Assembly (NCBI RefSeq): GCF_048403405.1
Contig: NZ_CP183129.1
Reading direction: 5' to 3' (one strand)
From: Escherichia coli
GTDB taxonomy: Bacteria; Pseudomonadota; Gammaproteobacteria; Enterobacterales; Enterobacteriaceae
Length of the DNA stretch: 64,000 bases
The translations under genes were made by a program, and so were the position numbers. The notes beneath the pieces are model-generated. The model ran no database searches. It was not told the origin of the DNA and saw nothing but the letters and a program-made list of their open reading frames with translations. Shown piece after piece: positions 1 through 64,000 of this stretch. Positions within the stretch are counted from its first letter, which is position 1. Every line of letters begins with the position of its first letter.

Positions 1-376
1 CCTTTGCCGGGAATTTTATCGGATGGTCGCGGCTTTCACCCTGCGGGAAGTAACCGTTGATCACGGTGACATTACCCAGCGGTGAGGGGATTTCCGCCAT
101 AATAATCCGCCGCTGCGCCTCTTCGTCGTCACCGGGAAAACCGCGACGCACGGCAATCGGCGTCTCTTTGGTCAGCAGCGCCACGCCATAATGGCCTTTC
201 TGCCCGTGATAAAACACGTTGTAGCCGAGCTTCGCCACCTCTTCGAGTGGAAACATATCGTCATGAACTTTTGTCTCCTGCAGGCCAATCACATCCGGCT
301 GGTGCTTTTCGACGATGGCTTCAAGCTGGTGAGGTCTGGCGCGCAGGCCGTTGATATTAAAAGAGACAAATTTCAT
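1..376 (-). CDS. xthA: Exonuclease III, N-terminal 125 codons; rest of the gene lies beyond the window edge
   Basis: Minus-strand translation from ATG (complement 374-376) gives [40 protein letters not shown]..., recognisable as exonuclease III; divergent from astC as expected. Confidence 0.85.
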
Positions 377-733
377 AGTCGCTGCCATTTATTCAGATAA
401 AGAGTGCGTGGATGGTAGCAGAATTTCGCTTTGCTTACCGCCTGTTGTTAAGTGATTTGATCGATGGTTGTTAATGATGTCAACGATGGCGCAAAAAATG
501 CCCGCTTTTGGTGCGCGCTGCGTCAGAATGGCGCAGTAATTTCCAGTAAATTTCGTCAATGATCACAATTCCAGAATTATATTTTACTTCTGCATAACAT
601 TGCGTTTTTTATTCTTTTTATTCACCCATATCGCAAACGTATTCACTTTATATGCACTTTAAATGCATATGGTTTGGTTATAACTCCTTGATTTCCAGTT
701 AGCCACCGCGGTTTATGCACTTTTATCACTGGC

Positions 734-749
734 TGGCACGAACCCTGCA
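734..749 (+). promoter_or_regulatory. sigma-54 type promoter (-24 GG / -12 GC) upstream of astC
   Basis: TGGCACgaaccCTGCA fits the TGGCAC-N5-TTGCA consensus about 75 nt upstream of the astC ATG; the ast operon is known to be nitrogen (NtrC/sigma-54) controlled. Confidence 0.55.
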
Positions 750-785
750 ATCTACATTTACAGCGCAAACATTACTTATTATTAA

Positions 786-6849
<6,064 letters not shown>

Positions 6850-6855
6850 TACTTA

Positions 6856-6885
6856 CCCGCAGAAATCATTCTGCGGGTATTAAGT
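6856..6885 (+). terminator. Putative intrinsic terminator after astE
   Basis: Inverted repeat cccgcagaa-atca-ttctgcggg just after the astE stop, followed by a U-containing stretch. Confidence 0.5.
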
Positions 6886-7093
6886 TACTTTCTTATAAAT
6901 TAATACAGATTAATCCTGGTTATTTGCTTTATTAATCACCAGTCATCCGGTATAGTTCTTCATAATCTCTGCAAAATCATCGTGTTGTAATATTCTCTCA
7001 TTACTCTCCATCAAATTTTCTTTTTTTCTCCATAATTGGCGCAAAAGTGTTTTTTACACTTTCATTGTTTTACCGTTGCTCTGATTAATTGAC

Positions 7094-7109
7094 GCTAAAG
7101 TCAGTAAAG
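7094..7109 (+). promoter_or_regulatory. Possible CpxR-type direct repeat in the spy promoter region
   Basis: cTAAAgtcaGTAAAg resembles the GTAAA-N5-GTAAA motif but the spacing is one nt short; spy is a known Cpx/Bae envelope-stress target. Confidence 0.3.
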
Positions 7110-7178
7110 TTAATCTCGTCAACACGGCACGCTACTTAAGAAAGCCGTAATAAATAACTGAAAGGAAGGATATAGAAT

Positions 7179-7664
7179 ATGCGTAAATTAACTGCACTGT
7201 TTGTTGCCTCTACCCTGGCTCTTGGCGCGGCTAACCTGGCCCATGCCGCAGACACCACTACCTCAGCACCGGCTGACGCGAAGCCGATGATGCACCACAA
7301 AGGCAAGTTCGGTCCGCATCAGGACATGATGTTCAAAGACCTGAACCTGACCGACGCGCAGAAACAGCAGATCCGCGAAATCATGAAAGGCCAGCGTGAC
7401 CAGATGAAACGTCCGCCGCTGGAAGAACGCCGCGCAATGCATGACATCATTGCCAGCGATACCTTCGATAAAGCAAAAGCTGAAGCGCAGATCGCAAAAA
7501 TGGAAGAACAGCGCAAAGCTAACATGCTGGCGCACATGGAAACCCAGAACAAGATTTACAACATCCTGACGCCGGAACAGAAAAAGCAATTTAATGCTAA
7601 TTTTGAGAAGCGTCTGACAGAACGTCCAGCGGCAAAAGGTAAAATGCCTGCAACTGCTGAATAA
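7179..7664 (+). CDS. spy: Periplasmic ATP-independent chaperone Spy
   Basis: 161-aa ORF with N-terminal signal peptide (MRKLTALFVASTLALGAANLAHA) and charged helical body. Confidence 0.95.
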   Translation: MRKLTALFVASTLALGAANLAHAADTTTSAPADAKPMMHHKGKFGPHQDMMFKDLNLTDAQKQQIREIMKGQRDQMKRPPLEERRAMHDIIASDTFDKAKAEAQIAKMEEQRKANMLAHMETQNKIYNILTPEQKKQFNANFEKRLTERPAAKGKMPATAE

Positions 7665-7685
7665 TCTTTCAGCCAAAAAACTTAA

Positions 7686-7750
7686 GACCGCCGGTCTTGT
7701 CCACTACCTTGCAGTAATGCGGTGGACAGGATCGGCGGTTTTCTTTTTTG
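7686..7750 (+). terminator. Extended intrinsic terminator after spy
   Basis: Nested inverted repeats (gaccgccgg...gtccac...gtggac...cggcggt) followed by ttttctttttt. Confidence 0.7.
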
Positions 7751-7788
7751 TTCTCAAACAGATGCAAAAAAAGCCTGATCGCCACTAA

Positions 7789-9289
<1,501 letters not shown>

Positions 9290-9304
9290 TGTTGACTCCG
9301 AATG

Positions 9305-9320
9305 CTGGTTATCTATCCAG
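9305..9320 (-). promoter_or_regulatory. Candidate LexA (SOS) box upstream of cho
   Basis: ctgGTTATCTATCcag matches CTG-N10-CAG, 16 nt upstream of the cho start; cho is a known SOS gene. Confidence 0.5.
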
Positions 9321-9440
9321 TGTAACAGGCGGGGAGCGATTAAAAAAGAGGCGGGTCGATGACAAAGGTTACACCGTGAGACGTGCTACGCCTGTCAGTC
9401 CTATTCGACTCATGCAATATATTGAATTTGCCTAGTTTTG

Positions 9441-9480
9441 TGGGGCGAATAAGGCGTTCACGCCGCATCCGGCGTGAACA
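9441..9480. repeat. REP-type (repetitive extragenic palindromic) element between cho and nadE
   Basis: ggcgaataaggcgttcacgccgcatccggcgtgaac; characteristic GCCGGATG-type palindrome. Confidence 0.6.
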
Positions 9481-9518
9481 AAGTACTCTTTTTCGCACAA
9501 ACCAATATGTGCAAATTA

Positions 9519-10346
9519 TTACTTTTTCCAGAAATCATCGAAAACGGTAATTGGCGGACGGCGTTTATGTTCGGTTTTCAGATACCAGTTCTCTATTGTT
9601 CTGGCGACCTGTTCAGGTAGGTTTTTCCCTTCCAGATAGTCGTCGATATTGTCATAGGTCACGCCGAGTGCCACTTCATCTGGCAGAGAAGGGCGATCAT
9701 CTTCCAGATCGGCCGTTGGGGCTTTCTTATAAAGGTGTTCCGGGCAACCTAATGCCGCCAGTAACTGTTTACCCTGGCGTTTGTTGAGACGATACAGCGG
9801 ATTAATGTCCGTACCGCCGTCACCATATTTAGTGAAGAATCCGGTAATGGCTTCTGCTGCATGATCGGTGCCCACCACGACACCGCTGGTCATACCCGCA
9901 ATGCTATATTGTGCTTTCATCCGCTCACGCGCTTTTTCATTGCCACGGACAAAATCGCTCAGTTCAATGCCTGCTTCCCGCAATGCCTGCTCGCTAGCCA
10001 ATACCGCGCCCTTGATATTAACGGTTAATACGCGATCCGGTTGAATAAAGGCAATGGCATCCTGGCAATCTTGTTCGTCGGCCTGAACACCATAGGGCAG
10101 GCGTACGGCAATAAATTGCAGTGATTCGTTGCCGGTCTCCTGGCGCAGCTCATTAATCGTCATCTGGCACAGCTTTCCGGCAAGCGTGGAGTCCTGACCG
10201 CCGCTGATCCCGAGCACCAATGATTTAATGAACGGATAAGTTTGCAGGTAGCTTTTCAGAAAATCGACACTACGACGAATTTCCTCTTCAGCATTAATCT
10301 GCGGTTTTGCGCCCAGCGCCTTTATTATTTGTTGTTGCAATGTCAT
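9519..10346 (-). CDS. nadE: NH3-dependent NAD+ synthetase
   Basis: 275-aa ORF with PP-loop motif (SGGQDS). Confidence 0.95.
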
Positions 10347-10547
10347 TGAACCCCTCCAGACAGAAAAGACAAAACTTCCTTAAAGCTAACCCGTTGCTAC
10401 TGAAACGACAAGCGACAGCGGGCTGAATGGTGGTTAAAACGTCATACAGGAATCCTCTGAAAGCGGAGCCGTTTCGTTCACGGGCTTGAAAAAGCGCCCA
10501 ATGTATTCCAGGCTTATCTAACACGCTGATAAACAAGAGGACGGAAT

Positions 10548-10886
10548 ATGAACAAGAATATGGCAGGAATTCTGAGTGCAGCGGCGGTATTAACCATGCT
10601 GGCGGGTTGTACGGCTTATGATCGTACCAAAGACCAGTTTGTACAGCCTGTGGTGAAAGACGTCAAAAAAGGCATGAGCCGGGCGCAGGTTGCACAAATT
10701 GCAGGTAAACCTTCGTCTGAAGTGAGCATGATCCATGCTCGTGGTACTTGCCAGACCTACATCCTGGGTCAACGTGATGGTAAAGCAGAAACCTACTTTG
10801 TCGCGTTAGATGATACCGGGCATGTCATCAACTCCGGTTATCAGACCTGTGCTGAATACGACACTGATCCACAGGCTGCGAAGTAA
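10548..10886 (+). CDS. osmE: Osmotically inducible lipoprotein OsmE
   Basis: 112-aa ORF with lipoprotein signal (LAGC). Confidence 0.9.
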
Positions 10887-10916
10887 TCACTTCGCCTGAA
10901 AGCTTGAGTTACAACG

Positions 10917-10947
10917 GAAACCGGCCATTGCGCCGGTTTTTTTTGGC
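10917..10947 (+). terminator. Intrinsic terminator after osmE
   Basis: aaaccggccattgcgccggtttttttt hairpin plus U-run. Confidence 0.7.
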
Positions 10948-11184
10948 CTGAGTTCTTAATTATCTTCGCGAATTATTTGCCCGAAATGTGAAGAGGGTCA
11001 TAACCGCAGGTCAAGGAGAGACAATTTATAAGGTCAAAGAAATACTATTGCTCAGGTCTATACCGTATACTCCTTTCAGCCACAAAAAAAGTCATGTTGG
11101 TTTCGCAAGTTACCCAGAGCATGGAAGCAGGTTAAGGCTTGCGGAGTGTCTGGCTGACAGATAATCGTCGATGAGGGCAGTTTT

Positions 11185-11505
11185 ATGGAAAAGAAACACA
11201 TTTATCTGTTTTGTTCTGCGGGCATGTCTACCTCTTTACTGGTATCAAAAATGCGCGCACAGGCAGAAAAATATGAAGTTCCGGTCATTATTGAAGCATT
11301 TCCGGAAACACTGGCTGGTGAAAAAGGTCAGAATGCCGATGTCGTGTTATTAGGGCCGCAGATTGCTTATATGTTGCCCGAAATCCAGCGTTTGTTACCC
11401 AACAAACCGGTTGAAGTAATTGACTCGCTGCTTTATGGCAAAGTCGATGGTTTAGGCGTGCTTAAGGCTGCGGTTGCAGCGATTAAAAAAGCCGCAGCAA
11501 ATTAA
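11185..11505 (+). CDS. chbB: PTS chitobiose-specific EIIB component
   Basis: 106-aa ORF; first gene of the chbBCARFG arrangement. Confidence 0.9.
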
Positions 11506-11518
11506 TTTATTTTAAATT

Positions 11519-11535
11519 TTCCCGTCAAAGAGTTA
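11519..11535 (+). promoter_or_regulatory. ChiX sRNA pairing site in the chbB-chbC intergenic region
   Basis: cccgtcaaagag is complementary to the ChiX segment CUCUUUGACGGG (recalled from memory); the chbBC spacer is a described ChiX target/decoy. Confidence 0.55.
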
Positions 11536-11589
11536 TTTCATAAATCAATACCGCAATATTTAAATTGCGGTTTTTAAGGGTATTTTTCT

Positions 11590-12948
11590 ATGAGTAATGT
11601 TATTGCATCGCTTGAAAAGGTACTCCTCCCTTTTGCAGTTAAAATAGGAAAGCAGCCACACGTTAATGCAATCAAAAATGGCTTTATTCGCTTAATGCCG
11701 TTAACCCTTGCGGGGGCCATGTTTGTATTAATTAACAACGTTTTTCTAAGCTTTGGGGAGGGGTCGTTTTTTTATTCCTTAGGTATTCGCCTGGATGCCT
11801 CAACCATTGAAACACTTAATGGTCTGAAAGGTATTGGCGGCAACGTATATAACGGAACATTAGGGATAATGTCTTTAATGGCACCGTTCTTTATTGGCAT
11901 GGCGCTGGCAGAAGAGCGTAAAGTCGATGCGCTGGCGGCTGGGTTGTTATCCGTTGCAGCATTTATGACCGTCACCCCATATAGTGTCGGTGAGGCCTAT
12001 GCGGTTGGCGCAAACTGGTTAGGTGGGGCGAATATCATCTCCGGGATTATTATTGGCCTGGTGGTGGCAGAAATGTTTACCTTTATTGTCCGCCGCAATT
12101 GGGTCATTAAATTGCCCGATAGCGTACCTGCTTCAGTATCGCGTTCCTTCTCGGCTTTAATTCCCGGCTTTATTATTCTTTCCGTGATGGGGATTATTGC
12201 CTGGGCGTTGAATACCTGGGGCACCAACTTCCATCAGATCATTATGGATACCATCTCAACCCCACTGGCATCGTTGGGTAGCGTGGTGGGCTGGGCCTAT
12301 GTGATCTTTGTTCCACTGCTCTGGTTCTTCGGTATTCATGGTGCGCTGGCGCTGACCGCACTGGACAACGGCATTATGACGCCTTGGGCGCTGGAAAATA
12401 TCGCGACCTATCAGCAATATGGTTCCGTCGAAGCGGCGCTGGCAGCCGGTAAGACCTTCCATATCTGGGCCAAGCCGATGCTGGACTCCTTTATTTTCCT
12501 CGGTGGCAGTGGTGCGACTTTAGGCCTGATCCTGGCTATCTTTATCGCCTCTCGCCGTGCTGATTATCGTCAGGTGGCAAAACTGGCGCTGCCGTCCGGC
12601 ATCTTCCAGATTAACGAACCGATTCTGTTTGGTCTGCCAATTATCATGAACCCGGTGATGTTTATCCCGTTTGTACTGGTACAACCGATTCTGGCGGCAA
12701 TCACCCTCGCAGCGTACTACATGGGCATTATTCCTCCGGTGACCAATATTGCACCGTGGACCATGCCAACCGGTCTGGGAGCCTTCTTTAATACCAACGG
12801 TAGCGTCGCCGCATTGCTGGTCGCACTCTTCAACCTTGGCATCGCAACGTTAATTTATCTGCCCTTTGTTGTGGTCGCTAACAAAGCACAAAATGCGATT
12901 GATAAAGAAGAGAGCGAAGAAGATATCGCTAACGCCCTGAAATTTTAA
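11590..12948 (+). CDS. chbC: PTS chitobiose-specific EIIC permease
   Basis: 452-aa polytopic membrane ORF. Confidence 0.9.
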
Positions 12949-12998
12949 TCGATGCCGGTACGGGTAATCGTGCCGGTAAGAAAAGAGAGGAACGATGT

Positions 12999-13349
12999 AT
13001 GATGGATCTCGATAACATTCCCGATACGCAAACGGAAGCTGAAGAGCTGGAAGAAGTGGTGATGGGGCTTATCATCAACTCCGGACAAGCGCGCAGCCTG
13101 GCGTATGCGGCACTGAAACAGGCGAAGCAGGGCGATTTTGCCGCAGCAAAAGCCATGATGGATCAGTCACGGATGGCATTGAATGAAGCGCATCTGGTAC
13201 AGACGAAACTGATTGAAGGCGATGCGGGTGAAGGTAAGATGAAAGTGAGTCTGGTGCTGGTCCACGCTCAGGATCATTTAATGACGTCCATGCTTGCGCG
13301 TGAACTGATTACTGAATTAATTGAGCTTCATGAAAAACTGAAGGCATAA
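12999..13349 (+). CDS. chbA: PTS chitobiose-specific EIIA component
   Basis: 116-aa ORF. Confidence 0.9.
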
Positions 13350-13356
13350 GGAGTCG

Positions 13357-14199
13357 ATGATGCAGCCAGTGATTAACGCGCCGGAAATTGCTACTGCCCG
13401 AGAACAGCAGTTGTTTAATGGCAAAAACTTCCATGTGTTTATCTATAACAAAACTGAGAGTATCAGCGGACTGCATCAGCACGACTATTATGAATTTACT
13501 CTGGTATTAACCGGGCGTTATTTCCAGGAGATTAACGGTAAGCGCGTGTTACTGGAACGGGGCGATTTTGTTTTTATTCCGTTAGGTTCGCACCATCAAA
13601 GTTTTTATGAGTTTGGTGCCACGCGCATATTGAACGTTGGGATCAGTAAACGCTTTTTTGAGCAGCATTACCTGCCGTTGTTGCCTTATTGCTTTGTAGC
13701 TTCGCAGGTATACCGGACCAATAACGCTTTTCTCACCTATGTGGAAACAGTGATTTCTTCATTGAATTTCCGCGAAACAGGGCTGGAAGAGTTTGTTGAG
13801 ATGGTTACTTTTTATGTCATTAACCGTTTACGTCATTACCGCGAAGAACAGGTGATTGATGATGTACCGCAGTGGCTGAAAAGTACGGTAGAAAAGATGC
13901 ATGATAAAGAGCAGTTTAGTGAATCGGCGCTGGAGAATATGGTGACGTTGTCAGCCAAATCACAGGAATATTTGACGCGAGCGACTCAACGATATTATGG
14001 CAAAACACCAATGCAGATTATTAATGAGATTCGTATTAATTTTGCCAAAAAACAACTGGAAATGACCAACTATTCCGTGACGGATATTGCGTTTGAGGCC
14101 GGTTATAGTAGCCCGAGCTTGTTTATTAAAACGTTTAAAAAATTAACGTCCTTTACGCCTAAGAGCTATCGTAAGAAATTGACTGAATTTAATCAGTAA
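13357..14199 (+). CDS. chbR: AraC-family dual regulator of the chb operon
   Basis: 280-aa ORF with C-terminal AraC-type HTH. Confidence 0.9.
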
Positions 14200-14301
14200 G
14201 TCGTTATACCTGACAATTCACATATCTGTCCTGTTGCTGGATTATTTATGTCCGGGGGCAGATATGCCAGATATCAGTATTCTGTACTGAAGGGAGAAAT
14301 T

Positions 14302-15654
14302 ATGAGCCAGAAATTAAAAGTCGTCACTATTGGTGGCGGGAGCAGCTATACCCCGGAGTTACTGGAAGGATTTATTAAGCGTTATCACGAATTGCCGGTC
14401 AGCGAATTATGGCTGGTGGATGTCGAAGGTGGTAAAGCTAAACTGGATATTATTTTTGATCTCTGCCAACGGATGATTGATAACGCTGGCATCCCGATGA
14501 AGCTATATAAAACGCTGGATCGCCGCGAAGCATTGAAAGATGCTGATTTCGTTACTACCCAACTGCGCGTAGGCCAATTACCGGCGCGCGAACTGGATGA
14601 ACGTATTCCATTAAGTCATGGTTATCTTGGTCAGGAAACCAACGGCGCGGGCGGTCTGTTTAAAGGTCTGCGTACCATTCCGGTGATTTTTGACATCGTA
14701 AAAGATGTCGAAGAACTTTGTCCGAATGCATGGGTGATTAACTTCACTAACCCGGCGGGAATGGTCACTGAAGCCGTTTATCGTCATACCGGATTTAAAC
14801 GCTTTATCGGCGTGTGTAATATTCCGATCGGCATGAAGATGTTTATTCGCGATGTTCTGATGCTGAAAGACAGCGATGATTTATCTATCGATCTGTTCGG
14901 CCTCAACCATATGGTGTTCATTAAGGATGTGCTGGTAAATGGCAAATCTCGCTTTGCCGAATTACTTGATGGTGTGGCATCCGGGCAGTTAAAAGCATCT
15001 GGCGTTAAAAATATTTTCGATCTGCCATTTAGCGAAGGCTTAATTCGTTCTCTGAATCTGTTGCCGTGTTCTTATTTGCTTTATTACTTCAAGCAAAAAG
15101 AGATGCTGGCTATTGAAATGGGCGAATACTACAAAGGCGGCGCACGAGCACAGGTAGTACAGAAAGTCGAGAAACAACTTTTTGAGCTGTATAAAAACTC
15201 GGAGTTGAAAGTTAAGCCGAAAGAACTGGAACAGCGCGGTGGGGCTTATTACTCTGATGCAGCGTGCGAAGTGATCAACGCTATCTACAACGACAAGCAA
15301 GCTGAACATTACGTTAATATCCCGCATCATGGGCATATTGATAATATTCCGGCAGACTGGGCGGTAGAAATGACCTGTACGCTGGGGCGCGATGGCGCGA
15401 CGCCACATCCGCGCATTACGCATTTCGATGATAAAGTGATGGGGCTGATTCACACCATTAAAGGCTTCGAGATTGCTGCCAGCAACGCTGCACTTAGCGG
15501 AGAATTTAACGATGTGTTACTGGCGCTAAACCTTAGTCCGTTGGTGCATTCCGATCGCGATGCTGAGCTGCTGGCACGCGAGATGATTCTGGCGCACGAG
15601 AAATGGCTGCCAAATTTTGCCGACTGCATCGCAGAGCTTAAAAAAGCACATTAA
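14302..15654 (+). CDS. chbF: NAD/Mn-dependent 6-phospho-beta-glucosidase (family 4 glycosidase)
   Basis: I chose ATG 14302 (MSQKLKVVTIGGGSSYTPEL, Rossmann N-terminus, 450 aa) over the track start at 14248. Confidence 0.9.
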   Translation: MSQKLKVVTIGGGSSYTPELLEGFIKRYHELPVSELWLVDVEGGKAKLDIIFDLCQRMIDNAGIPMKLYKTLDRREALKDADFVTTQLRVGQLPARELDERIPLSHGYLGQETNGAGGLFKGLRTIPVIFDIVKDVEELCPNAWVINFTNPAGMVTEAVYRHTGFKRFIGVCNIPIGMKMFIRDVLMLKDSDDLSIDLFGLNHMVFIKDVLVNGKSRFAELLDGVASGQLKASGVKNIFDLPFSEGLIRSLNLLPCSYLLYYFKQKEMLAIEMGEYYKGGARAQVVQKVEKQLFELYKNSELKVKPKELEQRGGAYYSDAACEVINAIYNDKQAEHYVNIPHHGHIDNIPADWAVEMTCTLGRDGATPHPRITHFDDKVMGLIHTIKGFEIAASNAALSGEFNDVLLALNLSPLVHSDRDAELLAREMILAHEKWLPNFADCIAELKKAH

Positions 15655-16425
<771 letters not shown>

Positions 16426-16435
16426 GTAAGGTGGT

Positions 16436-16463
16436 AAGGTCACTCCCCAGGGGGCGTGACCTT
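16436..16463. terminator. Strong inverted repeat between the convergent chbG and katE 3' ends (putative bidirectional terminator)
   Basis: aaggtcac-tccccaggggg-c-gtgacctt; flanking U-runs are weak. Confidence 0.45.
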
Positions 16464-16471
16464 ATCCATAT

Positions 16472-18733
16472 TTACGCCGGAATTTTGTCAATCTTAGGAA
16501 TGCGTGACCACACGCGGTGTGCTGCCATCAGCGTTAACAGTTCATCCATAAAACTACCATCGGCGCTGTCAGCTTCCACAATCCCTTCTTCACCCTGGTC
16601 AGCGACCTTGATTGTTGCTTTAAACTTGCGCGCGTCTCCTGCCAGCGCAATCGGTTTAAGGTGTTTGTAGGCTTCCATCAGGTAGTAGTTGGCATCGCCG
16701 TTGTCAGCGATATCCGCGATATTGCCGCAAGGGACAATAACCGCATCGACCGTCAGCGAAGGCGCTCCGGCAAAGGTAGCAGCTATAGGCAGCACCGTAC
16801 CGTCATCCGCAGTCACTTCACCCATTCGGGAGTAGAGCAGTTTGGCATGAACGCCTTTGGCCTTCAGCGCCTTGAGAATGGTCATAAGGTCTGCCGATCT
16901 CACTTCATCATTAAGCAAAATCGCTACCACGCGACCTTTTACATCACCGTCAGGAATGGCGTACAGACTTAAGGATGGATCCTTTTTCAGACCGTTGACG
17001 TCCGGAGGCGGGGAGATATTCAGCTGGTCGTCAGTCAGTTCGATACCGAGATTTTTCGCCACCGCCTGGGCCAGAGTGAGATCAATATGCGCCAGCTGGT
17101 CAACAACGCGCTCACGAATATACGGCCGAACTACTTTGCTTAATTCAAAACTGAAACCATCGACAATATGGCGCTGCTCGAATGGCGTCTGACTTAGCCA
17201 GAACAGACGCGGATGGGAATAATATTCGCCAAACGATGGACTGCGCTCGCGAACTTTATTGCCTTCCACGCGTTCCTGGTATGATTCAAAACCGCCACGT
17301 TTCGGCCCCGGCGGTGTTTCGCGCGGCCAGTTATCGTTGATCGAGTTCGGTTCGTAATTCGCCGGGTTAGTGTCGATCCCCATACGATGCATGCCGTCAC
17401 GCTGGAAATTATGGTAAGGGCAGGTCGGGCGGTTAATCGGAATCTCATGGAAATTTGGTCCGCCAAGACGACTGATTTGTGTATCGGTATAAGAGAACAA
17501 ACGCCCCTGCAACAGCGGATCGTTGGTGAAATCCAGACCGGGGACAATATGCCCAGGATGGAAAGCCGCCTGTTCGTTTTCGGCAAAGAAGTTATCCGGG
17601 TTGCGATTGAGCACCATTTTGCCAACACGCTGAACGGGTACCAGTTCTTCCGGGATGAGTTTGGTTGGATCGAGAAGATCGAAGTCAAACTTGAATTCAT
17701 CTTCTTCAGGAATCAACTGGAAGCCCAGTTCGTATTCCGGAAAATCGCCTGCTTCGATGGCTTCCCACAACTCGCGGCGGTGGAAGTCCGGGTCACGTCC
17801 GGTTAGTTTTTGTGCTTCATCCCAAACGAGTGAGGCTTTACCTGCCAGTGGTTTCCAGTGGAAACGTACGAACGTTGCCTTCCCTTCGGCATTAATCAGG
17901 CGGAAGGTGTGAATACCGAAGCCTTCCATGGTGCGGTAACTGCGCGGTATACCGCGATCCGACATCGCCCACATCACGTTGTGCAGAGTTTCAGGTTGCA
18001 GAGAAACATAATCCCAGAAAGTATCGTGGGCGCTTTGCCCTTGTGGAATTGCCCAATGCGGTTCTGGTTTTACCGCATGAACAAAATCGGGGAATTTATG
18101 CGCATCCTGGATAAAGAAGATTGGCGTGTTATTGCCAACGAGGTCAAAAATACCCTCTTCGGTATAGAACTTGGTGGCAAAGCCACGGATATCACGCACG
18201 GTATCGGCAGAGCCAGCACCACCCTGAACGGTAGAGAAACGTACAAATACTGGGGTGATTTTGTTCGGATCTGAGAGGAAATCCGCTTTGGTGATATCGC
18301 TTAAGCTTTTATATGGCTGGAAATAACCGTGAGCGGCTGATCCGCGTGCATGAACAATACGTTCCGGGATGCGCTCATGGTCAAAGTGAGTGATTTTCTC
18401 GCGCAGAATAAAATCTTCCAGCAGCGTTGGACCACGGCTACCGGCACGCAGTGAGTTTTGATCATCGGCGATGCGCACGCCCTGATTAGTGGTCAGCGCA
18501 AAATTTTCACTGCCTTTGCGTACGTCTTCCAGAGAATTAAGTTTTTCGTTACGCGTATCAGGGGCTTTCAGGCTCCCAGGGGCGGTAGGTTGTGCACCTG
18601 GCGGTGTTGGTTCAGCCGCTGGACGATGAGATCCGTCTTCAGGTGCCAGTGAGTCCATCCCCGGTTTCGCTTCGCTGGAATCGTGTAGTGGTGACTGGTG
18701 CTGATGTGGGTTCTTTTCGTTATGTTGCGACAT
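16472..18733 (-). CDS. katE: Catalase HPII (large-subunit monofunctional catalase)
   Basis: 753-aa ORF with conserved catalase core. Confidence 0.95.
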
Positions 18734-18936
18734 TGAACTCGTCTCCTTAATTTATTACTGAAAGGGCCGCTGTTTTGGTCAAAAAACCCTCTAACTATAG
18801 ACCATCAGCCAGATCCCGCTTCGGAGACTATTCTGGAAACGGTGTTATGAAATACACGCAAAGCGGGACGTACAGGGGCTAAATCGGCTAAACTACAGTT
18901 TTTCTGATTTTTAATATGCGTTTAGTGAAGCCAGTA

Positions 18937-19179
18937 ATGAAGAAACCGCTCCGTCAGCAAAACCGCCAGATTATTAGCTATATCCCACGCACGGAACCCG
19001 CGCCGCCAGAACATGCGATAAAGATGGATTCGTTTCGTGATGTCTGGATGCTGCGTGGCAAATATGTTGCGTTTGTACTGATGGGAGAGTCATTTCTGCG
19101 CTCACCGGCGTTTACTGTGCCTGAATCCGCCCAGCGTTGGGCAAATCAGATCCGCCAGGAAGGGGAACTGACTGAGTAA
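18937..19179 (+). CDS. cedA: Cell-division modulator CedA
   Basis: I chose ATG 18937 (MKKPLRQQNRQIISYIP..., 80 aa); an upstream in-frame ATG at 18916 is the alternative. Confidence 0.8.
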   Translation: MKKPLRQQNRQIISYIPRTEPAPPEHAIKMDSFRDVWMLRGKYVAFVLMGESFLRSPAFTVPESAQRWANQIRQEGELTE

Positions 19180-19466
19180 GGCTTAGGTACCTCCCGGTTT
19201 GGCCGGGAGTTACATGACCTGAAATTCTGTATTTCGTTGCTACATTCATTCAAACCACCTGTAACAAAAAGCTGCCTTTGACGATCTATTGCTATAAATA
19301 AGTGTTCTTTTTTCTTTAATTGTTTATTTATTTTATAATAGTTAAGTTTAGCTAATCAGAATGAGCTATTTTTGATAGTTCATCCTGTGGCGTTGTCATT
19401 AAACTTATATTGTAAATTGCTTAGATTCAAATGAGATAATAATTTTGTTGAAATATGAGGTGGGAG

Positions 19467-30022: not shown

Positions 30023-31951
30023 ATGCCTGTTATAACTCTTCCTGATGGCAGCCAACGCCATTACGACCACGCTGTAAGCCCCATGGATGTTGCGCTGGAC
30101 ATTGGTCCAGGTCTGGCGAAAGCCTGTATCGCAGGGCGCGTTAATGGTGAACTGGTTGATGCTTGCGATCTGATTGAAAACGACGCACAACTGTCGATCA
30201 TTACCGCCAAAGACGAAGAAGGTCTGGAGATCATTCGTCACTCCTGTGCGCACCTGTTAGGGCACGCGATTAAACAACTTTGGCCGCATACCAAAATGGC
30301 AATCGGCCCGGTTATTGACAACGGTTTTTATTACGACGTTGATCTTGACCGCACGTTAACCCAGGAAGATGTCGAAGCACTCGAGAAGCGGATGCATGAG
30401 CTTGCTGAGAAAAACTACGACGTCATTAAGAAGAAAGTCAGCTGGCACGAAGCGCGTGAAACTTTCGCCAACCGTGGGGAGAGCTACAAAGTCTCCATTC
30501 TTGACGAAAACATCGCCCATGATGACAAGCCAGGTCTGTACTTCCATGAAGAATATGTCGATATGTGCCGCGGTCCGCACGTACCGAACATGCGTTTCTG
30601 CCATCATTTCAAACTAATGAAAACGGCAGGGGCTTACTGGCGTGGCGACAGCAACAACAAAATGTTGCAACGTATTTACGGTACGGCGTGGGCAGACAAA
30701 AAAGCGCTTAACGCTTACCTGCAGCGCCTGGAAGAAGCCGCGAAACGCGACCACCGTAAAATCGGTAAACAGCTCGACCTGTACCATATGCAGGAAGAAG
30801 CACCGGGTATGGTCTTCTGGCACAACGATGGCTGGACCATCTTCCGTGAACTGGAAGTGTTTGTTCGTTCTAAACTGAAAGAGTACCAGTATCAGGAAGT
30901 TAAAGGTCCGTTCATGATGGACCGTGTCCTGTGGGAAAAAACCGGTCACTGGGACAACTACAAAGATGCAATGTTCACCACGTCTTCTGAGAACCGTGAA
31001 TACTGCATTAAGCCGATGAACTGCCCGGGTCACGTACAAATTTTCAACCAGGGGCTGAAGTCGTATCGCGATTTGCCGCTGCGTATGGCCGAGTTTGGTA
31101 GCTGCCACCGTAACGAGCCGTCAGGTTCGCTGCATGGCCTGATGCGCGTGCGTGGATTTACCCAGGATGACGCGCATATCTTCTGTACTGAAGAACAAAT
31201 TCGCGATGAAGTTAACGGATGTATCCGTTTAGTCTATGATATGTACAGCACTTTTGGCTTCGAGAAGATCGTCGTCAAACTCTCCACTCGTCCTGAAAAA
31301 CGTATTGGCAGCGACGAAATGTGGGATCGTGCTGAGGCGGACCTGGCGGTTGCGCTGGAAGAAAACAACATCCCGTTTGAATATCAACTGGGTGAAGGCG
31401 CTTTCTACGGTCCGAAAATTGAATTTACCCTGTATGACTGCCTCGATCGTGCATGGCAGTGCGGTACAGTACAGCTGGACTTCTCCTTGCCGTCTCGTCT
31501 GAGCGCCTCCTATGTGGGCGAAGACAACGAGCGTAAGGTACCGGTAATGATTCACCGCGCAATTCTGGGGTCGATGGAACGTTTCATCGGTATCCTGACC
31601 GAAGAATTCGCTGGTTTCTTCCCGACCTGGCTTGCGCCGGTTCAGGTTGTTATCATGAATATTACCGATTCACAGTCTGAATACGTTAACGAATTGACGC
31701 AAAAACTATCAAATGCGGGCATTCGTGTTAAAGCAGACTTGAGAAATGAGAAGATTGGCTTTAAAATCCGCGAGCACACTTTGCGTCGCGTCCCGTATAT
31801 GCTGGTCTGTGGTGATAAAGAGGTGGAATCAGGCAAAGTTGCCGTTCGCACCCGCCGTAGTAAAGACCTGGGAAGCATGGACGTAAATGAAGTGATCGAG
31901 AAGCTGCAACAAGAGATTCGCAGCCGCAGTCTTAAACAATTGGAGGAATAA
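30023..31951 (+). CDS. thrS: Threonyl-tRNA synthetase
   Basis: 642-aa ORF; class II aaRS. Confidence 0.97.
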
Positions 31952-32497
<546 letters not shown>

Positions 32498-32569
32498 GGC
32501 CTTCAAGTAGCACTGTCTGTGGAGCCTTTGGGCTTCACAGGCATTGTTCGCCTTTGTTTCATTTATTAA

Positions 32570-32791
<222 letters not shown>

Positions 32792-32816
32792 GCCGTTAAC
32801 GTTTTTAACTTTTTAA

Positions 32817-33200
<384 letters not shown>

Positions 33201-33210
33201 GCCAGTTGAA

Positions 33211-33240
33211 AGAGGGAGCTAGTCTCCCTCTTTTCGTTTC
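33211..33240 (+). terminator. Intrinsic terminator after rplT
   Basis: agagggag-ctagt-ctccctct hairpin followed by tttcgttt. Confidence 0.7.
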
Positions 33241-33322
33241 AACGCCATCAAAACATTGACTTTTATCGCCGTAGCCTTTTCAATAAAGGTCTTTTGAAAA
33301 GTACCAAAAGGTAACGCAAGCA

Positions 33323-33367
33323 ATGAATGCTGCTATTTTCCGCTTCTTTTTTTACTTTAGCACCTGA
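33323..33367 (+). CDS. pheM: pheST attenuator leader peptide (14 aa, 5 Phe)
   Basis: atg aat gct gct att ttc cgc ttc ttt ttt tac ttt agc acc tga = [14 protein letters not shown]; not in the ORF track (too short). Confidence 0.85.
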
Positions 33368-33413
33368 CTCCAGGAGGCTAGCGCGTGAGAAGAGAAACGG
33401 AAAACAGCGCCTG

Positions 33414-33440
33414 AAAGCCTCCCAGTGGAGGCTTTTTTTG
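33414..33440 (+). terminator. pheST attenuator terminator
   Basis: aaagcctccc-agtg-ggaggcttt hairpin followed by ttttttt, between pheM and pheS. Confidence 0.75.
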
Positions 33441-33463
33441 TATGCGCGTTTTGAAAAAATTAA

Positions 33464-34489
<1,026 letters not shown>

Positions 34490-34500
34490 GGCAGGAATAG

Positions 34501-36891
<2,391 letters not shown>

Positions 36892-36895
36892 ACCT

Positions 36896-37195
36896 ATGGC
36901 GCTTACAAAAGCTGAAATGTCAGAATATCTGTTTGATAAGCTTGGGCTTAGCAAGCGGGATGCCAAAGAACTGGTTGAACTGTTTTTCGAAGAGATCCGT
37001 CGCGCTCTGGAAAACGGCGAACAGGTGAAACTCTCTGGTTTTGGTAACTTCGATCTGCGTGATAAGAATCAACGCCCGGGACGTAACCCGAAAACGGGCG
37101 AGGATATTCCCATTACAGCACGGCGCGTGGTGACCTTCAGACCCGGGCAGAAGTTAAAAAGCCGGGTCGAAAACGCTTCGCCCAAAGACGAGTAA
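36896..37195 (+). CDS. ihfA: Integration host factor alpha subunit
   Basis: 99-aa [55 protein letters not shown]... Confidence 0.95.
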
Positions 37196-37208
37196 TCTGA
37201 TCTAACTA

Positions 37209-37239
37209 AAAAGGCCGCTCTGCGGCCTTTTTTCTTTTC
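37209..37239 (+). terminator. Intrinsic terminator after ihfA
   Basis: aaggccgctctgcggcctt hairpin followed by ttttcttttc. Confidence 0.75.
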
Positions 37240-37295
37240 ACTGTCGAAGAGTCACCGTAAAATCAACGCCATGACACTTCAGCAGAACGGATACC

Positions 37296-38276
37296 ATGCT
37301 GACACTTGCCCGCCAACAACAGCGACAAAATATTCGCTGGTTATTATGCCTGTCAGTTTTGATGCTGCTGGCGCTTCTCTTAAGCCTTTGCGCCGGCGAA
37401 CAATGGATCTCGCCAGGTGACTGGTTTACTCCTCGTGGCGAACTGTTCGTCTGGCAAATTCGCCTGCCACGTACGCTGGCTGTATTGCTGGTTGGTGCGG
37501 CGCTGGCTATATCCGGCGCTGTAATGCAGGCGTTGTTTGAAAATCCTCTGGCAGAACCTGGACTACTTGGCGTCTCTAACGGCGCAGGCGTAGGGCTTAT
37601 CGCCGCGGTATTGCTTGGGCAAGGGCAACTCCCCAACTGGGCACTAGGGCTGTGTGCGATTGCTGGCGCGCTTATCATCACTTTAATACTCTTACGTTTC
37701 GCCCGTCGTCATCTTTCGACCAGTCGGTTATTGCTGGCTGGCGTTGCATTAGGGATTATCTGTAGCGCACTAATGACGTGGGCTATCTACTTTTCCACCT
37801 CTGTTGATTTACGTCAGCTGATGTACTGGATGATGGGCGGTTTTGGCGGCGTAGACTGGCGGCAAAGCTGGCTGATGCTGGCATTGATCCCCGTGTTGTT
37901 GTGGATCTGTTGTCAGTCCAGACCGATGAATATGTTAGCACTTGGCGAGATCTCGGCGCGGCAACTGGGTTTACCCCTGTGGTTCTGGCGCAATGTGCTG
38001 GTGGCAGCGACCGGCTGGATGGTTGGCGTCAGTGTGGCGCTGGCGGGTGCTATCGGCTTTATTGGTCTGGTGATCCCCCATATTCTCCGGTTATGTGGTT
38101 TAACCGATCATCGCGTATTACTTCCCGGCTGCGCGCTGGCAGGGGCGAGCGCATTGCTGCTGGCTGATGTTGTAGCGCGCCTGGCATTAGCTGCCGCAGA
38201 GCTGCCTATTGGCGTGGTCACCGCAACGTTGGGTGCGCCGGTGTTTATCTGGTTATTGTTAAAAGCAGGACGTTAG
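37296..38276 (+). CDS. btuC: Vitamin B12 ABC transporter permease
   Basis: 326-aa polytopic membrane ORF. Confidence 0.95.
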
Positions 38277-38338
38277 CCGCAAAAAGACGGTCTATGATTA
38301 AAAGCTAAGATTTTTACTGACCACACCCAGGAGAAACG

Positions 38339-38890
38339 ATGCAAGATTCCATTCTGACGACCGTAGTGAAAGATATCGACGGTGAAGTGACCACGCTGGA
38401 GAAGTACGCCGGTAATGTGCTGTTGATTGTCAATGTCGCCTCAAAGTGTGGCTTAACGCCGCAATATGAACAGTTGGAGAATATTCAGAAAGCCTGGGCC
38501 GATCGTGGTTTTGTGGTGCTGGGATTCCCGTGCAACCAGTTTCTGGAGCAAGAACCGGGTAGCGATGAAGAGATTAAAACTTACTGCACCACTACATGGG
38601 GGGTGACGTTCCCGATGTTCAGTAAGATTGAAGTTAATGGCGAAGGACGTCATCCGCTGTATCAAAAATTGATTGCCGCAGCGCCGACTGCAGTCGCGCC
38701 GGAAGAGAGCGGATTCTATGCCCGTATGGTCAGCAAAGGTCGTGCACCGCTGTACCCTGATGATATTTTATGGAATTTTGAGAAATTTTTAGTTGGCAGG
38801 GACGGATTGGTCATCCAGCGTTTTTCCCCGGATATGACGCCGGAAGATCCCATTGTGATGGAAAGCATTAAACTGGCGTTGGCAAAATAA
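38339..38890 (+). CDS. btuE: Glutathione-peroxidase-family thioredoxin/glutathione peroxidase
   Basis: 183-aa ORF; the active-site Cys is in [11 protein letters not shown]. Confidence 0.9.
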
Positions 38891-39639
38891 TGTCTATTGT
38901 GATGCAGTTACAGGATGTTGCGGAATCTACCCGCCTTGGGCCGCTTTCTGGCGAGGTTCGGGCTGGGGAGATCCTGCATCTGGTGGGGCCGAATGGCGCG
39001 GGTAAGAGTACCTTACTGGCGCGAATGGCCGGAATGACCAGCGGTAAGGGAAGCATTCAGTTCGCGGGGCAACCACTGGAAGCATGGTCCGCAACAAAAC
39101 TCGCGCTGCATCGCGCCTATCTTTCACAACAGCAGACGCCGCCGTTTGCAATGCTGGTCTGGCACTACCTGACACTGCATCAGCACGATAAAACGCGTAC
39201 CGAACTACTGAATGATGTCGCAGGGGCGCTGGCTCTTGATGACAAACTCGGACGTAGCACCAATCAACTTTCCGGCGGCGAATGGCAACGCGTACGTCTT
39301 GCTGCGGTGGTGCTGCAAATCACACCACAAGCCAATCCCGCAGGCCAATTGCTGCTTCTTGATGAGCCGATGAACAGTCTTGATGTTGCGCAACAAAGTG
39401 CATTAGACAAAATTCTGAGCGCGCTGTGTCAGCAAGGACTGGCGATTGTGATGAGCAGTCACGATCTCAACCATACATTGCGTCATGCGCATCGGGCGTG
39501 GTTGCTAAAAGGTGGAAAAATGCTGGCCAGTGGACGCAGGGAAGAGGTGCTCACGCCGCCAAATCTGGCGCAGGCCTATGGGATGAATTTTCGCCGTCTG
39601 GATATCGAAGGTCACAGAATGCTGATTTCGACCATCTGA
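38890..39639 (+). CDS. btuD: Vitamin B12 ABC transporter ATP-binding protein
   Basis: 249-aa ORF with Walker A (GPNGAGKST); ATG overlaps the btuE stop by 1 nt. Confidence 0.95.
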
Positions 39640-39716
39640 TTTCATTAGTATCTTGAAAATCGGGTAATTACGACGCTAAATTAATGCAAGAATAAAAAAC
39701 AGAGGAACCGTACGGA

Positions 39717-40181
39717 ATGCGTTTCTGCCTTATTTTGATCACAGCACTGTTTCTGGCCGGGTGTAGCCACCATAAAGCACCGCCGCCAAATGCCAGACTT
39801 TCTGATTCGATTACCGTTATTGCCGGTTTGAACGACCAGCTACAGAGCTGGCATGGCACGCCGTATCGTTATGGTGGCATGACGCGGCGCGGTGTGGACT
39901 GTTCGGGGTTTGTGGTTGTGACGATGCGCGATCGTTTCGATTTGCAGCTGCCCCGAGAAACTAAAGAACAAGCCTCTATCGGCACGCAAATTGATAAAGA
40001 CGAGTTGCTGCCAGGTGACGTGGTCTTTTTCAAAACGGGCTCCGGACAAAATGGTTTGCATGTAGGTATTTACGATACCAACAACCAATTTATCCACGCC
40101 TCTACCAGCAAGGGAGTGATGCGTTCCTCACTTGATAATGTCTATTGGCAGAAAAATTTCTGGCAGGCGAGACGAATCTAG
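39717..40181 (+). CDS. nlpC: NlpC/P60-family lipoprotein
   Basis: 154-aa ORF with lipobox (LAGC) and catalytic-Cys motif (DCSGF). Confidence 0.9.
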   Translation: MRFCLILITALFLAGCSHHKAPPPNARLSDSITVIAGLNDQLQSWHGTPYRYGGMTRRGVDCSGFVVVTMRDRFDLQLPRETKEQASIGTQIDKDELLPGDVVFFKTGSGQNGLHVGIYDTNNQFIHASTSKGVMRSSLDNVYWQKNFWQARRI

Positions 40182-40191
40182 TATGTCGAAA

Positions 40192-40226
40192 AATTGACGG
40201 CGATGATACATCGCCGTCAATTTACT
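40192..40226 (+). terminator. Putative intrinsic terminator after nlpC
   Basis: ttgacggcgatg-ataca-tcgccgtcaa hairpin followed by tttact. Confidence 0.55.
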
Positions 40227-40427
40227 CCAGAATACGGTAGTATTTTGCAGACAAAAATTCCGTAAATGGATTATTCGTTTATAATCAGGATAATCTAAAA
40301 AAAGGACCCCTGAAAAAGTGGTTAACATGGAACAAATGAAAGTTACTCCTTCTGTAATTGTTATGTCTTATGGCCTCATCCCTTTTAGCCGGATACTGAA
40401 AAACATCCTTCGAGAGGGACGGTTACC

Positions 40428-41141
40428 ATGAAGATTTTTTTGGAGAATCTTTATCATTCTGATTGCTATTTCCTGCCGATAAGAGATAACCAGCAAGACC
40501 TTGTCGGCGTTGAGTTAATTACCCATTTCTCCAGTGAAGATGGTACGGTTCGTATCCCGACGAGTCGGGTTATAGCGCAACTTACCGCGGAGCAACATTG
40601 GCAATTATTTTCAGAGCAGTTGGAATTACTAAAATCATGCCAACACTTTTTTATTCAACATAAACTCTTTGCCTGGCTTAATTTAACGCCACAAGTGGCT
40701 ACATTATTATTAGACAGGGATAATTACGCGGGCGAACTATTAAAATATCCGTTTATTGAACTGTTGATTAATGAGAATTACCCGCATCTCGATGAAGGAA
40801 AAGATAATCGCGATCTTTTGTCCTTATCGCAAATGTATCCCCTTGTGTTAGGTAATTTGGGCGCAGGCAATAGCACAATGAAAGCGGTTTTTGATGGTCT
40901 TTTCACCCGCGTCATGCTGGATAAAAGTTTTATTCAGCAACAAATCACGCATCGCTCCTTCGAACCGTTTATTCGTGCGATCCAGGCGCAAATTTCCCCA
41001 TGTTGCAATTGCATCATCGCGGGGGGCATTGATACGCCAGAAATAATGGCACAGATTACCCCCTTTGATTTCCATGCTCTCCAGGGATGCCTGTGGCCTG
41101 CCGTTCCTGTAAATCAGATAACGACGTTGGTTCAGCGATAA
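40428..41141 (+). CDS. ydiV: Degenerate EAL-domain anti-FlhD4C2 factor
   Basis: 237-aa ORF in a visibly AT-rich segment. Confidence 0.9.
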   Translation: MKIFLENLYHSDCYFLPIRDNQQDLVGVELITHFSSEDGTVRIPTSRVIAQLTAEQHWQLFSEQLELLKSCQHFFIQHKLFAWLNLTPQVATLLLDRDNYAGELLKYPFIELLINENYPHLDEGKDNRDLLSLSQMYPLVLGNLGAGNSTMKAVFDGLFTRVMLDKSFIQQQITHRSFEPFIRAIQAQISPCCNCIIAGGIDTPEIMAQITPFDFHALQGCLWPAVPVNQITTLVQR

Positions 41142-41164
41142 CCCTCCTGTTTGCTGGTGTTTAA

Positions 41165-42640
<1,476 letters not shown>

Positions 42641-42643
42641 AGG

Positions 42644-42835
42644 CTACTTGGTCAACAGCAGCTTGCCAGCCTGAGTTTTACGGAGCAGATATTCTTGCCC
42701 GTCATGATCGATAATCAGTTTGCCATCCGGACCTAACAGTGTCTGGCTGGTAATTCGCCGGATGGGCTGCGGGGAAGCGGTCTTGTGATTGGCATCCGTT
42801 TCAGGCGTGAGTTTTCTGCTATCCGTATAACGCAT
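42644..42835 (-). CDS. ydiE: HemP-family small protein YdiE
   Basis: I chose the ATG giving [23 protein letters not shown]... (63 aa); the track starts 9 codons upstream. Confidence 0.7.
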
Positions 42836-42855
42836 AAAAATTAATAATAATTGAT

Positions 42856-42877
42856 ATAACAATGATTCTTATTATCA
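42856..42877 (-). promoter_or_regulatory. Candidate Fur box upstream of ydiE
   Basis: On the ydiE strand tGATAATaAgAATCATTgTt resembles GATAATGATAATCATTATC, about 20 nt upstream of the start. Confidence 0.5.
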
Positions 42878-42937
42878 ATATTCTGGCGAACCAGAGCAAG
42901 CAGTAATTTGTTGAGAAGACAACAAGTTGCGCAGAAA

Positions 42938-42960
42938 TGCCCATTCCGTCAGGAATGGGC
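42938..42960 (-). terminator. Hairpin just downstream of aroH (putative terminator)
   Basis: gcccattcc-gtcag-gaatgggc, 7 nt after the aroH stop; the U-run is weak. Confidence 0.45.
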
Positions 42961-42966
42961 ACGCAT

Positions 42967-44013
42967 TCAGAAGCGGGTATCAACCGCAGAGGCGAGTTTT
43001 TCGACCAGGCGTTCGGTATCTTCCCAGCCCAGACACGGGTCGGTAATGGATTGACCGTAAGTGAGCGGCTGACCGCCGACGATTTTTTGCGTTCCTTCGC
43101 GCAGGAAACTTTCCGCCATAATTCCAGCAATCGCCGTAGAGCCATTGCGGATTTGCTGACAAATATCCTCACAAACTTCTAACTGGCGACGGTGCTGCTT
43201 CTGGCAGTTACCGTGGCTGAAATCCACCACCAGATGTTCAGGCAAATCAAATTCGTGCAGCGTATCGCAGGCTGCGGCGATATCATCGGCATGATAATTC
43301 GGTTTTTTGCCGCCACGCATAATAATGTGGCCATACGGGTTGCCACTGGTCTGATAGATGGTCATCTGACCATTTTTGTCTGGCGAGAGGAACATATGGC
43401 TGGCGCGGGCTGCGCGGATAGCATCCACAGCAATCCGCGTGTTGCCATCGGTACCATTTTTAAAACCTACCGGACAGGAGAGTGCCGAAGCCATTTCACG
43501 GTGGATCTGACTTTCGGTAGTACGTGCGCCAATCGCGCCCCAACTGATTAAATCAGCAATAAACTGACCGGTCACCATATCGAGGAACTCAGTCGCGGTA
43601 GGGACGCCCAGCTCATTTACCTGTAAAAGTAATTTGCGCGCCAGCTCCAGACCGTGATTTACCCGATAGCTGCCGTTTAAATCCGGATCGGAGATTAGCC
43701 CTTTCCAGCCGACAACAGTCCGTGGTTTTTCAAAATAGGTGCGCATTACGATTTCCAGCCGTGACTGGTACTGGTTGCGCAGCGACTGCAGACGGGTGGC
43801 GTACTCCATTGCAGCGGTGAGATCGTGGATCGAGCAGGGGCCAATAATGACCAACAGTCGCTTATCTTCACCATTCAGTATTTTTTCAATTCTGCGGCGG
43901 GAGTCGGTGACATGGGTGGCGACGCCAGGCGTTACGGGATACCGTAGCGCGAGTTCGGCGGGCGTTACCAGGCTCTCAATACGCGCAGTACGGAGTTCGT
44001 CAGTTCTGTTCAT
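42967..44013 (-). CDS. aroH: DAHP synthase, Trp-sensitive isozyme
   Basis: 348-aa ORF. Confidence 0.95.
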   Translation of the reverse strand: MNRTDELRTARIESLVTPAELALRYPVTPGVATHVTDSRRRIEKILNGEDKRLLVIIGPCSIHDLTAAMEYATRLQSLRNQYQSRLEIVMRTYFEKPRTVVGWKGLISDPDLNGSYRVNHGLELARKLLLQVNELGVPTATEFLDMVTGQFIADLISWGAIGARTTESQIHREMASALSCPVGFKNGTDGNTRIAVDAIRAARASHMFLSPDKNGQMTIYQTSGNPYGHIIMRGGKKPNYHADDIAAACDTLHEFDLPEHLVVDFSHGNCQKQHRRQLEVCEDICQQIRNGSTAIAGIMAESFLREGTQKIVGGQPLTYGQSITDPCLGWEDTERLVEKLASAVDTRF

Positions 44014-44158
44014 TACAAGTCTCAGAAATTTGTTGCTTCTACGGCAGGACTACCGGGAAGTGATGCGCATCACGATAAACCAATCGCAGCTGATTTCAAG
44101 TGCGAGGTGTGTCACACCTCGCCGGGTGGTTAGCATGATAACAAAAAAATAAGCTAAT

Positions 44159-44176
44159 GCACTAGTTCTCTAGTAC
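44159..44176 (-). promoter_or_regulatory. TrpR-type operator upstream of aroH
   Basis: On the aroH strand GTACTAGAGAACTAGTGC carries the tandem ACTAG motif typical of TrpR operators; it overlaps the last codons of ppsR. Confidence 0.55.
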
Positions 44177-45003
44177 ATTCGGCGGCTAAGGCCCATGATA
44201 TCGAGGATCTTGGTGGCAATCTCTTCTACCGAATAATTGGTACTGTTAATCCACGGGATCTGATTTTTACGGTACAACGCTTCCACTTCCGCGACTTCCA
44301 TCCTGCACTGACGAAGCGAGGCATAGCGACTGTTCTCCCGACGTTCCTCGCGAATCGCCGCCAGACGTTCCGGGTCGATAGTCAGGCCGAACAATTTATG
44401 CTGAAGCGGTTTGAGCGACGCGGGTAGCACCAGATTATCCATATCGTCGGCAATAAAGGGGTAGTTTGCCGCGCGGATACCAAATTGCATTGCCAGATAC
44501 AGACTGGTGGGGGTTTTACCACAGCGAGAAACACCGAGCAGGATCACCTGAGCCTGATCCAGATTGCGCAACGAAATGCCGTCATCGTGGGCGAGGGTGT
44601 AATCAATCGCCGCAATGCGCGCATCATATTTATTGAGATTATTAGGGTTAAGGCCATGGGTACGATGAGCAATCGGCGTGGGATCCAGTTTCATCTCTTG
44701 TTGTAGCGGGGCAACCAGCGCCTGAACGATATCCTGGCAAAAGCCCTCACTTTGCAAGATGATGGCGCGAATCTCCGGCAACACGATGGAGTAGAAGACC
44801 AGCGGGCGCACACCTGTCTGGTGATAAATTGCGTCAATCTGATCCTTCACTGCCCGTGCACGGCTCTCATTTTCGACAAACGGCAGCGTAATGCTGCTGA
44901 TAGTGACGGGAAATTGTGACATTACTGCGTGTCCTAATACCTCCGCAGTTATTGCCGTACCATCAGAAATATAAAAAACGTGGCGATCAACAGCATTATC
45001 CAT
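44170..45003 (-). CDS. ppsR: PEP synthetase regulatory protein (bifunctional kinase/pyrophosphorylase)
   Basis: 277-aa ORF with P-loop (GVSRCGKT); divergent from ppsA. Confidence 0.9.
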
Positions 45004-45232
45004 TTTGTTCTTCCCGTGATGCAGACATAATTCTATGAAAGCATAAATTAAAAACGCACAGAAGCGTAGAACGTTATGTCTGGTTTATAAATGAACCTTC
45101 AATTTTATTTTTTATGAAAACAGCATTTCATTTTTATGGTTTCGTTTATACCGATGGTTTATGTGGAAATTGTCTAAGAGAGCAGATTTGCGCAACGCTG
45201 GGATCAGTCTTAAAAAGTAAAAAAATATATTT

Positions 45233-45248
45233 GCTTGAACGATTCACC
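45233..45248 (+). promoter_or_regulatory. Candidate Cra (FruR) site in the ppsA promoter region
   Basis: gcTTGAACGATTCAcc resembles the TGAAWC-GWTTCA half-site arrangement; ppsA is a known Cra-activated gene. Confidence 0.45.
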
Positions 45249-45334
45249 GTTTTTTTCATCCGGTTAAATATGCAAAGATAAATGCGCAGAAATGTGTTTC
45301 TCAAACCGTTCATTTATCACAAAAGGATTGTTCG

Positions 45335-47713
45335 ATGTCCAACAATGGCTCGTCACCGCTGGTGCTTTGGTATAACCAACTCGGCATGAATGATGTAGAC
45401 AGGGTTGGGGGCAAAAATGCCTCCCTGGGTGAAATGATTACTAACCTTTCCGGAATGGGTGTTTCCGTTCCGAATGGTTTCGCCACAACCGCCGACGCGT
45501 TTAACCAGTTTCTGGACCAAAGCGGCGTAAACCAGCGCATTTATGAACTGCTGGATAAAACGGATATTGACGATGTTACCCAGCTTGCGAAAGCGGGCGC
45601 GCAAATCCGCCAGTGGATTATCGACACTCCCTTCCAGCCTGAGCTGGAAAACGCCATCCGCGAAGCCTATGCACAGCTTTCCGCCGATGACGAAAACGCC
45701 TCGTTTGCGGTGCGTTCCTCCGCTACTGCAGAAGATATGCCGGACGCTTCTTTTGCCGGTCAGCAGGAAACTTTCCTCAACGTTCAGGGTTTTGACGCCG
45801 TTCTCGTGGCAGTGAAACATGTATTTGCTTCTCTGTTTAACGATCGCGCCATCTCTTATCGTGTGCACCAGGGTTACGATCACCGTGGCGTGGCGCTCTC
45901 CGCCGGTGTTCAGCGGATGGTGCGCTCCGACCTCGCATCTTCTGGCGTGATGTTCTCCATTGATACCGAATCCGGCTTTGACCAGGTGGTGTTTATCACT
46001 TCCGCATGGGGCCTTGGTGAAATGGTCGTGCAGGGTGCGGTTAACCCGGATGAGTTTTACGTGCACAAACCGACACTGGCGGCGAATCGCCCGGCTATCG
46101 TGCGCCGCACCATGGGGTCGAAAAAAATCCGCATGGTTTACGCGCCGACCCAGGAGCACGGCAAGCAGGTTAAAATCGAAGACGTACCGCAGGAACAGCG
46201 TGACATCTTCTCGCTGACCAACGAAGAAGTGCAGGAACTGGCAAAACAGGCCGTACAAATTGAGAAACACTACGGTCGCCCAATGGATATTGAGTGGGCG
46301 AAAGATGGCCACAGCGGCAAACTGTTCATTGTGCAGGCGCGTCCGGAAACCGTGCGCTCACGCGGTCAGGTCATGGAGCGTTATACGCTGCATTCACAGG
46401 GTAAGATTATCGCCGAAGGCCGTGCTATCGGTCATCGCATCGGCGCGGGTCCGGTGAAAGTCATCCATGACATCAGCGAAATGAACCGCATCGAACCTGG
46501 CGACGTGCTGGTTACTGACATGACTGACCCGGACTGGGAACCGATCATGAAGAAGGCATCTGCCATCGTCACCAATCGTGGCGGTCGTACCTGTCACGCG
46601 GCGATCATCGCTCGTGAACTCGGCATTCCGGCGGTAGTGGGCTGTGGTGATGCAACAGAACGGATGAAAGACGGTGAGAACGTCACTGTTTCTTGTGCCG
46701 AAGGTGATACCGGTTATGTCTATGCGGAGTTGCTGGAATTTAGCGTGAAAAGCTCCAGCGTAGAAACGATGCCTGATCTGCCGTTGAAGGTGATGATGAA
46801 CGTCGGTAACCCGGATCGTGCCTTTGACTTCGCCTGCCTGCCAAATGAAGGCGTAGGTCTGGCGCGCCTGGAATTTATCATCAACCGCATGATTGGCGTC
46901 CACCCACGCGCACTGCTTGAGTTTGACGATCAGGAACCGCAGTTGCAAAACGAAATCCGCGAGATGATGAAAGGTTTTGATTCTCCGCGTGAATTTTACG
47001 TTGGGCGTTTGACTGAAGGGATCGCGACGCTGGGGGCCGCGTTTTATCCGAAGCGCGTCATTGTCCGTCTCTCTGATTTTAAATCGAACGAATATGCCAA
47101 CCTGGTCGGTGGTGAGCGTTACGAACCAGATGAAGAGAACCCGATGCTCGGCTTCCGTGGCGCGGGCCGCTATGTTTCCGACAGCTTCCGCGACTGCTTC
47201 GCGCTGGAGTGTGAAGCAGTGAAACGTGTGCGCAACGACATGGGGCTGACCAATGTTGAGATCATGATCCCGTTCGTGCGTACCGTAGATCAGGCGAAAG
47301 CGGTGGTTGAGGAACTGGCGCGTCAGGGGCTGAAGCGTGGTGAGAACGGGCTGAAAATCATCATGATGTGTGAGATTCCGTCCAACGCCTTGCTGGCAGA
47401 GCAGTTCCTCGAATATTTCGACGGCTTCTCAATTGGCTCAAACGACATGACACAGCTGGCGCTCGGTCTGGACCGTGACTCCGGAGTGGTGTCTGAACTG
47501 TTCGATGAGCGCAACGATGCGGTGAAAGCACTGCTGTCGATGGCGATTCGTGCCGCGAAGAAACAGGGCAAATATGTCGGGATTTGCGGTCAGGGTCCAT
47601 CCGACCACGAAGACTTTGCTGCATGGTTGATGGAAGAGGGGATCGATAGCCTGTCTCTGAACCCGGACACCGTGGTGCAAACCTGGTTAAGCCTGGCTGA
47701 ACTGAAGAAATAA
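45335..47713 (+). CDS. ppsA: Phosphoenolpyruvate synthase
   Basis: 792-aa ORF. Confidence 0.97.
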
Positions 47714-47719
47714 AATAAA

Positions 47720-47750
47720 TACCCGGCGGCGTTTTGTCGCCGGGTTTATG
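47720..47750. terminator. Terminator hairpin between the convergent ppsA and fadK 3' ends
   Basis: cccggcg-gcgttttgt-cgccggg followed by tttatg. Confidence 0.6.
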
Positions 47751-47769
47751 TGATCCCCGAAGATGAAAC

Positions 47770-49470
47770 TTATTCAATCTCTTCACAGACATCCTGAGTT
47801 AATCGCCGCATAATATCTTTCCTTAACAAAAACTTTTGTATTTTACCTGAGACAGTGCGCGGTAGTTTTTCGATTACCACGATATGTTCAGGATATTTAT
47901 ATTTCGCGATCCGTTTACGGCTAAAAAAAGCCACCACCTCTTCCAGCGATAATGAATGATGCGGCGCTTTAAGCACGACATAAGCGCATGAGCGTTCACC
48001 TAAACGTTCATCGGGCATCGCAACCACACAGGCATCGTGAATTTTAGGATGCTGCAATAAAATATCTTCTACTTCACGGCTGCTAATATTTTCGCCGCCG
48101 CGGACAATAATATCTTTCTTGCGCCCGGTTATTTTTATATAGCCAGCCTCATCCATGCGGCAGAGATCGCCGCTGTAATACCAGCCTTCTTCATCCAGCG
48201 CACGGGCGGTTAATTCAGGTTCATCAAAATACCCCATAAACACATTGGGGCCACGCGAGGCTTCTTCACCTTCGCAACCTGGCGGTAAGGTCTTGCGTGC
48301 GTCATCGACCACTTTAATCTCAACTCCTGCGACAGCGTAACCATCGGTATGCATAAAGCGCGACAAAGGATCATCGAGATTCACCACTGCGTGCGGCGAA
48401 CTTTCTGTGGAACCATAAACACTTAATAATTTAATGCCGCGCTGCTGGCATTCACGCGCCACTTTTTTGGGGATTGTGGTACCGCCGCAAAGAAAGAAAC
48501 GCAGCGCTGAAAGGTCAGCGGGCTGTTTCTCCAGTAAATTCAAAAGATCATAGACAAACGGCGTTGCGCCGAGCATACAGGTGCAACGCTGCTGCTCAAG
48601 CAGCGCGAGACACGCAGCAGGAGTGAAAATATCTAACAACACGCTGCGAGCACCAATTAAAAATGGTGCCGTTACGCCATGCAGAAAGCCCGTTGCATGA
48701 CCAAGTGGCGCAGGCATCATAAAGACATCCTGCCAGGTCAGATTCAACCGCGCGCAATAAGCCCGCTCACTGGCGAGAATATTGTTATGCGTTAGCATCA
48801 CGCCCTTTGGCAGACCCTCGGTTCCGGAGGTAAACAGCACCGCGGCTAATTCATCGCCGTGGACCGTTATCGCCGTGGTCAGAGGAGTATTGTCGGCGAT
48901 AATCTGACTTAATGAGAGAGCAGAGGTGGCGGGAGCCAGTTTGTCCACGCCGACAATTTGTTGTAGTTGTGGAAGCTGATTTTGCAGCGGCAAGATTAAA
49001 TCTACCGGACGCGTTTGTTTAAACAACGTCGGTGCAAAGAACATTTTTGCCTGACACTTATTGAGCACCCACACCAGTTCTGCTTCTCGCCAGGAAGGCA
49101 ACAGCGGCACGGAAACCGCACCGATTTTCAGGCAGGCAAGATAGATAACGGTAAATTCACACCAGCCAGGCAGTTGAAATGCGATGCGATCGCCTGATTC
49201 AATACCCTTCGCTAACATCCAGTTTGCCAGACAGCTCGCGGCGTGATCGAGCGCGCTATAGGTGTACGATGCACCATGATTATCGACCACGGCAATTTTG
49301 TCTGGCATCGCACGAGCGGTCTGCTGCCAGTAATCGGCCAGCGAAGCATCGCCCCATAGCCCTTGCTGACGATACGCCGCACGACGTTGTTCGTTAAACG
49401 TTAATGTCACTTTCATTTTGGACTCTCGAAACAGAGCATCAGGCCCGAGATGCGGGCCTGTGGGATGCAT
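47770..49470 (-). CDS. fadK: Short/medium-chain acyl-CoA synthetase
   Basis: AMP-binding-enzyme family ORF; I kept the track's 566-codon start; the internal ATG at complement 49414-49416 (MKVTLTFNEQ...) is an alternative. Confidence 0.85.
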   Translation of the reverse strand: MHPTGPHLGPDALFRESKMKVTLTFNEQRRAAYRQQGLWGDASLADYWQQTARAMPDKIAVVDNHGASYTYSALDHAASCLANWMLAKGIESGDRIAFQLPGWCEFTVIYLACLKIGAVSVPLLPSWREAELVWVLNKCQAKMFFAPTLFKQTRPVDLILPLQNQLPQLQQIVGVDKLAPATSALSLSQIIADNTPLTTAITVHGDELAAVLFTSGTEGLPKGVMLTHNNILASERAYCARLNLTWQDVFMMPAPLGHATGFLHGVTAPFLIGARSVLLDIFTPAACLALLEQQRCTCMLGATPFVYDLLNLLEKQPADLSALRFFLCGGTTIPKKVARECQQRGIKLLSVYGSTESSPHAVVNLDDPLSRFMHTDGYAVAGVEIKVVDDARKTLPPGCEGEEASRGPNVFMGYFDEPELTARALDEEGWYYSGDLCRMDEAGYIKITGRKKDIIVRGGENISSREVEDILLQHPKIHDACVVAMPDERLGERSCAYVVLKAPHHSLSLEEVVAFFSRKRIAKYKYPEHIVVIEKLPRTVSGKIQKFLLRKDIMRRLTQDVCEEIE

Positions 49471-49472
49471 GA

Positions 49473-49766
49473 TTAGCCGTAGCGAAAATCAATACCGAAG
49501 GTGCCTGCGGGATATTGCCACTGTTCGAGAATAGTGTTACCGCACAGCACCCGACAGGTGCCGCACTCCAGACAACCGGCAGAATCAAAATGAATGTTGC
49601 CGGCATCATCCTGCTTATAAAGTCCGGCAGGGCAGGCTTTCATTAATTTACGGAATTCATTGATATCGGGATTTGCCGCCAAAATGATATGCGGGTGGCC
49701 CTCATCAACATGGAATTTATTGACGCCTAATTTGATGTCGACGTTAACCGTAGCGTTCTGGCTCAT
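49473..49766 (-). CDS. ydiT: Ferredoxin-like protein (FixX family)
   Basis: 97-aa ORF with Cys cluster (CLECGTCRVLCG). Confidence 0.85.
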   Translation of the reverse strand: MSQNATVNVDIKLGVNKFHVDEGHPHIILAANPDINEFRKLMKACPAGLYKQDDAGNIHFDSAGCLECGTCRVLCGNTILEQWQYPAGTFGIDFRYG

Positions 49767-51052
49767 AGCGCGGTTGCTCCCTTAATGCCATCTTTCAGCA
49801 AGTTGATCAGCCCAATTTTCTTCGCGTGTCCCATGATCATTTTGCGTACCGGCTGGTTTGGTTTGCCGTCAATGGTGAACATCTCGTTCATGATGTCGGC
49901 TACCATTCGTGGGTATTGGCTAAACAGGCGCGGGTTTTCCATCAGCGCCGGGATCTTGCGAAAATGCTGCATATCACGCATGACGCAGCTTTGTTCCAGC
50001 TCACGTTTGTATTGCGCAAGACTGCTGGCGGAGAAATCCGCGCGTTCTTTGGCGGCGATCACCGTTGTGGCGGCAGCCTGAGCCGATGCAATGGCTAAAT
50101 CCATGCCGCGGACCGTAAAACCCAAATTCAGGCAGAAGCCTGCGGCGTCACCGACGATCATCACGCCATCGTTAACCAGCTGCGGCACCATTGCCAGACC
50201 GCCCTCCGGCACCATATGCGCGGAGTATTCAAGCAGTTTGCCGCCGCTAATCAGCGGGCGAATGGCGGGGTGTTGTTTAAAATCTTCCAGCATTTGCGGC
50301 ACACTTTTTTGCGCATGGGCGATATCACCCAATCCACAAACCAGCCCCAACGATACGGAATCCTTGTTGGTATAGAGGAATCCGCCACCCATCAGGCCGT
50401 CAGAAGGGGAACCGGCAAACAGCCAGGCGGCACCTTCCTCGCCCGTAATATTAAAGCGATCGTTGATCTGTTCTGGTGTGAGGCCAATAACCTCTTTAAC
50501 ACCAACAGCGTAATGATGCGGATCGGAAGCGGGAACCATTCCCAGCGAGCGGCCAAGCATCGAGTTAACGCCATCAGCCAGAATCACCACATTCGCTTCA
50601 AGAACATCATCCCCGGCCTGAACGCCAGTGACCTTGTTTCCTTCACGAACCAGCGCATCGACACGAACGCCCGGGATAAACTGCGCGCCAGCCTGCTCGG
50701 CTTGTTCCATCAACCACGGGTCCAGACGATTACGCAATACGGTATAAGACGCGTGTTGCGGAACATCTGGTTGCTCGCGGTGAAAGTCGAGGGTAACGGC
50801 GCTTTCTTCGGTTAAGAAGGAGATTTTCTCGCGAGTGACCTTGCGTTCTACCGGCGCTGATGCTGCAAAGCCTGGAATAATCGCTTCAAGTGTGTGGGCA
50901 TAAAGACGCCCGCCGGTCATGTTTTTACATCCGGCACTGTCGCCGCGTTCTATCACCAGGACATCCAGCCCGGCTCGCGCCATGACCAGTGCGGCAACGC
51001 TACCGGCAACGCCCGCACCGACCACAATGGCATCAAATTTGTCATCCGACAT
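49763..51052 (-). CDS. ydiS: ETF-quinone-oxidoreductase-like flavoprotein (FixC family)
   Basis: 429-aa ORF with FAD-binding N-terminus (FDAIVVGAGVAGS); 4-nt overlap with ydiT. Confidence 0.9.
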   Translation of the reverse strand: MSDDKFDAIVVGAGVAGSVAALVMARAGLDVLVIERGDSAGCKNMTGGRLYAHTLEAIIPGFAASAPVERKVTREKISFLTEESAVTLDFHREQPDVPQHASYTVLRNRLDPWLMEQAEQAGAQFIPGVRVDALVREGNKVTGVQAGDDVLEANVVILADGVNSMLGRSLGMVPASDPHHYAVGVKEVIGLTPEQINDRFNITGEEGAAWLFAGSPSDGLMGGGFLYTNKDSVSLGLVCGLGDIAHAQKSVPQMLEDFKQHPAIRPLISGGKLLEYSAHMVPEGGLAMVPQLVNDGVMIVGDAAGFCLNLGFTVRGMDLAIASAQAAATTVIAAKERADFSASSLAQYKRELEQSCVMRDMQHFRKIPALMENPRLFSQYPRMVADIMNEMFTIDGKPNQPVRKMIMGHAKKIGLINLLKDGIKGATAL

Positions 51053-51107
51053 GCGTTATGCTCCCTTCCCGCTGCGTTTACAGCGGGAGATGTGGTTGAA
51101 AGGGGAA

Positions 51108-52046
51108 TTAGCGGCTCAACTGGCTAATCAGGGCAGGGACGACTTTGTAGATATCGCCCACCAGACCGTAGTCGGCATAGTTGAAGATTGGCGCATTTTT
51201 ATCTTTATTGATGGCGACAATCACTTTTGCGCCGTTGCCGCCAACCATATGCTGGATCTGCCCGGAAATCCCCAGCGTCAGGTAGAGATCGGATTTCAGC
51301 AACACGCCGGAGACACCGATATAACGTTCACGCTCCATCCAGTTCTCGCCTTCGGCAATTGGACGTGAACAGCCGACTTCAGCATTCAGCACCGCCGCCA
51401 GTTCGTGGACCATTTTCAGGTCATCCTGCGCCGCCAGACCACGACCGACGCCAACCACACGTTTTGCTTTGCTCAGGTCCACGCTGCTTGCGGCTTTCGC
51501 ACGGCGTTCGCGACAGAGAATTTCATGACGCGGAGCAACATAAGGTACCGTTTCTGTCGGGCACTGATGAGCGGTATCACTGGTGCACGGTTCCTGAACA
51601 CCGGGTGCAAGGGTAATGATCGCCAGCGGGCTGTTGATCTTTTCCTGTGCGAACGCTAACCCGCCATACATCCGGTGTTCGGCGCAAATGTGACCATCGA
51701 CAATATCCACCGCAGTGGCATCGTTCACCAGCGCCGCATTCAGTTGCACACTTAACCGTGCTGCCAGAGCTTTACCACGTTTCGTCGCGGCCAGCAGCAA
51801 CATAGAAGGGTGTTTATCTTTCAGCAGGGCAGCAATGCTTTCGGCGTAATTTTCAGTACGTTGCAGCGCATCATTTTGCTCAAGAACATAAATACATTTT
51901 GGACCATAAGGCATAACTGCCTGCGCCTGGTCGGTATTTTGTACAATGGCATACACCTGTTGGCCCCATTGCTGCGCGCCGCCAAACAGTTCAGCATAAC
52001 GTTCAGGATTATCGCTAAAGACCCAGACGCTGTTTAATTGACTCAT
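51108..52046 (-). CDS. ydiR: Electron-transfer flavoprotein alpha-like subunit
   Basis: 312-aa ORF. Confidence 0.9.
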   Translation of the reverse strand: MSQLNSVWVFSDNPERYAELFGGAQQWGQQVYAIVQNTDQAQAVMPYGPKCIYVLEQNDALQRTENYAESIAALLKDKHPSMLLLAATKRGKALAARLSVQLNAALVNDATAVDIVDGHICAEHRMYGGLAFAQEKINSPLAIITLAPGVQEPCTSDTAHQCPTETVPYVAPRHEILCRERRAKAASSVDLSKAKRVVGVGRGLAAQDDLKMVHELAAVLNAEVGCSRPIAEGENWMERERYIGVSGVLLKSDLYLTLGISGQIQHMVGGNGAKVIVAINKDKNAPIFNYADYGLVGDIYKVVPALISQLSR

Positions 52047-52065
52047 CGTTTCTTCTCCGTAGGCT

Positions 52066-52830
52066 TCAGTTCAGGGCTTTCTTCAGATGTTCCGCCAGCT
52101 CGGCAATGGCCTCCGGCGAATCGTTATCGAGAATGATGTGCTTACGTTCTGTTTGCGGCGGTACGCGAATGCCGGTCAGTTCAGCAAGCGGCGCGCTCTG
52201 GCTCCAGCCAATGTCACTTGCCTGCCACTGATTTACCGGTTTTTTACCCGCGCCGAGAATGGCTTTCATCGAAGGAATGCGTGGCATGTTAATATCGGAG
52301 GTGACGCAGAGCACGGCTGGAACAGAGAGCTCAATAACTTCAACATCATCTTCAAGCGTGCGTTCAATCACCAGTGTATTGCCCTGACGCTGAATAGCAC
52401 TCACTGCATTAATCACCGGAAGTTGCAGAATTTCTCCGACCAGCAAGCCAACCTGCTGGGCATAAAGGTCGCCGGAACCTTCACCAAAGATCAGTAAATC
52501 GAAGCCGATTTTTTCAACTGCTGCCGCCAGCGCCTTTGCGGTATCGAGAGGCAGTGCATGTTCAAGTTGCGCATCCTGCACCAAATACAGGCTATGCGGC
52601 CCGCGGGATAGCACGTCTTTACGCACTTTCGAGTTCTGCAACAATGAGCCGCCAATGGTCAGCGCGGCTATCTCATCGTCATCTGTTGCAATCTGGCTTG
52701 CAGCTTCAATGGCATTGAGATCGAACTGGCTGATTTTGGCGTCGGCATTGTCGAAATTCAGGGTATATTCTGGAGTGACAACAATGTCCTGTTCTTCAGG
52801 CACCAGCTTAAAGCAGGTTATTATTTTCAT
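52066..52830 (-). CDS. ydiQ: Electron-transfer flavoprotein beta-like subunit
   Basis: I chose the ATG preceded by AGGAGA (MKIITCFKLVPEEQ..., 254 aa) over the track's start 33 codons upstream. Confidence 0.85.
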   Translation of the reverse strand: MKIITCFKLVPEEQDIVVTPEYTLNFDNADAKISQFDLNAIEAASQIATDDDEIAALTIGGSLLQNSKVRKDVLSRGPHSLYLVQDAQLEHALPLDTAKALAAAVEKIGFDLLIFGEGSGDLYAQQVGLLVGEILQLPVINAVSAIQRQGNTLVIERTLEDDVEVIELSVPAVLCVTSDINMPRIPSMKAILGAGKKPVNQWQASDIGWSQSAPLAELTGIRVPPQTERKHIILDNDSPEAIAELAEHLKKALN

Positions 52831-53145
52831 GATTTCTCCTGTGAGTCGCATACGGAACCATCTCCGATGGAAGGTAAAAATGGCCTGAAAATAGTGTGCG
52901 ATAGCAGGGCGGGGTTTTCGACGGAGCAAGCTGTTTTCCTTGCCAACAATCTTGCAAAAAAAATGCGATCGCTAAAACAAAAGTGCAATTTGCGGCAATA
53001 TAGTTATTCCATGACCGTACAATCTTGCATTCAGTGTAAATAATCTTGTTTAGCTCTCGCTAAACGCGGTTGTATAACCGCAATACACGCCGTATTTTAT
53101 CCGGCATATATTGTTTTTGCTTGCTCATGGAATAGGGAGGTTGTC

Positions 53146-54057
53146 ATGTATCAACGCTGTTTTGATAACGCCAGCGAAACGCTGTTTGTTGCCGGTAAAA
53201 CGCCACGGCTTTCACGTTTTGCATTTAGCGATGATCCAAAATGGGAGTCCGGACATCACGTTCATGACAATGAAACCGAGTTGATTTACGTCAAGAAAGG
53301 GGTAGCAAGGTTTACCATCGATTCTTCGTTATATGTCGCGCACGCCGATGACATTGTGGTGATAGAACGTGGCAGGCTGCATGCGGTGGCCTCTGACGTT
53401 AACGATCCGGCAACGACGTGTACCTGTGCGCTGTACGGCTTTCAGTTTCAGGGGGCTGAGGAAAATCAGCTACTGCAACCGCATTCTTGCCCGGTAATTG
53501 CCGCAGGGCCGGGAAAAGAAGTCATTAAAACCTTATTTAATGAGCTAAGTGTGATTTTGCCGCAAAGTAAAAATAGCCAAACATCTTCGTTATGGGACGC
53601 CTTTGCCTATACGTTAGCAATTCTTTACTATGAAAACTTTAAAAATGCTTATCGTTCGGAGCAGGGATATATTAAAAAAGATGTTCTGATAAAAGATATT
53701 CTTTTCTATCTGAATAATAACTATCGCGAAAAAATCACTTTAGAGCAGTTATCGAAAAAGTTTCGTGCCAGCGTCAGTTATATTTGCCATGAATTTACCA
53801 AAGAGTATCGTATTTCCCCTATTAACTATGTTATTCAACGGCGTATGACGGAAGCGAAATGGTCACTCACTAATACTGAATTATCACAGGCAGAGATCTC
53901 CTGGCGTGTGGGTTATGAAAATGTCGATCACTTTGCCAAACTGTTTTTGCGCCATGTCGGCTGTTCGCCCAGCGATTACCGCAGGCAATTTAAAAACTGT
54001 TTTGCGGAACAAGAAATCTTATCTGAATTTCCTCAACCGGTAAGTCTTGCCGGATAA
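53146..54057 (+). CDS. ydiP: AraC-family transcriptional regulator
   Basis: 303-aa ORF with C-terminal AraC-type HTH; divergent from ydiQ. Confidence 0.85.
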   Translation: MYQRCFDNASETLFVAGKTPRLSRFAFSDDPKWESGHHVHDNETELIYVKKGVARFTIDSSLYVAHADDIVVIERGRLHAVASDVNDPATTCTCALYGFQFQGAEENQLLQPHSCPVIAAGPGKEVIKTLFNELSVILPQSKNSQTSSLWDAFAYTLAILYYENFKNAYRSEQGYIKKDVLIKDILFYLNNNYREKITLEQLSKKFRASVSYICHEFTKEYRISPINYVIQRRMTEAKWSLTNTELSQAEISWRVGYENVDHFAKLFLRHVGCSPSDYRRQFKNCFAEQEILSEFPQPVSLAG

Positions 54058-54099
54058 ATCTGGCGGCGCAGTTTGTTAAGAAGCTGCGCCGCCTGCAGA

Positions 54100-55251
54100 T
54101 TATTTGTTCTGATAATCTTTCAGGATCTGCCGACCCGCTACGTAAATCATAATTTCGTCTGTACCGCCGCCGATACGTTCACAACGGACATCACGCCAGA
54201 AGCGAGAGACGCGCGCCTCATCGGTATAGCCCAGACCGCCCATGATTTGAATCGCATCATCAATAACTTCCATTGCGGTACGTGCGCAGTACAGTTTTGC
54301 CAGCGCCGCGCTGGTGCGCAGTGACTGATGCTGATCGGCTTGCCATGCCACTTTCAACACCATGTTGCGCATGTTGTCGATCTTAATCGCCATCAGCGCC
54401 AGTTTTTCCTGGATCATCTGGTTATGACCAATGGGCTTACCAAAAGCGATACGTTGGTTGGCATAGCGGGCGGCATCTTCAAAGGCACACTCGGCAAAGC
54501 CGGTGCTGCGCGCGGCGTTGATCAGGCGCTCCATCTCAAAGTTGTACATCACATTGAGGAAACCCATTCCTTCTTCGCCCACCATGTCGCTCTCTTCAAC
54601 TTCCACGTTGTCGAGATAGACTTCGCAGGTGCTGAGCATATGCCAGCCGATTTTATGCAGCGGGTTAATCTTAATGCCGGGCTTACTGGAGTCGACCCAC
54701 CACAGGGTGAAGGCTTTTTTGGGATCTTTCGGTTCTGGATCGCGCGCCAGCACCAGCATATACGGGTACTCTTTCGCGCCGGTAATAAAGGTTTTCTGGC
54801 CGTTGATGTAAACCTTGCCGTTTTTACGCGTGTAAGTGGTGGTGGCGCTGTTGTTATCTGAGCCTGCGCCTGGTTCCGTCAATGCCAGGGCATAGGCGGG
54901 ATCACCCGTTTCCAGGGTGCTCTCTGCCGTTTTACGTAGCTGCTCTGCAGAACCGAAACGGCGCATACTGTGAATACATTGACCGTTGGTGATCAAAAAT
55001 GCCGGGGCACCGCATTTTGACACTTCCATCAGCGCCAGCATTTGGGTGACGTAATCCGCAGGGATACCACCAAATTCTTCCGGCACGCCAAGCATGGAAA
55101 TACCGTTATCCGCCAGTGCCCGCATAAATTCACGCGGGTATGTCCCGTTTTGATCGCAGGTGCGGAAATACTCTTCCGGAAAGTTAGTCGTAATCAGTTC
55201 GCGAATACTGGCCAGCAGCAGTTCTTGTTCTTCAGTTAAAGAAAAATCCAT
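54100..55251 (-). CDS. ydiO: Acyl-CoA dehydrogenase family protein
   Basis: I chose ATG (complement 55249-55251; MDFSLTEEQELL..., 383 aa) over the track start at 55305. Confidence 0.85.
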   Translation of the reverse strand: MDFSLTEEQELLLASIRELITTNFPEEYFRTCDQNGTYPREFMRALADNGISMLGVPEEFGGIPADYVTQMLALMEVSKCGAPAFLITNGQCIHSMRRFGSAEQLRKTAESTLETGDPAYALALTEPGAGSDNNSATTTYTRKNGKVYINGQKTFITGAKEYPYMLVLARDPEPKDPKKAFTLWWVDSSKPGIKINPLHKIGWHMLSTCEVYLDNVEVEESDMVGEEGMGFLNVMYNFEMERLINAARSTGFAECAFEDAARYANQRIAFGKPIGHNQMIQEKLALMAIKIDNMRNMVLKVAWQADQHQSLRTSAALAKLYCARTAMEVIDDAIQIMGGLGYTDEARVSRFWRDVRCERIGGGTDEIMIYVAGRQILKDYQNK

Positions 55252-55264
55252 CGTGATACTCCTG

Positions 55265-64000: not shown

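Follow-up and report, generated by a model that had tools for sequence, protein, structure and literature searches.

The window, i.e., the whole stretch of 64,000 nt of the Escherichia coli contig NZ_CP183129.1 that was analyzed here, carries the gene order astB-astE, spy (+), ves (+), and cho (−). The spy coding sequence, whose identity is taken from the annotation of E. coli genomes, occupies 7179-7664 on the plus strand and is the gene terminated by the hairpin described below; ves lies downstream at 7867-8442 on the same strand, and cho, at 8402-9289 on the minus strand, overlaps the end of ves. When 5,426 complete E. coli genomes were searched with a query of 801 nt around the hairpin, 5,424 contained it at an identity of at least 95%, the match covering annotated spy and ves; the ORF upstream of the hairpin is annotated as spy in 5,422 of the 5,426, with ves downstream.

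The spy gene is almost silent without envelope stress. Upstream of it, TTTTTCTCCATAATTGGC at 7023-7040 fits the consensus TTTTTCTCCATDATTGGC, which we take to be that of the BaeR box. The 5′ UTR contains a hairpin (ACGGCA...GCCGT, 7124-7148) that is preceded by a conserved CTCGTCAACACGG; the stem is kept between genera and the loop is strongly variable. The spy mRNA is bracketed by stable structures, i.e., this 5′-UTR hairpin and the hairpin at its 3′ end. The FliA (sigma-28) promoter of ves, AACGTAAATCACCCGAGTTGCCGATAAC, is located on the plus strand at 7788-7815, approximately 40 nt past the T-run of the 3′ hairpin, and is identical to the FliA-dependent ves promoter motif given in PMC4183435 Table 2. 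Motifs of the type CTAAGGTAAATC...TGCCGATAA, which resemble this promoter, are found in Citrobacter, Enterobacter, and Yokenella loci. Where ves is missing, as in the loci of Salmonella, Klebsiella, and Raoultella, among others, spy and cho directly face each other as convergent genes. Nine loci were noted with this arrangement, including that of Salmonella enterica (L084), where the called coordinates of the segment 1750-1765 put the cho stop codon (TAA, minus strand, 1761-1763) within the spy T-tract.

The hairpin and its identity

An earlier note on this DNA had described an unusually long compound terminator after spy, composed of two nested inverted repeats followed by a T-run. The repeats and the T-run were borne out, at the place where they had been seen, by a repeat search and by folding: the arms of the inverted repeat in the DNA, 7677-7704 and 7722-7749, are 28 nt long and 79% complementary, and both the outer repeat ACCGCCG/CGGCGGT and the inner repeat GTCCAC/GTGGAC are perfect. 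The compound architecture, however, was not recovered, since G·U and A-U pairs bridge the outer and inner repeats into one uninterrupted helix, in agreement with an alignment of 77 sequences. On the plus strand, the RNA helix consists of 22 contiguous pairs (7684-7705 with 7721-7742), above which an apical helix of 3 pairs is formed by 7711-7713 and 7718-7720. The minimum free energy of the hairpin is −44.7 kcal/mol, compared with −19.6 ± 3.0 kcal/mol in 200 dinucleotide shuffles (z = −8.25), none of which folded as well.

The hairpin begins 20 nt past the spy stop codon, on the same strand as the gene, and the independent FliA promoter of ves lies further downstream. Its 5′ arm, AAGACCGCCGGTCTTGTCCACT (7684-7705, +), was delimited from the minimum free energy structure and from the 22-pair helix in the 77 sequences; ACCGCCG in this arm is a portion of the scarcely varying stem base, the alignment columns A7, A9, and C10-G15 are invariant, and AAGA is able to form pairs with the four U that open the tail. 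The apical region (7706-7720, +) varies in sequence between genera and contains the 3-bp apical helix in E. coli, and the 3′ arm, GGTGGACAGGATCGGCGGTTTT (7721-7742, +), is defined by the minimum free energy structure and the alignment. The U-tract TTTTCTTTTTT (7739-7749, +) follows a conserved T4-6 C T3-4 pattern, and an A-run, CAAAAAA (7674-7680, +), situated 3 nt upstream of the hairpin, mirrors the T-run. The element thus displays the features of an intrinsic terminator, i.e., a G+C-rich hairpin on the coding strand with the base ACCGCCG/CGGCGG and a U-rich tract directly 3′ of it.

When hairpins followed by a T-run were ranked on both strands of the 64-kb window, the spy site came first among 257 candidates (−40.3 kcal/mol, 25 pairs), the next independent site reaching −29.2 kcal/mol and the median being −6.2 kcal/mol; the view that the structure is larger than a minimal terminator is therefore upheld, with 22 contiguous pairs in the top hairpin of the window. 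The second most stable site (approximately 32498-32564, −29.2 kcal/mol, 23 pairs, +) scores on the minus strand too and, judging by its position, presumably lies in the thrS-infC-rpmI-rplT-pheM region. A simple terminator scan, restricted to loops of 3-8 nt and to a count of no more than 20 pairs, overlooked the plus-strand spy hairpin because of these two limits.

Of the 90 positions of the E. coli K-12 part ECK120029600 (sequence in PMC6723963 Table 1), 88 are identical in the segment 7668-7757, and both differences sit in the distal T-tract, which reads TTTTCTTTTTTG here and TTTTCTTTTCTC in K-12. The form TTTTCTTTTTTG is a minority allele: over the 96 nt of 7665-7760, an identity to the window of at least 99% is reached in only 369 of 5,424 E. 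coli genomes, most of which carry the K-12 form TTTTCTTTTCTC. With the ORF at 7179-7664 being spy and the element being its published Rho-independent terminator, the earlier placement of a terminator after spy is confirmed; the element is almost certainly the intrinsic (Rho-independent) terminator of the spy transcription unit, i.e., the ECK120029600 of RegulonDB and of synthetic biology.

The spy terminator is thus already known and experimentally characterized; it ranks among the natural terminators that have been studied best, and it is a standard synthetic-biology part. By the usual conversion, in which efficiency equals 1 − 1/strength, ECK120029600 terminates approximately 99.7% of transcription. 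The part has been reused in PMC5731345, PMC6723963, and PMC6294894. Its termination strength, determined for the K-12 allele in a reporter construct, is 374 according to Chen et al. 2013, as quoted in PMC5731345 Table 1, and the same table gives 380 ± 98 for the K-12 allele by RNA-seq within a genetic circuit; it has been described as the strongest E. coli terminator of the Chen et al. 2013 survey. Expression of a YFP reporter was abolished by ECK120029600 in the E. coli strains DH10B and MG1655 (PMC6723963). In vitro release with yeast Pol I was shown for the K-12 spy terminator in PMC6294894, in which the stem is given as 21 bp; the pausing and termination of the polymerase were weaker when this stem was cut to 10 bp or when the U-tract was destroyed. 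The segment replaced in the short-stem mutant of that work, TCTTGTCCACTACCTTGCAGTAATGCGGTGGACAGGATC, corresponds to 7695-7733 of the window.

Conservation across the Enterobacteriaceae

One genome per species was scanned for spy, which yielded 80 loci from approximately 20 genera of Enterobacteriaceae. The hairpin is present in every locus that includes downstream DNA, and it occupies the same place after spy in 79 loci from approximately 20 genera. Among 77 distinct sequences, 97.5% of the cells of the 22-pair helix are paired, and 9 of the 22 pairs display double (compensatory) changes; none of 500 shuffles reached any of these measures, and sliding the 3′ partner lowered pairing to 36-53%. 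The ten pairs at the foot of the stem, AAGACCGCCG/CGGCGGUUUU, are close to fixed in the 77 sequences, five being invariant and the rest having at most 2-3 changes. At the four-fold degenerate sites of spy in these genomes, by contrast, identity to the window amounts to only 46-83%, and of the 16 columns that allow a comparison, a single one is invariant.

The geometry of the element is likewise constrained. Of 79 loci, 77 have a hairpin that spans 49-52 nt, 65 have its start 17-23 nt past the stop codon, and 75 have at least 6 T among the first 8 bases of the tail. Among more distant Spy orthologues, which were collected from metagenome and SRA contigs, those with 57-66% amino acid identity retain a hairpin of approximately 50 nt with a base of the GAGACCGCCG...CGGCGGTTTT type, and in those with 50-56% identity from the same contigs, a hairpin with such a base is absent. 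The Citrobacter freundii complex contains an extra stable hairpin of approximately 40 nt (e.g., ATTCACGCGGTGTG...CACCGTGTGAA), inserted past the stop codon and ahead of the conserved terminator; eleven loci carry this extra hairpin, approximately 30-70 nt past the spy stop, and two loci have other insertions between the stop codon and the terminator.

A second, terminator-like hairpin, ACCCGCAGAAATCATTCTGCGGGT (6856-6879), is located just after astE, only 300 nt upstream; of its T-runs, the one on the minus strand is the better. An exact-motif search matched this hairpin in the K-12-like locus only, so that it is not detectably conserved even within Escherichia; the conservation of the spy hairpin is therefore not a regional property. 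Since the spy hairpin is, moreover, kept whatever lies downstream, its function is tied to spy. The near-constant 22-bp stem, the span of approximately 50 nt, and the conserved base argue for strong selection on terminator strength, on the protection of the 3′ end, or on both in this massively inducible gene. These comparative data are a modest addition to a known terminator.

Termination, proposed insulation, and further readings of the 3′ end

In the mechanism that we propose, RNA polymerase would transcribe the G+C-rich dyad and pause at the U-tract UUUUCUUUUUU, while the nascent RNA would zip into the 22-bp hairpin, with its base ACCGCCG/CGGCGG abutting the U-tract; the hairpin would then strip the weak rU:dA hybrid, and the transcript would be released approximately 7-9 nt past the stem. 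The terminator stands between spy, which is driven by Bae/Cpx and very highly induced, and the flagellar-regulon promoter of ves, and its strength may be explained by a need to insulate adjacent downstream DNA from the very high transcription of spy upon Bae/Cpx induction. In Escherichia, Citrobacter, and Enterobacter, the insulated neighbor would be the ves promoter, which depends on FliA; in Salmonella and Klebsiella, it would be the cho gene in convergent orientation. The presence of either directly downstream fits the role of an insulator.

The upper 10-12 pairs, the constant span of approximately 50 nt, and the ten near-fixed base pairs are not obviously required for termination, and a second function is therefore possible. 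The upper half of the stem, which is kept by compensatory evolution, probably shields the 3′ end of the spy mRNA from 3′-to-5′ exonucleases, the main argument being that the part least needed for termination is preserved. As judged from the sequence, an mRNA-stabilizing 3′ structure is plausible.

The hairpin might also act as a bidirectional terminator that stops minus-strand RNA, arising from cho read-through or antisense transcription, before it enters spy, which we regard as doubtful, albeit with several observations in its favor. The minus strand folds well (−34.5 kcal/mol, z = −4.35), and the Escherichia A-run at 7674-7680, which mirrors the T-run, places GUUUUUUG past the hairpin on that strand. 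Additionally, the overlap of cho with the end of ves leaves cho no room for a terminator of its own, and in loci without ves the gene is convergent on spy, with its called stop codon within the spy T-tract in S. enterica. However, only 10 of 79 loci have an A-run of at least 5 upstream of the hairpin, and the minus strand of S. enterica gives a weak fold (−25.4 kcal/mol, z = −2.2) with a tail, CUUAAAUUAU, that is poor in U. In E. coli, moreover, approximately 650 nt of antisense-ves RNA would have to be transcribed, and such RNA is probably terminated by Rho first. A literature search found no measurement of the spy terminator in reverse orientation. U-tracts are thus present on both strands here, yet they are not conserved on both strands across the 79 loci. 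Although the hairpin may also work in reverse in Escherichia, its conservation does not stem from such a function, and termination of spy remains the preferred reading.

Two further features are situated just upstream of the terminator. The first is a block of 25 nt within the coding sequence, AATTTTGAGAAGCGTCTGACAGAAC (7599-7623, +), which comprises spy codons 141-148 and lies 42 nt before the stop codon. It is identical in all 39 aligned sequences and exact in 70 of the 80 loci, and the peptide patterns with which the loci were collected do not cover its codons. Five of its eight codons, including the rare ACA, are presumably non-preferred in E. coli. The block differs in Klebsiella and Raoultella by CGT to CAT and in its last codon, and two distant orthologues have synonymous changes within it. 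A shorter segment, GGTAAAATG (7638-7646, +), is also invariant within the spy coding sequence, and elsewhere in spy, the commonest-codon conservation has a median of 0.77. No second copy of the block was found in E. coli, and the exact sequence gave no match in a literature search.

The second feature is a hairpin, GCTGAA-TAATCT-TTCAGC (7656-7673, +), that holds the spy stop codon in its loop. At least five helix types that differ by compensatory changes occur across genera, with variants such as ACCGA/TCGGT in Enterobacter, GCTCAG/CTGAGC in Cedecea, GATCAG/CTGATC in Buttiauxella, and CTGCCGA/TCGGTAG in some Citrobacter. The stem score is 5 or more in 68% of 66 distinct contexts, as against 3.8% of shuffles. 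CUUUCAG past the spy stop is complementary to CUGAAAG before the Shine-Dalgarno sequence, and in E. coli the coding block pairs with the loop of the 5′-UTR hairpin at −18.8 kcal/mol. Pairing between the 5′ and 3′ ends of the spy mRNA was rejected, as it does not hold across genera (mean z = −0.5, with z < −2 in only 4 of 70).

Together with the invariant GGUAAAAUG, the stop-codon hairpin with its covariation, and the 22-bp hairpin of constrained length, the block could make the last approximately 150 nt of the spy mRNA a conserved RNA module with a role beyond termination, for which we see a slight likelihood. In one form, at the same low likelihood, the module would be an RNase E-processed regulatory or sponge RNA, induced by envelope stress, with the invariant block as its seed, i.e., a Bae/Cpx counterpart of CpxQ; in the other, held with equal reserve, it would be a cis element that sets the lifetime of the spy mRNA through a protein or an sRNA bound at the block. 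If the block and the stop-codon hairpin are signals at the RNA level, spy would be, after cpxP, a further stress gene whose 3′ end is regulatory. These two features are the residual novelty of the locus.

The narrower proposal that the spy 3′ end also yields a stable, processed regulatory RNA resembling CpxQ, in which the long hairpin would serve as the protective 3′ end, appears still less probable. The paralogue offers a precedent, since cpxQ is annotated 9 nt past the cpxP stop codon in K-12, and the coding block is invariant at the nucleotide level despite the five of eight codons that we take to be non-preferred. An AA↓UUU motif that resembles the RNase E consensus, read by eye at the 5′ edge of the block (7599-7603), might mark a processing site, and an (ARN)5 run, likewise read by eye, may be present just upstream of the block. 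The block, furthermore, is predicted by RNAalifold to be almost unstructured and would thus be accessible, and the stop codon is surrounded by the covarying hairpin. On the other hand, the 17-23 nt between the stop codon and the hairpin contain no conserved single-stranded segment save the 3′ half of the stop-codon hairpin, and the architecture differs from that of CpxQ, which has approximately 35 unstructured nt, an 8-bp hairpin, and U8, whereas at spy the hairpin measures 22 bp and the U-tract is interrupted. The synonymous changes in the block of distant orthologues that still keep the hairpin indicate that the two features are not strictly coupled.

The K-12 RefSeq annotation contains cpxQ but no ncRNA at the 3′ end of spy, the supplements of the Term-seq study of Adams 2021 and of the Hfq-CLASH study of Iosub 2020 have no mention of spy, and a full-text literature search retrieved no paper describing an RNA derived from the 3′ end of spy; the absences from Term-seq, CLASH, and the literature weigh little because spy is barely expressed without envelope stress. 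No sigma-70-like promoter was found in 6500-9000, and inspection by eye for an internal promoter of a short 3′ transcript gave no acceptable sigma-E, sigma-32, sigma-54, or sigma-28 match. The candidate cTGACA-N20-TAAAAT was rejected as a promoter, as its spacer of 20 nt is too long and it is non-conserved and without dyad symmetry. Read by eye, the complementarity of the block to CpxQ amounts to 5 bp only, and we know of no other sRNA with which it pairs convincingly. A search of 6800-8600 against Rfam at permissive thresholds returned only sub-threshold eukaryotic miRNA and snoRNA families, and CpxQ in K-12 is likewise missed at the gathering score, so that the negative outcome carries little weight. 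The suggestion in the earlier note that the terminator region is a source of a 3′-UTR-derived sRNA is accordingly not sustained, as the spacer has no conserved seed, K-12 has no annotation, the Term-seq and CLASH tables have no entry, and no paper reports such an RNA.

It is hardly likely that the constant helix of 22-24 bp is maintained as the site of a double-strand-RNA-binding factor, such as RNase III, which would cleave it and so set off rapid decay of the spy mRNA after stress, or ProQ, which would bind it and stabilize the mRNA. The 22 contiguous pairs fit the duplex of approximately 22 bp that an RNase III dimer accommodates, as stated in the introduction of PMC6212723, and the entire stem, not the base alone, is kept by compensatory changes within a constant span of 49-52 nt. 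A stable stem, however, is predicted equally by exonuclease protection and by fast co-transcriptional folding. Furthermore, spy is not mentioned in the main text of PMC6212723 and is absent from the supplements of the RNase III site survey of Gordon 2017 (PMC5371410), although both absences are weak evidence given the poor expression of spy under the conditions used. The remaining proposal, that this long imperfect palindrome in intergenic DNA belongs to a dispersed repeat family such as REP/BIME or MITE, one copy of which happened to insert after spy, has practically no likelihood and is refuted by copy number and orthology, since the 96-nt query in sensitive mode found a median of 1 and a maximum of 2 places per genome in 5,424 E. 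coli genomes, and the element has an orthologous position after spy in 79 loci from approximately 20 genera. Four matches labeled as plasmid are E. coli DNA and not vectors, three being 4.8-4.9 Mb in length, i.e., apparently mislabeled chromosomes, and one being 420 kb.

Comparison with known systems

Analogous to bidirectional terminators between convergent genes, the Escherichia spy element has a symmetric arrangement of A-run, hairpin, and T-run, and cho is convergent on spy in Salmonella and Klebsiella. However, the genes that flank the element in E. coli are co-directional, and the A-run is not conserved.

CpxQ, which is derived from the cpxP mRNA and is Hfq-dependent, provides a second point of comparison, as cpxP and spy are paralogous genes of the same Cpx envelope-stress regulon and in both the terminator lies shortly past the stop codon. 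The two differ in that CpxQ has an unstructured seed of approximately 35 nt and is an annotated ncRNA, whereas the spy 3′ UTR has no conserved unpaired stretch and no annotated or reported RNA.

Canonical intrinsic terminators such as the thrL attenuator ECK120033737 share with the spy element a G+C-rich stem with a U-tract directly 3′ of it, and both have an A-rich stretch 5′ of the stem and are located just past a stop codon. The spy stem is, however, much longer (22 bp, approximately −42 kcal/mol) than that of thrL ECK120033737 (approximately −25 kcal/mol; PMC6723963 Table 1), and its U-tract is broken by a conserved C, unlike those of canonical intrinsic terminators such as thrL.

The closest relative of the element is ECK120029600 itself, the spy terminator of K-12, which derives from the same locus and is identical in hairpin, loop, and proximal U-tract, the divergence of the two alleles being that in the distal T-tract described above. 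The conservation of the spy hairpin may help to explain the good performance of this natural part.

Follow-up and report, generated by a model that had tools for sequence, protein, structure and literature searches.

The cho (ydjQ) gene lies on the minus strand at 8402..9289 of the window, by which we mean the whole 64-kb stretch of Escherichia coli DNA that was analysed. Its product, Cho, is a homologue of UvrC and the nuclease for the 3′ incision in nucleotide excision repair. The coding sequence begins with a GTG start codon and encodes a protein of 295 aa, as given by the ORF list, RefSeq and NCBIfam. Against the NCBIfam equivalog NF007833 the protein scores 578.8 bits (cutoff 367), with residues 1–287 of 295 covered. 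UvrC models match the N-terminal part only, with scores that fall under their cutoffs. The region 8300–9600 is 100% identical in several complete E. coli chromosomes, in which the annotated features are ves, cho and nadE, and the RefSeq label in the genomes that are identical to this stretch is 'cho: excinuclease Cho'. The lexA gene itself is absent from the 64-kb window.

At its 3′ end cho meets ves, which runs on the plus strand at 7804..8442. The two genes run towards each other and share 41 bp at their 3′ ends (8402–8442), and the same overlap is found in K-12 (1824362..1824402). Salmonella, Citrobacter sedlakii and Intestinirhabdus are without ves; in these spy follows directly after cho.

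On the other side of cho lies nadE. We have aligned 11 loci, comprising that of E. coli together with ten orthologous nadE–cho loci from eight further genera, whose Cho proteins are 75–84% identical in a protein search. The ten are those of C. sedlakii, C. freundii, Salmonella enterica, Intestinirhabdus alba, Leclercia adecarboxylata, Kosakonia cowanii, K. sacchari, Enterobacter hormaechei, Yokenella regensburgei and Pseudenterobacter timonensis. nadE is upstream of cho and co-oriented with it in all the loci examined. The start codon of cho is preceded by a Shine–Dalgarno sequence GGAG (9296..9299, minus strand), 6 nt before the GTG, and this is invariant at a fixed spacing in the 11 loci.

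The site upstream of cho

On the plus strand positions 9305–9320 read CTGGTTATCTATCCAG; the minus strand, which is that of cho, has CTGGATAGATAACCAG. The earlier note had described this as a fit to CTG-N10-CAG situated 16 nt upstream of the start of cho, and the sequence bears out both statements. Read on either strand it has that form, as a 16-bp imperfect palindrome (9320..9305 on the minus strand), and the proximal base of the box at 9305 and the G of the GTG at 9289 are 16 positions apart, with 15 nt between them. This core is contained within the full 20-bp LexA site CACTGGATAGATAACCAGCA at 9303..9322, for which the consensus is TACTGTATATATATACAGTA.

The site has been published. A full-text literature search with the literal 16-mer found it in PMC3009722, a study in which MEME was applied to the 100 nt upstream of UV-induced genes of MG1655, with cho among those genes. 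The cho entry in the LexA motif table of that paper is TACACTGGATAGATAACCAGCATTC, and all 25 of its 25 nucleotides are identical to 9324..9300 of the window on the minus strand. Thus the published LexA site of cho is the one seen here and does not lie elsewhere. In K-12 MG1655 the SOS box of cho (ydjQ, b1741) is the same 20-mer within the same 25-mer, at the same distance from the same GTG. There the 16-mer is located at 1823484..1823499 and b1741, likewise encoding 295 aa from a GTG start, at 1823515..1824402. The box itself is without difference between the window strain and K-12, while a few bases further upstream differ, such as C for T at 9333 of the window.

The regulation of cho is also documented. 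Table 1 of PMC6590174 places the gene (as ydjQ) under 'Known SOS box', on the authority of Fernandez de Henestrosa 2000 and Courcelle 2001, and PMC3820734, citing Fernandez de Henestrosa 2000, calls it LexA-regulated. Ciprofloxacin raises the level of cho mRNA (log2FC up to 1.59; PMC11002266), and Salmonella ydjQ, which has one LexA box with a heterology index (HI) of 6.69, is induced 3.3-fold by nalidixic acid (PMC8072944). The induction of cho is modest, at about 3-fold (PMC8072944, PMC11002266). No ChIP evidence for LexA at cho was found in the literature search.

The published site, the induction reported in the literature and the matrix score presented below together support the earlier suggestion of a candidate SOS box belonging to an SOS-induced cho. 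We assign 9305–9320 as the LexA operator (SOS box) of E. coli cho (ydjQ) with a probability of about 0.96; the LexA- and damage-dependent regulation is taken from the literature, the binding of LexA from secondary citations, and the site, its score, its identity with the published site and its conservation are derived here. No observation speaks against the assignment. Both the site and its interpretation are already known, and belong to textbook knowledge of cho/ydjQ as an SOS gene. In front of cho the window has a complete SOS operator with no difference from that of K-12, so on DNA damage the strain, like K-12, should induce Cho, the alternative nuclease for the 3′ incision in nucleotide excision repair.

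The SOS box of ruvA, CGCTGGATATCTATCCAGCA, is similar to that of cho. Both are of the CTGG...CCAG sub-type, in which position 4 of the 16-mer is G and not the consensus T, and both have CAGCA as the right flank; on the matrix described below they score 18.65 (ruvA) and 19.56 bits (cho). They differ in the gene that they precede and in their interior, being separate operators within one regulon.

The likely promoter and the nadE–cho spacer

How would LexA act at this position? In the undamaged cell a LexA dimer bound to the imperfect palindrome, directly upstream of the ribosome-binding site of cho and overlapping its likely promoter, would keep transcription of cho low. On DNA damage RecA–ssDNA filaments stimulate the self-cleavage of LexA, whereupon the operator would be vacated and cho induced.

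The left arm of the box is overlapped by a predicted extended −10 element, TGtTACACT (TGnTAYACT; 9319..9327, minus strand), that resembles the extended −10 element TGnTATAAT. The sequence CTGyTAyACTG is invariant in the 11 loci save at the two y positions. The last four bases of TGnTAYACT coincide with the first four of the 20-bp LexA site; its TGyTA part falls outside it. A scan of 9150–9560 for a two-hexamer sigma-70 promoter found no −35/−10 pair, and the missing match would fit a promoter that relies on TGn and not on a −35 element. We put at about even odds the proposal that TGnTAYACT is a −35-independent extended −10 promoter, from which transcription would start inside the box near 9312 to give a 23-nt leader. 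Such a start is what the established geometry of promoters predicts for a −10 hexamer TACACT at 9324..9319. This would place the 16-mer at about −8 to +8, where bound LexA would exclude RNA polymerase. If this reading of the element is true, neither the operator nor the −10 element would be free to evolve without the other. The architecture of the cho promoter is the sole part of this system without visible coverage in the cited literature, and RegulonDB or EcoCyc may record it.

Further upstream, 21 nt from the box, is the block GCCTCTTTTTT (9342..9352, minus strand). It is near-invariant in the 11 loci while the sequence flanking it varies on both sides. Its T-run falls at the −35 position of the predicted promoter and is a poor match to TTGACA. 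The block probably forms the end of the nadE terminator, because in three other genera (K. sacchari, Leclercia and Intestinirhabdus) it is found directly after a G+C-rich hairpin. In some genera it makes up the 3′ half of a canonical terminator, of hairpin and T-run, that follows nadE. No hairpin adjoining it is evident in E. coli, C. freundii or K. cowanii, and neither scanning nor folding called a canonical terminator of hairpin and T-run between nadE and cho in E. coli. The sole terminator-like match in the scan of 9150–9560 lies inside cho, at 9194..9179. 'Motif 2' of PMC3009722 (CCGCCTCTTTT), upstream of cho, includes GCCTCTTTTTT.

The nadE–cho spacer contains a REP-like hairpin GTTCACGCCGGATGCGGCGTGAAC with an 11-bp stem at 9455–9480 on the minus strand, just past the nadE stop codon at 9519–9521. 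The 186-nt spacer folds better than 200 of 200 shuffles (z = −3.2), with the REP hairpin and a second stable hairpin.

These features bear on a different role for bound LexA, in which it would serve mainly as a roadblock to read-through from nadE, and would not act by occluding a promoter of cho's own. Such a role would be in keeping with the position of nadE, which here lies 230 nt upstream and which is co-oriented with cho in all the loci examined, with a spacer in which no canonical terminator was called in E. coli, and with the failure to find a two-hexamer promoter. Yet the conserved TGnTAYACT, like an extended −10 element, overlaps the box at every locus. Moreover, several genera have a canonical G+C hairpin and T-run before the box that would stop transcripts from nadE, and in E. 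coli the REP hairpin and the second stable hairpin lie between the genes. LexA bound at an SOS box as a rule represses by occluding the promoter, and this too counts against a roadblock. We consider it very unlikely that LexA works mainly by blocking read-through, and prefer repression by occlusion of cho's own promoter.

Matrix score and chance expectation

How specific is the match of the cho box to the LexA consensus? The bare pattern CTG-N10-CAG occurs 23 times in the window, compared with 11.7 ± 3.3 expected from shuffled sequences. Taken alone it is weak evidence that does not discriminate, and since it is found so often we replaced it with a matrix constructed from other sites. This is a symmetric matrix of 20 columns made from 17 E. 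coli LexA boxes, being the 18 sites in Table 4 of PMC3009722 minus that of cho.

With cho excluded in this way the 20-mer at 9303–9322 scores 19.56 bits, the highest of the 63,981 positions in the window. When each of the 18 known sites is scored leave-one-out, the cho box takes 10th place, with those of yebG and sulA on either side. The other 22 matches to CTG-N10-CAG score from −20 to +8 bits, most of them below 5 bits, except that at 22405, which is a ydjM box (15.2 bits). The exact probability of a score of at least 19.56 bits is 1.5e-7 per position, corresponding to an expectation of 0.0095 per window and of ∼0.7 per genome of 4.6 Mb. When the window was shuffled 300 times with its dinucleotides preserved, no shuffle attained this score.

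The cho box has a Berg–von Hippel HI of 5.7 on the 18-site matrix, or of 7.9 when cho is excluded from it, where the known sites range from 0.3 to 9.4; these figures rest on the matrix built here, and are not numerically comparable with published HI values. The published rule of thumb for LexA boxes is HI < 15 (PMC11002266). By both matrix rank and HI the likeness to TACTG(TA)5CAGTA lies within the span of proven sites. The earlier note had proposed scoring with a LexA weight matrix as a check, and the outcome is a high score at the top of the window and inside the range of proven SOS boxes.

Could the palindrome have arisen by chance, with no regulatory role? The bare pattern is common enough for this, at about twice its expected frequency (23 against 11.7), and most of its occurrences are poor LexA sites of below 5 bits. 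The full site, however, scores 19.56 bits, with 0.0095 expected per window and no shuffle reaching it. In addition, the box has the same distance to the start of cho and invariant arms in the 11 loci, and it is the published cho site. We regard a chance origin as extremely improbable, and retain the assignment as the LexA operator of cho.

The second and third best matrix matches of the window form a pair at 22403–22440. These are two LexA-box-like 20-mers that overlap by 2 nt, reading on the minus strand TACTGTACGTATCGACAGTT (15.16 bits) and CACTGTATAAAAATCCTATA (12.16 bits). The pair lies 15–52 nt ahead of ydjM, a minus-strand gene with its annotated start at 22388 that encodes a metal-dependent hydrolase (NF008651). 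In E. coli ydjM is a known SOS gene with tandem boxes. For Salmonella ydjM two LexA boxes are reported (PMC8072944 Table 1). Weaker matches are found at 45106–45125 (TGCTGTTTTCATAAAAAATA, 10.2 bits) and at 6925–6944 (GACTGGTGATTAATAAAGCA, 8.8 bits). Both are most likely chance matches, because about 1.5 matches of at least 10 bits are expected by chance per window.

Conservation of the box and the start of cho

The box is preserved across the enterobacteria compared. In each ortholog locus of ∼3.3 kb the best match to the cho-excluded matrix occupies the corresponding position, and in 10 of 10 loci the 16-mer ends 14–15 nt before the GTG. The ortholog boxes score 15.1–22.2 bits, and the runner-up match of each locus is at most 8.6 bits. 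The box of S. enterica ydjQ, TACTGGATGAATAACCAGTT, occupies the orthologous position 15 nt before the GGAG-GTG start, and has a score of 22.15 bits here; it differs from the E. coli box by two interior substitutions. The CTG and CAG arms are invariant in the 11 loci. The interior is variable, with 6–7 of its 10 positions kept as A+T, and examples from the orthologs are GATAGATAAC, GATGAATAAC, TATGCCTGAA, TACAAGTAAC and GATGGGTAAA. Of 5425 E. coli genomes, 4705 carry the 40 nt surrounding the box without change. Two variants were sampled, in which the changes lie only outside the 16-mer; one of these has TACACT changed to TATACT.

Judged from the aligned loci, the pattern of substitution is that expected of a LexA site, and not of a hairpin. 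That the palindrome is merely LexA-like, and is in truth the operator of another dimeric regulator or a hairpin in the cho leader RNA, is the least probable reading of all: many helix-turn-helix dimers do bind palindromes of 16–20 bp, and the CTGG and CCAG arms could pair as a 4-bp stem, but such a stem with an 8-nt loop is negligible, the ortholog arms (CTGG..CCAG, CTGT..ACAG or CTGT..CCAG) keep the LexA consensus and not base pairing, every ortholog scores 15–22 bits on a matrix made from other LexA sites only, and cho is SOS-like in expression studies (PMC8072944, PMC3009722, PMC11002266).

The comparison of genera also touches upon the start codon of cho. For three of the species cho is called from an ATG within the LexA box (ctggATGaat), and the resulting proteins have 302 aa in S. 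enterica, 301 aa in E. hormaechei and 296 aa in K. sacchari. An in-frame ATG is present within the box in 8 of the 11 loci; in E. coli this triplet reads ATA. Counted from the in-box ATG, the invariant GGAG-N6-GTG is 27 nt further downstream. We considered this ATG as a real alternative start and rejected it, given the ATA of E. coli and an in-frame stop codon between the ATG and the GTG in C. freundii. Further against it, there is no Shine–Dalgarno sequence before the ATG, and GGAG-N6-GTG is invariant. The in-box start of cho in Salmonella, E. hormaechei and K. sacchari is very probably a start-codon miscall, and the probable correction of these calls is a small practical gain from the cross-genus comparison. 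The 'distance to ATG' of 0 that is given for ydjQ in PMC8072944 arises because the Salmonella gene model starts at the in-box ATG.

Follow-up and report, generated by a model that had tools for sequence, protein, structure and literature searches.

The chbBCARFG operon of Escherichia coli leaves 84 nt between its genes chbB and chbC, and the question raised by this locus is what this intercistronic spacer does. The window, meaning the whole 64,000-nt stretch of DNA that was analysed, belongs to the E. coli chromosome: a 1-kb query covering positions 11100-12100 matches many complete E. coli genomes at 100% identity and was found in 5422 of 5426 genomes, where both flanking ORFs are annotated as chbB and chbC. 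The gene order osmE, chbB-C-A-R-F-G, katE, taken from the ORF list and the RefSeq annotation of identical DNA, places the spacer between chbB and chbC of this operon, which is the position of the chbBC anti-ChiX decoy. The spacer is identical at 84/84 positions to that of K-12 MG1655 (1821215-1821298, minus strand), and it comprises or adjoins the following features.

11185 to 11505, + strand: chbB coding sequence, the upstream cistron, PTS IIB component of 106 aa (ORF and RefSeq annotation of identical E. coli DNA)
11503 to 11505, + strand: chbB stop codon (ORF)
11506 to 11589, + strand: chbB-chbC intercistronic spacer, 84 nt (ORF boundaries)
11506 to 11520, + strand: U/A-rich leader directly 5' of the box, UUUAUUUUAAAUUUU (sequence)
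11521 to 11532, + strand: core ChiX-complementary box CCCGUCAAAGAG, predicted to pair with ChiX nt 58-47 (sequence and duplex prediction)
11535 to 11541, + strand: second helix AUUUCAU, predicted to pair with ChiX nt 44-38 (cofold MFE and duplex prediction)
11550 to 11571, + strand: hairpin ACCGCAAU-N6-AUUGCGGU, 8 bp, -10 kcal/mol, followed by UUUU (covariation and RNAalifold)
11576 to 11580, + strand: chbC Shine-Dalgarno (SD) sequence AAGGG, 9 nt ahead of the ATG (read from the sequence)
11590 to 12948, + strand: chbC coding sequence, the downstream cistron, PTS IIC component of 452 aa, with its ATG at 11590 (ORF and annotation)

Read in order, the spacer is ...aaattt tcccgtcaaagag ttatttcat aaatcaat accgcaatatttaaattgcggt ttttaaggg tatttttct ATG..., and the AAGGG of the chbC SD is almost invariant in the spacer alignment. 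The preliminary description had presented the element as one that protein-centric annotation overlooks, and indeed the RefSeq annotation of MG1655 places no feature within the chbB-chbC spacer. No Rfam covariance model matches the spacer at the gathering score either; the only matches at that score in the 64-kb window are RprA at 61968-62075 (-), the Phe leader at 33317-33441 (+), and STnc540 at 37137-37295 (+). As a separate observation, an IS1A insertion splits chbC just 3' of the spacer in several E. coli strains (E100341, AST19, and EC0026B derivatives).

We conclude that the spacer is very probably the chbBC intercistronic anti-ChiX decoy, also named 'trap' or 'sponge', of the E. coli chbBCARFG operon. 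This element is already known and is a textbook case, so that no new biology is claimed for it. The small RNA sequence used here was taken from MG1655 (L001:1205-1288), chiX being outside the window, and is recognized by Rfam as sroB with 82 bits. Its nt 47-58 are CUCUUUGACGGG. The complement to the ChiX seed had earlier been placed, as cccgtcaaagag, at 11521-11532 on the + strand, and we find CCCGTCAAAGAG at exactly this position, forming 12/12 Watson-Crick pairs with ChiX nt 47-58. Complementarity to the seed (the CUCUUUGACGG region) is accompanied by a stable predicted duplex of -28.1 kcal/mol between spacer and ChiX, which is the outcome that the proposed duplex check was expected to give. 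The layout of this duplex is 12 bp, a 2x2 internal loop with UU opposite C46 and U45 of ChiX, and 7 bp. The pairing first described, limited to the 12-nt core, is right as far as it goes, but it included neither the second helix nor the conserved hairpin, nor the invasion of the terminator stem of ChiX, all of which are discussed below. Cofolding of ChiX with the spacer gives a ddG of -20.7 kcal/mol relative to both monomers, and the box is predicted to be mostly single-stranded in its mRNA context (±100 nt), with a mean P(unpaired) of 0.72.

The sequence directly 5' of the box is U-rich in every box-bearing species, with the three T's ahead of the box at least 90% conserved. Targets of class II sRNAs, such as ChiX, contact the Hfq rim, which recognizes UA-rich RNA, and the leader 11506-11520 may provide such a rim contact. 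We also considered a long-range helix between the CCC of the box (11521-11523) and the GGG of the chbC SD (11578-11580), which appears in the MFE structure of the spacer alone and which, if true, would couple ChiX binding to SD accessibility. These positions are paired in 95.6% of the alignment, the only double change being C-G to U-A in one clade. We did not adopt this helix, because a helix of three pairs around a 54-nt loop would be thermodynamically marginal and the double change is confined to that single clade.

Several controls address whether such complementarity could arise by chance. The 12-mer occurs once in the window; by arithmetic assuming uniform base composition, about 0.008 exact occurrences would be expected in 2 x 64 kb. 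A pattern control allowing at most one mismatch gave at least one match in 32 of 100 shuffles and is hence weak on its own. We then scanned the single-stranded segment of ChiX against 40-nt windows on both strands of the 64 kb (n=25,586); unrestricted RNAduplex runs of full-length ChiX against long targets were dropped, as they gave long spurious duplexes. With -28.1 kcal/mol, the chbB-chbC site comes first of the 25,586 windows; the background averages -8.0 (sd 2.6), and the best unrelated site after it has -20.7 kcal/mol. Among 1000 shuffles of the spacer, the mean is -8.65 (sd 2.63) and the minimum -19.1, which gives the real site a z of -7.4. In the same window, a U-rich stretch inside chbC (11741-11785, +) is predicted to pair with the A-rich part of ChiX at -20.2 kcal/mol; base composition, and not a second ChiX site, most likely accounts for this.

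We surveyed the box across species by a ChbC search of genome contigs, which gave 80 species-level loci, and extracted every chbB-chbC spacer. The genera include Escherichia, Salmonella, Citrobacter, Enterobacter, Klebsiella, Raoultella, Kosakonia, Leclercia, Lelliottia, Buttiauxella, Cedecea, Proteus, and others. In 73 of the 80 species, the spacer has a ChiX-complementary box of 9 nt or more, which ends 51-57 nt from the chbC ATG, while its surroundings diverge. The variants are distributed as follows.

Exact 12-mer CCCGTCAAAGAG: 52 of 80 loci
CCGTCAAAGAG: 6 loci
CCGTCAAAGA: 9 loci
CGTCAAAGA: 1 locus
CCAGTCAAAGAG: 5 loci, all Proteus species
Box absent: 7 loci, namely five Kosakonia, one soil MAG grouping with them, and Klebsiella sp. 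BIGb0407

The box-less spacers (L022, L023, L024, L026, and L027 of Kosakonia, L051 of the soil MAG, and L081 of Klebsiella sp. BIGb0407) pair with E. coli ChiX at -7 to -11 kcal/mol, which is the background level. They keep the hairpin and the SD except for L081, whose spacer is unrelated. A shortened box without second helix, UCCGUCAAAGAA or, in L065, UUCGUCAAAGAA, characterizes a clade of Buttiauxella, Dryocola, Cedecea sulfonylureivorans, and relatives (L042, L065, L067, L070-L072, and L076-L079). Cedecea neteri and C. davisae (L064 and L069) carry the 11-mer CCGTCAAAGAG, likewise without second helix.

On the side of the sRNA, ChiX was recovered beside ybaK in four genomes, starting from the best 120 YbaK proteins: Buttiauxella sp. 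B2 (the same assembly as L042), B. warmboldiae, E. asburiae, and S. enterica. ChiX nt 41-60 (AAAUUCCUCUUUGACGGGCC) are invariant in all four. In the Buttiauxella clade, ChiX (L083:1292-1373(-) and L085:57-141(-)) keeps the seed but has ACAAAUU in place of AUGAAAU. MicM (= ChiX) of Proteus mirabilis has been published as UGAAAAAUUCCUCUUUGACUGG; where ChiX G56 has become U, the Proteus box has A for C, and the longer A-run of this MicM has its counterpart in AAUUUUUCA of the spacer. The second helix is kept in Escherichia, Salmonella, Enterobacter, and Klebsiella, re-made in Proteus, and absent in Buttiauxella, where the pairing consists of the core only (10-11 bp) and the second helix is kept in neither RNA. 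The predicted duplex energies are the following.

E. coli, cognate pair: -28.1 kcal/mol
Salmonella, cognate pair: -28.2 kcal/mol
Enterobacter, cognate pair: -27.3 kcal/mol
Proteus, cognate pair: -30.9 kcal/mol
E. coli ChiX with Proteus spacer: -21.4 kcal/mol
Proteus ChiX with E. coli spacer: -16.1 kcal/mol
Buttiauxella, cognate pair: -16.6 kcal/mol

The ChiX seed is invariant where the box is invariant, and the change in Proteus is compensatory, as expected for a box that co-evolves with its sRNA. What this analysis shows directly is the sequence and its duplex with ChiX, how unique that duplex is statistically in the window, how it is conserved, and how it covaries between the two molecules.

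The survey also brought up some unrelated peculiarities. Spacers of Klebsiella, Raoultella, and one Enterobacter sp. (L034, L035, L044-L046, L054-L057, and L059) are 147-169 nt long, owing to an insertion of about 65-85 nt that follows the chbB stop and precedes the box; it carries its own variable inverted repeat and begins with a conserved motif close to TTTAATTTTAAAACTCG. The spacer of Kosakonia oryziphila (L026) has a GC-rich, repeat-element-like insertion of about 147 nt, placed after the hairpin and ahead of the chbC SD. An assembly titled Chryseobacterium sp. 18061 (L039) contains an enterobacterial chb locus, with a ChbC 87% identical to that of E. coli and a spacer that hardly differs from the one in 'Citrobacter sp. 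18056' (L041), a record of the same project, and is probably mislabelled or contaminated.

Pairing in vivo, ChiX decay, and de-repression of chiP are reported in the literature, from which all of the functional evidence comes. The chbBC intergenic anti-ChiX (MicM) decoy of E. coli and Salmonella was reportedly described by Figueroa-Bossi et al. and Overgaard et al., both in 2009. Compared with this decoy or 'trap-mRNA', our site has the same operon, the same spacer, and the same pairing layout, and we see no difference; the spacer matches the K-12 spacer that was studied experimentally, the published maps having been compared via secondary sources. A preprint (10.64898/2026.05.19.726096) has the identical 84-nt spacer as its natural sponge scaffold, 'ChbBC', and gives for it an IntaRNA interaction 'matching reported binding interactions'. 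Its template, '...TTTTCC[core]TT ATTTCAT AAATC...', corresponds to core, 2-nt mismatch, and second helix, so the core / TT / ATTTCAT layout agrees with the preprint's map, and with the primary map as far as secondary sources convey it, in line with the published pairing to which the preliminary description had referred.

According to reviews, the chb spacer pairs with ChiX, promotes its degradation, and relieves chiP. In a genomic-library screen, 25/25 chiP-derepressing clones bore the chbBC intergenic region (IGR). The ChiX-chbBC interaction was recovered by RIL-seq (Melamed et al. 2016), and the supplement of a 2025 RIL-seq/iRIL-seq study lists K-12 chimeras of ChiX with 'chbC.chbB.TU', with 1503, 313, and 16 fragments. 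On the chb side, these map to 1821158-1821600, 1821105-1821276, and 1821229-1821263, ranges that cover or adjoin the spacer, the last one corresponding to window positions 11541-11575. In Proteus, over-expression of the IGR lowers MicM (= ChiX) and raises the ChiP homologue. The claim that induced chb mRNA acts as a decoy that destroys ChiX is accordingly backed by reviews, primary reports, RIL-seq chimeras, and the over-expression in Proteus, and nothing that we found contradicts the decoy role. The RIL-seq table also contains 274 chbB-RyhB chimeras at window positions 11204-11394 (MG1655 1821410-1821600), in the chbB coding region, which suggests that a second sRNA, RyhB, contacts the chb mRNA within chbB.

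A comparison with the regulated target indicates what may distinguish a decoy. The chiP (ybfM) leader site of MG1655, ACGUCAAAGAGGAU, pairs with ChiX nt 45-56 at -21.0 kcal/mol; it overlaps the SD, and its end lies 7 nt ahead of the chiP ATG. It shares with the chb box the common core CGUCAAAGAG and uses the same ChiX seed, so that the decoy mimics the target. The chb site, by contrast, pairs with ChiX nt 47-58 and 38-44 at -28.1 kcal/mol and lies at least 49 nt from the chbC ATG. At the 3' edge, an SD-like GGA in chiP is replaced in chb by the mismatch and then the second helix. At the 5' edge, chb has CC (11521-11522) where chiP has UA, and the chiP pairing stops at G56, whereas C11521 is predicted to pair with G58 and C11522 with G57 of ChiX. 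These two residues form the bottom pairs of the ChiX terminator stem (G57-C76 and G58-C75), so the predicted pairing of the decoy reaches ChiX's 3' terminator region. We infer that, in E. coli, this 2-bp invasion of the terminator is what makes the difference between a target and a predator. Imposing both additional intermolecular pairs has a predicted net cost of +1.4 kcal/mol, and in the MFE cofold the terminator of ChiX stays intact, with only 10 of the 12 core pairs formed; terminator invasion is therefore energetically marginal in silico.

Other natural sponges show similar principles. ChiZ, derived from the chiP 5' UTR (Adams et al. 2021) and annotated just 5' of chiP in MG1655, also sequesters ChiX via the same seed, but it is a discrete small RNA from a 5' UTR, whereas the chb site lies within a polycistronic mRNA under chb transcription. 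SroC (derived from gltIJKL, a sponge of GcvB) and 3'ETS-leuZ (a sponge of RyhB and RybB) are, like chb, spacer or processed-transcript sponges of Hfq-dependent sRNAs. They are excised stable fragments that act through RNase E, in contrast to chb, which is reported to inactivate ChiX as an intact mRNA, via remodelling of the ChiX 3' terminator and PNPase.

Outside the box, the spacer also has a conserved structure, the hairpin 11550-11571, which lies 5 nt ahead of the SD AAGGG. In the alignment of 53 spacers, 95.7% of the cells at its paired positions are paired, and five of the eight pairs have changed on both sides; in slid controls, with the 3' partner moved by 1-3 columns, pairing drops to 24-57%. 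RNAalifold independently recovers the inner five pairs. Since the hairpin is kept in the box-less Kosakonia, its role is independent of ChiX. The preprint on the synthetic scaffold (10.64898/2026.05.19.726096) describes it as a stem loop that is probably important, and our literature search found no described function for it. A reading as intrinsic terminator is not supported on the + strand, where a terminator consensus scan made no call at 11550-11571. Nor is the U-tract kept across genera: four or more U's follow the hairpin only in Escherichia and a few others, most genera having AUUUAAGGG or CUUUAAGGG. We tentatively propose, at a rather low probability, that the decoy is a three-part module made of the U/A-rich leader, the box with its second helix, and the covarying hairpin, the role of the hairpin being possibly undescribed. 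The hairpin might shield the 3' end of a chbB-spacer sponge that arises by processing or termination, or else keep chbC translation unaffected by the binding of ChiX and Hfq.

Different readings of the same site have to be weighed against the decoy. That the complementarity is a functionless chance match in an AT-rich spacer is hardly conceivable: the one-mismatch shuffles leave room for it, but the match is exact, is extended by a second helix, and ranks at the top of the window with a z of about -7.4. Its constant place amid diverging flanks in 73 of 80 species, its covariation with ChiX in Proteus, and the published experiments likewise refute this reading. We regard it as unlikely that the hairpin and its U-tract act as a partial intrinsic terminator or a 3'-end protector, the real sponge then being a short chbB-spacer RNA. 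The strong covariation of the hairpin and the four or five U's behind it in E. coli would fit such an RNA, as would the model of the Proteus paper, which invokes processing that releases the IGR RNA, and an iRIL-seq chb fragment (11541-11575, 16 chimeras) that ends exactly at the end of the U-tract is a weak hint in this direction. Nevertheless, the U-tract is poorly conserved and uncalled on the + strand, the hairpin is present in Kosakonia without any ChiX box, other chimeras run well past it, and the 3'-end-mapping supplement of Adams et al. 2021, under the growth conditions of that study, has no chbB or chbC entry.

The regulation might also run, mainly or additionally, in the reverse direction, as the preliminary description had it in stating that the site lets ChiX silence chbC: abundant ChiX would lower chbC output at basal chb expression and thereby set the threshold of induction. 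We consider this quite possible, with the balance somewhat against it. It is compatible with the decoy role; the outcome would depend on the ratio of both RNAs. The abundance of ChiX-chb chimeras in RIL-seq (1503 in one library) may speak in its favor. A modest ChiX-dependent down-regulation of chb was reportedly observed by Plumbridge et al. in 2014. The papers covered by our literature search gave no repression data for chbC. On the other hand, the pairing ends at 11541, 49 nt 5' of the chbC AUG, and a stable hairpin stands before the SD. The footprint of the 30S subunit extends roughly from -35 to +19; the pairing is outside this ribosome-binding window, and direct translational occlusion of chbC is therefore unlikely. 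Silencing would instead need RNase E recruitment or Rho-dependent polarity, and such indirect mechanisms are possible. A PNAS article of 2023 names chbC as a target of ChiX, but the only source that it cites for this, reference 47, is the 1997 cel-operon paper.

With the decoy as the preferred reading, the following mechanism can be proposed. Without chitosugars, constitutive, Hfq-dependent ChiX would pair across the SD of the chiP leader and keep the chitoporin silent. Chitobiose would induce chb transcription, so that spacer RNA accumulates, and the box 11521-11532 with the second helix 11535-11541 would pair with ChiX nt 47-58 and 38-44, occupying the seed that is also used on chiP. The chb duplex is predicted to be longer and more stable than the chiP duplex (-28 versus -21 kcal/mol), and its 5' edge would reach G57 and G58 at the bottom of the ChiX terminator stem. 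Remodelling of the terminator would, according to the literature, expose ChiX to 3' exonucleolytic decay, upon which ChiX would fall and chiP would be de-repressed.

To our knowledge, chbBC and ChiX provided the first case in bacteria of an sRNA being sponged by part of an mRNA, and this pair is still the reference case. The chbBC spacer now also serves as a scaffold for synthetic sponge RNAs. Its detection here indicates that RNA-RNA regulatory sites left unannotated in RefSeq can be spotted from sequence. The additions made by this analysis are modest, namely the contrast between decoy and chiP at the terminator edge, the survey of the box in 80 species, the intermolecular covariation in Proteus, and the covariation of the hairpin. 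Given the short pairing in Buttiauxella and the loss of the box in Kosakonia, the element is not universal among chb operons, and Kosakonia, which lost the box, as well as Buttiauxella and its relatives, with a box of 10-11 bp, may have rewired the control of chiP by ChiX.

Follow-up and report, generated by a model that had tools for sequence, protein, structure and literature searches.

The element immediately upstream of pheS in the window (the whole 64-kb stretch of DNA that was analysed) is almost certainly the E. coli pheM leader with its attenuator, by which transcription of the pheMST operon is controlled in the classical, ribosome-mediated manner. The preliminary description had read this region as a transcription attenuator operating through Phe codons, and that reading was supported by RNA folds, conservation among relatives, a match to Rfam RF01859, the RefSeq annotation of pheM and published attenuation in vivo. 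The element has been known since 1983-84 and is annotated in both RefSeq and Rfam. Its value here is that of a control, as a textbook attenuator that is missed by size-filtered ORF tracks and was recognised from sequence alone. The additions are descriptive: a switch predicted in 74 leaders, synonymous Phe-codon changes that are compensated, and a repeat polymorphism in the 5' UTR of pheS.

The full RF01859 (Phe_leader) model, positions 1-125 of 125, matched 33317-33441 on the + strand with 74.4 bits (E = 9.2e-11), compared with a gathering score of 55. Many RefSeq E. coli chromosomes carry the DNA from 33150 to 33560 with 100% identity, and of 5426 complete E. coli genomes 5425 contain this stretch. 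The identical RefSeq records annotate rplT, a 'Phe leader region', pheM, pheS, pheT and ihfA, and on the basis of this identity and of the annotated features the window was recognised as containing the E. coli thrS-infC-rpmI-rplT-pheMST-ihfA region. ORFs and RefSeq identity placed pheS, encoding the phenylalanine--tRNA ligase alpha subunit, at 33506-34489 (+) and pheT, encoding the phenylalanine--tRNA ligase beta subunit, at 34504-36891 (+). The pheS start in RefSeq is the ATG at 33506, which is preceded by GAGG, while the ORF lister picks the first in-frame ATG at 33494; the latter was rejected as the start, since the annotated RefSeq start corresponds to 33506.

The leader ORF, pheM, occupies 33323-33367 (+), from an ATG at 33323 to a TGA at 33365-33367, and consists of 14 codons and a stop: ATG AAT GCT GCT ATT TTC CGC TTC TTT TTT TAC TTT AGC ACC TGA. 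RefSeq annotates it as 'pheST operon leader peptide PheM' (WP_001386830.1); the peptide matches, and its position between rplT and pheS is the same as in RefSeq. The five Phe codons (TTC at 33338, TTC at 33344, TTT at 33347, TTT at 33350 and TTT at 33356) fall within seven consecutive codons, 33338-33358. Among the 934 ATG-started ORFs of 8-40 codons counted on both strands of the 64-kb window, none but pheM had 5 Phe in 7 codons, and one other ORF reached 4 Phe. A Shine-Dalgarno-like block, AAGGTAA, is located at 33308-33314 (+) with its GG 11 nt 5' of the pheM ATG, and was at least 90% conserved in an alignment of 79 upstream regions. Judged from its sequence, this short ORF could be translated and, with its cluster of codons for the cognate amino acid, Phe, has the form expected of an attenuator leader.

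An intrinsic terminator, the attenuator proper, was found at 33413-33439 (+) by terminator scan and by folding. In its 10-bp stem, 33413-33422 pairs with 33427-33436 around a CAGU loop; the stem is made up of a 6-bp GCCUCC:GGAGGC core (33417-33422 with 33427-33432), three A:U pairs and one G:U pair. The U7 tract after the stem corresponds to seven T at 33433-33439, and 33440 is a G. Folded on its own, the terminator had a free energy of -14.9 kcal/mol, and the gap from the terminator to pheS (33506) is 66 nt. All 74 distinct relatives carried a terminator hairpin of 8-11 bp and -12.6 to -16.8 kcal/mol, followed by a U run. The parts of the arrangement had been described correctly beforehand: the 14-codon ORF with 5 Phe codons is exactly as claimed, the GC-rich hairpin plus U7 had been placed at 33414-33440, within one base of the true position at each end, and the downstream genes are indeed pheS and pheT. 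The absence of pheM from the ORF track had been ascribed to its size, and the mechanical ORF list, with a floor of 20 aa, does omit it.

Upstream of the leader, rplT ends with a stop codon at 33198-33200 (+), which is followed at 33205-33243 (+) by a hairpin with a T-rich tail (core AGAGGGAG:CUCCCUCU), found by folding. The segment 33200-33245 folded with -17.0 kcal/mol, and the block was highly conserved in the 79 upstream alignments. This hairpin likely serves as the terminator of the rpmI-rplT unit, and would separate that unit from the pheM promoter. It was absent from the output of the terminator scan over 32800-33700, although folding confirmed it; the scan probably missed it because the stem extension uses up the T tract. 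A candidate sigma-70 promoter of pheMST was located at 33256-33284 (+), with a -35 hexamer TTGACT (33256-33261), a 17-nt spacer and a -10 hexamer TTCAAT (33279-33284). The hexamers were approximately 70-88% conserved in 79 distinct Enterobacterales upstream regions, and from sequence and conservation we propose this as the pheMST promoter, with transcription predicted to start near 33291. A consensus promoter scan of 32800-33700 reported no promoter; it misses TTCAAT because it demands that the second base of the -10 hexamer be A.

The leader folded with -58.3 kcal/mol, compared with -36.7 ± 3.5 kcal/mol for dinucleotide shuffles (z = -6.2). The unconstrained fold consisted of a helix between 33332-33355 and 33385-33408, two hairpins capping it (33357-33381) and then the terminator, an architecture that matches the Rfam consensus structure. 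The 5' strand of this anti-antiterminator (protector) helix, segment 1 (33332-33355, +), is within the pheM coding region and lies over the Phe codons. Its 3' strand, segment 2 (33385-33408, +), forms 22 bp with segment 1 in three runs. The apical hairpins of the terminating conformation (33357-33381, +) pair 33357-33361 with 33377-33381 and 33363-33366 with 33371-33374, and are also part of the Rfam consensus structure. The helix boundaries given are those predicted by the folds made here.

The folds also predicted an antiterminator, made by a 5' strand at 33373-33386 (+) and a 3' strand at 33407-33422 (+), whose pairing requires that a ribosome footprint cover the Phe codons. With no ribosome stalled, the apical hairpins occupied most of the 5' strand in the folds. 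The 3' strand overlaps the end of segment 2 and the entire GC core of the terminator 5' arm. At 33373-33379 the RNA repeats the terminator 3' arm (33427-33433) exactly, as GGAGGCU, and this copy competes with it for the same 5' arm.

Nascent RNA was folded with its end at 33422 or 33426, before the terminator 3' arm. When the RNA was free or the ribosome was at the stop codon, the anti-antiterminator helix formed and the terminator 5' arm was left unpaired. When the A site was on Phe 8, 9, 10 or 12, the fold switched to the antiterminator, with pairs 33373-33379/33416-33422, 33380-33381/33411-33412 and 33383-33386/33407-33410. The stand-alone energies were -17.0 kcal/mol for the antiterminator region (33369-33426) and -36.5 kcal/mol for the anti-antiterminator helix. 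In the equilibrium fold of the finished leader, masked with a ribosome footprint of 28 nt, the terminator persisted at every ribosome position; this is not counter-evidence, since the choice is made co-transcriptionally, and the predicted switch is visible only when folding is treated in that way. The antiterminator (about -17 kcal/mol) exceeds the terminator (about -15 kcal/mol) in stability by a small margin, so the mechanism would depend on kinetics. In these models the antiterminator and the terminator exclude each other, and a ribosome stalled on the Phe codons is predicted to be required for the antiterminator to form.

Conservation was assessed in 80 loci from one-genome-per-species bacterial assemblies, which were retrieved by PheS protein alone, so that the leader had no part in their selection. 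Of these, 78 were testable, and two (L028 and L075) with too little upstream DNA were left out. The genera include Escherichia, Salmonella, Citrobacter, Enterobacter, Kosakonia, Cedecea, Erwinia, Pantoea, Rahnella, Yersinia, Hafnia, Edwardsiella, Dickeya, Pectobacterium and Lonsdalea. The leader peptide was present in every testable Enterobacterales locus (78/78), always in a frame of 13-15 codons, and the run F-R-F-F-F-Y/D-F was found in 77 of the 78. The remaining leader, from Yersinia aldovae (L069:1106-1153; MTHTVTFRFSFYFSA), contains FRFSFYF, in which one Phe is replaced by Ser (TTC TCT TTT). It was the sole Phe-to-Ser case among the 78 loci, and its Rfam score was still 75.3 bits. A strict F.FFF.F pattern was rejected as a presence test, having missed this leader, which is present. 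The RF01859 score was above the gathering threshold in all 20 orthologous loci tested.

The 74 distinct leaders were folded independently and without an alignment, as nascent RNA. Placing the ribosome on Phe 10 led to sequestration of 5 nt or more of the terminator 5' arm in 74 of 74 leaders; the same was seen in 8 of 74 when the RNA was free, and in 6 of 74 when the ribosome was at the stop codon. The sequestering segment sits 7-17 nt past the leader stop in each of the 74. The preliminary description had looked to RNA folding for mutually exclusive structures and to relatives for conservation of the Phe run; folding yielded an antiterminator and a terminator whose alternation depends on ribosome position, and the run proved to be nearly universal among these loci; neither outcome refuted the attenuator reading.

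The anti-antiterminator helix was paired in 93.4% of alignment cells from the 74 relatives, as opposed to 54-67% when the partners were slid by 1-3 columns. Double-sided changes occurred at 5 pairs of this helix (24 cells), a level reached by none of 500 shuffles. At one Phe codon third position, a change from UUU to UUC was matched by a change from A to G in segment 2 (UA 33, UG 33, CG 8). On the MAFFT alignment, the antiterminator was paired in 83% of cells, compared with 43-58% when slid, and its double-sided changes were not above those of shuffles on this alignment, in which the register is shifted near the terminator. The weaker count is partly due to this shift. The antiterminator and the terminator were judged by the per-sequence folds, since MAFFT misaligns the terminator region, and the terminator arms give no covariation evidence because they are nearly invariant. 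Covariation supports the anti-antiterminator helix, and its support for the antiterminator is weaker and confounded by the alignment.

In the proposed mechanism, transcription would start from the promoter between rplT and pheM, near 33291, and a ribosome would translate pheM while RNA polymerase was still transcribing the leader. If Phe-tRNA-Phe were plentiful, the ribosome would pass the five Phe codons and reach the stop at 33365, where its footprint would cover part of the antiterminator 5' strand; once it was released, segment 1 (33332-33355) would re-pair with segment 2 (33385-33408). Whether the ribosome was still at the stop or already released, the hairpin at 33413-33436 would form and polymerase would halt in the U7 tract before pheS. 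If Phe-tRNA-Phe were scarce, the ribosome would stall at 33338-33358 and keep segment 1 single-stranded, which would dissolve the anti-antiterminator helix together with its apical hairpins. The strand 33373-33386 would then be free to pair with 33407-33422 once the latter was transcribed, the terminator 5' arm would be sequestered, polymerase would read through, and PheRS output would rise. What was obtained here in silico is the ORF, the terminator, the prediction of three helices that exclude one another and form according to ribosome position, and the conservation of the whole.

A simpler account would hold that the hairpin and U7 are merely a constitutive or leaky terminator, acting for example against read-through from rplT, and that the Phe-rich ORF is a by-product without any sensing of tRNA-Phe. 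The U-rich strand of a long helix must read as Phe codons in one frame, and the terminator is always kept in the equilibrium fold, as this account would have it. It does not sit well, however, with a pheM frame, start, stop and length that are kept in 78 of 78 loci along with a conserved Shine-Dalgarno block, with Phe-codon changes that are synonymous and compensated in the partner strand, or with a conserved antiterminator that arises only with a ribosome on the Phe codons. Attenuation in vivo has already been published, and a response of read-through to Phe-tRNA-Phe and to the pheM start codon is in the literature. We regard a constitutive terminator as very improbable. Still less credence can be given to the idea that a 56-aa ORF overlapping pheM in the +1 frame (33327-33497) is the real gene and the 14-codon ORF incidental. 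The longer ORF is reported by the mechanical ORF list, has an ATG start and has first 14 residues that recur in relatives, but the recurrence of its N-terminus mirrors the conservation of the pheM DNA. Of the 78 relatives, 19 lack it and the others have it at lengths between 1 and 80 codons; it also extends through the terminator and is unannotated in RefSeq.

Control by a trans-acting factor that binds the leader RNA was also weighed, either as a T-box-like contact with uncharged tRNA-Phe or as autoregulation by PheRS like that of ThrRS at thrS. Such regulation is common for aminoacyl-tRNA synthetase genes, and thrS lies within the same window. The T-box covariance model, however, gave no match at its gathering score in the whole 64-kb window and none at 33190-33520 even at E ≤ 1, and a permissive Rfam scan of 33190-33520 found no credible family besides Phe_leader. 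A weak reverse-strand Phe_leader match and matches to mir-5444 were discarded, as they reflect the long near-palindromic helix. What the leader does have is a translatable ORF with Phe codons and three helices arranged as in a classical attenuator, and PMC1262725 lists pheST among the classical attenuators of gamma-proteobacteria, in contrast to the T-boxes of Firmicutes. The chance that a trans-acting factor accounts for the leader appears negligible, and ribosome-mediated attenuation is the preferred reading.

For the response in vivo, the polymerase pause in pheM and the cleavage by RNase III, we rely on the literature. Attenuation control of the pheMST operon in vivo is attributed to Springer et al. 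1983 (J Mol Biol 171:263) where that work is cited in PMC9291695, and attenuation of pheMST is also attributed to Trudel et al. 1984 (BBA 782:10) where it is cited in PMC5371410. In PMC5371410, alternative structures of pheM are described, together with RNase III cuts inside the terminating structure that were seen in vitro and by RNA-seq. PMC9291695 gives the pause in pheM a half-life of 25 s in vitro and reports that it is not stabilised by NusA, unlike the pauses in leuL, pheL and thrL1.

Peptide, terminator and flanking genes (rplT and pheS) all agree with those of the known E. coli pheMST attenuator, to which the DNA is identical over the 33150-33560 interval given above. Only the downstream spacer differs, the window being without a repeat of approximately 145 nt, and the attenuator is unchanged. 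The pheL/pheA attenuator resembles it in having a Phe-rich short leader ORF and an intrinsic terminator, in belonging to the same family (RF01859), and in having a long anti-antiterminator helix with a U-rich coding strand and an A/G-rich partner, a comparison in which pheM leaders were the ones analysed here. The pheL leader contains more Phe codons than pheM, and the gene under its control, pheA, is a biosynthetic one. Unlike pheL, pheM controls tRNA synthetase genes and is located within the thrS-infC-rpmI-rplT-pheMST-ihfA cluster. The trpL, hisL, leuL, thrL and ilvL leaders follow the same logic, in that translation of regulatory codons chooses between antiterminator and terminator, but differ from pheM in regulatory codon and target. 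In contrast to the classical attenuators, the antiterminator 5' strand of pheM is predicted to be in the apical part of the helix formed by segments 1 and 2, distinct from segment 2. The T-boxes of Firmicute pheS genes perform the same task, the charging of tRNA-Phe setting PheRS synthesis, and also switch between terminator and antiterminator, but they bind uncharged tRNA directly and without a leader peptide, and no T-box signal was seen in the pheM leader.

The repeat of approximately 145 nt is located between the pheM attenuator and pheS in at least 4782 of the 5426 complete E. coli genomes (88%), with filled sites exemplified by L082:420-564 and L003:~1310-1455. The window carries the empty junction, at 33458/33459, in common with 642 of the 5426 genomes (12%). 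Terminal inverted repeats of 17 nt (AGCCTGTCTCATCAGGC / GCCTGATGGGATAGGCT) bound the element, whose core is ERIC-like; it is dispersed, with a median of 5 copies per E. coli genome. It lies 3' of the attenuator and leaves the attenuator unaltered. Among the Enterobacterales relatives, the distance from terminator to pheS varied from 39 to 365 nt, and ERIC-like sequences were found in long spacers of Citrobacter (L005, L013, L015 and L029) and Yersinia (L062 and L069), with 2-5 mismatches to the ERIC1R/ERIC2 core. The motifs used were those of the standard ERIC1R and ERIC2 primers. Small palindromic repeats seem to have inserted more than once in the spacer between attenuator and pheS.

It is conceivable, but unlikely, that the leader has a second role, either through a terminated RNA of approximately 150 nt acting in trans or through a PheM peptide that modulates stalling, or that the repeat alters the stability or translation of read-through pheST mRNA. 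A second role of the leader comes into consideration through the FRFFFYFS core, whose conservation is stricter than the counting of Phe codons needs, and through the cleavage by RNase III. The conservation of the peptide can be fully accounted for by the need of the two strands of the anti-antiterminator helix to pair.

Several minor observations were made elsewhere in the window. The infC gene (31955-32497, +) begins with ATT at 31955-31957, as assigned by homology to the RefSeq annotation ('...ggaggaataaggtATTaaaggc...'), and because of this start the ORF list gives only a truncated infC ORF of 144 aa, from a GTG at 32063. The AUU start of infC is a well-known oddity. Gene coordinates upstream of rplT are shifted by one base relative to the RefSeq strain CFSAN061763 (L001), which points to a 1-nt indel in the rpmI-rplT intergenic region (32791-32844) between CFSAN061763 and the window. 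Between ihfA and btuC, STnc540 (RF02082) was matched at 37137-37295 (+) with 67.4 bits against a gathering score of 38, in a stretch that includes a strong terminator-like hairpin (AAAAAGGCCGC...GCGGCCUUUUUU). The RprA small RNA (Rfam RF00034) was matched over its full length at 61968-62075 on the - strand, with 118.5 bits against a gathering score of 70.

Follow-up and report, generated by a model that had tools for sequence, protein, structure and literature searches.

Our analysis of a 64,000-nucleotide stretch of Escherichia coli DNA (the window, to which positions refer unless a strain is named) supports, with high confidence, a model whereby the site just upstream of ydiE (hemP) is the Fur operator of the ydiE promoter, with Fe-Fur sitting on the -10 element and the start site. 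In our model, a sigma-70 promoter of the form TTGCTC-17 bp-GATAAT would direct transcription from position 42863. When iron is sufficient, Fe2+-Fur dimers would hold the DNA from -19 to +6 and repress by steric occlusion, excluding RNA polymerase from the -10 element and the start site; these dimers are probably two, placed on overlapping registers. When iron is scarce, Fur would depart and a monocistronic ydiE mRNA would be made, with a 28-nt AU-rich leader that has no Shine-Dalgarno sequence and with a coding sequence for the 63-aa HemP-family protein YdiE. Fur control of ydiE as such is already known from microarrays, RNA-seq and ChIP-exo, and the gene is a member of the core Fur regulon; such control has reportedly been predicted since the early 2000s. 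The outcome of the present analysis is the anatomy of the site, that is, the promoter TTGCTC-17-GATAAT, a transcription start site (TSS) in the Fur box, an operator at -19..+6, a 28-nt leader without a Shine-Dalgarno sequence and the ATG at 42835 as the one usable start codon.

Sequence and position of the Fur box

The core 19-bp Fur box, GATAATAAGAATCATTGTT, lies on the minus strand at 42858..42876, corresponding to -13..+6 relative to the ydiE TSS, and agrees with the Fur consensus GATAATGATAATCATTATC at 15/19 positions, with the four mismatches at positions 7, 9, 17 and 19. It is the sole consensus match of at least 15/19 on either strand of the 64-kb window. An initial annotation of this DNA had described a match of about 15/19 on the ydiE strand within 42836-42880, roughly 20 nt 5' of the ydiE start, and this description proved accurate: the 15/19 match is found at 42876..42858, and 22 nt separate the end of the box from the ydiE ATG (42835..42833). 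A second Fur register, AATATTGATAATAAGAATC, is placed 6 bp further upstream (42864..42882, minus strand; 14/19 consensus matches, 13.8 bits), and the two registers combined make up a 25-bp Fur-like block that extends from -19 to +6. Such a 6-bp offset between registers is what overlapping Fur hexamer arrays are expected to show.

Because a consensus count of 15/19 is weak by itself, with 17% of dinucleotide-shuffled windows containing at least one match of at least 15/19, we built a PWM from which ydiE was left out. It was trained on 18 iron-replete Fur ChIP-exo peaks at classical targets in E. coli W3110 (fepA/fes, fepD/entS, fepB, entC, fiu, fhuE, tonB, yncD/E, sufA, cirA, mntH, exbB, yqjH, sodA, yddA, efeU, yojI and mntP), with peak coordinates taken from Dataset 2 of Gao et al. 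2023 (PMC10164565) and the best site refined for each peak. The ydiE box scores 19.2 bits with this PWM and is the top match of the window. Its score falls among those of bona fide sites, as the 18 training sites score 13.7-24.0 bits, with a leave-one-out median of 17.8, and match the consensus at 11 to 16 of 19 positions. Only 3.5% of dinucleotide-shuffled windows reach 19.2 bits anywhere, and for the 131-bp spacer between aroH and ydiE the expectation is 4e-5 matches of 19.2 bits at the composition of the window and 9e-4 at 25% GC. Judged against both the shuffled windows and the expectation for the spacer, the ydiE box exceeds chance at its location.

The second-best PWM match in the window, CAGAATGATAAAGATTCTC (40443..40461, minus strand, 16.5 bits), lies over codons 6-11 of ydiV (CDS at 40428..41141, plus strand). 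It coincides with the W3110 ChIP-exo peak for ydiU/ydiV at 1793696-1793708, which corresponds to window 40454..40466. That the second match of the PWM is at the only other published Fur peak of the neighbourhood supports the validity of the PWM. The MG1655 ydiV peak lies some 100 nt upstream of this (about 40318..40348 in the window), in a stretch where the PWM scan found no good Fur motif, and ydiV is nearly unchanged in Δfur (log2 -0.36 and -0.61).

The position of the Fur box overlaps the core promoter of ydiE. Table S1 of Kim et al. 2012 (PMC3415461) lists one ydiE TSS in K-12, at 1787609, supported by 184 reads and followed by a 5'UTR of 28 nt, and gives the -50..+1 sequence as CAACAAATTACTGCTTGCTCTGGTCAGCCATAATATTGATAATAAGAATCA, ending in GATAATAAGAATCA. 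This TSS is an A at window 42863 on the minus strand and lies inside the Fur box. The -10 hexamer GATAAT (42871..42876, minus strand, -13..-8) is made of the same bases as the first Fur-box hexamer. The predicted -35 hexamer, placed on the basis of the mapped TSS, is TTGCTC (42894..42899, minus strand, -36..-31), which lies 17 bp away from GATAAT and fits the consensus poorly, at 3/6 positions. A simple sigma-70 and terminator scan of 42600..43050 called neither a promoter nor a terminator because this -35 is too weak, and the T-tail downstream of aroH too short, for the thresholds of the scan, and the mapped TSS and folding were therefore used instead. The TSS comes from a single dataset, obtained without deliberate iron starvation, and there may be a second ydiE start that is used only upon derepression.

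The initial annotation had been concerned that a Fur box this close to the gene leaves a very short leader, so that the start codon or the promoter geometry deserved checking. This concern falls away, since the box lies on the promoter, covering -10 and +1, and not 5' of it, so that the leader is 28 nt long (42836..42863, minus strand). The leader is AU-rich and, with no G within the last 22 nt before the AUG, is without a Shine-Dalgarno sequence. Folding predicts it to lack structure (MFE -3.7 kcal/mol, z = +1.3), and ribosomes would presumably be recruited to it by means other than a Shine-Dalgarno sequence. Downstream of the TSS, the sole in-frame ATG of the gene is the one at 42835. A 72-aa ORF starting from a TTG at 42862 was considered and rejected, since this TTG, which occupies mRNA positions +2..+4 within the Fur box, has no support as a start.

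Conservation of the operator and the promoter

Orthologous loci were collected with a single-protein YdiE scan of one genome per species, which gave 13 loci in Escherichia, Salmonella and Citrobacter; the same scan gave no YdiE loci from Klebsiella, Enterobacter or Yersinia, and the conservation footprint is that of three genera. In an alignment of the upstream regions of 12 of the 13 loci with the window (13 sequences), the block ATTGATAATAA[G/T/A]AATCATTGT is invariant and its flanks diverge. Invariant columns make up 17/19 of the 19-bp Fur box and 19/25 of the combined 25-bp block with both registers, compared with 1/11 in the promoter spacer, 8/22 in the remainder of the leader and 7/30 in the first 30 nt of the CDS. 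A Fur site of 18.3-20.3 bits is kept in every ortholog, the upstream-shifted register being the one that scores best in Salmonella (18.3 bits), and the mismatches of the ydiE box at positions 7, 9, 17 and 19 are common to the genera, not random. Within E. coli, a 401-nt query over the ydiE locus was detected in 5422/5426 complete genomes, most of them at 95-99% identity and several complete chromosomes at 100%, and the 30-nt core has an essentially exact copy in 5272/5426.

This conservation also bears on where the promoter is. Shimada et al. 2014 give for ydiE exactly the pair TTGATA-16-TATCAA, located within a genomic SELEX peak of the RpoD holoenzyme. If this were the real promoter, with TTGATA at 42878..42873 and, after 16 bp, TATCAA at 42856..42851, transcription would start near 42844, the mRNA would be almost leaderless (about 8-9 nt) and the Fur box would cover the -35 and the spacer. 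TTGATA is in fact the better -35, matching the consensus at 5/6 positions. The pair is, however, a sequence guess inside a SELEX peak and not a mapped start, and it does not fit the start that has been mapped: 42863 is the only ydiE TSS in the genome-wide map, which reports none near 42844. TATCAA is, moreover, not conserved, reading TTTGAT in Salmonella and ATTGAT in Citrobacter, whereas CTTGC of the upstream -35 is kept at a fixed spacing in Escherichia, Salmonella and Citrobacter, and the -10 GATAAT is invariant at all orthologous loci aligned. We consequently regard the downstream promoter as unlikely and retain TTGCTC-17-GATAAT as the promoter over which the operator lies.

Three further features of these loci can be added. 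Just 5' of the -35, a motif A.TTA (window 42900..42908, minus strand; about -45..-41) is kept in the three genera and could be an UP-element-like contact or a half-site for another factor. At the Salmonella and Citrobacter loci (L009-L016), a second in-frame ATG is present 9 nt downstream of the first, in the form of ATGGAT where Escherichia has ACGGAT (columns corresponding to window 42835..42821), and S. enterica subsp. arizonae has ATA in place of the first ATG. The downstream ATG may be the real ydiE start in Salmonella and Citrobacter, and the start codon of YdiE, and hence its N-terminus, probably differs among genera; the N-terminal about 25 residues of the protein are poorly conserved. 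Finally, a YdiE 98% identical to that of E. coli is encoded on a 417-bp contig (NZ_POTZ01001146.1, 0.8x coverage) of an assembly named Streptomyces sp. NTH33, and this contig has almost certainly entered that assembly as contaminating E. coli DNA.

Fur occupancy and derepression in vivo

The aroH-ydiE spacer of the window differs from that of K-12 at three positions only (42889, 42888 and 42883), all of them between the -35 and the -10 (TTCGCCAG in this strain vs TCAGCCAT in K-12). The Fur box, the -35, the -10, the TSS and the leader are base-for-base identical in both, and K-12 data on the site therefore transfer to the window. Under iron-replete conditions, Gao et al. 2023 (PMC10164565) detected a Fur ChIP-exo peak for ydiE at 1787605-1787617 in MG1655 and at 1791295-1791307 in W3110. 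The peak overlaps the box in both strains. W3110 has the Fur box at 1791286-1791304, ahead of the ydiE ATG at 1791327, such that the peak covers the 3' half of the box; the 13-bp ChIP-exo peak calls are shifted toward this half. ChIP-exo is the binding evidence for the site; no ydiE-specific in vitro footprint or EMSA was found in the literature consulted.

Expression data agree with this occupancy. Among nine E. coli strains, ydiE is one of the 36 genes of the core Fur regulon (PMC10164565) and is derepressed in Δfur in 8/9, with log2 Δfur/WT values of +2.87 in MG1655, +8.14 in W3110 and 2.2-7.1 in six more strains. BL21 is the exception, with ydiE slightly down in Δfur (log2 -1.1; PMC10164565). 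A broken box as the cause of the BL21 response was rejected, the core 19-mer being intact. The ydiE promoter of BL21(DE3) differs from that of K-12 by a single T->A at -17 (window 42880), within the second register and just 5' of the -10. In Salmonella Typhimurium, where ydiE has a putative Fur site, the gene is up 7.4-fold in Δfur; in addition, iron restriction in egg white induces ydiE, and a study of UPEC and ferric citrate has ydiE in its table of upregulated genes with a fold change of 4.2. Earlier predictions and arrays, as far as they are cited in PMC3136457 and PMC3212961, already have ydiE among the predicted Fur targets, its expression depending on Fe-Fur. The iron control through Fur that the initial annotation had suggested for this HemP-like gene is thus borne out by the PWM, by ChIP-exo and expression, and by the mapped TSS alike.

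It could be argued that the block is conserved mainly as a core promoter, comprising the -10, the discriminator and +1, or as an AT-rich target of H-NS, in which case its likeness to a Fur box would be incidental and the response to iron indirect. The first Fur hexamer does double as the -10 element, the AT content of the region is very high, Shimada et al. 2014 flag H-NS at the aroH-ydiE spacer, and a 15/19 match to the consensus can arise by chance in shuffled windows at the frequency given above. However, a sigma-70 promoter does not require 19 invariant bases out of 25 contiguous ones from -19 to +6, nor does this argument account for a PWM score in the range of bona fide sites, for the cross-linking of Fur to the box in vivo under iron-replete conditions, or for the derepression of ydiE in Δfur mutants of eight E. 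coli strains and of Salmonella. We thus hold it to be very improbable. That a different Fur-family or metal regulator (Zur, MntR-type) acts at the site instead of Fur would be suggested by one property, namely that the boxes of the Fur family are all AT-rich palindromes. The ChIP-exo was done on Fur, however, the change in expression results from deletion of fur, and the box fits the Fur PWM at 19.2 bits, and we give this idea next to no credence.

As a Fur operator, the ydiE site is closely similar to classical E. coli Fur boxes that lie over -10/+1, such as those of fepB, entC, sodA and yqjH. It shares with them the 19-bp GATAAT-GATAAT-C-ATTATC architecture and the registers shifted by 6 bp, its score of 19.2 bits is in their range, and it is likewise bound under iron-replete conditions and derepressed in Δfur. 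At the level of sequence, it has every feature by which an enterobacterial Fur box is recognised. Nothing essential is different, the target being a tiny orphan gene instead of a transporter or siderophore operon. The site is the ydiE operator already published by Gao et al. 2023 (PMC10164565) for the Fur regulon of E. coli, and the strain of the window differs from K-12 there by the three spacer substitutions.

YdiE as an orphan HemP-family protein

In the RefSeq annotation, the gene order is ppsA, ppsR, aroH, hemP (= ydiE), selO, ydiV. The identities of aroH (44013..42967, minus strand) and selO (41204..42640, plus strand) were confirmed, and the ydiE CDS (42644..42835, minus strand, 63 aa, with its ATG at 42835) is the same ORF in RefSeq for a strain 100% identical across the 401-nt query. 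The aroH-ydiE spacer measures 131 bp and holds a hairpin just after the aroH stop (42937..42959, minus strand; fold -21.4 kcal/mol, z = -4.8) that is likely the aroH terminator. This hairpin consists of GCCCATTCC-TGAC-GGAATGGGC, its stem is kept through compensatory changes in Salmonella and Citrobacter (ATCC../..GGAT), and its T-tail is weak, comprising only ATTTCT. The hairpin likely ends aroH and thereby insulates ydiE as a separate transcription unit. With this hairpin upstream and the convergent selO downstream, ydiE sits alone between its two neighbours, as had been noted initially.

The ydiE and selO genes converge with 3 nt between their stop codons (window 42638..42646). A search of the minus strand across the 3' part of selO detected no intrinsic terminator for ydiE, whose transcript must therefore read on, in antisense orientation, into the terminal part of selO. 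The ydiE/selO pair is a candidate "excludon" in PMC12288877.

YdiE matches the Pfam family hemP (PF10636) with 55.9 bits, the gathering cut-off being 25, and profile positions 1-37 of 37, the full length of the domain, align to YdiE residues 27-63. Residues 1-63 match the PDB chain 4YNX, "Uncharacterized protein YdiE", and the structures of YdiE already solved are 4YNX and 2LOJ. Neither the neighbouring ORFs nor the RefSeq annotation include a heme-uptake gene adjoining ydiE, and the label "hemin uptake protein" of YdiE is a putative assignment by homology only.

HemP-family small proteins under direct Fur control, as we describe here for YdiE, are also found in Yersinia hemPRSTUV, Chromobacterium chuPRSTUV and Stenotrophomonas hemP-hemA. 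HemP/HmuP/ChuP in those organisms regulates the neighbouring heme-receptor gene, and in some of them it binds heme and activates the receptor gene. Those hemP/hmuP/chuP genes head heme-uptake operons, whereas in E. coli, Salmonella and Citrobacter ydiE forms a monocistronic unit flanked by aroH and selO and, unlike them, has no adjacent heme receptor or transporter. By analogy to rhizobial HmuP and Chromobacterium ChuP, it is tempting to speculate, albeit with little confidence, that YdiE might be an orphan Fur-gated, heme-binding (post-)transcriptional co-regulator with trans-acting effects on iron, heme or siderophore-receptor genes located elsewhere (e.g. chuA where present), and that the AU-rich leader without a Shine-Dalgarno sequence, which takes its first six bases from the Fur box, might provide translational control as a second layer. 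The Fur site itself tells only that YdiE is wanted under iron scarcity.

Follow-up and report, generated by a model that had tools for sequence, protein, structure and literature searches.

The operators of the trp regulon (trpEDCBA, aroH, trpR, mtr and aroL) are 18-bp dyads with two CTAG cores that lie over the −35 element of a promoter, ahead of a tryptophan-pathway gene. The operator described here, GTACTAGAGAACTAGTGC, agrees with this description, the −35 element beneath it being a predicted one, and differs in nothing of kind, being the aroH member of the set itself. Among CRP-regulated promoters, cyaA P2 and crp itself have their CRP boxes on the transcription start or a short way past it, where bound cAMP-CRP represses by blocking RNA polymerase. 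Two kinds of RNA hairpin are also close to what is found at this locus. In ompA-type mRNAs, a stable, GC-rich stem-loop lies close to the 5′ end of the transcript, and classical protective hairpins of this sort tolerate fewer than 4-6 unpaired 5′ nucleotides. Rho-independent terminators combine a perfect GC-rich stem and a short loop, placed past a stop codon, with a U tract. An operator that covers the coding 3′ end of the gene upstream is known from lacI, where LacI bound at the lac operator overlapping the lacI 3′ end reportedly leads to truncated transcripts and a tagged product.

Much of the aroH control region is already known. TrpR control of the gene is established in the literature and its operator is a textbook example, as is tryptophan-dependent repression by bound TrpR (Kumamoto 1987; Klig 1988). 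According to the title of a 1991 report, aroH has two promoters (Hudson et al., 1991), and the two CRP 16-mers discussed below both stand in a ChIP-seq table published in 2015 (Haycocks et al., 2015). What is added here is a consistent map of the region, in which the overlap of the operator with the upstream gene ppsR is ancient and conserved, the downstream promoter is under clear selection, and a 21-bp palindrome between the two promoters is read as a maintained hairpin overlapping a CRP box, and not as a terminator.

The ppsR–aroH junction and its operator

The window, by which we mean the whole 64,000-nucleotide stretch of Escherichia coli DNA that was analysed, carries ppsR and aroH one after the other on the minus strand, divergent from ppsA on the plus strand. 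In the direction of aroH transcription, the features are:

45003..44170, minus: ppsR, 277 aa, ending in ...RRMY-TAG inside the TrpR operator
44176..44159, minus: aroH TrpR operator GTACTAGAGAACTAGTGC, by consensus match
44172..44170, minus: ppsR stop codon TAG
44135..44140, minus: predicted −10 element of the upstream promoter P1, TATCAT, by reading of the sequence
near 44127-44130, minus: predicted P1 transcription start, placed from the −10 element
44102..44122: 21-bp palindrome, GCGAGGTGTG-T-CACACCTCGC on the plus strand and GCGAGGTGTG-A-CACACCTCGC on the aroH strand
44101..44116: CRP box 1, TGCGAGGTGTGTCACA on the plus strand and TGTGACACACCTCGCA on the aroH strand, by ChIP-seq/MEME and position weight matrix (PWM)
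44094..44099, minus: −35 element of the downstream promoter P2, TTGAAA, by consensus scan
44072..44077, minus: −10 element of P2, TATCGT, by consensus scan
44059..44074: CRP box 2, AGTGATGCGCATCACG, by ChIP-seq/MEME and PWM, spanning the P2 start
44064, minus: P2 transcription start, a published start that gives a 51-nt leader
44036..44060, minus: leader stem-loop CUUC..CGG..CCG..GAAG, common to P1 and P2 transcripts
44013..42967, minus: aroH, 348 aa, the tryptophan-sensitive DAHP synthase
42938-42961: likely aroH terminator just past the aroH stop, a hairpin with perfect 10-bp arms followed by UUUCU

The encoded AroH is 99.7% identical to that of K-12. A 351-bp query around the site, which is 100% identical to strain 2012C-4221, was recovered from 5,422 of 5,426 complete E. 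coli genomes, and the annotation always gives ppsR followed by aroH. The same order was found in all 80 of the Enterobacteriaceae loci that were collected via PpsR. The 80 junctions analysed consist of the K-12 locus and 79 fetched ones, with L040 left out for its 1.6-kb insertion. Insertions between ppsR and the aroH operator, ranging from 24 bp to 1.6 kb, are present in three species, at loci L033, L040 and L070.

An initial sequence-only reading of the window had placed a TrpR-type operator at 44159-44176 and had seen it run over the final codons and the stop of ppsR, and both observations are borne out. GTACTAGAGAACTAGTGC agrees with the 18-bp TrpR consensus GTACTAGTTAACTAGTAC, with its two CTAG cores, at 15 of 18 positions and is the sole match with at most three mismatches in the 64 kb, where shuffled sequences give 0.00. 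In it, the final G of the ppsR Met codon is followed by the Tyr codon, by TAG and by 11 bp that lie past the gene. Its left arm is formed by the Tyr codon and TAG, and the wider dyad ATGTACTAG..CTAGTGCAT adds the Met codon (ATG-TAC-TAG). In 78 of the 80 loci, the G of that codon is the first base of the operator, and in the other two, insertions have shifted the operator downstream. Its orthologues match the consensus at 13-16 of 18 positions, with GTACTA and CTAGT essentially invariant.

On the side of the coding sequence, ppsR reads ATG-TA[CT] ahead of the stop region in every one of the 80 loci and ends in TAA or TAG, TGA being used in none. The Tyr codon is TAT in L033, a locus with an insertion before the operator. 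Further away in the family, the PpsR tail is very variable and ends in MY in none of 92 full-length representatives of 50%-identity clusters; the nearest of them end in RR[LMVK][YF]. The PpsR family thus had an ending of the Tyr-stop type at its disposal, which then came to be fixed as half of the operator. The comparison across loci shows an ancient, constrained and conserved arrangement. That the final two ppsR codons and the stop also serve as the left arm of the aroH operator, throughout the Enterobacteriaceae to judge from the sequences compared, is rarely spelled out.

As RNA, the operator region (44143-44179, minus strand) folds with −11.4 kcal/mol and is followed six nucleotides later by U7; it was flagged as terminator-like with respect to ppsR. 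The T run after the operator is present in Escherichia, Salmonella and Citrobacter only.

Two promoters and two CRP boxes

A TAnnnT hexamer lies 17-18 nt past the operator in 63 of the 80 loci, and this conserved spacing would put the −35 element of P1 on the right arm of the operator, in agreement with the classical literature, which has it on the operator. The start position of P1 is predicted from the −10 hexamer, and it is absent from a table of transcription start sites obtained from mid-log cells of MG1655 in M9 glucose (Kim et al., 2012).

Downstream of the palindrome, a consensus scan returned one promoter-like site, TTGAAA-16-TATCGT, here called P2. The only aroH start detected in the same cells, position 1786408 of NC_000913.2 with 414 reads (Kim et al., 2012, supplementary file 2), was placed on the window by its flanking sequence and falls at 44064, eight bases past the P2 −10 element. 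This element conforms to TA[TA]NGT in 76 of the 80 loci and varies at hexamer positions 3 and 4 only; the −35 element is TTGAA[AT] in 70, and the 16-bp spacer is kept in 74. Nine loci that have no P2 −35 element (L007, L008, L010-L013, L015, L016 and L036), from the C. freundii complex, C. koseri and Intestinirhabdus, all carry TG at the extended −10 position, which looks like compensation that would keep P2 active. Given the mapped start and the conservation, P2 is therefore real and under selection. The sequence-only reading had described the aroH control region as embedded in the preceding gene; this is correct for the TrpR-controlled P1 and does not extend to P2, whose start is fully intergenic.

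The P2 spacer (44078-44093, minus strand; TCAGC.GCGATTGGTT), and above all GATTGGTTTA, is far more conserved across genera than a promoter spacer requires. A leader-peptide attenuator working through the TGG codon in GATTGGTTTA was considered and rejected; no start codon is in frame in the window or in the 11 other genera for which the block could be located, and the variable bases coincide with the P2 −10 hexamer and not with synonymous sites. Motifs for Cra, PdhR, TyrR and FNR, compared by eye with the TTGAAATCAGC..GATTGGTTTA block and with the palindrome, gave no fit. Further down, the conserved leader stem-loop at 44036..44060 is predicted to have seven pairs, three of which are backed by compensatory changes (RNAalifold, 48 sequences/species).

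In enterotoxigenic E. coli H10407, a high-confidence CRP ChIP-seq peak has been assigned to aroH, and the sites found in it by MEME are AGTGATGCGCATCACG and TGCGAGGTGTGTCACA (Haycocks et al., 2015), here boxes 2 and 1. By RefSeq coordinates, the reported peak centre is 170-210 bp from both motifs, and the peak cannot separate one from the other; no other CRP candidate was found within 300 bp of that centre. With a PWM built from the 97 other ChIP-seq sites of the same study (consensus TGTGA-N6-TCACA), box 2, which is a 14-bp perfect palindrome GTGATGCGCATCAC, scores 14.6 bits and ranks first among 63,985 positions of the window. Box 1 scores 12.8 bits and ranks third, next to a training-site median of 13.1, from which the probability of its chance occurrence in a 40-bp interval is estimated at about 1 in 1,000.

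Of 81 Enterobacteriaceae sequences, 70 have a box 2 of 10 bits or more, always 51-55 nt ahead of the ATG. An upstream box of at least 8 bits is found in 32 of the 81; in the same interval, Kosakonia has a box of 19 bits, strain ENT03 one of 18, Pluralibacter one of 16 and Kluyvera one of 14, and these four are 48-54 bp from box 2, not 42. The distance of the upstream box from box 2 is 42, 48, 51 or 54 bp, which means that there is no single conserved geometry. In the E. coli, Salmonella and Citrobacter group, changes in box 1 fall mostly in the N6 spacer, and the TGTGA and TCGCA halves are retained, with GGTGA in S. arizonae as the exception.

The centre of box 2 is at −2.5 of P2; that of box 1, 42 bp away, is at −44.5 of P2 and at about +19 of the predicted P1. 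Neither box fits the canonical positions of CRP activation (−41.5, −61.5 and so on). One box past the predicted P1 start and one on the P2 start are repressor-type positions, so the effect of CRP on aroH is likely to be a lowering of transcription. The aroH boxes share with cyaA P2 and crp their location at or just past a start, and the aroH pair is set four helical turns apart. At aroH, unlike at those two promoters, what has been published is ChIP-seq occupancy nearby and repression is putative, and box 1 forms part of a larger palindrome that has another axis.

The palindrome between the promoters

The palindrome had been noticed in the sequence-only reading as a 21-bp inverted repeat around a single central base. 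The repeat is indeed perfect (10+1+10), and its coordinates are 44102-44122 and not 44101-44121. With the arms set to 10 or more and the spacer to 5 or less, the window has nine distinct perfect inverted repeats, compared with 0.17 in dinucleotide shuffles, and the palindrome is not a chance occurrence. Several of the other repeats have A/T-run flanks and a terminator-like look. The 31-mer around the palindrome is a single-copy sequence (median 1; 5,447 places in 5,422 records), and membership in a REP-like repeat family was rejected.

Folding on both strands, which had been proposed as a check, gave −15.6 kcal/mol in the aroH sense and −15.4 kcal/mol on the opposite strand (z of about −4.2), and none of 200 shuffles was as stable. 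Any transcript that crosses 44102-44122 will contain a 9-bp stem with a 3-nt loop. The palindrome begins 36 nt past the end of the operator on the aroH side and 48 nt after the ppsR stop, and covers −58 to −38 of P2, ending two bases before its −35 element, and approximately +5 to +25 of the predicted P1. Lying upstream of the P2 start, it is absent from P2 transcripts and is carried only by P1 mRNA and by ppsR read-through. An aroH leader structure, one of three roles that had been suggested for it, is supported for P1-derived mRNA and not for that of P2. The stem begins 12 nt past the predicted P1 −10 element not only in E. coli but also in Enterobacter and Leclercia, which implies about +5/+6 from the predicted start.

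Of 5,422 E. coli genomes, 5,368 (99%) have a fully identical 31-mer around the palindrome, and the part of the leader next to the ribosome-binding site varies just as little. The core 31-mer of P1 (44128-44158) is identical in 3,515 of 5,412 genomes (65%), with 943 showing 2-3 differences, and that of P2 in 3,161 of 5,419 (58%). Outside the species, the palindrome is conserved in Salmonella and in the C. koseri/amalonaticus group. The outer 5′ arm GCGAGG, which is outside the 16-bp CRP core, is conserved from Escherichia to Salmonella and C. koseri/amalonaticus apart from A-to-G changes, and the 12 nt ahead of it vary freely. Box 1 overlaps the aroH-proximal three quarters of the palindrome, with dyad axes 3.5 bp apart; this offset, together with the conserved GCGAGG, indicates that a CRP box does not account for the whole dyad.

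Within the E. coli group, the stem has mostly changed in ways that leave G.U pairs on the aroH-sense strand, and in the five variant species the sense folds are 0.9-5.8 kcal/mol more stable than the antisense ones. Over all 27 strong hairpins there is no such bias (p = 0.86), which leaves position and the E. coli group as the grounds for the RNA-level reading. In other genera, the same slot is occupied by unrelated GC hairpins: CGGGGCG..CGCCCCG in Enterobacter and Lelliottia, GCGGAGC..GCTCCGC in Pseudenterobacter, and CAGGGCA..TGCCCTG in Leclercia and Silvania. Their stabilities are between −13 and −18 kcal/mol, their arms are 3-6 nt apart, and they lie 2-4 nt before TTGAA; those of Enterobacter, Lelliottia, Leclercia and Silvania begin 12 nt past the P1 −10 element and end 2-3 nt before TTGAA. 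None of these unrelated hairpins contains a CRP motif, which, together with the arm spacing, argues against a dimeric protein site and for a folded nucleic acid.

Degenerate forms of the palindrome occur in E. albertii, in E. whittamii and in a cryptic lineage of Escherichia; the C. freundii complex has lost it through a 30-bp deletion, and it is absent from Cedecea, Buttiauxella, Franconibacter and Atlantibacter. Such repeated loss and degeneration indicate that it is dispensable. A scan of 43500-44700 with the covariance models of Rfam 15, at E-values up to 10, gave no relevant match.

Possible roles of the palindrome and of the overlap

The reading that we put forward, tentatively and with a probability of roughly 45%, is a composite one, with the palindrome serving both as a secondary CRP box and as a stem-loop not far from the 5′ end of P1 mRNA, the transcript under TrpR control. 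It draws on the positions of the elements, the strength of the motifs and the conservation described above, and on the ChIP-seq peak and P2 start known from the literature. The control region would consist of tandem promoters, with the −35 element of P1 under the TrpR operator and P2 further downstream, and the palindrome between them would act as both DNA and RNA. At the DNA level, box 1 and the stronger, family-wide box 2 would let cAMP-CRP occupy the leader, and high cAMP would lower aroH transcription. At the RNA level, the full dyad would form a stable 5′-proximal stem-loop in P1 mRNA and in ppsR read-through only, most likely lending structure or stability to the mRNA that TrpR controls. 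It would resemble ompA-type hairpins as a stable, GC-rich stem-loop next to the 5′ end predicted for one transcript isoform, and would differ from them in a predicted 4-6 unpaired 5′ nucleotides, so that it may be too far from the end for 5′-end protection. This distance is a predicted one, since the P1 start is absent from the table of mapped starts.

Of the three roles suggested in the sequence-only reading, a protein-binding site has the most direct support, in the form of a CRP box that lies under a ChIP-seq peak and ranks third in the window. A purely RNA role, in which the palindrome is a 5′-proximal stem-loop of P1 mRNA acting in stability or pausing, the likeness to a CRP site is incidental and the ChIP-seq signal comes from box 2, is in our view unlikely. 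It would account for the stable and statistically unusual stem, for the CRP-less hairpins in the same slot of five other genera (Enterobacter, Lelliottia, Leclercia, Silvania and Pseudenterobacter), for the G.U variants on the sense strand in the E. coli group and for a peak that does not resolve the two boxes. However, it leaves to coincidence a box 1 score near the training median, the strong CRP boxes that many other genera have in the same interval, and halves of box 1 that are kept in the E. coli group where the spacer varies. That the full 21-bp dyad is instead the site of another dimeric regulator, acting on P1 or P2, has a very small probability: the perfect 10-bp arms are centred at −48 of P2 and are almost invariant in E. 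coli, but their sequence does not extend beyond the Escherichia/Salmonella/C. koseri group, and the hairpins of neighbouring genera are built from unrelated arms at variable distances from each other. To our knowledge, the dyad matches no known E. coli regulator motif. An element without a function of its own, a neutral remnant conserved through its overlap with the CRP box or through short divergence, would fit the repeated loss and decay in E. albertii, E. whittamii, the C. freundii complex and several outgroup genera, yet it is very unlikely in view of a palindrome far less polymorphic than the flanking promoter cores across 5,422 E. coli genomes, and of an outer arm beyond the CRP core that is conserved from Escherichia to Salmonella and Citrobacter when the adjacent 12 nt are not.

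A ppsR terminator, the third suggested role, has turned out to be the least supported. The tail past the stem, CUUGAAAUC / ACUUGAAAUC, has two U in its first eight nucleotides; there is no U tract 3′ of the stem, and a terminator scan did not flag the site, the operator hairpin with its U7 being the only terminator-like site flagged between ppsR and aroH. The palindrome is not a canonical Rho-independent terminator. It resembles such terminators, including that at 42938-42961, in its perfect GC-rich stem, short loop and position past a stop codon, and differs from them in having the P2 −35 hexamer where the U tract would be. A weaker version, in which the palindrome forms the 3′ end of ppsR mRNA as a U-less terminator or a shield against 3′ exonucleases and limits read-through from ppsR or P1 into P2, is quite unlikely. 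Its location 48 nt past the stop on the same strand, a stem sequence that turns over between genera as the hairpin stays, which is typical of terminators, and the lack of a canonical terminator elsewhere between the two genes would suit this version. On the other side stand the U-poor CUUGAAAUC tail, which is itself the conserved P2 −35 element, the operator hairpin with U7 as an alternative weak terminator in E. coli, and L033, in which the insertion between ppsR and the operator has left a hairpin with the aroH leader and not with ppsR. Efficient termination at the palindrome would moreover abolish the established TrpR control from P1, which argues against any strong terminator there. No sense 3′ end for ppsR or aroH is among the ends listed from term-seq (Adams et al., 2021), weak evidence given that ppsR is weakly expressed, and no transcript ends at this place were matched in the supplements of SMRT-Cappable-seq and Cappable-seq.

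If CRP represses both promoters, as the composite reading would have it, the way into aromatic amino-acid synthesis would be linked to the carbon status of the cell, beside the genes for PEP synthetase and its regulator. Such a link between CRP and aroH would be a matter of modest regulatory physiology, and useful for the engineering of aroH strains. PEP is a substrate of AroH, and the ppsR product is the regulator of PEP synthetase. By analogy to lacI alone, with which ppsR shares a repressor operator over the coding 3′ end of the upstream gene, one may also imagine that TrpR on its operator stalls RNA polymerase as it finishes ppsR. In tryptophan-rich cells, polymerase would then halt a few codons before the ppsR stop and yield stop-less mRNAs and a product that is tagged and degraded, and tryptophan would be coupled to the level of the PEP synthetase regulator; in the same scheme, cAMP-CRP would repress both aroH promoters and the hairpin would limit ppsR read-through into P2. 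As a whole, this scheme is a long shot. On the opposite strand, an RNA 3′ end antisense to ppsR has been listed at K-12 coordinate 1787648, minus strand, which corresponds to about 44800 on the plus strand of the window (Adams et al., 2021).
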